From positions 15,438,001 to 15,502,000 of the forward strand of contig JAGIQG010000004.1 in NCBI GenBank assembly GCA_024679065.1: a stretch of DNA of 64,000 nucleotides. The letters run 5' to 3'. This DNA comes from Sphyrna mokarran (taxonomy: Eukaryota). This document shows positions 1 through 64,000 of the stretch, in pieces. The notes beneath the pieces are model-generated. The model was given only the letters and a program-made list of their open reading frames with translations, was not told the origin of the DNA and did not search any database. The stretch's first letter is position 1. Each line of letters begins with the position of its first letter. The position numbers were made by a program, and so were the translations under genes.

Positions 1-946
1 CTCAGTGAGAGTGCTGATGTGTCCTTTGCTTTTGCAATTACTGTTCTCTTTCCTGTAACTGCCCAGTGATCTCTGTTGGAATGTGAGAGAGGAACAGACT
101 CGGCGGTGAGGGATTAACCGCTAACCCGACTCTCATTTCACTGCAAAGTATCCATTTGGTTGATTCAGTTGGCTTGAGAACTGCCTACACCTGTGAAATA
201 TCACCCATATACCAGCCTACAACTTCAAGAGGGGAAGCTAAAGATTGGAAGAATGAATAAACTCCTTACTTATATCAATCTAGATAAATACAATAATATT
301 GCCTTCAAATGCCTCAATCCCATTGCACAATCTGTGACTTAAGATATTGATAATTCTCTTGGAAATAAGGAATACTTTGAATGCTTACTACTACTGTGCA
401 TGGCACTGACTGAGAATAATACATACTCTAGTGCAATATCTTTGTTTACACTTGCCGAGTAGAAATGGACAACAGAAAATTCTCCTTTATTGCAAGATTC
501 TACACTTCCTACCCATTAAAAAATAACTTGTGCATTAAAATGTAATACACTACATTTCATAATGTCCTCGGTTACAACCAACATCACAATATCTGATTTA
601 ACAAGTTGTGTTGCATATTTGTTGCTATTGTAATCACAGTCAAAAGATCCACGATCAATACTGCCGGAGTAACTTAAATGTAAGATTCCAGTGCAATGAC
701 AAAAATAATATCATTTGACAAGGAGTAATAAAAAGACTAATTAATTTCTTCTTCCTTCTTGAAAACTTTCAATTAATCTATCTGGACTTTTTCTTTTTCT
801 GCTTGGGTCTCCTCCATTTTCATTAGCTTAACTGTATTCTCTCAACAACTTTGACTGTGTCAAATCTAAATTTGGTTTTTAACACACCAACACAATTTAA
901 TGTTTGGGACTATGACATTGATTGATCTATCGTTACTGAAGATCCT

Positions 947-1070
947 AGGTAGAAATTTTCCAATCCCACCTGCCATGGGAATCATAGCGGGTGGGACAGG
1001 ACAATACCAATGTCCATTGACTTCAAGCGGGATTTTCCAGTCTTGAGGTGAGAACAGCTGGAAAATCACA
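947..1070. mobile_element. Short MITE-like element (GGG(C/T)GGGATTTTCC...GGAAAATCCC terminal motif family)
   Basis: Shares CCATTGAC..CGGGATTTTCCAG..GGAAAATC core with copies at ~3820, ~6200, 21978, ~27607, ~28981, ~33670. Confidence 0.6.
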
Positions 1071-1072
1071 TT

Positions 1073-1101
1073 CCCCCCCCCCCCCCCCCCCCCCACCTCC
1101 G

Positions 1102-1150
<49 letters not shown>
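1073..1150. repeat. Poly-C tract, probably sequencing/assembly artefact
   Basis: ~75 nt of almost pure C. Confidence 0.8.
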
Positions 1151-1153
<3 letters not shown>

Positions 1154-1267
1154 CCTCCGCCACGCCACCCTGCCCTGCATGAATTGTTCTATAATATTGG
1201 CAAGCTTTCAGTTTCTATGGACTTTCATTATAGACTGCAAATAAAATTTGGACAATGGGAGATTTAT

Positions 1268-1603
1268 AGAACAAAGAACAAAGAAAATTACAACACAAGA
1301 ACAGGCCCTTCGGCCTCCGATCTTGCATCGACCATGCTATCCATCTGAACTAAAACTGGGAACCGTATCCCCCTATCCACATTCTATTCATGCATTTGAC
1401 AAAGTGCTCCTTAAAAGTCATTATCATATCTGCTTCTGCTATCTCCTCTGGCAGCGAATTCCAGGCACCCATCACTCTCTGTATAAAAAAACTTGCTTTG
1501 TACATCTCCTTTAAACCTTGCCCCTTGCTCTTTAAACCTATGCCCCTGAGTAATTGACTCTTTCCACCCTGGGAAAAAAACCTTTTGAGTATTCACTCTG
1601 TCA
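1268..1603 (-). mobile_element. CR1 LINE 3' fragment
   Basis: ORF 1411..1656 contains TQGHRFK..GDV..FF (CR1 ORF2 C-terminus); (TTCTTTG)n tail appears as agaacaaagaacaaag. Confidence 0.85.
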
Positions 1604-1684
1604 TGTTCTAAATTTGTCAGATTTCCTAATTCACACAAATTTTCTACATGGTACATGTGAAGTTTCTGCTAATAAGACTATAAC

Positions 1685-2240
1685 TTGCAGCTCTATAAGA
1701 CTCTTGTCAGACCCCAGTTGGAGTATTGTGCGCAGTTCTGGTCGCTTCATTATAGGAAGGATGTAGAGGCTATTGAGAGAGTTCAGAGGAGATTTACAAG
1801 GATGCTACCTGGATTGGGAGGCAGGCCTTATGAAGATAGGTTGAGGGAGCGGGGATTCTTCTCAGTGGAGAGACGTAGGTTGAGAGGCTACTTGATAGAG
1901 GTTTATAAAATGTTGAGAGGGATAGATAGGATGGACTCTCAGGGACTATTTCCCCGAGCTGAAATGGTCACTACGAGAGGACACAGATTTAAGGTGCAGG
2001 GAAGCAAATACAAAGGAGATGTCAGGGGTAGGTTTTTCACTCAGAGGGTGGTGAGTGAATGGAACCGACTGCCGTCGGAGGTTGTTGAGGCAAACTCACT
2101 GGGGTCTTTTAAGAGACTTCTGGATGAGTATATGGAAAAGAATAGGATAGGGGGTTATAGATAGGTCTGTGGATTGGTAGATGTGATCGGCGCAACTCGT
2201 GGGCCGAAGGCCCTGTTTGTGCCGTATTGTTCTATGTTCT
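1685..2240 (+). mobile_element. CR1 (HER1-like) LINE, 5'-truncated, young
   Basis: ORF LYKTLVRPQLEYCAQFWS..RRRLRG.LIEVYK..FFTQRVV..WN; 3' gggccgaagg..cctgt motif and TTCTATGTTCTA tail. Confidence 0.95.
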
Positions 2241-3225
2241 AATCATCACTGGAGATGTAAATGCACCTACTCTCCTTACAGCAATGCCAATCGCATACTT
2301 TTTTATCACCTTGGTGGTTTTTCACTCTGACTCTCTAATAACACTGAACTCTAAATTTCTTGCTTTCATTATCACCTTCACTTTGTTTTGTTTTTTTTTC
2401 TTACTTTGCTATTGACATCAGGCCTAAGTAAAATAACCCATGTGCTTGGAGTTGCAAGGTGAAAGATCTGTTTTAGACCATGAGGTTATTGTATGAGAGA
2501 ACAGAAAGTTGTCTAGCCTGTGTCAAAGAGATAGCTGACGCACAAGCAGAGTAGGCAATATAACAAAATGTCTGGCTATTACAAAATACTATGACTACAA
2601 TGCCAGATTTCCGTATGTACAAACTTTACTATAGAAACCGTTCTGCTATCTGATGAGGAATCAGTCTGTGCTGACTCAATGAACAGCCTAATAGGTGTTG
2701 TGCCTTTTTGAATTCCAGGAAGAACAATTGATATGATCACACAGACATTAATGCTGTAATTCTATTGCAGCTGAATTATGTCCATAACTTATGGTGTTGT
2801 GCATAACGTAATAAGCTCAGAGACTCATAAAGATCTATTGTTTGCCTACAGTAGCTTACTTGTCTAATGATTCAGGTGCTTGTTTCACACCCTTGTGGTT
2901 GAAGTTTAAAATCCCAATGAAAGCTAATGTCAATTCATTACTTTCTTGTGAAAGCCCCAAACCAGAGGAACACACTAAAAAAACAGCAATGTGTTGTCTG
3001 GGAGAAATGCCATCTGGAAATGCAATTCTCTACCACATTTCTGCTTGGAAATATTGAAACTCATTGCAAAAGGCAGACAAGACAGATTGAATTGGAAAGC
3101 AACTCCTATGAGCAATTAAGGGCAAGGATTTTCCATCCCTTCCTGTCAATGTAATCTTCCAATCCTGCCAAATTTGACCCCCCCCCCCCCACGCCCCAGT
3201 TACCTGGTGACTGTTAGTGAGTTAC

Positions 3226-3330
3226 CTGGTGGTGGTTGTAGACTTTGGCGGGACTGGAGGATCTCGCCAATGGCCATTGGTGAGCTGCGTTCGCCATGGG
3301 GCAGTTTGGAAGCTGAATAATCCCAGCTAT
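3226..3330 (-). other. Candidate internal exon (105 nt) of unidentified transcript
   Basis: Minus strand: pyrimidine tract ttttgtttgtttgtttacaaAG, GC/CpG-richer body, donor CAG|GTAACT; second identical donor 22 nt further. Confidence 0.35.
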
Positions 3331-4504
3331 CTTTGTAAACAAACAAACAAAATGCGAGAAAAATAATCGTCATTGGAGTCACAGAGGTCATTCTTTTCTA
3401 GCCAGTGAAGGAAGCAAAAAGTCTAGATAAGGCAACTTCACATGATGAACGAAGGAAGTGGAGAAATGGTCCGCTGCAGAGTTAAGCATGGCTCATGTGC
3501 ACCTCCTTGTGACTGACTCCAGTACCACTAGTAAGGACCAGAGATCTACTCAATCCAAATGATCAATATTTGGTGCAAGGTTTGGCAGGAGTCAAAGGGT
3601 GGAATATACTAAACGCATATATTTAAAAGTATAGATACACAATATATATAATAATTCAAAAATAAAGCAGAAGGAATGAAATTCATCTCTTAATAACTGA
3701 TATTTAATAAATGATAATGAAATCACACCTGTCGTTTCAATTATTCAGGACAGGTAAGATCGCCCACTCTAATTGGGTGCATTCTCACAATTTCATCCTC
3801 ATGGCTGTAGTCACACAGTGGTGAAAATTTCCATTCCGCTTGCCATGGGAATCGTAGCTGACAAAGGATGGATGATGGAAAGGTCTATTGACCTCAGGTG
3901 GAATTTTCTAGTTTCAGGATGAGCGCAGCCACGAAGACCCAACCTAAAGCTTTTCCATTCTCATTTTCAGAATTTTTACCAATAATAAAGTGTTCAAAAC
4001 AAAGGTAAAAGGTTTGAATGCACCTGTGATTTTTCGCCTGGGGTTATTCACTGGAATAGCATGAGGATTAACTCACAGAGATGCCACAGCTCTGTTGGAG
4101 GATTGACAACATTCAGGACAGTCACAAGGATTGGCCATGATGACAGAAACAATTGCATTTACAAATTTGACATTGGGTAATATTCAGAGTGGGGAAATTC
4201 CTGATATCCAGTGTATCACTTCATGCATCTATCTATTTACATCTCTATTGAAGCACATTTTGCCACAGTTGGCCACCATATGCAAATTGTCTTTTTTTGT
4301 CATACTTTATAGGTGAAATTTGAGGCCTATATTATTGATCAATAAATTATACTTTATGAACTAATGGCTGCATTTTATGTGCTGATACAATAAAAATGTC
4401 AGCAATAATGCCACATACAAATTCAGGTTTCATATTTAATTAGCATAAGACATTAACTGCGTTTATCCAATCTAGTCTAAAATGTTTCCGTAGTCAATCT
4501 TTGT

Positions 4505-5230
4505 TTTATGCATTCCCAACATTTGTCTATCACTGGCAAGGTCCCAGGTAATCCTTGTGGTGGGCCATCTTCTTGAACTGCTGTAGTCCATGTGGTGAAG
4601 GCACTTTTACAGTCGTATTCAGTAGGTATTTCCAAGCATAGAGTCATAGAGGTTAAAAGCATTGAAACAGGCCCTACAGCCCCACTTGTTCATGCCACCA
4701 GTTTTTTTTAGCCACTAAGCTAATCCCATATCCCTCCATACCCATCTCATCCGTGTAACTATCTAAGTGCTTTTTAAAAGACCAAATTGTACCCACCTCT
4801 ACTACTACCTCTTGCAGCTTGTTGTAGATACTCACCACCCTCTGTGTGAAAAAAATTGCCCCTCTGGATTTTGTATTTCTCCACTTTCATCTTAAACCTA
4901 TGCCCTCTAGTTTTAGACTTCTATCTTTGGGAAAAGATGTTAACTACCTAGCTAATCTATGCCCCTCATTATTTTATAGATCTCTATAAGATCATCCTTA
5001 AGCCTCCTACACTGATCTAGCAATGATGCAGGAACAGTGATGTAACTCCAATTTAGGATGGTATTTGGGCTGAGGAAGTGGCAGTGCTTGTATGTGCCTG
5101 CTGCCCTTGTCTTTCTCAGTGGTCATGAGTTTGGAAGGTGCTGTCAAAGAAATCTGGCAAATTTCTGCAATACATTCTGAGGGTACAACACAACAGTCAT
5201 TGGAGAGGTTGGTCATCTGGGCAAGAGAGC
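4505..5230 (-). mobile_element. Old non-LTR retrotransposon 3' region (called family B here, unclassified), interrupted by a CR1 at ~4640-5005
   Basis: Similar to 39095-40175 and 42980-44250 (cttcttgaac.gct.cagtcc, ctgctgcccttgtc, tttggaaggtgctgtc motifs). Confidence 0.65.
4640..5005 (-). mobile_element. CR1 LINE 3' fragment
   Basis: gaaacaggccc.tc.gccc, ctcaccaccctctg.gtgaaaaa, ttaaacctatgccctctag: reverse-strand CR1 3' end. Confidence 0.85.
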
Positions 5231-5269
5231 AGGGACCCATCAATGTTTGAAGAATCAGTCACCATCTGA

Positions 5270-5510
5270 AAATGCGTACCAATCAACTCAAGAGCAACTT
5301 CTTCCCTGCTGCCATCAGACTTTTGAATGGTCCTATCACATATTAAGTTCTCTCATCCTATCGGTAACTGCAACACCATATTTCACCCCTCTCCTTTCCT
5401 CCTCCCCTATGTATTCTATGAACAGTTTGTTTTTTCTATATAGTGCACAAAAAAATAATACTTTTCACTATATCCCAATACAAGTGATAATAATAAATCC
5501 ATTCAATTCA
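5270..5510 (+). mobile_element. Rex1/Babar-like LINE 3' end (related copies at 13360-13545 + and 47575-47743 -)
   Basis: Encodes TNQLKSNFFPAAIRLLN, resembling the Rex1 RT C-terminus; AATAATAAATC tail. Confidence 0.55.
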
Positions 5511-5960
5511 ATCATCTTCAGGAGTGGATGATCCGAAATGGAGAGCAAAAGCACAGTTTTAAAATATGATTTTATGACTTTTTTATTTGATTAATTTGAC
5601 TAGTAACGACAGTAAAATGTTTTAGAAACTTGTTCTCATCTGTGTTAAAGTGGGAATCCTCCAAAAACAAACATGCATCAACATTCCCATACGTCACTGA
5701 CAGAACTTGATGTGAATCACAGCTTCTGGGAATCCACTGGTGAAGTGCAAGCTTGTGAGACACCACCTGGGAATAATTACGTGACAGCAGCAGGGGTGCG
5801 ATGGTCGTGCTGTGAGCTTGGTTCAACTCGATTCTCTGCACATCCCTAATTTCTATGTGTCATTGAAACACATTAGGCAACCCCCTGACCTTTGGCCCTG
5901 GTTATATCTTGATTGTATACTTAATAAGTTATTGTATTTTAGCAACATCCATATGCTTGT

Positions 5961-5964
<4 letters not shown>

Positions 5965-5992
<28 letters not shown>
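5965..5992. repeat. (CA)n microsatellite
   Basis: Direct. Confidence 0.95.
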
Positions 5993-5994
<2 letters not shown>

Positions 5995-6814
5995 AATCTT
6001 TTAGTTGTGTTTCCTTGCTATCCTTACCCTTTTTGCTTGATATTTCTTTCCAAAAATGCACTGGATTTAGTATGGTTGCTATCTCATTGACTGTGGCTCA
6101 TCCAAGCAGGCAAGTGAACATTTGAACATGAAAGAAGTGGGCACAAACATCAGATATATTGCCCACTTAGATATACATCACCCCCCACTCCTGCAATCAC
6201 CCAAATCATAATGAGTGTGGGATTGGACCATGCAAAGGTTAATTGATCCCGGCGGGATTTCTCAGTCTTGAGGTGAACGTGGCCGGAAAATCCCATCCAT
6301 AATTCATAGATGTGCATTCTGGAAAGCTTTTGTATTGTCAGTATTCTTTTTATTTGTTTAAATATTTTTCAATTGTTCAACCAATCAAAGATCACAATAA
6401 TTCAAAGAAAGTGTAAAGGTTACTAAAACTATGAATACATTGAGTTCCCCCTAAGTATTCACTTATTTTGCTATATTGCATCTCCAGCATTGATTTTCTG
6501 CTAATATTTCAGTAACAACGGATGCCTGCTTATGACTCACTGAAGAATTGAGCTAGGGAAGATTATCCAGGAAAAAAAAGACAACTGGCAAAATTCTTTA
6601 CCCTCAGTCCCTTTATGGAAATAGGAATTATTGTCTAAAGACAAGGGCAGCAGGCACATACAAGCACCGTTGATATTAACTGGGAGAAATATGAGGTCCT
6701 GTTCTGCACATCACATCAAATTTAACACCCAATCTCCTTTAAGATGTTTTCAGCAGGTTTCCCTCCTGACAACCAGCCAAGTTGATAGGGAAAGCAGCTG
6801 GGGGGCTTTTGTTT

Positions 6815-7082
6815 AAAGTTTATTTATTAGTGTCACAAGTAGGCTTGTATGAATTTAATCCAGTGCCTGTTCGCATATACTGAGGGAGAATTTAGCATGG
6901 CCAATGCATCTAATCAGCACGTCCTTCGGACTGTGGGAGGAAACTGGAGCGCCCACAAGAAATCCCTGCGGACATGGAGGGAATGTGCAGACTCCACACT
7001 GACAGTGTCCCAAGCCAAGAACCGAACTCAGTCCCTGAGTACTGTCAGGCGACAGTGTTAACCACTGTGCCACCGTGCTGCC
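6815..7082 (-). mobile_element. HE1-like V-SINE with alternative AATAAATAAACTT tail
   Basis: Reverse tRNA-like head GGCAGCACGGTGGCACAGTGGTTAAC; V-domain TGTGGAGT.TGCACATTC..GTTTCCTCCCACAGTCC. Confidence 0.9.
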
Positions 7083-7988
7083 TTACATCAGGTAAGTAAA
7101 TCATCAGGGAAGGGGCAATGAAGGGGGCAGGAGGCTGCTGATTGTGGCAAATAGGGCAAATAGTATATTTTAGAACAGAGAGGAGTGAATTGGACCAAAG
7201 GTGGTAGAAATGGAGTGAGGAGATGGGAGTGGGGATAGTGGTCAGCCAATCTTGCAGGTTTTTGATTGTGTGGAGATAAAACTGTGTTGACTGAAGGAAA
7301 CACAACTGTTTCTCCTGGGCCCCAAGCAATGTGATAAAAACTCATGAAACAGCTTTCTCTTGCCTTATTTTATTTGCTGGAGTTTACACAAGTTGGGATT
7401 CAAAACTGAAGGATAAATCAGTCAGAAAATAGAAAAGCAATGGCAAGAGAGAGTTCAGAATAAATATATTCCTACAATAAAGCAAATTTCTCCGGGACGA
7501 GCCCGTCATCAGTAATTAACAAAAGAAATTAAGAAAAGTATCAAACTTGAGGAAAGAGCTACAACTGCACAATGATAAATGATAGGTTGGAATATAACAA
7601 GTTGCAGAGAATGATTAAAAGGTAAATCAGGAGGCAGAAATTAGAGTATGAGAGGAAGCCAGCTGGAATTGGAAAAATGGATAGCAAGAGTTTTCTGAGA
7701 TATTTATAAAGACAGTAGATAAAACAGGTATTGATTCTCTAGAAGGTGACAATAGGGAGTTAATAGTAAATAATGAGGAAATAGCAGATGAAGTGAATTA
7801 ATATTTTGCTTTTATATTCACTATAGGTTATAAAACAAATTCCAGGATTAGCTGTAAATCAGGAGGTGGAAGGAAGAGAGTAACTTCGTGGAATTACGAT
7901 CACTAGGGAAGTAGTACTGAGCAAACTAATGGAGTTGTGGACTAATAAGTTTCTGATCCCAATGGGCTTCATCCTAGGATCATAAAAG

Positions 7989-8265
7989 ATGTGGAGATGC
8001 TGGACTGGGGTCAGCTTGATGTCTTCTGCGAGGAAGTTGCTAGCACCTCTTTAATCTATTGTTATTTCTCACTCCACCTGCATTGTCTTTATCTGTGAAG
8101 ACTTGATAAACCTGTAAAGACTCACATTCCAAACATTATCTTGCAATTGAGTCTGTGCCTATATATGCAATGTTTATGTACCCAACTCTCCATTCACCTG
8201 ATGAAGGAGCAGCACTCTGAAAACTCATGATACCAAATAAACCTGGTGTTCTGAGACTTCTTACT
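7989..8265 (+). mobile_element. Penelope-like element terminal fragment with degenerate hammerhead motif
   Basis: CTGATGA 8198-8204, stem GGAGC-AGC-ACTCT, GAAA 8219-8222, then ACCAAATAAACCTG; homologous to 18985-19200 and 36950-37280. Confidence 0.7.
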
Positions 8266-8428
8266 GGGTCTTTAAAAATGTGGCTAGCAAGGAAGTAGTG
8301 TTAATTTTCCAAAATTCTCTAGGTTCTGGAAATTTTCCATCAGATTGAAAAGGACAAAATATAATCTGTTTATTCATGAAGGAGGGATGCTAAAAACAGG
8401 AAACCAATGATAAGCCAGTTGGCAACTG

Positions 8429-8778
8429 AGTGGCACGGTAGCACAGTGGTTAGCACTATTGCGTCACCGTTTCAGGGACCTGGGTTTGATTCTGGCTCGA
8501 GTCTCTGTCTATGTGGAGTTTGCATATTCTCCTTGTGTCTGCATGGGTTTCAGCCGGGTGCTACAGTTTCCTCCCACAGTCCAAAGATGTGCAGGTTAGG
8601 TTGATTGGCCATGCTAAAAAAAATTGCCCCTTAGAGTTCTAAGACGCGTAGGTTAGAGGGATTAGGGGGTAAAAATGTTAGGGATATGGGAATAAGGCCT
8701 GAGTGGGATTGTGGTCAGTGCAGTCTCGATGCGCTGAGTGGCCTCTTTCTATATTGTAGGGTTTCTATGATTCTATGA
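8429..8778 (+). mobile_element. HE1 V-SINE, full length, CR1-type tail
   Basis: A/B-box head, V-domain, TTCTATGATTCTATG tail. Confidence 0.92.
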
Positions 8779-9594
8779 TAGCTTGATGTCTGCTGCAGGG
8801 AAGGTACTAGAATTGATCAGTATAAATAGGCCATAGCTGGGCACTTTAAAAAACTCAAGGTAATTGGGAAGAATTAGCATGGTTTTGTGAAAGAGAAATC
8901 ATGTTTAAACAATTTATTGGAGTTCTTTGATGAAGTAGCACGTCGTGTAGATAAAGGAGAGCCTGTAGACATGGATTTCCAGAAGACAATTCATAAATTA
9001 CCAAATCAAAGATTTTTGCGGAAAATAGTGTAAGAGTAATGCATTAGAATGGGCAGACGATTGGCTGGCTGGCATAAACAAACAATATGCATAAATGAGT
9101 CACTTTCTGATTGGTCTAATGTGACAAGTAGAATCCTACAGGTATCTGTGACAGGGCCTAAACTTTATACAACATATATCAATGATTTAGATGAGCAGAG
9201 CAAAGGCACAGTGGCTAAATTTGCAGATGACACAAAGATAGGTAGGAAAGTAAGTTGTGAAGTTGACATAAGGAAATAGATAGGTTGAGTGAGTGGCAAA
9301 AATTTGGTAGGTGAAGCATAATGTGGAAAAATGTGAGGTGCTTCACTTCGGCAGGAAAAAACAAGAGTATTACTTAAAAGGAGAAGAACTGCAAAGGTGC
9401 AGATGGATTGAAATATTCTCCTGACTGAATCACAAAAATTTAGTATGCAAGTAAAACAAGTAATTCAGCAATCTAATGGGTTGTTATTTATTACGAGAGG
9501 AATTAAACAAAAAAGTAAGGATGTTTAGTATTCAGTTTTGGTCGTCTTGCCATAGGAAACATGTTATTAAACTGGATAGAGCGCAGAAGAGATT

Positions 9595-10015
9595 GACAAG
9601 ATTGTACAGGATAGTTTTTGTACAGTAGGAGACTGAGGAGTGATCTTACAGAGGTGTGTAAGTTAATGAGAGGCATGGATAGGATGAATACACTCACTCT
9701 TTTTCCCACGGTTGGGGAATCAAGAACTAGAGGGCACAGGTTTAAGTTAAGGAAGGGGCAAGAATTAATGGCAACCTGAGGAGCAATTTTTTTACGCATG
9801 CATATGTGGAATGAGTTGCTGGAGGAAACGGTTGAGTCAGGGACACTGACAACATTTAAAAGGCACTTGGATAAATACATGGATAGGAAAGGTTTAGAGG
9901 GATATGGGCCAAATGTAAGCAAATGGGGTTGGGTTAGATGAGCATTTTGTTCAGCATGGACCAGTTTGCACCAAAGGGCCTGTCTCCGTGCCATAAATTC
10001 AATGATTCTATGGTT
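9595..10015 (+). mobile_element. Younger CR1 3' fragment nested in older CR1
   Basis: ggagactgaggagtgatctt..gaggtg, actagagggcacaggtttaag, gattctatg tail. Confidence 0.8.
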
Positions 10016-11739
10016 CAGTACTGTATACAATTTTAGTCTCCTTATTTAAAGAAGGACGTAAATGCATTGCAGGCAGTTCAGAGGAAGTTTATTAAATTGA
10101 TACTTGGAACGAGTGGGAAAGGTTATGAGGAAAGGTTGGACACATGGATTTGTTTCCATTGGGGATTAGAACAGTGAAGGGAGTGTCTTGATTGAACTAT
10201 ATAAAATCCTGAATGGCCTTGACAAGGTGGATGTGGAAAGAATGTTTCCTCTTGTGGTTGAATCCAGAACTTGGTGGGGTTGAGGGGGGGGGGGGGGGGA
10301 GTGGAAGGCGGTGTTTGCTTTAAAATTAGGGGTCACCTTTTTAGGACAGAGATGAGAAAGTTTATTTTCTTCCAGAGGGCTGTGTAATTTTGGAACTCAC
10401 TGCCTCAGAAGGTGGGTTGGGGGAGGGGGTCACTAAATATTTTAAAGACAAAGATTGATAGATTTTTGTTTGGCTCTAAAAAAAATCAAAGGATATTGAG
10501 AGTGGAAAGCAATATAGAATTAGAAACACAAACAGACCAATAATGAGCTTACTGAATAGTGGAACCAACATGAGCGGCCAAATGGCCACTTCTGCTTCTA
10601 TTTTGTGGGTTTTCATGCTCACAATCCCAGTTCACATGTAATAAAAACAAAGATTGTGATAAAAAAGAAAGCATGCAATTTTTTTTTTTGCTGATATAGC
10701 TCCTAAGAGCTAGTTGATCACCTGTGCACCTCACCTGATCCACCAGATCAGAGATTGACAGATTGTGTGCTGGTTCTGGTCAGGCTTGAGGATTTTTTTT
10801 TACCATCTCCATTCTGGGAATGGCGTCAGAAACCAGCCATCCTTGAGGTTAAAACACCCTCCAAATTGTTGTTACTTTGTTGATTTTGGTTCCATGTCTC
10901 CCAAATCAAGTGCAAAGAAAGAATTTATCATCATCACAATGGACAGGGCTTAGAGTTAATCAATGCTTCATTATTTCTCTCAAATGATTTCTAATTGGGT
11001 GCTAATTAAATCTTAAAACCTTATTCAGGATAAAAGAAAGACAAGTTTGTAAATACCCAGCTGGCGAGACAGAATCTGTGCAGAGGGAAACAGTGTTAAT
11101 GTCTGGGATTCCATGCAGAGGCAGTGACCTTGACCCTGGAGACTGTGGCCTGACTTTACAATGTTCAGGCTTCTGTACTTCTGAAGCAGAAAATCCCGCT
11201 TATAAGAACTGATGACCAATCAGAGAGATGGCAGCATCTCAGCTCCACAGTGCCACCAGGAGCTGTGGACATTGCTGGGAATTGCAGCAATCTGTAGATC
11301 AGCAATCCCAGAGCAAGGCTGAAATGCAGATCGCTGGAGACAAGGATCACCAATACCAATCAGAGGAACTGGAGCAAGGGGTGTTGATTGCAAGGACAGA
11401 ATGGATCCTCCAACGGCAGCAGCCTTTGCCACCAAAGGACTTTGTGAGCCACAGGTTTCTTGTTTAGGAGGGACCACATTGCTGAGCTCTTGAGGAGCAG
11501 CAGATTTTACTGGAACTTCTCTCCAAATGATGAAACAGCTCTCCTGGAACAGATATCAGTGGTGGTAGGAAGAGGTCCTTAAGTGGCCATTGACTACTTG
11601 TGGATCTCAATTGGCCTAAGGGCTAGCCACCTACCCCTTATACTATTTTTGAAATGTATTCTTTCACATGATGTGGCACTCTGGGTTTCTGGGTTAATCA
11701 TCCAGTGACAACACTGCTAAGTCACTGTTTCCTTCTTTT

Positions 11740-12040
11740 GTAGCCAGAATATTTATCTGGCAGGTCCAGTTCAATTTCTCATCATTTGTGATTCCCAGGA
11801 TAGCGGGGAATTCAGCAATGGTAATGCCATTGAATAGAAAAGGGTGATGGTTATACTATCTCCTATTGGAGATGGTCATTGCCTAACACTTGTGTGGCCT
11901 GAATGTTACTTTCCACTTAATCATTCTAAGTCTGAATATTGTCCAGCTCATGTTGCACAGCATGTGGATTGACTCAATATCTGAAAGCCATGAATGCTGC
12001 TGAATCATGCAATCATCAGCAAACATTCCCACTCCTGACT
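11740..12040 (-). mobile_element. Family B non-LTR fragment
   Basis: ttggagatggtcattgcct..cacttgtgtggc..gaatgttactt..cactta shared with ~39790-39845. Confidence 0.6.
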
Positions 12041-12112
12041 TCGGGTCTGAGTAAGATGCTCTTTTGGAGACTTGGTACAGATTTGATAGGCCAAGTCGCC
12101 TCTATCTGTATA

Positions 12113-12393
12113 GCGTGGCACAGTGACAATGATAATTAGCACTACAGCTTCTTGCATCAAAATCCTGGGTTTGATTCTGGCTTGGGTCCCTATCTGTGTT
12201 CACATTCTCCCCGTGCCTATGTGGGTTTCCTCCAGGTGCTCCGGTTTCCTCCCAAAGTCTGAAAGACTGCATTGGCCACGCTAAATTCTCCCTCAGTGTA
12301 CCCAAGCAGACACCATGTGACAACTAGGGGATTTTCACAATGATTTCATTGCAGTGTTAATGTAAGCCTACTTGTGACTAATAAATAAACTTT
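12113..12393 (+). mobile_element. HE1-like V-SINE, alternative tail
   Basis: V-domain plus gcagtgttaatgtaagcctacttgtgactaataaataaacttt tail. Confidence 0.88.
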
Positions 12394-12479
12394 AGTAAGA
12401 ACTCGATGGTTCATGGGTAGTGCGCAAAACCCAGGCCAATTTTTCAGGTCAATAACCTTTTATTAAAAATCGAACCTAC

Positions 12480-12540
12480 TGATATTGATTAAACAATGGA
12501 CATGCGGCACTCTGCGGTACTTCAAACTGCACGGATGTCC
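12480..12540 (-). other. Candidate 61-nt exon
   Basis: Minus strand: ctcactcatcatttgtctAG acceptor, CA|GTAGGT donor, CpG-retaining unique sequence. Confidence 0.25.
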
Positions 12541-26029: not shown

Positions 26030-27330
26030 ACTCACTACCATTTTTGGGCTATACACGGGGAATTCCGTCACTTGCAACAAGTAGAATGCAAAGATGGGCA
26101 TTGCTTTTGTCAATACGTTCATACATAATTAAGCACTGACAGTCAGGTCTACATTGTAACACAGATGGACTTTAGGATTGCCATTATCAAGCAATTTATC
26201 GGATTTCTCGAAGGGTATCAGACTACTCTTCTACTTTGCACAAGTAGACAACACATTTGTCACTTCAAGGTAGGTGCCAAAACACAATCGGAGAAATCTT
26301 GAGCTCTTCAAAGTAATGGATATAATTTTACAAGGAAAAAATTTGTAACTACTACTTAATCTGGAACCCTACTACTCCAGGAGATTGGTACAATCAGTAC
26401 AGCCAGGATGTCTTTTATGGAGGTTCAGAGTGATTTTTCTGAGGAAGCAAATGTTAGAGAAGATATATAAGGATTGTTGCAGAGTTGTGTGCTTGAAGAA
26501 AATAGCAAGAAATTATTTCCGGTGGCCTCGACTCGATGTGGAAATTGAGGATAAATCTGTTCTTCTTGTGTGAAGGTAAGAAAACTGCTGTCCTTAGTAC
26601 CATGGGAATAGCCTGACCAGGCTTGGTCGACATGTGCATGTGAATTTTGCATTACCTTTTGAAGAACACATGTTCTTAGTAAAGGTTGACATGACACCAA
26701 ATGGCCAGAGGTCGCTGTTAAACATCTACTTCATCTGAGAAGGCTATTGGGAATCTAGGGTGAGTATTTAGTCAATTTGGATTTCTTAAACAAGTGGTAA
26801 GTAACAATGGACTTCAATTTGTCTTGCAGGAATTTGAGAACTTTCTACAAGAGGATAGTAATAAACACATTACTTCCATTCTGGTACTAGTTGACTAGAG
26901 GAACACTTTATCCAAACCCTGAAACACACCTTGAAAGCAACCAAGGAACAAGTTTGCACATTAAATCCCTTACAAAATTCTTACTGGTCAACCAAAATAG
27001 CACATATTCCATTACCAAGACCTCCCCTTTTCATGATGAAAAGACATCTGTGTTCCACATTCAACTACGAAAACTTCAAACCTTTCAAATACAACTGGGA
27101 GATTGTATTACAGCAACAGCCAGTACAAGTGGAATGGCGGAAGGCAAGGCGGAACACCAAGCTTTCCACCAAGGACAAGGAGTTTCAGCTAGGGAATACT
27201 CCACAGGTTAGAAATGAGTTAATGCTACCATCCTTGCACAGACTGGACTCTCCTTTGTACTGTGCAGATCAGAGATGACATTACCTGGAGTAGACATGCA
27301 GATCAGTTATTGGCTGGAAGAACAGATCTT
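26030..27330 (+). pseudogene. Decayed Ty3/Gypsy LTR-retrotransposon pol (RNase H end to integrase)
   Basis: GIPSLATSRMQRWALLLS, KKIARNYFRWPRLDVEIE, VSNNGLQF..EFENFL, DDITWSRHADQLL motifs; many stops and frameshifts. Confidence 0.85.
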
Positions 27331-28100
27331 CCAAATCTGGAGCCTGTTGGAAATTCAGAATCAGCCTTGCAAAGTCCTGACTTGAACTTGCCTATAACAC
27401 ATACAGTACCAGACATCATTAAGGAAAGCAATACCTCACCTTCTGTTCAGATGCAGAGACAACGTCTAGCTCCTATGTCAATGTTGGTTAAAGCAGTCAC
27501 TGATGACATCAGTGTAAAGAGGAAGATGCCAGAGGTTCACCATCAACTGTTCCAAAAGTGGCAACATCCAGACTGTTTGACTCAGCAATAGGGACTGACT
27601 CAATGGAGAGGAAATTACCCATCCTGCCCATAAGAATGGTAGTGGGCGAGAAATGGATCATGCAAAGATCTGTTGATCTTGGGCAGATTTTCCACTTTCA
27701 GGGAGAAAATGGCTCAAAACCCCATACAATGACTATTGTCGAACTTGTTTTATACTTGTGTTTTTGGACGTTCATTTTAGGCAGGGAAGAAATATTATAT
27801 ATCTGTAATTATTCTAATTGGCTCATGCAGAACAAGCTGCTTGAATGTATGCACTGCAAATGATCTAATCAACATAGTGCAAGAAACAGGAAGAAAAGAA
27901 TCAACCATGGAAGAGATTACAAATCATTAATAAATCTCCGTTCGATTTTAAAACTAAGTCTGTCCTGCGTATCATGTCTCCAATTCACAATAGTATGTGA
28001 GGCTTGTTAAAAAGGATATGAAATATCTGGCTTTATTGAGGAAGGAAGTTATATTAAACCTTTAGAAAACACTGATTAAGCCTCAGCTGGAGTATTGTGT

Positions 28101-28455
28101 TTTTGGCTAATATCGAGTATAGTAATCAAGAGTGGCGCTGGCAATGCTTCTCAGCCTTTTGGCTAAGATCAAGTGTAGTATCGACATGTTATGCTTGGTT
28201 GAAGTCATTAGGTTAAATTTTAGCTTCATTTGAAGCAATTTTTAAAAGCGGCATCTCGACCTTTTGGCTAAGATGTGAATGAGATCAAACCTTGGAGGAG
28301 GAGCTATGCCTACTCCAATCAGCTTGGATTATGTAGCTCAAGCCCAAGCCAGGAGGTGAGAGCCCTCTCTTGTCAGCTTAGATTGGGAATGTCTCAATTT
28401 GTTGAGATTCTGAATTGGACTTGATTTGATCGAATTGAAATAAAAACAAAAAAAA
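28101..28455 (+). mobile_element. U2 snRNA-derived, A-tailed retroposon with three U2 5' modules
   Basis: U2-like at 28101-28124, 28144-28182 and 28252-28274; A-rich tail 28438-28455; TSD-like ATTGTGTT (28094-28101)/ATTGTTTT (28455-28462). Confidence 0.75.
28144..28182 (+). ncRNA. U2 snRNA 5' fragment (nt 1-40), not a full gene
   Basis: AT-GCTTCTCAGCCTTTTGGCTAAGATCAAGTGTAGTATC vs U2 ATCGCTTCTCGGCCTTTTGGCTAAGATCAAGTGTAGTATC (38/40); no Sm site or 3' stems follow. Confidence 0.92.
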
Positions 28456-29605
28456 TTGTTTTCGTACCACACTTTAAGAAGGGTGCCAAGACCTTAGGTT
28501 ACAGAAGGTGTTTATAAGAATTGTATCAAGAGACAAGGGGTTTCAGTTGTGTGAAGAAGGTGGATTGTTATCTTCACTGAAGAGGAGATTTGACAGATGT
28601 GCCCAAAATTCTGAAGGATTGTGCTAGAATAGAGAGGCTGGAATCGCAGATTTAAGACTATTGGCAAAAAAACCATGAGGAAAATTGCTTCAAATCTAGA
28701 GATTTCTTGAGATCTGAAGTAAGGATGAGGGAAGTAGATTCTATGGCATTTTTCAAAAGGATATGGGACAAATGCTAGAAGGTAAAAAATTGTAGAGTTA
28801 GGGAAAGGTCAAAATGAGTGGGATTGACTTAGTTTTCTCTCAGTGAGGCTAACAACACTGCCTTCTCCATACAACTGAAACCCCGTATCCCTGATACAAT
28901 TCTCATAAACATCTTCTGTAACCTAAGGTTTTGGTATCCTTCCTGAAGTGTGATATGAACACAATCCACCAATGATCTCAGCTGGATTTTTACCACCCTG
29001 CCCACCATGGGGAAAAGAATGGGCCAGGGCTGGACAACGGAAAGGCCCATTAATCTCGGGTGGGATTTTATGGTTTCGGGATGAGCCAGGTCATCAAATT
29101 CCATAGACAAATAGACTGCCTGTGCTATCTAATTCTATCACCACTGTCAAAGGAATAAACATTTCCATATAACATGAATGAATTCATTCACGTAATTTAT
29201 GTATTTGAATACCTTCAGCACTCAAGCTGCCTCAAAAGTCATGCAATGGGCTGAGTTTTGGGCTTCCATCAATGTTAGAGATGGACAGGTGTCGCCAGAT
29301 GTGTGCTCTTTCTTCTGTCAGTTTATTTTAAGATTTTCTATTTTTGCAGAGGATTTGAATTTTCCCAACTTGTCAAGAAAGCAAACTCCACACAATTGTT
29401 TGTTTGGAGTACTGACAGGATAAATATACTAATTCATCATAGCTAGTTAAACAACTCCTCCCTGCAGACTGCAAAGATAGAAGAATATGAAGATAGCCCA
29501 GACTTGGTGAATTAAGCCACCAGAAGAATCTAAAGAGGTGGCAGAATGAACAAGAAAACAAATGGGTAAAAATGCAATAAAAGCTTCTTGGGGAAAAAAG
29601 AAAGG

Positions 29606-29810
29606 CTTGCACTTATAAAGCACATTGCTTGATTTCAGGATATCCCAGTATTGCTTTCAACCAATGAAATATTTTTGAAGTGTGACCACATGTGTGATAT
29701 AGCTAATATGTGCACAGAAAATTCCCACAAATCGTAATGTTACAATGGCCAGATAATCTGTTTTAATAACATTGATTAAATGATAAACAGTGATCAGATC
29801 ACCAGGAATC
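29606..29810 (-). mobile_element. Deu-domain SINE (SacSINE1/AmnSINE-like) 3' part
   Basis: cttgcacttataaagcac..ccaatgaa..tttgaagtgt..cccacaaa..ccagataatctgtttt matches the recalled reverse DeuSINE 3' region; plus-strand piece at ~30140-30245. Confidence 0.65.
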
Positions 29811-29845
29811 CCATCTTCTCTGTCGGGTGGATGTAAAGTTAAATT

Positions 29846-30103
29846 GTTAGTCATAAGTAAGCCTTACATTAATACTGCAATGAAGTTACTGTGAAATTTC
29901 CTTAGTTGTCACACTATGGCACTTGTTCAATGCACCTAACCAGCACTTCTTACTGACAGTGGGAGGAAACTGGGGCATCCAGAGGAAACCCACGCAGACA
30001 TGGGGAGAATGTGCAAACTCAATACAGACAATGCCCCAAGCTGGGAATCAAACCCGGGTCGAACCTGTGAGGCAGCAGTGCTAACTACTGTGCCACTATA
30101 CCG
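29846..30103 (-). mobile_element. HE1-like SINE, alternative tail
   Basis: Reverse tail, V-domain, head. Confidence 0.85.
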
Positions 30104-30506
30104 TCTATATGTAAAAAATGCCGTGGTATTATTTTGAATAAGAACAAGGGAGTTATGTCCATGGTGCTGGCCAATATTGATCCCTTATTCAGAATGAATA
30201 TAAGAAATGGTCTGGTCATTATCACATTGCTGTTGTGGGAGATTTAGGACCTGAAAAATGCTGGAATTTCACTAATCCCCAGTACCTCCTGTCTTTGCAG
30301 TCTTCAGGGAGAAGTTGTTTACCCAGCTATGGTAAATTAGTATATTTATCCTATCGATACTCTAAACAAAAAATTGGGTAGAGTTTGCTTTCTTGACAAG
30401 TTGGGAAAATCCGCATCCTGTGCAAAAATAGAAAATCTTAGAATAAACTGGCAGAAGAAAGAGCACACAGCTGGAGACATTAATACCACTGATTTTTTTT
30501 TTACAA

Positions 30507-30841
30507 TTTATTACTGTTACAAGTAGACTTAAATTGACACTACAATGAAGTTACTGTTAAAATTCTCTAGTTCCCATATTCTGGCACCTGTTCGGATATA
30601 CAGACGGAGAGTTTAGCTTGACCATGCACCTAACCGGTACACCTTTCGGAAGTCCCAGTCAGCACTTGCAGATTCTGAAATTCCCTTCCCTTCCTTCCCT
30701 TTCAAGCACTTGAAGGAAATCCACGCAGACACGAGGAGAATGTGCAGATTCCGCATAGACAGTACCCCAATTTGGGAATTGAACCCCACTGCCTGGCACT
30801 GTGAGGCAGCAGAGCTAACTTGTGTGCCACCATGCTGTCCC
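30507..30841 (-). mobile_element. HE1-like SINE, alternative tail, with 50-bp foreign insert
   Basis: V-domain interrupted at 30648-30697. Confidence 0.8.
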
Positions 30842-31330
30842 TTAAGTTTCACATTAATCTACTACTGCCAAATCTCAACCCCACTTCTCCTCCACCCTAC
30901 AATCAGAATTATTTTGTGTATCGCTTCAAATTCTGGACTCCCATCTCACAGTGTTCCTAAATTCTGCACTCTCCTGAAGGCAATATGCAATTTTGGACTA
31001 ATGCTTCTGGATTTTGCAACTCTGCACTCCTGAGTTTCCAGATTCCCAGGTCATCTCCAGTGTTTTTAAGTGACAACCGGCTGTACTCCCAAATACCAGG
31101 AAGTCCCAATCAGCAGTTGCAGATTCTGGAATTCCCTTCCCTTCCTTCGTTTGCACTCTGGGTCCTTCTCCCAGTGTTTTTAGAACTGATATGTCTGCCA
31201 GTGCATCAATCCTATAGTGGTTTCATTGTAACAACTTGGAATCATTGAATAGAATCATAGAAACCCTACAATGTAAAAAGAGGCCATTCAGCCCATTTAG
31301 TTTGACTGACTATCTGATAGAGTACCTTAC

Positions 31331-31529
31331 AATGTGGAGTTGTTGTGTGTGGGACTGGAGTAGGCACAGTAAGTAGTCTCATAAAACCACGTTAGAATCC
31401 AACAAATTCATTCGGTAGCACGAGTTTTTTGGAGTCCTGCTCCTTCATCAGGCACTCACCTGATGAAGGAGCAGGACTCCAAAAACTCATGCTACCAAAT
31501 AAACCTGTTGGACTCTAACCTAATGTTTC
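31331..31529 (-). mobile_element. Palindromic Penelope-derived mini-element with hammerhead motifs
   Basis: IR arms 31391-31452/31459-31519; TSD GAGTACCTTAC (31320-31330)/GAGTATCTTAC (31530-31540); inserted in an HE1 tail. Confidence 0.75.
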
Positions 31530-31576
31530 GAGTATCTTACCTGGGTCCTTTCCCCCGTCCTATTTTCATAACCATT

Positions 31577-31683
31577 GGGCGTGATCCTACCTGCTGTTCG
31601 TGGCATGCTCCTGCAGTGAGGATGGAGGATTTGGCAGTTAGCCAAATCTCCATTCAGTGCAGCAGAATGGGAAAGTTCTGGCC
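31577..31683. mobile_element. MITE (subfamily B) with ATT TSD
   Basis: ATT|GGGCGTGATC...GTTCTGGCC|ATT; related copies at 34011-34144, 57607-57735, ~23753-23890. Confidence 0.6.
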
Positions 31684-33102
31684 ATTGTTTGTGCATGTTT
31701 ATCTTGCATCCATTACATCTCGCACCACTTCAGCTGACTGGTGTTTTTTGTCAATGCGAATGGGTGTATTTAACTTGACAGATCGTTTTGACTTAAAACA
31801 AAAAACCCTTTCAGCAGAAACAAAAACTCAAAGCCCGTTGTGCTTTCGTAAGTGACTGGAAATGATTCTCAGTTGGAAAAGCGGTAGAATTTGCGAGATT
31901 GCAGCCATCAAGGTTATTTAGCAGAAAACACATGAAATGCCATTTGGGCTGACTTACAAATTGGCTTAACACTCCAATAGCATGAATGATCTACCTGCAT
32001 TCATATAAGTTTTAGAACCTTTCAATGAGTAGCAACAGTGCAAGTAAAATAATTGTTGTCTGCTAAGCTCAGAATGATATATCTTTCTCCTAACAGCTAG
32101 ATTGTTACCTAATCAAAGTGTCTTTGATGTAAATATGACAACTGACATAGCTGACAGCCTCAGTAACACTCAAAATGCAAACTTTTCTCAAGTTTGTTTG
32201 GACCTCCTGGAGATTGAACTATGTGACTTAAGCATGAAAGAGAAAACTCCATTAAAACCAACTGCGTGATATTTGACATTTAAATTCACCCAACCACCAA
32301 GATCAAAGATCCCTGAGTTCATTTCAAATTCAGGCCAACATTTCTTTTTAAGGATCGTTATAATAGACTTGGTTATCACAGTGTAAGGTATGCATTCCAA
32401 TATCCTTTACAGTTTGTGGAAATTTACAAAAGGCACATTCCTTTGTTCAGTGTTAGGTTAATAAAACACTTGTACGTATCTTCTAACCAGAGTTTGTCAG
32501 GTTCCTACAGTATAATTTTTTTTTATTCGTGCAACGGATGTAAAGATTATTTCCTTCCCCACCACTTCTACCAACCATTTTGAGTAAGCTATGATGTAAC
32601 TGTAATTCCTTGTTCTCTGGTTGTTGGATTTCTGATGGAAAATAGGACATAAGGTGCAACACTAAAGATGAATATCAAAATAGTTTTATTAAACATCAGA
32701 CAGGTGGAAAATGCTGCTTTGGGCTCTTGTCACTTTTGGTAGGACTTCTAACACTAAGAAATGCGGAGGCAGCAAATGTATGGGGCACAAAAGAACTTAG
32801 AATTCTACAGGATGGTACATACCACCCCAAGATGAATATATACTTCTTTCTTTCTGGATTAAAATCCAGGAAATTTCTATCTAATAGCACAGTGTGAGTA
32901 TCTTCACCATGTGGGTTACAGCAGTTCAGAATAAACTAGCTCACCACCATCTCTTCATGAGCATCCAGGAATGAAAAGAGATTGCAAGTATGGTATATGC
33001 CAGAAATGAATAGAACTAAATACAATTTGTGATTTTAAATTAAAATCTACAATTTTATGCTAAGATGTTCAATATTAGCTGTCAATTTCTTCTTATATTG
33101 AT

Positions 33103-33413
33103 CATAGAATTCCTACTGTGCAAAGGAGGCCACTCAGCCCATTGAGTCTGCACCGAACACAATACTATCCAGTCCATAGCCCCATAACCTCACGTATTTA
33201 TCCTAACTAGCCTCTCTGATACTAAGGGGCAATCTAGCATTGCCAATACACTTAACCCACACATCTTTGGATTGTAGGAGGAAGCAGGAGCACCCAGAAG
33301 AAACCCACACAGACATGGGGAGAATGTGCAAACTCCACACCGACAGTGACCCAAGCCGGGAATTGAACGTTGCTCTTTGGTGCTGTGAGACGCAGTGCTA
33401 ACCACTGTGCCAC
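33103..33413 (-). mobile_element. HE1 V-SINE, CR1-type tail
   Basis: catagaattcctac.gtgca tail, V-domain, head. Confidence 0.88.
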
Positions 33414-34519
33414 TGATGTGTAAGTCATGACAAAGGCACCAAGGGTAAAAATCTGACAATCTCACTTTGGTGGTTGCTGGTAGCTTAAGACTGGAAATAA
33501 TTACATGAACTTTTAGTTAGCATATGATCAAATCCAATGTGTTATCCATGGCTTAATAAATGATAACACATTTTACTTCCCAACATTTTTGGTTCTATGG
33601 GACCAATTATATTTTAGGTTTTTGGGTTTTTTCACTAAGGAAATTCATAGAACCCCGCAACAAAGAAACTGGGATTTTATAGCCACACTTGCCCCAAAAC
33701 TGGAAATCCCTCTTGAGATAAATGGACCTTTGCATGATCCATTCCCTGTCCACTACTATTTCTGTGTTGAGCTGGACAGGAAAGATCCCCCCGGAGATTT
33801 TATTTTCTCTTACTTCTCTACCTCTCTCCCAAACATATGCACTCTTGAGCACAAGTATTCGCTGGTATAATTGCCAACAGCTTGATGTTGCCAACTTAAA
33901 CTTCATTGAAGATGATTTTTGTTCTGGTAATGTTTGATATTAATAATGGTACCACGCATGATAATCAATACTTTATAATACATGTTATTAGAACGGTATA
34001 TGGCTCACATGTCAGAATTTTCTGGGCTCACATGTTACACTATCACTGCCAATGAGAATAAAGAATTTGGTGCTCAGCCAAACTCCATTTATTGCAGCGG
34101 GACTGGAAAATCCCAGCCACAGGCAAGGTTGAAGATTTCTGGCCATAATGTTGTGATGTAAATGATGGCAAAATGATGTGACTGTGTAAATAGTGGAAGG
34201 TATTGGGATGAAAGCAGCACTCATGTAATCACCTAAATCGACTCTACACATATTATTTAATCGAGCAATTCTGACTGAATCATAGAATTATAGAATCCCG
34301 ACTGTGCAGAAGGAGACCATATGGCCCATTGAGTTTGCACTGACCACAATTTAACCCGCCTCATCCCTGTGACCCCAGATATTGACCCTGCTAGAACTCC
34401 CTGATGCTAACTGACAATTTAGCATGCCCATTTACATTTGTCTGCCTCTATTTGATCCTATAATAAAATAAAATTGAATTGCATAGTCACCAATGTCCAA
34501 AGTTATGAAAAGAAATGGA

Positions 34520-35935
34520 TAAAAACAAATTACTGCAGATGCTGGAATCTGAAACCAAAAGAGAAAATACTGGAAAATCTCAGCAGAACTAACAATATCT
34601 ATAAGGAAAGAAAAGAGCTGATATTTCAAGTCCAGATGATCCTTTACCAATGTTAAAAGGTCTCAAAAGTAGAAGATAGTTATATTGCAGGGTGGTGAAT
34701 GAAAGATGAATCATAGCCATAAAAACAAGGGGGAAAGGCTGCTAATGGCAGCCCATAGAGAACACAAAAGGTGTGAATGGCCAAATGGCAGAGAAGTTGA
34801 AATCAGATGGTAAACTGTGGTGGTGGGAGGAAAGCGGGTGAGAAAGAGATAAAATTGAGAATAAAAGGAGAAAGAGAGAGAAAAGGTGAGAAAAGGGAGA
34901 AGAGAATAGGGAAAGAAAAGTGGGGAGGAGAAGAAAAATAAAGATATTCAAGAAAGAAATAAAAGGCAGAGAACAGTTAAAAATGAAATGAAATGAAAAC
35001 AAAGGAGTCAAGGTGAAATAGAGTGAATCATCTGAAGTTACTAATTTGATGTTGAGATTGGAAGGCTGTAAAATACTTCGCTGGAAGATGAGATGCTGTT
35101 CCTCCAGTTTGTGTTGAGCTTCACTGAGATATTGTAGCAAACCAAGGACAGATATGTGGGCACAGGAGCAGGATCATGTTATAAAATGGCAAGCAAGTGG
35201 AAGGTCAGGGTCATGATTGCTTTACTGAGCACCTTCAGTCTGTGTGCAATCACCCAGTCTATACTTGGTCTCTCCCATATAGAGGACACTATAGTGGGAG
35301 AAGTGAATACAATACACCAAATTGAAAGAGGTGCAAATAAAATGCTGCTTAACTGAAAATGAGTGTTTTGGACATTGGATGGTGAGCATAGAAGAGATAA
35401 AGGGGCAAAAGTTGCACATTTTGTGATTGCATGGGAAAGTGCCATGAATGGTGGGAGAGGTGTTGGGTATAGTGAAGGAGTCAACTAGGTTATCCCGGAG
35501 GGAGTGGTCTCTGTGGAATGCTAACAGAGGGAGTGAAGGGAAGATGTGTTTGGTAGTGGCACCCACTGGAAGTGGTGAAAATGCAGAGTCTAATGGGATG
35601 AAATGTGAGAAAAGGGGATTTCTATCCTTGTTCTGGGAGGGAGTGGAGGGGTTGAGGGTTGTGGTGCAGGAGATGGACTGCACGCTGTTGAGGGCCCTTC
35701 GACACGTCTGGGTGGGAAACCACAGTTGAGGAAGAAGGATCACATTAGAATCCCCACTTTAGAAAATGGCATCATTGGATCAAATGTGATGGAAGCAAAG
35801 GACCTGAGAGAAAGGAATAGAATCCTTACAGGATATAGGGGCAAGGAGTTATGATCCAGATAGCTGAGGGAGTCAGTGGGCTTGTAATGGATATGGATAG
35901 ATAGTCTACTGTTGGAAATGGAGACAGAAAGGCCA
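34520..35935 (-). mobile_element. Decayed Penelope-like retroelement (RT end, GIY-YIG endonuclease, pLTR)
   Basis: IHYKPTDSLSYLD; FICTSFNLVYCIHFSHYSVLYMGETKYRLGD (GIY-YIG); KLEEQHLIF; degraded hammerhead at ~34615-34650. Confidence 0.88.
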
Positions 35936-36217
35936 AGGAAAAAATAGAAATGGACTTTTTCTGCAACAAGAGAAAATAGCATAGATACCTTTAAGGGGAA
36001 ATCACATACACATTAGGAATAAAGGAATGGAAGGCCATGCAGAAAGAGTTAGAAAAGAGAGCTTGGAGAAGGCTTGTGTAGAACATAAAGGTCAGAACAA
36101 GGTATGAATGTTTCATTCAATCACTTTATTTTAATAGCTTTGGTAAGTTTTGCACTCAGCTTCTGAATATCAATCTGGTGAATCATAAATGCCAGTCACT
36201 TCAAGTAGTGTCATCAT

Positions 36218-36465
36218 AGAACAATAGAACATAGAACATAGAACACTACAGCACAAACAGGCCCTTCGGCCCACATGTTGTGCCGATCATATCTATACCT
36301 ATCAGGCCATAGAACTATCTGTTACTCCTAATCCTATTAAATCCCATGTATTCATCCAGAAATCTCTTAAAAGACTCCAGCGAGTTCACCTCTACCAACA
36401 CTGATGGCAACCGATTCCATTCACTCACCACCCTCTGAGTGAAAAACTTACCTCTAACATCTCCA
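36218..36465 (-). mobile_element. Young CR1 3' end
   Basis: GDVRGKFFTQRVVSEWNRLP; (TAGAACA)n tail. Confidence 0.9.
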
Positions 36466-36525
36466 TTGGCTAATATAATTAGACTTATCACACCTAAATG
36501 TGTTGCCTGCATTACAATAATGTTA

Positions 36526-36829
36526 AGAACTCAGTAAGAATTTAGCAACACCAATTATTAATCCAACCGATTTATTTGATAGTAAAAAAGCGAGCTTTCA
36601 TCACTCCCGTGTCTTCATCAGGCAAGTGCAGTGTTCTGGTCTGCAATCTCTGACTGTCTGTGCTGATGTGTGCTATTGCAGACCAGAACACTGCACTTGC
36701 CTGATGAAGACACGGGAGTGTTGAAAGCTCGCTATTTTACTATCAAATAAATCGGTTGGATTAATAATTGGTGTTGCTAAATTTTTACTGAGTTCTTACC
36801 ACTCCAATCCAACGCCGGCATCTTTACAT
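36526..36829 (+). mobile_element. Palindromic Penelope-derived mini-element with intact hammerhead core
   Basis: 124-bp IR 36524-36647/36675-36798 (3 mismatches); 16-bp TSD CATTACAATAATGTTA at 36510-36525 and 36830-36845. Confidence 0.85.
36699..36732 (+). ncRNA. Minimal type I hammerhead ribozyme motif
   Basis: GC-CUGAUGA-A-GACAC(GGGA)GUGUU-GAAA-GCUC-GC: core boxes, GNRA-capped stem II, palindromic AGCU stem III. Confidence 0.7.
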
Positions 36830-36949
36830 CATTACAATAATGTTATGCAGACAGCAACTTGGGTGAACAACTAAATGAAATGAGGAAGCTTTCATGCACT
36901 TCCCTCGTTTATATAAGAAAGTAGCTGAAACTAAAGTTGATTTATTTCT

Positions 36950-37280
36950 TGTCTCAGGCCAGAACAATTAGTAGGATTTTATAAACCTCCACCACACTGC
37001 CTGTGTTTGCAAAATCCTGCTAATTGTCCTCGCTTAAGACAATTTACATCTCTTTAACCTCTGATTATCACTGTCTCTATGCAGACTGTTCATATCTGTA
37101 AAGACTTGACTCCCTGTAAAGACTCACATTCCAACCATTCCTCACGTTCTAATCTGTAATTACCTTGCAATTGTGTCTTTGTCTGTGTATGCCATGTTTG
37201 TGATCTAACCTCCACTTACCTGGTAAAAGAGCAGCGCTCTGAAAGCTTGTGATTCCAGAAAACCTGTTGGACTTTAAAAT
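36950..37280 (+). mobile_element. Penelope-like terminal fragment with 5' inversion and degenerate hammerhead
   Basis: IR acaattagtaggattttataaac/gtttgcaaaatcctgctaattgt; CTGGTAA..AGAGC-AGC-GCTCT-GAAAGCTT at 37220-37248. Confidence 0.65.
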
Positions 37281-37539
37281 GAGATAGTAAAGCTTTAATC
37301 AGCTCCAGGGCCTTTAGTAATGCACCTCAAATAATGCTGCTGAACCGCTTGTTAAGCTGTAAGCAAGTACTTAATATTCTCCAGCCTGTAAAAGTTGGCT
37401 GGTATAACTTGGTGATGTGATTGACTCCAGTGCTTTATTTTGCTCTGGTTGACTCAGGTAAAAAAAAATATGGAAAATTCAATGTCCAAATTACCCTGTA
37501 TCACTCATCCCTATATGTTTTTAAATTTTAAAATTATAA

Positions 37540-37833
37540 AGTTCATTTATTAGTGTCACAAGTAGGCTTACATTAACACTACAATGAAATGACTGTGAAA
37601 ATCCCCTAATTGCCACACTTTGATTCTTTCTGTGAAAATTGAGGGAGAATTTAGCTTGGCCAATGCAGCAAACCAGCACATCTTCCGGACTGTGGGAGGA
37701 AACCAGAGCACCCAGAAGAAATATATGCAACCACGGGGAGAATGTGCAGACTCAGCACAAGCAGTGAAGCAAGCCGGGAACTGCACTGTGACCCCTGGTG
37801 CTGTGAAGTAGCGGTGCTAACCACTGTGCCATC
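37540..37833 (-). mobile_element. HE1-like SINE, alternative tail
   Basis: Reverse tail, V-domain, head. Confidence 0.85.
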
Positions 37834-39094
37834 GTTAATGTTAACATACTGTATTTATAATGGTAATCATGCTATGTTTTATTTTAATGTTAACAGTTGA
37901 TAGTGTGTTGTAGAATAATGACAAAACTCATTCCTGTTCTTACTACCCGTAATGATACACATAAGGGACTTTTTTACAAAAACTGTGACAATGAGACCAA
38001 ACCTTACAATTATAAAGCAAGATGAGAGACCCGTGGGCGTGTACATACAGACATTTTTGAAGGTGGTAGGGTATAGCTGTTTAAAAAATAAAGTGTTAGG
38101 ATCCTTGGCTTCATAAAGATGGGAGTATTAACTCTCAAAAATTGTTGAACTGGGAGTTAGTGGATAGCTGTTCTTGCCTTATGAGTGCATTCTAGTTCCT
38201 ATGTATTCACTGAGATTTAACTGATGTTTATTTGGATGATGGTGAGGAATCTACATCCCAAAATCGGCCATTTCTTAATTGGGTGCCTCTAGGGCAATTC
38301 AACATCTGTTAATAAGTTCTCTTTAATTGTTTTTAATTTGGCTCCAACTTTAACCAAAGCAGAATTTCCTGGCACTGAGGAAAAGGTGAGTTCAGCAGCA
38401 ATTCAGGTAAATATTTAAACTTAATACTATCCCAGCTAAATAAAAACTGAGAGACTTAATAAAACTGCCGTCTTGTTTTCTTGGGAAATGTTTGGTGTTT
38501 GTGTGGGCATAGCTTTTTTCCAACTTTGAGGATGTTACTTTTACAAATGTCAAATGGTGGCAAATGCCTATGGTTGACAGCACTTCAGAAGAGGAAACCC
38601 ACTTCAGCTGGTGGTGATGGGATCAGCCATATACACAGCAAGAGATTCACAGGAGAGACACTGAGGTTGCCATCAATACTATCTGTGGCACAGGGTTTAC
38701 AGTCAGGTGCTTAGCTTCCCTTACCTCTCAGAAGAGCAGTATCAGGTTGCCGCATTAGGTGGTGGCAGGAATCCTCTGTCTCATACAATTCTTTGGCCTC
38801 AACTATTTATAGACCATACCAATGAGGAAACCAAAGTGTAATATATTCAGGTTCACTGATGATAGGTGAAAAAGTAAGCTATGAGGAGAATTACATGAAG
38901 AATTACATTAAGCTATTGGGAAAGAAGGTAGGAATGGAGTTTACTATGTGGAAGTGAGAAATGATCTACTTTGGTAGAAAAAAATTGAGAGTTGGAATAT
39001 TTGTCAGAAAGTTAGAGACTAAATAAATTGCTATTCAATGGGATTGGGAGATGTTATATGCAGAAAGTTAGCACGCAAGAAATTTATTTTATAA

Positions 39095-40175
39095 TTCTTC
39101 ATGGAATGTGGGCATCACTAATTAGGCCAGCATTTATTGCCCATCACTAATTATCTTTGAAAAAGTGGTTCAGAACATTATTCTTGAATGGCTTTAGTTC
39201 ATGTAATATAAGTACACCTATAGTGCTGTTAGGAAGGACATCCCAGGGGTTTGACCCAGTGACAGTCAAGGAATGGTGGTATAGTTTCAAGTCAGAATGA
39301 TGTATGGCTTGGAGGAGAACTTATAGATGGTGGTGTTCTCATGAGTCTACTATTCTTGTCCTTCAAGGTGACAGAGGACGTGGGTTTGGAAGGTGTTATT
39401 GAAGAGCTGCTGCAATGCATCTTATCCACACTCACACTACTGTGTCTTGGTAGTAAAAAAAGTGAATATTGATAGAAAGCGGATATGGCGCCAATAAAGT
39501 AGGCTGCTTTGTCCTGGAGGATGTCAAGCATCTTGTGTGTTGTTGGAGCTGCACTCATCCATCACACACCCGATTTGTGCGTTGTAGATAGTGAACAGGC
39601 TTTGAGGAATCAAGAGGTGAGTTACTCGCCACAGGATTCCCAGTCTCTGGTCTGCCCTCATAGGCACTGTATTTTTTGTGGCTGGCCCAGTTCAGTTTAT
39701 AATCAATGGTAACCTGCAGGACATTGATAGTGGGGGATTCAGTGATGATAATGCAATTGGATGTTAATTGGATGATTGGGTTCTCCCATGTTGGAGATGG
39801 TCATTGCCTGGTACTTGTGTGGCATGAATGTTACTTGTCACTTATCAGCCCAAACCTAAATATTTTCCAGGTTTTTCTGCACATCAACATGAACTACTTC
39901 AGTATCTGAGGGGTCATGAATTGTGCTGAACATTATGCAGCCAACACTTCTGATTCTATAATGGAGGGAAGGTCATTGGTGAAATACCTGAAAGTGGTTG
40001 AGCCTAGTACACTACACCAAGGAACTCCTACAGTCCTAGGACTGAAATATTGATCTCCAACATCCCAACCATCTACCCTTGTGCCAGGTGTGACTCCAAT
40101 CATGGAGAGCTTTTCCCCTGATCCTCATTAACTTCCAATTTTGCTGTACTACCTTGTCACCACACTTGGTCACAT
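39095..40175 (-). mobile_element. Family B non-LTR retrotransposon, ~1.1-kb 3' part
   Basis: ggaatgtgggcatc..ggccagcatttattgcccatc tail; APTTHKMLDILQDKAAYFIG RT C-terminal remnant. Confidence 0.75.
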
Positions 40176-40189
40176 AAGGAAGGCAGACA

Positions 40190-40770
40190 GCTTTTATTGT
40201 AAGAGGGTAGAAGTTTAATATTAGGAGTTTTGCTGCAATAGGACATGACTTTTGTTTAGCACACCTGGCATACTGTATACAGCTTGTGTTTTGATGCTCA
40301 AGGGAGGGTACTTTTGCCTCAGATTAGATAAAAAGAAGATTAACCAAATTGATTCCTGAGATCAGTAAACTCATTAGTAAAGATGCTGAGATTTAGCAGA
40401 ATAGCTCTACGTTCTCTTGAATTCAGAAGAATGAGATGTGATATTATTAAAACATAAAATACATTGTTATAGGTCTTGCTAGGATTAGGTACTGATGGAA
40501 TGTTTCCTCTGGCTGCAGATCTATAACCAGGTTTAGGAATAACTAGACCACCATTCAGGGTTGAGATGCAGAGAGAACTTCTTCATTCACATCTTTGGAG
40601 TTCTCCACCACAGCGAGCTATTAATGCTCAGTTGGTGAGCACATTCTAGATTTTTGGCGCAAACATGGAGGTAGGGCAAGAAATTGGAGTAAAGTAAAAA
40701 CTTGTGATCTTATTGAGTGGTAGAAGAAGCTCAGTGTGACACATAGTTGTTCTATTTCTAATGTTTGTTA
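40190..40770 (+). mobile_element. Very old CR1 fragment
   Basis: cacctgg..tactgt, agaagaatgagatgtgat motifs. Confidence 0.5.
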
Positions 40771-40956
40771 TGTGTACGGCTGCCATACACCAGGAATGAT
40801 TGTATAGAAAATCTCCTCAGTAAATGCATTTGACCTTCAGGCATCCTTTGTGAAACCACAGTTTGAATGCATTTATTGTGTGGAACAGTAAACTGCATTC
40901 ATGCCATACCATTCTGATAGCTTATTGAATGTTGTAGGGTGCTTGAGCAAAAGTTA

Positions 40957-41233
40957 AAGTTTTTTTATTAGTCACGAGTAAGGCTTACATTAACACTGCA
41001 ATTAAGTTACTGTGAAATTCCCCTGGTCGCCAGACTCCAGCACCTGTTCGGGTTGATGCACCTAACCAGCTTGCCTTTCAGATTGTGGGAGGAAACCGGA
41101 GCACCCGGAGGAAACCGAAGAAGATACAGGGAGAATGTGCAAACTCCACATACATTCACCCAAGCCAGGAATCAAACCTAGATTTCTGGCGCTGTGAGGA
41201 AGCAGTGCTAACCACTATGCCATCATGCCACCC
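40957..41233 (-). mobile_element. HE1-like SINE, alternative tail
   Basis: Reverse tail, V-domain, head. Confidence 0.88.
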
Positions 41234-41499
41234 TCAGGAGATCTCTATATCCAGTCACTTATAATTCACAAAGTTAATATTTTAATACAATTTGATGGAA
41301 GATGTTCAGCTGCGCCTTTTCATGTGCAGATTTGTAACTTGGCATCAATGTCCAAGATACATGTGATATTTGTCCAGCACTTATCCATTTCATAGCCTAG
41401 TTTTTTTGTCCACTCCCTTGTTACAATATACAATATGCTAACTTCCTAATGTTCATCAAACTCTTTAATGACCTGTTTCTTCTACTAGTCTCCAAACTC

Positions 41500-42560
41500 A
41501 CAGAATTGTTACAGCACAGAAGGAGGCTATGCAGCCATCTCTCCAAATGAGCAATTCACCTAGTGCCATGCATCTGCCTTTTCTCTGTAAACTTGCACAA
41601 ATTTCTCTTTAAGATAACAGTCTAATTCCTTTTCGAAAGTCTCAATTGAAAATGTCTGCAATTCATTCTAGGGCAATGGATTCCAGACTGCAATCACTTG
41701 CTACATGAAAAAAAATTCTCATGTTGCCTTTGCTTCTTTTGCAAATTATTTTAAATCTGTGCCCTCTCATTCTCAATCCTTCAGCAAGTGGGAACTGTTT
41801 CTCTCTATCTACTCTGTCCATCCTCATCTGATTTTGATTCTCTTGATCAAATTTCCACTCAGCCTTCTCTCCTCCCAAGAGAAGTGTTTTAATTTCTCCA
41901 ATCTATCTTCTGTCTCTGGAACCATTCTTATGAATCTTTTCTACAACTTCTCAATGCCTTTATATACTTCCTAAGGTGCAATGCCCAGAATAAAGCCAAT
42001 GTGCTTTATTAACCACACTTTCAACCTGTCTTGTCACCTTCAAAGATTTATGTATGTATGCATCCTGGTCCCTCAGCTCCTGCAGCCACTTCAAAGTTAT
42101 GTGCTTCATTTTATACTGTATCTTCCAATTCCTCCTACTAAAATGAATCACTTCATATTTCTCCGCATTCTACTTTATCTGCGCCTGACTGCCCATTCCA
42201 CAACCTTGCTTATCTCTTTTTGAAGCTCAACACTAGCCCCTTACATTTACAATGCTTCTAAGTTTCATATAATCCATAAATTATGCCTTGTAAACAAAAA
42301 CTAGATAATAAATACTTGTTAGGAAATGTCCCCAACTCTAAATCCTGGGGAAACTTTCTCCAGCCCAGAAAACAGTGCATTAACCACTACTCCCTATTCC
42401 CTGATATCAGTGATTTGTGTATCCATGTTGGTACTTTCCCTTTTATTCCATAAGTTGTAACTTTGTTGCCAAGTCTTGTGTGGCACTGTATAAAATGCCT
42501 TTTGGAAGTTCATGTGCACTACATGGAAAACATTGCCCTCATCAACTCTCTGTGTTACCT
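41500..42560 (-). mobile_element. Old CR1 fragment
   Basis: RMDRVDREKQFPLAEGLRMRGHRFK; IHFSRRN..IHKSLKV. Confidence 0.8.
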
Positions 42561-42979
42561 TTTCAAAAATTAACCTCCTCTCATATTAACTCTGAACTTG
42601 CATTATACAATATTCTGTTGTTTAAATTCTTAGTAGTCAGAACGATGCCAGCGATAAAGGATTTCAGCCATGTGGAGAGACCTCGAGCAAATGAGACTAA
42701 GCAAAGAGTTGCCCAAGCTATCCAGATTATGAAGAGATTTTGATAAAGCGAATAAGGAAAAATTGTTTCCACTGACAAGAGGGTTAGTAAATAGAGGACA
42801 TATCTAAGATGAACCAGAGAGCAATGAGGAAGAATTCTTTCATGCAACGAGTTTCATGCAATGCAATTTGGAACATGTCTAAAAGAATAGTGGAAGCAGA
42901 TTTATGAGTGACTATTGAAAAATAAGTACCAAAAAGCAAAGAAAATGAAGGAGTACAGAGAAAGGGTGCTGTTGTTTCA

Positions 42980-44250
42980 TTCATTCGTTTACAGGGTGTG
43001 GGCATTGCTTGTTAGACCAGCTTCATTTCCCATTTCTAGTTGCCATTCAGAAGCTGATGGTGAACTGACTTCTTGAACTATTGCAGTCCTGAGGCGTAGA
43101 TACACCCACAATTTTGTTAGGGAAGGAATTCACAGCAACAGTGAAGGAACAGTGATATATTTCCAAGCCAGGATTGTGAGTTACTTAGAGGCACAGAGGT
43201 TTACAACATGGAAACAGGCCCTTCAGCCAACTTGTCCATGGTGCCCAGTTTTTACCACTAAGCAATTCCCAATTCATCTATACTCATCTTACTTACCCAT
43301 GTAAGCATCTAAATGATTTTAAAAGACAAAATTGTATCCACCTGTATGACTACCTATGGCAGCTAATGCGGCTCACCCACCATGCTCTGTATGAATAAAT
43401 TGCTCCTTTTGTATCTCTCTCCCCTCACCTTAAATCTATGCCTTCTTGTTTTAGACTGCCCTATCTTTGGGAAAAAAATATCGACTATCTACATTATCTA
43501 TGTCCCTCATTATTTCATAGACCTTTATAAGATCACCCCTATGCTCCAGGGGAAAAAAGACACAAACTATAAAGAGAGACCATCCTCTCTTTATAACTCA
43601 AACCATTAAGTCCCAGTAGCATCCTAATAAATTTTTTCTGCACTCTTTTTAATTTAATAATATCCTTTCTATAATAGGGTGACCAGACTGTAGAAAAATT
43701 CCAAGTGCGGCCTTATTACTGTATTGTATAAATCGAACATGATGTCCCAACTTGTGTATTCAATATTCTGATCATTGCCTTCTTCTTCACCACTCTGTCC
43801 ACCTGTGATTCTACTTTTAAGGAGCTATGAACCTGTACCCCTAGATCTCTTTGTTTGATAACTCCCCCCCAGTGCCCTCCCATTAACTGAGTAAATCAAT
43901 CCATTTCTGGTTCAATCTAGCAAAATGCATCACCTCTCATTTGAAGGGGAACCTCCACGTGCTGTTCCCAAGTAATTGCTGCCGTTGTCCATCTAGATGG
44001 TAGTGGTTGTCTGTTTGGAAGATGCTGTCTAAGGAACACTGGCGAATTCCTGCAGTGTGTTTTATTGATGGTGGTCATGGCTGTCACTGTTAATTTGTGG
44101 TGAAGGCATTAAAAGTTTATGGAAAGGATAACAATCAAATGGGCTGCTTTGTCCTGGAGAATGTTGACTTCTGGACTGTTGCTGGAACTGCATTCACCCA
44201 GGCGATTGGAGAATATTCCGTTATTTGTGCCTTGTAGATAGTGGACATTG
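42980..44250 (-). mobile_element. Family B non-LTR 3' part with nested CR1 (~43195-43920, minus)
   Basis: Same motifs as 39095-40175; CR1 gaaacaggcccttcagcc..ccagtagcatcct..gaccagactg inside. Confidence 0.7.
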
Positions 44251-45061
44251 AATAGCTTTTTATAAAGGACCAGCATGGACACGATGAACTCATTCTATGT
44301 GAAAGAAATTCTTCATTTACTCCTTAAATACGAAAAAAATGAATACAGGATTAGCACGTTACCATGCTATTCCTTTTAGAAGTAATTTTAGGATAATTGG
44401 TAAAGTTAATGGAAAATGGCTACACTAGAAAACACACAAAGCAATTGTGTGAACTGCAATGTACAACTTCAGTCACTGTGGAAACCAGAATTATGACAAC
44501 AATTTGATGAAACGTTTCAGGCATTCTTAATCAAGTTGTTCTGTGAGTCATGTCATTATCCCAACTAATTACTTCTGTGCAATAAATGTTTTCTGGTTGA
44601 AATATCTGTGAGAGTATAGGGAGCAGGGAGGGGGGAAAGGAGGATGGGGTGATGGGGTGGAGGGGTGGGGGACGGGGAAGGTACACTTTCCATTTCATGT
44701 CTGGCCATTTTCACATGGATATTCAGCATCATGTTTCTGCAGCAGTGTTGTTCCCTGTTTTACATACATCCCTCCCTTCCTCCATCCCTCCCTCTCTTTC
44801 TCTCCGTTTAACTAAAACATGGGGTAAGAGCCAGGTATGGTTGAAAATAACTCTTACTTTCCACTGAAGTAGCTTGTATAAGACCTGGCCAACACGTTAG
44901 AAACTTAATAGGCAAAATGTTAGAAGGTAGGCATTTTCTCAGCCAATCTAAAGTCACAGATATTTATTTAACATGCAAGGAAATTAAATACAACAAGCTT
45001 ACCAAAAATATTATATAAACAGGCTGTTCTTTTTGGATGCAATATTACAGCTTTGAACTTA

Positions 45062-45320
45062 AGGCACAGTAGCACAGCAACGCCAGGGATCCAGGTGTGA
45101 TTTCTGGCTCAGATCACTGTCTGAGTGGAGTTGGCATGTTCTCCCTGTGTCTACATGGGTTTCCACTGGGTTCTTTGGTACTCTCCCACATTCTAAAAGA
45201 TGTACTGGTTCAGTGCAGTGAATCAAACAGGCGTCAGATTGTGGCGACTAGGGGAATTTCACTGTAACTTCATTACAGTGTTAATGTAAGCCTTACTTGT
45301 GATTAATAAATAACGTTTAC
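45062..45320 (+). mobile_element. HE1-like SINE, alternative tail
   Basis: Head, V-domain, tail. Confidence 0.82.
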
Positions 45321-45464
45321 TTTAAGAACCAATTTTCTTCAAACAGTTTGTGTTGCCAGAGTGCTCTTGCTAAAATAGTTTTTTTTTAAATCTTGAACTT
45401 CCTTCCTTGCCTCAATATTGGTTTGTTAATTTCATGATTTCATGATTATCCTTTAGATAAGTTT

Positions 45465-45766
45465 AAATGTTAATTATTAGTGTCGTAAGTAAACTTACAC
45501 TAACATTGCTATGAAGTTACTGTGACAGTCCCTTAGTTGCCTCTAGCCCCTGTTTTATACATAGAAAGAAAACTTAGCATCGTCAATGCATCTAATCAAC
45601 ACATCTTCCAGACTGTGAGTAGAAACTGAAGAACCTGGAGGGAACCCACGCAGACATGAGAAAAATGTGCAGACTCCGCGCAGACAGTGACTCAAGCTGA
45701 GAATCGAATCTGGGTCTCTGGTGCCATGTGGCAGCAGTGCTAATCAACGTGCCACTGTGCTGCCCT
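45465..45766 (-). mobile_element. HE1-like SINE, alternative tail
   Basis: Tail-to-tail with the previous copy. Confidence 0.82.
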
Positions 45767-46906
45767 GAAAAACTCTTCATTGACTAGGTGTATTTTACAG
45801 TAATTTCACTGCAGTGTTAAAACTTGTGACTAATAAATAAACTTGCTCTTGTTGTACTTTCGGATGCAAGTAGAAATAGATGCAAAGTGGCCCAGCCACT
45901 CAGAACATATTATGAAGAAAGGAAGTGAAGCAAAGTTTGATGTATAAAATTTTGCTTATTACAACAGCAAGCTTGGGTTTTTTTTTATTAGGATGTGCGT
46001 CTCGTTTCTGAAACCTGATGTATGGAACTAGTTGGTTAACTCATTGGATCTTTCACAATGATGACAAAATTGCTCATCTATGAGCTGTGAAATATATCTA
46101 TGAACTCACTCATATTTTAGATAATGAGCCAGATTTTATGTGTGATATTCCAACTGCTGAGAATTGAAGACAACATTTCCCAAGGTTTAGCTAGTCTAGT
46201 GAAAGGAAACAGTAATACTAAAATCCTTGGTATGAGGGCTTATGGCTACAATAGAACTCTTTCGACATTGAACTCACCATTATACTGAAGTTTTGCTCCA
46301 TTTACACTTGGTTGCATGACTGCCCATTTTACCAGTTTGCCAATAAATAAAGCAATGTTTGAAGTACATTACAGCGTTTGTCTGTTTTTCTGAATATTAA
46401 ATTTAAGCAAAAATAATTAATATCAGCAGCATTTAAGTCTGCAAATTTCCAACATAGTGGGCATCATTTTCTCATTGAGTGGAATTTTCCTTCCCTTCTG
46501 CCATGTATTTTGTGGTGACAGGAAGCAGCGTGCCACTTGCTGGCAGCGAGAGCTTATAGTCCCACTGTTATCAGCACGGATCCCATTGAACCATAGAATC
46601 CCTCTGAGTCTGCACCGGCTTTCCAAAACACCATCTTACCCAGCACCCTCCCTCCTGCCCCTCCACCCCCCCCCCACTCCCCCCACCATCCCCGTAAGCT
46701 CATGTATTCATAATGGCTAATGCCACTAACCTACACATCTTTAGATTCTCAGGGACTATTTAACATGGCCAGTCCTCCTAACCTGCACATCTTTGGACTA
46801 AATGCACTCCTCCCATTGGGAAACACACAGCAGTGTTACGCCACTAGTTGCACCATAAGATCATAAGCAGTAGCAGGATTTCAGCAATTATCTCTCTCTT
46901 TATTCT

Positions 46907-47235
46907 CTAGCCTAACACTTCAGTACAATACTCAGTGAGTGTTGCATGGTTAGAAATGTTGCCTTTCATGTGAGCATGAAACTGATGCCCTGTCTTCCCA
47001 CTAAGGCAAAAGTATTAGATTCCACAAAACTATTCAGAGAAGAGCAGATGAGTTCTCATTTTTTCCCAAAACCAACATCACTAAAACAGATTAATTGACC
47101 ATAATTTCATTTCTAGCAATGGAACCATATTATGTGTAGTTGGCTGCCCTGTTGCCTATCTCCGAATAGTGACTATTTCAAAAAGGTTATAAAGAACACT
47201 GGGACATCTTGTGATCATGAAAGATGTCATATCAT
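46907..47235 (+). mobile_element. Deu-domain SINE remnant
   Basis: cagtacaatactcagtgagtgttgca..gcctttc..gaagagcag..gagttctc..accaacatcactaaaacagatta..ttggctgcc. Confidence 0.6.
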
Positions 47236-50099
47236 CAATTTTTTCTTGCTCAAGTAGATGACCAGAATGTATGTTGAATGTATTCCGTGCTCTCAAAGGA
47301 CTGTTCCATTGATGAGTTCACGAGCAGAGCCTCAGTCATGGTTAACAAACTGACATGGATTTTGTTTTGTGATTCTGTTTGAAATCAAGCGGGATGGTGG
47401 AGAAGAGGCAGAATACAATGTCAAGGTCTCCTGTTACCTTTCTGTGCTTATCTGGTTCACCCTCCCCTCACCTGCACCAGAAGCAGCACTGACTACCTGT
47501 TTCCTGCATACAAAGCACTGAATAAATGTCTCAGTACCTGCTCATATGAAAATTAGTTTTGAACAATTTTGATTTGATTTGATTTATTATTGTCACATGC
47601 AGTAAAAAGCATTGTTCCTTGCACACTTTACAAGCAAAGCATAGAGAAGGAAAGGGCAGGGTGCAGAATGTTGTGTTACAATCATAGCTGGGGTGTAGAG
47701 CATTAACTACTTAATATAAGGTAGGTCCATTCAAAAGTCTGATGCAACGCCTTACGAAAGATGGAAATGGGCTCCACGCTTATAAAGGTGAGGTTCATTG
47801 AGGGAGATTTCTTAGTGATATCAACAGCATGACATTCTTCCATTCCTCCAATATGGCCCTCTCATGACTTTCTCAAGTAAGTGTGTGGTCCCATTGGAGC
47901 GCAGCTGGGATTCTGCGGCCTTGCTCTGACAGCTTCCTTCCTCACGATGTGAATCCCATCAAGGTATCAAATGATCCTGAACCGGTGGGGGGGGGAGAGG
48001 AGGTGTGGTATAGGGCAAATTCAGAGGGTCAGGCAGGAGTTTTATCCTGCTTGATCACTGCTCTGCAGAAGAGAGTTATCACTTCCAATTGTGACTAAGA
48101 TCGTCAGTTAATGGAACAGTTTGTACAAATCAAGCAAGGCGCAGCAACATGAGTTTGCCAATAGGATTCATTGCACCAATTCAAGATTTTGATTTCTGAA
48201 CATTGGGTTTTAATAAGGAACCTATAAGGCATCAGAATTTTGAAAGTATGTTGTTACATTGGGAATTAACTTAAAGAATTTCTGGCTTTTATTATGCTGG
48301 CAAAGATCGCAGCTAGTGATCCATTGGCTGGAGAACAGCATTTCAGAAGTAAAGGATTAGTCTATCACTGGAGTAACATAAGCAGCAGGATATGGGCACA
48401 ATGCATCAGTTTTAATTGATGGCGATATTATTGATTTTTTATTTTGTGCCATTTTCAGCCTGCCAGCTGAAGAACTGGAATGGTTTTCACTGCAACCGTT
48501 CCTTTTTTCAGTAACATTCGAGATGACCCATTTTGAAACAAAGCTCCATTTCACTTTGCTGCACTGCACTTTCCTGTTTTATGCAATCAATAAAATGTCC
48601 CATCTGTGTGGGATTATAGAAATGAGGACCACATGAAACTGATGCAATTCAATAAACACTTTAAGCGGAATTATTGCAAATATTCAGTCCAATAATAAAC
48701 ACAATCTATCTTCAAACATACCATTACACAAGTTGTCGTTATTCTGAATTTTCCATCAAACACTGAGACCTGAATGTTAAAATATTTGTCAGGGGCACAA
48801 GCATCCTTTCCCCTACATATTAATTCTAAATGCCTTCATATTTTGGCATCAGCTTCTATAGTGAGATGGAAGATTGATGCATTTTTGGTCCTTTCAGTAT
48901 TTTCTTCTCCTTTCATGGGAGGTTGGGTGCACTCCCATTCTGTGCCAAGCTGTAATCCAGGACAATCATTGCCAGATTTCTAATTAAGGAGCAACATAAT
49001 GGCCGATTCTGGAGATCCCTCTATGAGTGAATTTAATATCCATGTCGATTGGATTAATCAGATTAGCAAAGACAACTTGGAAGATGCATTTACGGGGTGT
49101 GCGCAGAACAATTTCTTGGACAATTTCTCAACAGTCATCATAACATGGCAGAATTTCACATTCCATTTCAGGGTGTGAAGTGTGGATCTAAAGCTAGTGT
49201 TTTTGACTGAAACAATGGAAATTACAAGGGCACGGAGGTAAAGTGAACTGGGAAAATAGATCAAAATCATTAATTTTGGAGGGCTTCACCAGGATTATGC
49301 TAATAGCTACTCAGAAAAAGAAGAAATAAAACTCTTTTAACCGATCCCAGCTTGGGATTTCTCCAGCATCGCTTATCCCCAGGAAACTCCCACCCCCTGA
49401 TGGACCATTCCCCCCATGGTATTCCAAAACTCTCAACCACCCTCGCCGCAACCCCCCCCACACACACACACAAATGGGATTCCTCTTGGCCACTTAACCC
49501 CCCCATCTGCTTGGGCGCTCTTTCCCAAGATTGTGGTCCTGGCTCTCATCCTTAACCCAGCTGGACCCTGGAGTCTGGCATCCCAAATCTAACTCCATCT
49601 CCCAGATACAACCTCAACCCTCCACCCTGGCTAGACACCCCCCTTCCATCCCTGATCTGACTTGACCTGGATGGGCTCCCTCACCTTCCAACCCGACCCA
49701 CTCCGTCCCGATCCACAAAAACATGACCTCCTCCCCATACCTGGACCTATCTACCCCTACGATATCCAACCCCCCTCATTCCTTGCCCCTGAGCTCTGAC
49801 CCTACCATCGAACATCCTATCCACATGCTCCAACCCTTCCATCCTAACCTGCAACACTCTTCTCCTCCAACCATCCCCCATCCCTTGCCCCAATCTTTTG
49901 ACCCTCATGGCCACCCAAATTAGGTCCTTGGACATTCACTTTCTTTCTAACCTGTCAATTGTATTGGGTCCTTTAACCTACTGCTTTTATGGCAGTGAAA
50001 AAAAGGGGTTTGTGGGCACCGTGAGGACTGGAGTAATTTATTGACTCTGTTAATCACATTTTGGGTTGATGTTTTAAGTTTTATGAGGAAAGTTGCATT

Positions 50100-50600
50100 T
50101 TTGATTAGAGAGAGATCATGATAATACTGAGAGCAGATACTTCTAGGGTTTCGCCCATTGAATCTCTATGGGTGGAACTGAGAAATAAGAAGTGGGGGAT
50201 CACTTTAATACGGTGTAATATAGGCTGCCAAATAGTCAATGAGAAATTAAGAAGCAAATATTTAAGGAGATTACAGATATCTCCATGAAAAATAGGGACT
50301 TTAACTTTCCCAACATTGACTAGGACAGCCATTGTGTTAGGAGTTTGGTTGAAGAGGAATTTCTCATTCAGGGTGTAGATGGTCCGACTAGAGAGAGGTA
50401 AAACTTGACCTCGGCTTGGGAAATATGGGAGGATAGGTACAGAAATGTTAGTCAGGGATCACTTTGGGACCAGTGACCATAATTCCATTAGTTTTAAGAT
50501 ACCATGGAGATGATAGGTATCCTTTGAAGCTAAAACACGGGTACAAAGCCCAGCTTGGGCAACTGGAGGGGTACAGGGTCCAATTGATTGCTTAGATTGG
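50100..50600 (+). mobile_element. Old CR1 endonuclease-region fragment
   Basis: ESLWVELRNKK, GDFN(F)PNID, GTSDHN-like DNA motifs; related piece ~48990-49130. Confidence 0.6.
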
Positions 50601-53600
50601 AGAGAGATTTTACAGAATATTTATTCCCTTATTGGCCCAGGGATTATGCTAGTTTTTTTTGCCTCTCCCTGGGGCTGCCCATCCTTGCTGAATGCAGTCT
50701 GTATCTAGATCACACCCCTCTGGTATTAACCCTTTACTAGCTGCACTTCACTCCTGAAGTCTTCTTTTCAGCCAATATTTAACTTCACAAAAGCAACATT
50801 TTTTATTGTGTCGGAATTATTAGCTACAATGTTGGGGCAGCTTCTGCAGATACTGTGTGATTACTCACCAAGACTGGTGTTAATTAAGCAAAACAGACTT
50901 TGGGATCATGTTCACCCAGGGATTTACGAATTGACCCAGTTTCACCTCAACCATTCCAAAAAAAGAAATAAGCTCATTAAGACCTTAAAATAATATTCGT
51001 TTGAAAAATCCAATTTAGATGATGAGACAAATATGTTTTGAATCAGCGAGGAATATTTTTTTGGAGTAACTGCATGAAAATTGACGGCATGCAAAATGAT
51101 TTTAACATTAAATAGTATTGTAGGGTCAAAATATTCATGTAAAAATATCAAAATTGTGTCTAATGAAACTTATGGTAAAAAAAGAATGGTGTCATATACA
51201 AGTGAAATATATCTTCACAATTTTTTAGTAGATTAAACTTAGCAACTTGTCAAAAATGAGTTTCGATATACCTCTCTATGCCTGCTAAACTGAGTAATAC
51301 ACTTAATATAACATTCAGCCTGCTCTTGCGCTGATGACATTCCATAATTTGAATTTGAACCTGAAAGGCTTCCTTTTCAGTTCAACTTTCTTATCCTGTC
51401 ACAGGGAAAATCACATAACTTCTTTTCCCTTCATAAGCCCCCCCACTTCAGTCCCTCCAGAAGCTTTTGGTACATGGAAGGATATGAATGAATCTGTGTT
51501 AAAGCCTGTACTTACAGGCAAATCTAGTTAGGCCAGTCAGCCAGACCTGTTATCATCAATTTAGCAAAAAGTTCTGAATGCATCGGAGAGTTTAAGGGAT
51601 AAATGCTTGTTCGCTCCTATTTTTGGGTATGGGACACACTGCTCTTTGAGTTTTGGTATAGGATACACACTTCACGATCCCGCTATTGCTTGCTCCTGTT
51701 GAAGGAGGGAGTTTGCAGCAAACGTTGTCCTGGCTCCTCACCTGATTTCAGCGTACGGATCAAGTGACTTGTGATGCTGGCCTGCTGCACATTCACCAAG
51801 GGGCCTAACAGCTTGTGAGGCAAGTATGCCTTCCAAATAGCTTCCAGCTTTTAGAGGTTGTCTAACCTTTTGAAAGGGGAACTGCACTGAATGAAAGGAG
51901 GTTGCTGCTGATTGCTGCTGTCAGAGTTTGTGTGCAGTTTGGTAGGTCTCATTAAGATATTTGCAGCCTTAACGTAGCTTAGCAGTACTTATTAAGTATT
52001 AGAAAATATATATGCAGGTACAGTAAAAGTCTAAGCTTGGAGCTGTCTCCATTCTTGTTTTTACACATGGCTCTGTCCAACAGAAGGTGCAGATCATGTA
52101 TTCTCTTACATTATTATGTGGGTGGTATGCTACTCAGTCCCATATTAATTCTCATTTGTGCCAGGTCTTTACATGACATCTGCTGCAATTGGAGTAAAGC
52201 GAACTAGAACACCAGTGCAGAGGGAGCGCTCCATACTTCACAGATGCTGTCCAAGAGATCTCCATTATGGTGATGAAGCAGATTTAACTCAGGCATTGCT
52301 CCTGGTTCAGATGGAGATGTGAAAAGTGCTGTCAGAAATCCTGTTGCCAGTAAGACCCTGTGGAGACAGCCTTCTTTTCCACCCCCTGCCCCCCAACCCT
52401 CACCTTTTCTCATCTCTCCCCCCAATCCGCCACTGGCACACCAACTTTCTGTGACCTTTGTTCAATTTCTTTGTTATATTGTAGGCCCAGAGGCATCACT
52501 GCAGCGATATGCGTGACTTGGTGGGCACAGGTGACCAAATCCTCTGCCCTCCTTAAATAGATGGACCAGCTCACCAAGGAATCTCTAATGGTATATTTGC
52601 AGTACCCCTGTCAATCCTGCCACAGCAAGAGGAAGTTAAAAGCATCCCAGCTTTTTCACTTGGATGCCAGATCCCTTCAACAGTATGGGTTTGAAGGGTT
52701 CTTTGTGCGCTAAATCCATGTTTAGCTAAGAGTGATTGGTATGGAGATTCTGTGAACATCCATAAACCAATTTTCAGGAACTTACATTAACAGCTGTTTG
52801 ACATTATTATCCCACCTCATCCTATGCTATGGGACAGACCCACTGCCTGCCTGTTCAAGACCACTGCCCATCAATGTGACCTGCGACAAGTTATTTGTAA
52901 CACTGACACCAACAGCACAACAGAGCCCAATTTCACATCCAAAAATGTTACAAGTCACAAAGAAATCATCATTAATATCCACATTATTATTTTCATCCAA
53001 GGAATAGCAAGGTGAAAACTGACCAATCATTGGCATGAGGCAATATTATCGACACACAACTTTAAAGCCAGCAATGTTAGATCAGGTGCAAATCTTCAAA
53101 GATCAAGCCATCAAAGTAAAAGTGTAGGTGGTAGCCAAAAACAACATCTGAAGGAAGTTAGCCAGCTCTATCTGGGGAGCACTTACAAACAACTGCCCTT
53201 GCTCTGAGCTATGTTCAGCAGCTGAAAATGCCTGCCCAGTCTGAGAACACTCTCCCCATGCCAAGAAGGATTTCTTCCTCAACACAGCTTGTGTCTGAAA
53301 CCTACTAAAGAGATGTTTTTGTTTGTTGGTAAAGTTTTACCCACCATAAGGAGGCAAGTTAGGTGAAGAGTAGAATGGATAAAGCAGACCAGCCTCTCTT
53401 CCAGGAAGAGACAGCAACAAGGCCTCAAGTCAAGGGGCAGTTTTTTCAGTTTGTAACCATCCCCCCTAGCAACATCCCCCACCCTGCCACCCCCCAGAAC
53501 ACCAAGGCTTCAATCATGCTGGTAAGATATCAGCAGATAAAGGCATGGGAATTGTCTAACAACCAGAAGAATCTGTCTCATCAAGAGCTAGAGAAACAAG

Positions 53601-53699
53601 ACGATAAGATGTGTCTCAATTGTGTATCAGCTGCTGAAATGCTCTTAGGCAGAAGTGAGAATATGGCCAAATGTATTCATGCCAAAGGAGATGTTTTCA

Positions 53700-54010
53700 C
53701 TAGTTAGAGATTAGAACTCGAGGGCACAATCTCAAAGTGAAGGGATGCTCCTTTCAAACTTAGATGAGGAGGAATTTCTTCAGCCAGAGAGTGGTGAATC
53801 TGTGGAACTTATTGCCACAGAAGGCTGTGGAGACCAGGTCATTGAGTGTCTTTAAGACTGAGATTGATAAATCCTTGATCAATAAGGGGATTAAAGTTTA
53901 ATGGGAGAAGGCAGGAGAGTGGGAATGACAAACATGTCAGCCATGATCGAATGGCAGAGAGGACATAATGGGCCGAATGACCTAATTCTGCTCCTATGTC
54001 TTATAGCCTT
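53700..54010 (+). mobile_element. CR1 3' end
   Basis: ttcttcagccagagagtggtgaatctgtggaa; gggccgaatgacctaattctgctcctatgtctta tail. Confidence 0.85.
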
Positions 54011-54654
54011 ACGTCAGAACTGAGGATCACTCGAAAATTGGAAAGGGTAGAACGAATTTAGTCGACACATATGATGAAAGTTCTTTCTCTGTTTTTCTCG
54101 CTGTTTTTGGTCACCTGCCACTCAGATTTTAGATATAAAAGGACTGGTCAAATCACAAAACATACCTCTGATAGAATGTATGTTTTCTTTAGTGGTGCAG
54201 TACCTTACACTTATCTCTGTTAAATTTCAACTGCCACTGCCCTGAGTATTTACATATCTTCCAAAAGCCTCAGGTGCCTCAATTAGACTCAATTTCCTGT
54301 CATTTAATATCATCTTTGAACTTAGCCACATGCTACTGAGTTTATAATTCATTGATATAAATTATAAACAGTAAGTACTGCTCCTCCTTGGGGCATTCCA
54401 CTATCCTGATATCATTCTTTGAGCAAAAGTACTGGTTTGTTCTCTTCAGCTAGATATTTTCTTTTCCGTATTTTGTCTTTGATTCACACTTCAAAATGTA
54501 TCGCTACCTTTTGTAGTAAACTGGAAGCTCAGATACATGACAAAATAAGGTCATCTGCAAAATGAAACACAATTGGTTGTTCAGTCAGATTGTCCCTTTC
54601 AGAAACTACATTGAAGAACTTAAAGAAAGAATTGCATTTAATTAGCATTTTATT

Positions 54655-55000
54655 ATTTACTTATTAGTGTCACAAGTATGGCTTACATTACAACTTCACT
54701 ACACTGCAGTGAAGTTACTGTGAAAATCCCTTAGTTGCCACACTCTGACGCCCGGTCGGGTACACTGAGGGAGCATTTAGCAGGACCAATACACCTTATC
54801 AGCACGTCTTTTGATCTGTGGGAGGAAACCAAGCTAGTTCCCCTGACAATAGGGTCAATATAGCATGGCCAGTCAACTTAGCCGCACATCTTTGGACTAT
54901 GGGAGGGAACAGAGGCATTCAGAGGAAACCCACACAGACACAGGGAAAACGTGCAAACTCCGCACAGACAGTGATTTGAGGCCAGAATTGAACCTGGCCA
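54655..55000 (-). mobile_element. HE1-like SINE(s), alternative tail, V-domain segment duplicated or nested
   Basis: cac.tcttt.ga..gtgggagg.aac occurs twice (~54803, ~54886). Confidence 0.7.
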
Positions 55001-56539
55001 CAGTGGTACAGTAATCGAAGGTGCTGCTTGCTTGGGATTGTGATCCTATTTAAATAAAATCCAGGAGCTGAAATGGTATTTAGCCTCCTCACTTCTGGAA
55101 CTGGCCAATTCAAACATCTCCCACTCCAGTCATTCAAATTCACTCCAACACCTTGCAATGTAAAACAGAAGCCAAGATTCTCAAATTAACATTATGCTAA
55201 CACCAGCAGTAATCCCCATTTAAAACAAATAAACATGCTGCCACTGATGTCAAAACAATGCCAATCGGGATACCTCGCTGGTCAGTTAATTACTCCTGGA
55301 AGTGTTTGGGGATAGAATTGATGTGTCCTTACATAGAGAATGAAATTGAAACACAGAAGTCAGATAAAGCGCTGGGTTCAGAAGCACCACATGCCAATAT
55401 TACCATTGCAATAAAACTAAAAGGCCAGGAAGCATATGGGATTTGCACTTGCATTGAATTCTATGTGTATAGCGATAAAGGAAGCAGTGTGTAGTTTATT
55501 AGCTTACCGCATGCTGAGCCTGATTAAGTATTGTGCTGCCAGTTGTTTCGAACTAAGTCTGAAGTGTGTCAAGAAAAGGCACGGCGAGGTTTTAGCAGTC
55601 AGGTAGCGTCAGATGTGACTGCTGGTTAATAAGCGTAGACAAACAGGATGTTTCACAGTGGACAGGCCTTGATTGAAACCAAATGCATTGTTAAAGCAGA
55701 GTTACTGGACACTAGCAGTCAGCGCCCAGTGGGGAGGCTCATAATGGCAGCGAAGCCAGCCCTTCCCCTACTGCCCTCCAACACAGCAGGACAGCACAGT
55801 GTGGGGTTATCAAGTGTAGCCCATGTGGCCACATGGTTCAGCCTGATTTGCCCCCCAGCAGGGGACCAGATTGAAATAAAGCTGAAATTCAGTCTCACTA
55901 TCCTGGCCCAGTAGGGAAATTGGTGCCATGTGCAGTGATTGCTACCTTGGGAGTAAACAAATGTTGTGGCCCTGGGGGAAAAAAAAAGCTTTATGAGACA
56001 AATTGTTGCTGGTACCATGGACAGAGAGCACAGAATACCAGATGTGTTTTTTGTTTAGATAAGGGAAGTGAGCGGAATCATTTCACTTGACTCCATTTGA
56101 TGCTGCTTTAGAATGGGTGTGACTTTATCTCTATTAAAGCTTCCATGCTGATCCGCAGCCTTATCTGGAGACGTTTGCTTTTTGCAAATGTTCTTGATTA
56201 ATTTCTTCAGTTGAGAGAGGGAGATTTCTGACATGTGAAATGAATGTGACGGTTCCTAGTGAGGGGACGGTGCTGGCTGCATTTATCTTTGTCCACAAAA
56301 AAGTAACCACTTGCTTTGTGTGGAACACTTCAAGTGTTACATAAACATATGATCAACGGGCAGCTGAAGAGTTAAAGAAGATCCGTGCGTTCTTTTTCTT
56401 ACTGCGCAATCTCTGATAGCCCTTCAACAATGTCCGCCTCTGCAATATACCTGTGCTCTTTTCATTCTGACCTTTTGTACATCTCTGATTTTAACCACTC
56501 CAACATTCACAGCTGCACTTTAAATTTGATTTATCAATC

Positions 56540-57275
56540 TCACAAGAAGGCTTACATTAACGCTGCATTGAACAAAGAACAAAGAAAATTGCAGCTCAGG
56601 AACAGGCTCTTCAGTCCTCCAAGCCTGCACTGACCATGCTGCCCGACCTAACTAAAACTGCCTATGCTTCCGATGACCATATTCCTCTATTCCCATCTCA
56701 TTCATGTACTTGTCAAGACGCACTTTGAAAGTCACTACTATATCCACTTCCATTACCTCCTCCAACAACAACTTCCAGGCACTCATCACCTTCTGTAAAA
56801 AATTTACCTTGTACATCTCCTTTAAACTTTGCCTCTCGCACTTTAAACCTGTACTCCCTAGTAATTGACTCTTCCACCCTGGGAATAAGCTTCTGACTAT
56901 CCATTCTGTCCATGCCTCTCACAATCTTGTAGGTTTCTATCAGGTCTACCCTTAATCTACATCGCTCCAGTGAGAACAAATCAAATTTCTCCAACCTCTC
57001 CTCATAGCTGTCAAGAAATTATTCTTAAAACTCCCTCGTTGCCACAGTCCAGCAACTGTTCGGGTACACTGAGGGAAAATACAGCATGGCCAATGCACCT
57101 AAACAGCATTCTGTTAACCTGTGGGAGGAAACTGGAGCACCTGAAGGAAACCCATGCAGACACAGGAAGAACATGCAGGCTTAACACAGACAGTCACCCA
57201 AGTCACGACAGAACGTGTGTCCCTGGCATTGTGGGGCAGCAGTGCTAATTACTTTGCCACTGTTCAGTTGCCCAG
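56540..57275 (-). mobile_element. HE1-like SINE split by a CR1 3' fragment (56568-57010, minus)
   Basis: SINE tail at 56540-56568, CR1 LFSLERCRLRVDLIETYK..KFKGDVQGKFFT, SINE resumes ~57015. Confidence 0.82.
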
Positions 57276-57862
57276 GGCACATCTTCTGGAATTTCCTCTC
57301 TGTACCTCATTCTCCTTCTCTCAGATATTGCTACAGGCCTCCCTCTTTGACCAAGATCTAACCGAATACCTCCTTATATGGCTCAGTTTAATTCTTGGTT
57401 TTAGCATGCTCCTGTGGCGCACCTTTGGAGATTTCCATTACGTTAAAGGTGCTATATACATACAAGTTGCTGTTTTCTGTTTGCTGCCATGTTGAAGAAT
57501 GTGGTAAATGCGTAGAAACGTTCATATTTTTAAACCACTACATTGTTTAGACAAAGTTGCTCCGACTTGGCTTTGAGCTGAGCCGATAGCCTGCCATTTA
57601 CAGATAGGAGCTGGAATTTTCTGGCCGTTTACACTCTGCAAGTGAAGCCAGAGAATTTGGCGCTCAGCCAAATGTCAGTTCACCGCAGCGAGATCAGGAA
57701 ATCCCACTGGCTTGAACAGCAGGAAAATTCCACCCAGAATCTTTATTAAATTATTTCAAATGGGATCCTGGCAGAGTTTCTGACTATCAGTTAGTGTTGC
57801 TCAAGCCATGCAAACTCCACCAGTGGTCCTAGTTGTAGAGCGGCTTAATAACTAGCCCTGCG

Positions 57863-58447
57863 ATGCTATCTCCGTGGAAACCACAATGTCAGAGATCCCT
57901 CTGGGAATCAATTCCCCCATTAAAGATTGGATCCAAGGAAGGCCTGGTAATTGGAGACTCCATAGTTAGGGGGACAGATAGGAAAGTAAATAGTAATAAA
58001 CGGGACTCAGGGCTGGTGTGTTGCCTCCCAGGGGCCGGGGTCCAGGATGTCTCAGAGCGGGTTTTTAAGATTCTTAAGGGAGAGGGCAGTCAACCTCAAG
58101 TCATAGTTCATGTAGGGACACATAATGTAGGTAGGACAAGGGAAGGTGATATTAAACAGAAATTTATGGAGTTGGGGTGGAAGCTTAGGGCCAAAACAGA
58201 CAGAGTGACTATCTCTGGACTCTTGCCTGTGCCACGGGATAGTTTAGAGAAGAACAGAGAGAGGGAATGTTTGAACTCGTGGCTGCGGGGATGGTGCAGG
58301 AGGGAGGGGTTCAGGTTCCTGAACAATTGGGACTCATTCTGGGATAGGTGGGACCTCTACAAGAGAGATGGTCTACACCTGAACCAGAGGGGAACCAATA
58401 TCTTGGGGGGAAAATTTGCAAAGGCTATGCAGGGGGCTTTAAACTGA
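57863..58447 (+). CDS. CR1 LINE ORF1 C-terminal SGNH/GDSL esterase domain
   Basis: LVIGDS (block I), VHVGTHN (block III), DGLHLN (DxxH) in an open 194-aa ORF; precedes CR1 ORF2 remnants. Confidence 0.85.
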   Translation: MLSPWKPQCQRSLWESIPPLKIGSKEGLVIGDSIVRGTDRKVNSNKRDSGLVCCLPGAGVQDVSERVFKILKGEGSQPQVIVHVGTHNVGRTREGDIKQKFMELGWKLRAKTDRVTISGLLPVPRDSLEKNRERECLNSWLRGWCRREGFRFLNNWDSFWDRWDLYKRDGLHLNQRGTNILGGKFAKAMQGALN

Positions 58448-58449
58448 TT

Positions 58450-59200
58450 CAGAGGGGGGGGGTGGGGGGGGGGGGTGGGGGGGGGGGGGGGGGGGGGGGA
58501 GTAGCAGAGAAAAAGGGGAGGGTTGTCCTTGGGGGGGGGGGAAAAAGTGTTGGAGAAGAGAGGGGGGGGGGAGAAGGGAAGGAAGGGGGAAAAGAGGAGG
58601 GATAGAAGGGCGGGAGAGGAAAGAGGGAGGTGGAAGGGAGGAGGGAGGGGGAAGAGGAAAGTGGGGGGAGGGGAAAATTAACGGTGGGCAGATGTTGCCG
58701 CCGTGGTATGGAAGGCAGGTCTTATGAAGAGAGGCTAGAGATTTGAGGTTGTTTTTGTTAAAAAGAAGGCGGCTAAGAGGAGACCTTATTGAAACATATA
58801 AGATGATTAGAGGTTTAGATAGGGTGGACAGTGATAGCCTTTTTCCTAGGATGGAGAAAGCTAGCACGAGGGGAGAAAGTAGGAGCTTGTATAGGAGAAT
58901 TAGGGGAAGGGGGGGGGTGGTAGGAGGGTTGAGTTTAGATGTTATTTTCTTTAACCATATTTTTGTAATTGTATTGTAAATTTCCTTTCCTATTTTCCAT
59001 TTTATATTCGCCAATTTTGTTGTCTTTTAATAGTTTATTAGATATTTTATTGTAATGAATTTTAATTTTTTATTTTTATGATTTTCACGGCTTATTCCTA
59101 ATTTTGTCTGGCTCAAACCATTCTAATTCCTAATTTGCCTTACATTCTTCTCTTGTAATTTTCTATTTTCTATATCTAACTTTCTATGTGTTGTTGAGAG
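58450..59200. other. Low-quality or misassembled segment
   Basis: Poly-G/GA-only run, out-of-order copy of the CR1 3' region (58700-58872 vs ~60520-60685), then T-rich low-complexity sequence. Confidence 0.65.
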
Positions 59201-60956
59201 AGATAGGGCCAGTCATAGACAGCAGGTGGGAAGTTGTGCATGGAGCATGAAGACGATTGCAGAGGCACTGAACAAATATTTTCTTGGTATTCACAAGGGA
59301 GATGTAAATGTAATTGTGGAGAACACTGGGATACAGGGGGGGGGGGGGATTGCAAACTGGAAAGTATGAAGTAGATAGGAGGATGTGCGGATATTCTTGA
59401 GGCGTTGAAGTAGATAAATCCCTGGGACGGACGGATTTACCCTAGGATTCTTGGGAGGCGAGAGAGGTGATGCAGAGCCTCTGGCTCGATCTTCAGGGTC
59501 GTCGTTGGTTACGGGTATAGTGCCGGAAGACTGGAGGATAGCGAAGTGAGTCCCATTGTTCAAGAAGGGGAAGAGAGACTTTACGGTGAATTATAGCCGG
59601 TGAGTCTTACTTCTGTTGTGGGAACAAAGTATTGGAGAGAATATTAGGGATAGGAATGTATAGTTATTTAGAGAGAAATGGAATTGATGGGGGATAGTCA
59701 GCATAGTTTGGGAAGGGTAGGTCGTGCCTTACAACCTTATTGAGTTTTTTGAAAAAGTGACCAAAGAGGTGGATGGGGGTAAGGCAGTTGATGTGGTATA
59801 TATGGACTTTAGTAAGGCGTTCGATAAGGTGCCCCATGGAAGGCTTCTGCAGAAATGCAGATGTATGGGATGAGGGTGATTTAGCTAATTGGATTAGGAA
59901 TTGGCTAGCAGATAGAAGACAGAGGGTGGTGGTTGATGGAAGATATTCATCGTGGAGTTCGGTTACAAGTGGAGTACCTCAGGGATCTGTTTTGGGGCCC
60001 CTGCTGTTTGTAATTGTTATAAATGATCTGGATGAGGGTATTAGGGGATTAGTAAATTTGCGGGGATGACACACAAAGTGGAGAGTGGTAGATAGTGAAG
60101 GGGATGTTATAGTTTGCAGAGAGACTTGGACAAGTTGCCAGAGCTGGGCCGAGAGGTGGCAAATGGAGTTTAATGTGGAAAAGTGTGAGGTAATTCACTT
60201 TGGCAGGAATAACAAATGTGTAGAGTATAGGGCTAATGGTAGGACTCTCAATAGTGTTGATGAACAGAGGGATCTTGGTGTATATGTTAATAGATCCCTG
60301 AAAGTTGGCAATCAAGTCGATAAGGTTGTTAAGAAGGCATATGGAGTCTTAGCTTTTATTGTTAGGGGGATTGAATTTCGGAGCCGCAACGTCATGTTGC
60401 AACTGTACAAAACTCTAGTGCGGCCGCACTTGGAGTATCGTGTGCAGTTCTGGTCCCCACATTATAAGAAAGATGTGGAAGCATTGGAGAGGGTACAGAG
60501 GAGGTTTACCAGGATGTTGCCTGTATGGAAGGCAGGTCTTATGAAGAGAGGCTGAGAGATTTGAGGTGTTTCGTTAGAAAGAAGGCGGCTAAGGGAGACT
60601 TATTAAAACATATAAGATGATTAGAGGTTTAGATAGGGTGGACAGTGATAGCCTTTTCTAGGATGGAGAAAGCTAGCACGAGGGGACATAGCTTTAAATT
60701 AAGGGGTGGTGGTTATAGGACGGATGTCAGAGGTAGGTTCTTTACCCAGAGGGTGGTAAGCGTATGGAATGCCCTGCCTGCGTCAGTTGTAGATGCGCCA
60801 AGTTTGGTGGCGTTTAAGAGGTTAGTAGATAAGCTTATGGATGAAAAGGGAATAGTTTAGATTAGAGGGCCATTGCTTTTCCCTAATTGGTTGGCGCAAC
60901 ATCGAAGGCCGAAGGGCCTGTTCTGCGCTGTAACGTTCTATGTTCTATGTTCTATG
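59200..60956 (+). mobile_element. CR1 ORF2 (RT) and 3' UTR, frameshifted
   Basis: [23 protein letters not shown]; WQMEFNVEKCEVIHFGR; (TTCTATG)n tail. Confidence 0.93.
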
Positions 60957-61066
60957 ACACCAGATTTTCATCCACCCCTTGTGATTGGGATGCGACAATT
61001 TAATTTGAAAGAGACTCCACTTCAGAAACAATTCAAAGCTTTCATGAGTGCCATTGGGCACAATGG

Positions 61067-61360
61067 CACAATGGCACAATGGTTAGCACTGCAGCCTCAT
61101 AGCTCCAGGGACCTCGGTTTGAATCCCGGATTGGGTCACTGTCTGTGTGGAGTTTGCAAATTCTCCCTGTGAGTGCACGGGATTCCTCCGGGTGCTCCAG
61201 TTTCCTCGCACAGCCCAAAAGATTGATTGGCTAAATTTCCCCTTAGTGTCCCGGGACGCTTAGGTTAGAGGGATTAGCGGGATAAATACGTGAAGTTACG
61301 GGAATTGGGTGGGATTGTTGTCATGCAGACTCAATAAGTCGAATGACCTTCTTCTGCACA
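61067..61360 (+). mobile_element. HE1 V-SINE whose tail is split by a CR1
   Basis: Head and V-domain; tail resumes as atatagggattctatgatt at 62152. Confidence 0.85.
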
Positions 61361-61364
61361 ATAT

Positions 61365-62142
61365 AGAACATAGAACATAGAACATTACAGCACAGAACAG
61401 GCCCTTCGGCCTTCGATGTTGCGCCGACCAATATAAAAGCAATGCCCCTCCAAACTAAACCATTCCCTTCTCTTCCATATACTTATCAACTAACCTCTTA
61501 AACGCCACCAAACTTGGCGCATCTACAACTGCTGCAGGCAGGGCATTCCACTCCCGAACCACCCTTTGGGTAAAGAACCTACCTCTGATATCCGTCCTAT
61601 AACTATCACCCCTTAATTTAACGCTGTGTCCCCTCGTGCTAGCTTTCTCCATCCTAGGAAAAAGGCTATCACTGTCCACCCTATCGAAACCTCTAATCAT
61701 CTTATATGTTTCGATAAGGTCCCCTCTTAGCCGCCTCCTTTCTAACGAAAACAACCTCAAATCCCTCAGCCTCTCCTCATACGACCTGCCCTCCATACCA
61801 GGCAACATCCTGGTAAACCTCCTCTGTACCCTCTCCAATGCCTCCACATCTTTCTTATAATGTGGGGACAAGAACTGCACACAATACTCCAAGTGCGGCC
61901 GCACTAGAGTTTTGTACAGTTGCAAAATGACGTTGCGGCTCCGAAATTCAATCCCCCTACCAATAAAAGCTAAGACTCCATATGCCTTCTTAACAACCTT
62001 CTCGACTTGACTGCCTACTTTCAGGGATCTATGCACACACACACCAAGATCCCTCTGTTCATCTAGACTACTAAGAATCCTACCATTTGCCCTATACTCT
62101 ACACATTTATTATTTCTGCCATAGTGCATTACCTCACACTTT
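61365..62142 (-). mobile_element. Young 5'-truncated CR1 with open ORF2 C-terminus
   Basis: Uninterrupted 224-aa ORF 61455..62129; (TAGAACA)n tail; TSD ATATAG 61361-61366/62152-62157. Confidence 0.95.

Positions 62143-64000: not shown

Follow-up and report, generated by a model that had tools for sequence, protein, structure and literature searches.

A SINE family of the shark Sphyrna mokarran that appears to be made almost wholly of U2 snRNA sequence and has copies in U2 genes

We detected in the genome of the shark Sphyrna mokarran a SINE family of about 4,100 copies which, as far as alignments can tell, is made almost wholly of U2 snRNA sequence, and which has copies inside U2 genes and directly behind the 3′ ends of a LINE that employs the same site in U2. 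One copy lies in the window, i.e., the stretch of 64,000 nucleotides that was analyzed (contig JAGIQG010000004.1, positions 15,438,001 to 15,502,000). Promoter-bearing loci that carry the SINE, tails joined to downstream U2 sequence, the insertion site in common with the LINE, and the stacking of the two elements make it likely that the family is transcribed from U2 promoters at sources in U2 genes and mobilized in trans, through its A tail, by a Keno-like LINE. In the reading we favor, its U2 head would also be masked by an antisense arm.

Results

The retroposon copy in the window spans positions 28143-28455 and represents a ~313-bp family element that is A-tailed and flanked by a TSD (Table 1). 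A U2 gene of the same genome, taken from a four-unit tandem array (contig C949, 17.326-17.351 Mb), served as the U2 reference. A preliminary description of this DNA had noted a ~355-bp insert splitting a CR1 and carrying three U2 pieces. This was borne out, as the decayed CR1 is interrupted at its LEYCV codons and all three pieces (28101-28124, 28143-28182 and 28251-28274) are present when compared with the own-genome U2, the last one matching nt 4-27 at 22/24 positions. The match of the second piece to U2 nt 1-40 also stands, but the count of 38/40 given for it requires one gap and becomes 37/40 in an ungapped alignment. The Rfam U2 model matches 28143-28265 (49.4 bits, E 6.5e-8), which is the sole significant Rfam match, and the family head contains stem-loop I, the U6-pairing region and GUAGUA. 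The small hairpin, whose U2 counterpart we take to be stem-loop IIb, the A-rich tail and both flanks had likewise been described, and all of them are present.

The inverted CR1 piece, said to preserve the flanking sequence at the equivalent place, indeed carries a single ATTGTGTT with matches to the host CR1 on both sides, so that the 8-bp TSD is well supported. Among the best 120 of 288 matches, the closest named relatives of the CR1 protein in the window are from Stegostoma (71% identity) and Hypanus (65-71%), and those from birds show about 37-56% identity. The host CR1 contains an inverted duplication (28455-28580 against 28840-28971), both arms of which carry a common ~8-nt deletion relative to other CR1 copies.

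Table 1. Features of the SINE copy and its insertion site (positions in the window).
Feature	Position	Strand	Remark
Left TSD, ATTGTGTT	28094-28101	+	In LEYCV-coding part of decayed CR1
Extra U2 piece (U2 nt 15-38), copy-specific	28101-28124	+	21/24 identity
Linker, U2-gene flank -18 to -1	28125-28142	+	Alignment to U2-gene upstream sequence
Family head (U2 nt 1-40), ending at Keno/Utopia site	28143-28182	+	Fixed junction
Antisense copy of U2 nt 11-39	28186-28214	+	Predicted ~25-bp hairpin with head
Linker with short hairpin	28215-28251	+	Hairpin 3′ arm similar to antisense U2 nt 1-8
Internal U2 module (U2 nt 4-33)	28252-28282	+	p 0.001 against U2
Two ~54-nt repeats	28281-28385	+	From diverged U2 nt ~24-62 region of older family
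Small hairpin, homologous to U2 nt 68-84	28391-28408	+	Alignment via older family
ATTGR repeats, AATAAA (28439-28444), A-rich tail	28412-28455	+	Occupy place of U2 Sm site
Right TSD, ATTGTTTT	28455-28462	+	7/8 match
Inverted host-CR1 piece, empty site	28840-28971	-	Arms 86% complementary

A genome search with the window piece gave 3,668 candidates. An exact 17-mer spanning the head/body junction had 834 matches (6 for the reversed control) and one from the body had 1,556 (control 0); on contig C1, 19 of the 50 head matches were also body matches, a recapture that yields the estimate of ~4,100 copies. Structure was assessed in the first 100 body matches listed (95 on C1, 5 on C2). Some of the U2 head is retained in 86 of them, with 5′ ends at U2 nt 1-2 in 26, at nt 3-8 in 29, at nt 9-40 in 31, and further inward in 14. 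An A tail occurs in 90 copies, 23 of which also have a TSD, mostly of 10-17 bp, against 0-2 in three shifted controls. Hence the element is a retrotransposition unit of fixed structure and not a sum of chimeras, as supported by the junction matches, the subfamilies and the TSDs. The preliminary description had expected a mobile multi-copy family rather than a simple U2 pseudogene, and had suggested a body search of this genome with a count of tails and TSDs; the outcome agrees with that expectation.

The copies form four clusters of differing age, with non-CpG divergences of 6.1-6.9% and 10.1%, and the window copy falls in the largest; over the 100 sampled copies, divergence from the column majority averages 8.6%. 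SINE-SINE stacks occur at four loci (L187, L248, L262 and L266). The head derives from U2 snRNA, and the element is shorter than 500 bp, non-coding and provided with 3′ poly(A). No pol III A box was found in the SINE sequence, runs of T4-5 occur at nt 15, 76, 97 and 120, and two weak matches resembling a B box fall to GATCAAG repeats of U2 origin, the box patterns being those we presume to be typical. With U2 as the only significant Rfam match and no A box, the element does not fit a canonical tRNA, 7SL or 5S SINE. The SINE shows no general U2-like target preference, since matches of at least 3 nt were seen at 7/90 insertion sites against a background of 6.5%, and 88/90 copies have no match of at least 5 nt to U2 nt 39 onward at the target. 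A near-majority SINE copy has 0.40-0.60 of its words in each of fourteen DNA or untyped sequencing runs, which come from eight studies of six organisms and one unlabelled sample, and one of which possibly underlies the assembly. The U2 head alone could give only 1-2/30 words, so that the SINE body is likely, on this word content, to be shared by several species.

The body had been taken for non-U2 sequence, a view that we have to revise: most of it is cryptic U2, namely an antisense copy of nt 11-39 followed by a diverged U2 5′ half that is recognized through an older U2-derived family. The antisense arm (element nt 44-72) is identical to antisense U2 at 16/29 positions in the window copy and at 16-18/29 depending on the subfamily, the oldest subfamily being the closest (18/29), and its differences from exact antisense U2 are mainly A>G and C>T. 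A sense-orientation origin of SINE nt 41-108, from U2 or from the older family, was rejected, as this stretch has no significant sense homology to either (p 0.39-0.68). Direct alignment of the SINE 3′ half to U2 in two arbitrary halves was not significant; nt 222-296 aligned directly to U2 with p 0.01 (p 0.09 for the window copy alone). SINE nt 135-190 and nt 190-300 each align to the older family with p 0.001, and as both do so, 28252-28438 is a partly duplicated, 3′-truncated older-family copy. The internal U2 module aligns to the 5′ end of the older family and corresponds to its head, now internal, and each ~54-nt repeat aligns both to the older family and to the other repeat (p 0.001).

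The older family, reached through a short piece (L156), is ~225 bp long and consists of a diverged full-length U2 with an A-rich tail. It is represented by loci L307-L325 and L326-L335 (e.g., C794:18,343,540 and C1215:55,126,758); a search gave 160 candidates. An exact 17-mer had 584 matches (control 0), and at a mean divergence of 14.5% (19 copies) this number implies that the family likely comprises several thousand copies. Behind its head, it aligns to U2 from nt 40 to about nt 180 (p 0.001), and the Rfam U2 model matches 5/20 of its loci (E 2e-5 to 0.013). Two of its motifs are altered, which we take to be the branch-point motif and the first base of the Sm site. At one locus (L325:1632-1738, minus strand), a full-length U6 copy is fused to the older-family 5′ end, forming a template-switch chimera.

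By prediction, a hairpin specific to the sense strand locks up the head of the SINE. For the initial 75 nt of the window copy, the folding energy is -24.9 kcal/mol (z -4.18, 0/200 shuffles), compared with -12.9 kcal/mol (z -2.0) for the opposite strand; the duplex of head and antisense arm has p 0.001, and the fold of the whole SINE majority sequence z -4.8. All nine transitions in the antisense arm keep the pairing via G.U, in the sense strand only. This G.U bias has on its own a p of about 0.014, and part of it could be a by-product of CpG decay or A-to-I editing. In the window copy, nt 33-38 have a predicted probability of being unpaired of 0.01-0.14, compared with 0.89-1.0 for nt 34-38 in U2 itself, and the prediction places both GUAGUA and the U6-pairing region in paired stretches. 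Given this predicted pairing and an end before the U2 Sm site, the SINE lacks features expected of a functional U2 snRNA. The earlier suggestion that the RNA could pair with U6 or with branch sites is for the same reasons, predicted head hairpin and absent Sm site, unlikely. In the small hairpin, one base pair varies by subfamily (TA 66, CG 11, TG 10 and CA 2 among 100 copies), and the change from U-A to C-G is compensatory. In the window copy, the fold of positions 28275-28395 is not more stable than that of shuffled sequence (z +1.3), which speaks against extending the structural claim to the whole element.

The U2 piece upstream of the head is not a family trait. In three genome-wide searches, this module with its linker was found only in the window and at C993:123.79 Mb, and it was present in 0/100 sampled copies, so that the three-module family design put forward initially is rejected. 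Of 17 further two-mismatch matches, one is a promoter-linked broken copy, one an older-family copy, and 15 have no element match. Extra upstream U2 pieces end at differing U2 positions (38, 48 and 58), and at L009 the SINE is preceded by U2 1-58, the linker being absent. The linker of the window copy aligns to the flank just upstream of +1 in L062, L236 and the U2 gene L036.

A U2 array at C949:17,326,629-17,358,027 holds four intact units with a ~8 kb period and a broken fifth, and is possibly collapsed in the assembly; a U2 search gave at least 48 scored candidates. The proximal promoter of U2 was found by query at six loci, i.e., the four intact array genes and two loci carrying the SINE. 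Two further promoter-bearing U2 genes lie below the reach of this query, which puts the SINE-carrying share at 2 of at least 8. One of the two (L091, C949:17,389,778) adjoins the array, and there the SINE splits a promoter-bearing U2 gene in the order promoter, U2 1-37, body, A6, U2 40-191 and U2 3′ flank; homology to the promoter extends upstream, and >200 bp are homologous on the downstream side. The other (L236, C557:766,571) consists of promoter, linker, head, 14 nt of body and a LINE piece. In these promoter loci, the element sits at U2 nt 38-40. In a third copy (L062), the U2 upstream flank is retained over about 33 nt. The SINE at L062:3250-3860 (C949:17,313,250-17,313,860) lies between two ~145-bp direct repeats that are 74% alike, and a paralogous segment 65 kb away has one of these repeats. 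Read-through from a U2 promoter, as surmised in the preliminary description, is supported by these three promoter-linked copies. Its idea of a master copy under a U2 promoter holds in so far as two of the six promoter loci carry the SINE; a young intact promoter-linked source was not found in the assembly, L091 being a member of the oldest subfamily and L236 a broken copy.

At six loci (L075, L076, L077, L084, L090 and L091), the SINE tail is joined to U2 from nt 39-42 onward (nt 38-42 for the five dispersed copies), a pattern with 0 occurrences in controls. All but L091 are dispersed, three (L075, L084 and L090) belong to the main subfamily, and two dispersed copies extend into the 3′ flank, to the point at which dispersed U2 retrocopies end as well. 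In 2/90 sampled copies, the tail is followed by U2 39-48, behind which another A tail occurs (background 0.0004). No clear outer TSDs were seen around the SINE and U2 composites, and the joined copies could also be independent insertions into U2 retrocopies instead of products of read-through. The dispersed U2 retrocopies themselves (L037-L047, L053 and L060) include ~35 nt of gene 3′ flank with a common stop, as if derived from a 3′-extended precursor RNA. A second U2 sequence class, differing in its 3′ half and upstream flank, occurs as dispersed units at L087/L157 (C771:67.262 Mb), L094 (C1548:101.854 Mb) and L149 (C113:19.963 Mb), in the order U2 39-190, ~230-bp spacer, U2 1-45/60 and LINE piece. 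Two of these units sit behind a LINE 3′ end. This arrangement suggests a compact variant-U2 array, absent from the loci fetched, that was copied out by read-through.

The candidate partner LINE has 2,368 candidates in the genome. A full-length, decayed copy (L148:4483-9860, C760:34,170,983-34,176,360) has U2 7-58 at its start, and its coding part specifies two ZCCHC3-type RNA-binding domains, Exo_endo_phos, RVT_1 and zf-RVT, i.e., the two-ORF layout with APE endonuclease and RT of Keno; this copy itself forms part of a stack, lying between a further LINE end and a SINE copy. LINE 3′ ends abut U2 nt 38-41 at five loci (L078, L082, L093, L094 and L149), which were picked by their U2 junction or U2 match. 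The junctions lie at U2 nt 39 and 58, the 3′ junction falling at TCTGTTCTTATCAGTTTAAT (U2 nt 39-58) as in Keno. The U2-39 target is absent at 22/25 LINE 3′ ends, so the LINE is not strictly U2-specific, and the mostly dispersed positions of both LINE and SINE indicate that target specificity is relaxed. The assignment to Tx1/Keno rests on domains and junctions; 32 RT homologs from amphibians, fish and others carried no clade names, and a protein-cluster search with the RT piece returned generic RVT_1 clusters only. This LINE does not fit Utopia, as its endonuclease is Exo_endo_phos (APE-type) and not RLE.

The SINE lies directly behind a LINE 3′ end in 4/100 copies against 2/1,027 windows (p 0.0008), and 3/25 LINE ends have a SINE behind them. 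The supposed link to the Keno/Utopia site is supported by the U2 head, which ends there, and by downstream U2, which resumes there. The autonomous LINE with the SINE 3′ end for which the preliminary description had suggested a search was found in part: a LINE at the same U2 site exists, but the two have no common 3′ sequence and share the U2 head alone. An origin of the SINE through a shared 3′ tail or by internal deletion of the LINE was rejected. The SINE 5′ junction lacks the duplication of U2 41-58 seen in the LINE.

Discussion

In the mechanism that we propose, the starting point would have been a derivative, truncated at its 3′ end and duplicated in part, of an older full-length U2-like element. 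Its entry into a U2 gene at the Keno site would have supplied it with a promoter and a new U2 1-40 head. Pol II would start at U2 +1 and the RNA would end at AATAAA and the A-tract, sometimes reading on into the remainder of the U2 gene. The LINE proteins would take the SINE RNA by its A tail, the two elements having no common 3′ end, with priming mostly at non-U2 sites. The antisense arm and the missing Sm site may prevent the RNA from behaving as a rogue U2, a property for which source copies may have been selected. The window copy would stem from a rare 5′-extended RNA, with one more U2 piece acquired by template switching or stacked insertion.

The copies might instead be processed pseudogenes of a functional variant U2-type snRNA gene, whose hairpins were kept for a cellular job. 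Structure-preserving changes between subfamilies, promoter-linked copies beside the U2 array, and an older family that is a full-length U2 look-alike (5/20 loci match Rfam U2 at E <= 0.013) would fit this, but several successive subfamilies with 6-10% non-CpG divergence, no intact young gene among the promoter-bearing loci, the lack of an Sm site, and ~4,100 copies against at least 48 U2 candidates make it improbable. We give about as little credence to a SINE transcribed from its own internal promoter or from flanking DNA, with the copies in U2 genes as by-products of LINE target preference. Among 100 copies, the 5′ ends pile up at U2 +1 with no common sequence further upstream, the rare 5′ extensions are U2-gene flank, and the element has internal T runs and no pol III A box. 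This has to be set against the >95% of copies lying outside U2 genes, the SINEU-2 copies with 5′ extensions from flanking DNA (Kojima 2015, PMC4494074), and a subfamily turnover that calls for several sources, compared with the few U2 promoters found.

It is very unlikely that each copy is an independent template-switch chimera of U2 and another RNA, or that the SINE was carried by CR1. The single fixed head/body junction, with its 834 exact matches, largely refutes such origins, and TSDs of 10-17 bp with A tails and the stacking behind Tx1-type LINE ends also argue against them, even if the variable extra U2 pieces (window, L005 and L009), the full U6 fused to an older-family copy (L325) and the abundance of CR1, which hosts the window copy, point the other way.

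Transcription from U2 genes with Keno-like mobilization may be extended, as a tentative and possibly mistaken step, to a two-generation elasmobranch SINE lineage that was born from U2 genes and hosted in them. Each generation would have entered the Keno site and seized the external snRNA promoter together with a fresh U2 head, and selection would have disarmed that head, in the older generation by alteration of the branch-site motif and in the younger one by the sealing antisense arm.

The shark SINE resembles the crocodilian SINEU-1, -2 and -3 (Kojima 2015, PMC4494074) in its U2-derived head, length of <500 bp and poly(A) tail, as well as in the lack of a pol III promoter, the recurrent 5′ addition of U2 pieces, the tandem insertions, and a putative Tx1 mobilization without a common 3′ tail. 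The extra U2 pieces end at varied positions, as do the 5′ extensions of SINEU-2. In contrast, the host is an elasmobranch, whereas SINEU was found only in crocodilians, and the partner LINE inserts at the Keno site of U2, whereas Tx1-Mar targets Mariner (PMC4494074). Moreover, copies inside promoter-bearing U2 genes point to a transcription route that was left open for SINEU, and an antisense arm masking the head has no mention in the main text of that study (PMC4494074). Compared by the described features of SINEU, the shark SINE works like it and probably arose independently, a separate origin being favored by a body that traces to an older U2-derived family in the shark genome.

The available text on Keno describes it as a U2-specific member of the Tx1 clade with an APE endonuclease (PMC6136364, PMC4640811, PMC4494074) and with U2 nt 39-58 as its target (PMC6136364). 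The shark LINE agrees with this in that its domains are of the APE-RT-zf set, its 3′ junctions lie at U2 nt 39 and its 5′ flank ends at nt 58, and the SINE makes similar use of the site. Unlike Keno, the SINE is non-coding and has no sequence in common with the LINE beyond the U2 head, and both shark elements are mostly dispersed. Utopia is, in the available text of PMC4640811, an RLE non-LTR element targeting U2, with a 20-bp TSD in reptile families and relaxed specificity in crocodilians; the shark LINE and SINE use the same U2 site, but the endonuclease of the LINE is APE-type. Tailless U2 retropseudogenes and snRNA-LINE chimeras (PMC4494074) also join U2 5′ fragments to other sequence, and such chimeras and retrocopies do occur in the shark genome, but the SINE differs from them in its fixed junction, subfamilies and thousands of near-identical copies.

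Conclusions

In the literature searched, which excluded Repbase/Dfam and most subscription papers, we found no U2-derived SINE from cartilaginous fishes and snRNA-headed SINEs described from crocodilians only; a term search of the available text of PMC5499810 gave no passage on snRNA-derived SINEs. How snRNA-headed SINEs without an internal promoter are transcribed is a stated open question in the available text of PMC4494074 and PMC5786205. The shark genome combines copies in U2 genes, read-through copies and a LINE at the same site, which opens an external-promoter model to direct testing. As the antisense arm suggests, the retroposon RNA may have been under selection against competing with the U2 snRNP. 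If the two-generation lineage is true, it would explain how promoter-less snRNA-headed SINEs get transcribed, and it would show such parasites evolving so as not to poison the spliceosome. Finally, thousands of TSD-flanked insertions, where common to several species, would serve as phylogenetic markers.

Follow-up and report, generated by a model that had tools for sequence, protein, structure and literature searches.

The window analysed here is a 64,000-nucleotide stretch of the Sphyrna mokarran genome (contig JAGIQG010000004.1). It contains a 304-bp insert at 36526-36829, bracketed by exact 16-bp repeats at 36510-36525 and 36830-36845. Two arms of 124 bp each, at 36524-36647 and 36675-36798 (the last 2 TSD bases included), face each other around a 27-nt loop, and a 31-nt tail follows the right arm. 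The arms are mismatched at three positions: 36538/36784 (a G-U wobble in the plus-strand RNA), 36588/36734 and 36601/36721. A preliminary description of this DNA had reported a 304-bp palindromic insert with a perfect 16-bp TSD, and arms, mismatches, loop and tail of these sizes; all were confirmed, the arm length counting 2 TSD bases. Eleven of the 16 TSD bases are unambiguous, since CAT (3 bases) also fits the element's own end and TA (2 bases) the left arm. Family coordinates are counted from the base preceding the ORF ATG, which is position 0 (window position 36830). The features, which belong to a Penelope-like element (PLE), are as follows.

36507-36509, plus strand: half-site CTG of the symmetric target motif found in the family; empty-site spacing 18, compared with the usual 16-17
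36510-36525, no strand: left TSD, 16 bp, the last 2 nt of which also fit the left arm
36524-36647, minus strand: inverted arm without a tail, covering the PLE pLTR from about -32/-34 to -153
36592-36621, minus strand: minimal type I hammerhead core within the inverted arm, with an A-A mismatch in stem II
36643-36647, no strand: 5-nt inverted microhomology at the junction, with its partner at 36675-36679; family copy L045 has this 5-mer ahead of its loop
36648-36674, plus strand: 27-nt loop, ordinary pLTR from -182 to -156 that runs on into the right arm
36675-36798, plus strand: right arm, PLE pLTR
36701-36730, plus strand: minimal type I hammerhead core of the right arm, with an additional A ahead of stem II and predicted cleavage after C36730
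36799-36829, plus strand: 31-nt tail, which stops where the ORF of the autonomous element has its start codon
36830-36845, no strand: right TSD, 16 bp, the first 3 nt of which also fit the element's continuation
36848-36850, plus strand: CAG half-site of the target motif

The insert was absent from a 575-nt contig of a relative, in which 36216 is joined to 36854 with 71 letters between them, compared with 637 here; a neighbouring repeat is missing there too, and no single TSD copy was legible at the junction. The view of the preliminary description that the insert is young is supported. The repeat at 36215-36469, which is missing from the relative's contig along with the PLE stub, is of very high copy number and is headed by a 7-nt tandem unit. 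Another high-copy repeat, at 37040-37280, has a degenerate hammerhead-like end and is probably another PLE remnant. Elsewhere in the window, hammerhead-core-like motifs occur at 8198-8222 (plus strand), resembling the pLTR of a different PLE family, and at 7487-7512 (minus strand). A decayed GIY-YIG-like frame with CxxC motifs at 35222-35758 (minus strand), likely from an older PLE, is 30% identical with the family protein across 60 aa (pairwise E 2e-4). Window ORFs of at least 130 aa resemble repeat fragments.

We searched the genome with the right arm and tail and obtained at least 49 matches (40 scored of 303 candidates), while exact matches numbered 2,443 for the core motif and 10,233 for one 24-mer of the arm. 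Sister copies run on upstream into coding sequence, an ORF with RT plus GIY-YIG, and window sequence 36648-36829 (right arm, loop and tail) is the last 182 nt of a PLE, which bears out the Penelope origin first suggested for the insert. Copy L045 (3283-5961) has an 893-codon open frame (893 aa) with an RVT_1 match (E 2.6e-9) and a DKG motif. The GIY-YIG match of L045 (E 1.8e-4) scored 22.2 bits, 0.4 bit under the Pfam cut-off of 22.6, and about 70 residues of the frame are read in a different frame from sister copies. Four residues of the parent protein (C798, C802, H822 and H838, read by eye) form a CCHH feature of the type defined for EN+ PLEs in PMC8557442. The linker ahead of the endonuclease contains CX4CxxC (C755-x4-C760-xx-C763), which fits the CX2-5CxxC criterion of the Neptune clade; PMC8557442 gives this linker motif as common to Neptune and Nematis. 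Judged by these residues, CX4CxxC and CCHH point to a family of the Neptune or Nematis type. The nearest proteins among the matches listed were unannotated shark proteins with 71-74% identity, and no named reference PLE was found among the 120 protein matches listed.

The full family unit is 3,027 nt, with the tail finishing at the start codon, and copy L033 shows the full layout of inverted copy, pLTR, ORF, pLTR, tail and 13-bp TSD. The family has the traits that serve as criteria for EN+ PLEs: RT and C-terminal GIY-YIG in a single ORF, CCHH, tandem or inverted pLTRs with a one-sided tail and TSD, and a minimal type I hammerhead. Insertions of EN+ PLEs with an inverted, 5'-truncated pLTR and a tail have been published (PMC3846280; PMC8557442, Fig. 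2 legend), so that the preliminary description was right to call the inverted pLTR plus tail a known Penelope structure. The likeness extends to the head-to-head inverted copy, the one-sided 30-40-nt tail, the TSD, the heavy 5' truncation, the hammerhead in the pLTR, and the ORF with RT plus C-terminal GIY-YIG; the difference is that both arms of the window insert are stubs without an ORF. The insert is a 5'-truncated stub of an abundant endonuclease-positive PLE, one of thousands, and is itself most likely inert.

We read the plus-strand core according to the minimal hammerhead layout in PMC4209133. The same core had been claimed for both strands; cores are present at 36701-36730 and 36621-36592, but the minus-strand copy departs from the other by its A-A mismatch in stem II. 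In both cores, stem I has just 2 contiguous pairs, and position 10.1-11.1 is G-U. The suggested Infernal check gave no hammerhead: Rfam covariance models applied to 33000-40000 at E<=10 produced 11 matches, all of them hairpin-driven miRNA models below their gathering scores. This miss is expected because the motif is without a stem III loop. A transcript hairpin competing with the ribozyme fold had also been proposed, and folding agreed with it, as the long hairpin predicted for a read-through RNA (-217 kcal/mol) excludes the ribozyme fold. For stem II, the predicted pairing probability was below 1e-6 when the whole plus transcript was folded and 2-3% for a 56-nt piece folded alone. The folding model thus predicts hammerhead cores on opposite strands that are buried in the hairpin.

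Among the sister arms, the hammerhead core was intact in 84/101. The GCUC site was kept in 81 of these 84 cores, and position 7 varied among them (G 42, T 28, A 10, C 4), as expected if the parent elements retain a working motif. At pLTR positions -135 to -94, hammerhead stem I ranges from 2 to 6 contiguous pairs between subfamilies, and the window's subfamily has 2. In one sequencing run, presumed to be RNA, coverage was restricted to repeats. We also considered hammerhead cleavage as the origin of the 5' ends and rejected it, the lone entry at -99 among 248 arms being another PLE family; arm ends up to 40 nt upstream of the anchor numbered 26/248. The hammerheads in the insert are likely passengers carried along with the pLTR.

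The preliminary description had inferred a non-coding, retrozyme-like unit, and we weighed the corresponding explanation, in which the palindrome would be a non-autonomous unit of the retrozyme or MITE type, self-cleaving after transcription and propagated as a whole. Such a unit would suit the frequency of short palindromes, with 38/100 arms ending between -150 and -128, just upstream of the core (single copies do so too), and the presence of a different centre at 22 loci, although the TSDs of the 2 inspected differ. The centre of the window's palindrome tells against it. With up to 2 mismatches allowed, this centre occurred at only 2 loci genome-wide; the second, L081, differs both in its TSD and in which arm bears the tail. 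This single recurrence makes it likely that each insertion forms its palindrome anew; L081 has the same centre because the 27-nt loop is flanked in the family by a 5-nt inverted repeat. The opposite strands of the cores, the stem II pairing probability in the full plus transcript, the spread of arm lengths from about 50 nt to 2.8 kb, and the finding that, among 248 arms examined, none of this family begins at the cleavage site also argue against a unit copied whole. Non-LTR retrozymes (bioRxiv 10.64898/2026.07.22.740005) consist of same-strand units in tandem, with two or more hammerheads in succession. The window insert resembles them in being non-coding, in its type I hammerhead and in its PLE pLTR-related sequence, but it has one core per strand, and no tandem array was found over the insert. 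The cores lie on opposite strands, at the end of an autonomous RT/GIY-YIG family, and the centre is not copied whole; a retrozyme-like unit is not supported. We consider this explanation largely refuted already and very improbable, and the default label of retrozyme is unwarranted for hammerhead palindromes with TSDs in such genomes.

To describe the insertions of the family, a first set of 54 head-to-head pairs was chosen by eye, with a bias toward window likeness or an intact core. In 46/54 pairs the TSD was exact and 10-16 bp long (mode 13). Among the 92 outer ends of these 46 pairs, 45 lay at -4 to +7, 44 at -45 to -32 and 2 at -82/-87, and 1 was unplaced, showing that the outer ends use two fixed sites about 40 nt apart. 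Zero matching bases between the TSD and the element end were seen at 5/45 tailed and 12/46 tailless ends, against a chance estimate of about 56%. The centres are variable. In 50 pairs of the first set (2 compound pairs, 1 two-tailed and 1 unclear were left out, and 2 inner ends were placed by hand), the longer arm was the tailed one in 18 and the tailless one in 10, and the arms were within 10 nt in 22. A second, less biased set was drawn from the first 100 listed matches of the arm 24-mer; its 19 further pairs (2 duplicates, 1 compound pair and 2 tailless-only pairs excluded) gave 5, 4 and 10, respectively. Combining both sets, the tail was on the shorter arm in 14/69 pairs and the centres were within 10 nt in 32/69. 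Exceptions to the one-tail rule were L040:3372-6143, with two tailed arms, and L134:396-1968 and L166:448-1440, without a tail. Insertions of the family normally have head-to-head arms of any length, a one-sided tail and a TSD of 10-16 bp. Two cases, L051/L132 and L102/L176, have an identical insertion and flanks twice on one contig and are segmental or assembly duplicates.

The target sites share a symmetric motif. TG-N16/17-CA was present in 37/46 targets of the first set. In the second set, 18/24 pairs had a TSD and 16 of these 18 new targets had the motif, compared with 0.7 on average and at most 4 in a random-flank control (500 draws). After similar targets were grouped, the motif was found in 45/57, and in 11/13 of the wholly new ones; full CTG and CAG were present in 25/57. 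At the window locus the TG-CA spacing is 18, outside 16-17, and its 16-bp TSD is the longest in the set. Independent insertions were observed at the same position of different copies of host repeats (L046, L054, L127, L154 and L175; L023 and L033), in line with sequence-specific targeting. These host repeats are probably CR1-type LINEs. The symmetric CTG...CAG preference differs from the AT-rich or microsatellite targets described in PMC3846280 and PMC8557442. A mostly open-access literature on PLE twin priming, cryo-EM, Neptune target preference, shark hammerheads and self-priming yielded no description of a symmetric target or of two-template arms, which does not establish novelty.

We then compared the two arms within insertions. 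Discordance at polymorphic sites was 61/697 (8.8%) within an insertion versus 40% between insertions; therefore, both arms come from one subfamily. A site was scored as segregating when both letters were found in three or more other insertions. In 23 pairs with at least 150 shared positions, 51/150 non-CpG arm differences fell at family-segregating sites (40/128 without two tailless pairs). In 13 pairs chosen as young, a choice that inflates the ratio, 28/38 differences fell at segregating sites, which make up 4.4% of positions. Four insertions, L023, L102, L174 and L175, had 3, 5, 3 and 3 family-shared arm differences, respectively, and 0 private ones. The window's arms differ at one segregating site, -96. 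Because the haplotypes of segregating sites are mosaic, a recurrent hot-spot change could mimic two templates. Between -923 and -46, segregating non-CpG sites are mostly A/G or C/T transitions with mosaic linkage, which could be caused by RNA editing or template switching. T at -46 was dropped as a two-template marker, its excess in batch 1 following from the use of the window's right arm as query. These comparisons indicate that the two templates are usually of the same subfamily and often non-identical.

Two templates per insertion could also mean two events, and would be accounted for if the palindrome arose only once the element was in place, through DNA repair or the arrival of a second copy alongside the first. 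However, one exact TSD encloses both arms in 46 of the 54 pairs of the first set, and the one-tail rule is obeyed in nearly all pairs. The placement of the TSD already refutes a post-insertion origin, to which we give almost no credence.

In L1 twin priming, two nicks prime two cDNAs, which copy different parts of one RNA and are joined at microhomology, giving a 5' inversion inside one TSD. Unlike in L1, both cDNAs of the window's family cover one and the same region; a palindrome results, and two copies of the template are likely required. We consider it likely, with good but not full confidence, that the insert is a 5'-truncated head-to-head PLE insertion made by two target-primed reverse transcriptions joined mid-way, and we infer paired nicks, two primings and joining by microhomology. 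First, a paired GIY-YIG nuclease would nick both strands about 13 nt apart inside the symmetric CTG...CAG site. Each 3' end, aided by 1-2 nt of pairing, would then serve as primer for the reverse transcription of element RNA, one from the start codon of the ORF, the other from about 35-40 nt upstream, which would produce the one-sided tail. The cDNAs, reaching about -181 and -153 at this locus, would anneal through the 5-nt inverted microhomology, and fill-in and repair would yield the palindrome and the TSD. The nuclease may act as a dimer, as suggested by the symmetry of the target and by analogy with PMC11167929. The sub-threshold GIY-YIG match, the locus spacing of 18 and the exceptions L040, L134 and L166 stand against this explanation.

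The origin of tandem or inverted PLE insertions is called an open question in PMC8557442, and the standing proposal, in PMC3846280, is self-priming on an antisense template. In a fold-back of this kind, one cDNA (or antisense RNA, as in PMC3846280) folds onto itself at an inverted microhomology and serves as its own template, and at most a short second priming attaches the other end. Junctions located at inverted microhomologies and subfamily variants common to both arms agree with fold-back copying, which also predicts the alike arms (8.8% versus 40%) and the near-equal centres in 32/69 pairs. Fold-back alone, however, cannot give a tail on the shorter arm, as seen in 14/69 pairs including L081, the twin of the window's junction. 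It also predicts only private or CpG differences between arms, whereas L023, L102, L174 and L175 have shared differences and no private ones. We regard fold-back as unlikely, though clearly less so than a retrozyme-like unit or a post-insertion origin; some copies may have arisen by fold-back combined with a brief second priming. The features of the sister copies agree better with the proposed twin priming, in which a paired nuclease would act and two RNAs would serve as templates, than with the published self-priming.

In vitro work on a Poseidon element speaks in favour of twin priming. According to the available text of PMC11167929, this PLE nicks and extends both strands in vitro, two internal start sites flank the tail, and a dimer is predicted; inverted repeats are not derived there from the both-strand activity or the two starts. 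The window's family resembles Poseidon of Anolis carolinensis (PAc) in having two RT starts that bracket the tail and in using both strands. In that text, the PAc hammerhead is dispensable for in vitro insertion and overlaps the ORF start, with initiation 111-118 nt into the ORF, whereas in the window's family the hammerhead lies about 100-130 nt upstream of the ORF and the tail ends at the ATG. The CX4CxxC linker is present in the window's family and absent from Poseidon.

A broader reading, for and against which we would give even weight, is that PLE integration is performed by a two-fold symmetric machine. Paired nucleases would act on CTG/CAG half-sites 16-17 nt apart, two RTs would copy two RNAs from two fixed sites, and stubs of 130-150 nt would be the run-off of an mRNA 5' leader starting just upstream of the hammerhead. 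If this symmetric machine exists, the inverted repeats and one-sided tail of PLEs would be the direct product of twin priming. The young and abundant family described here offers three genomic tests of the self-priming proposal, and its target motif and two start sites provide a concrete substrate for the in vitro system of PMC11167929.
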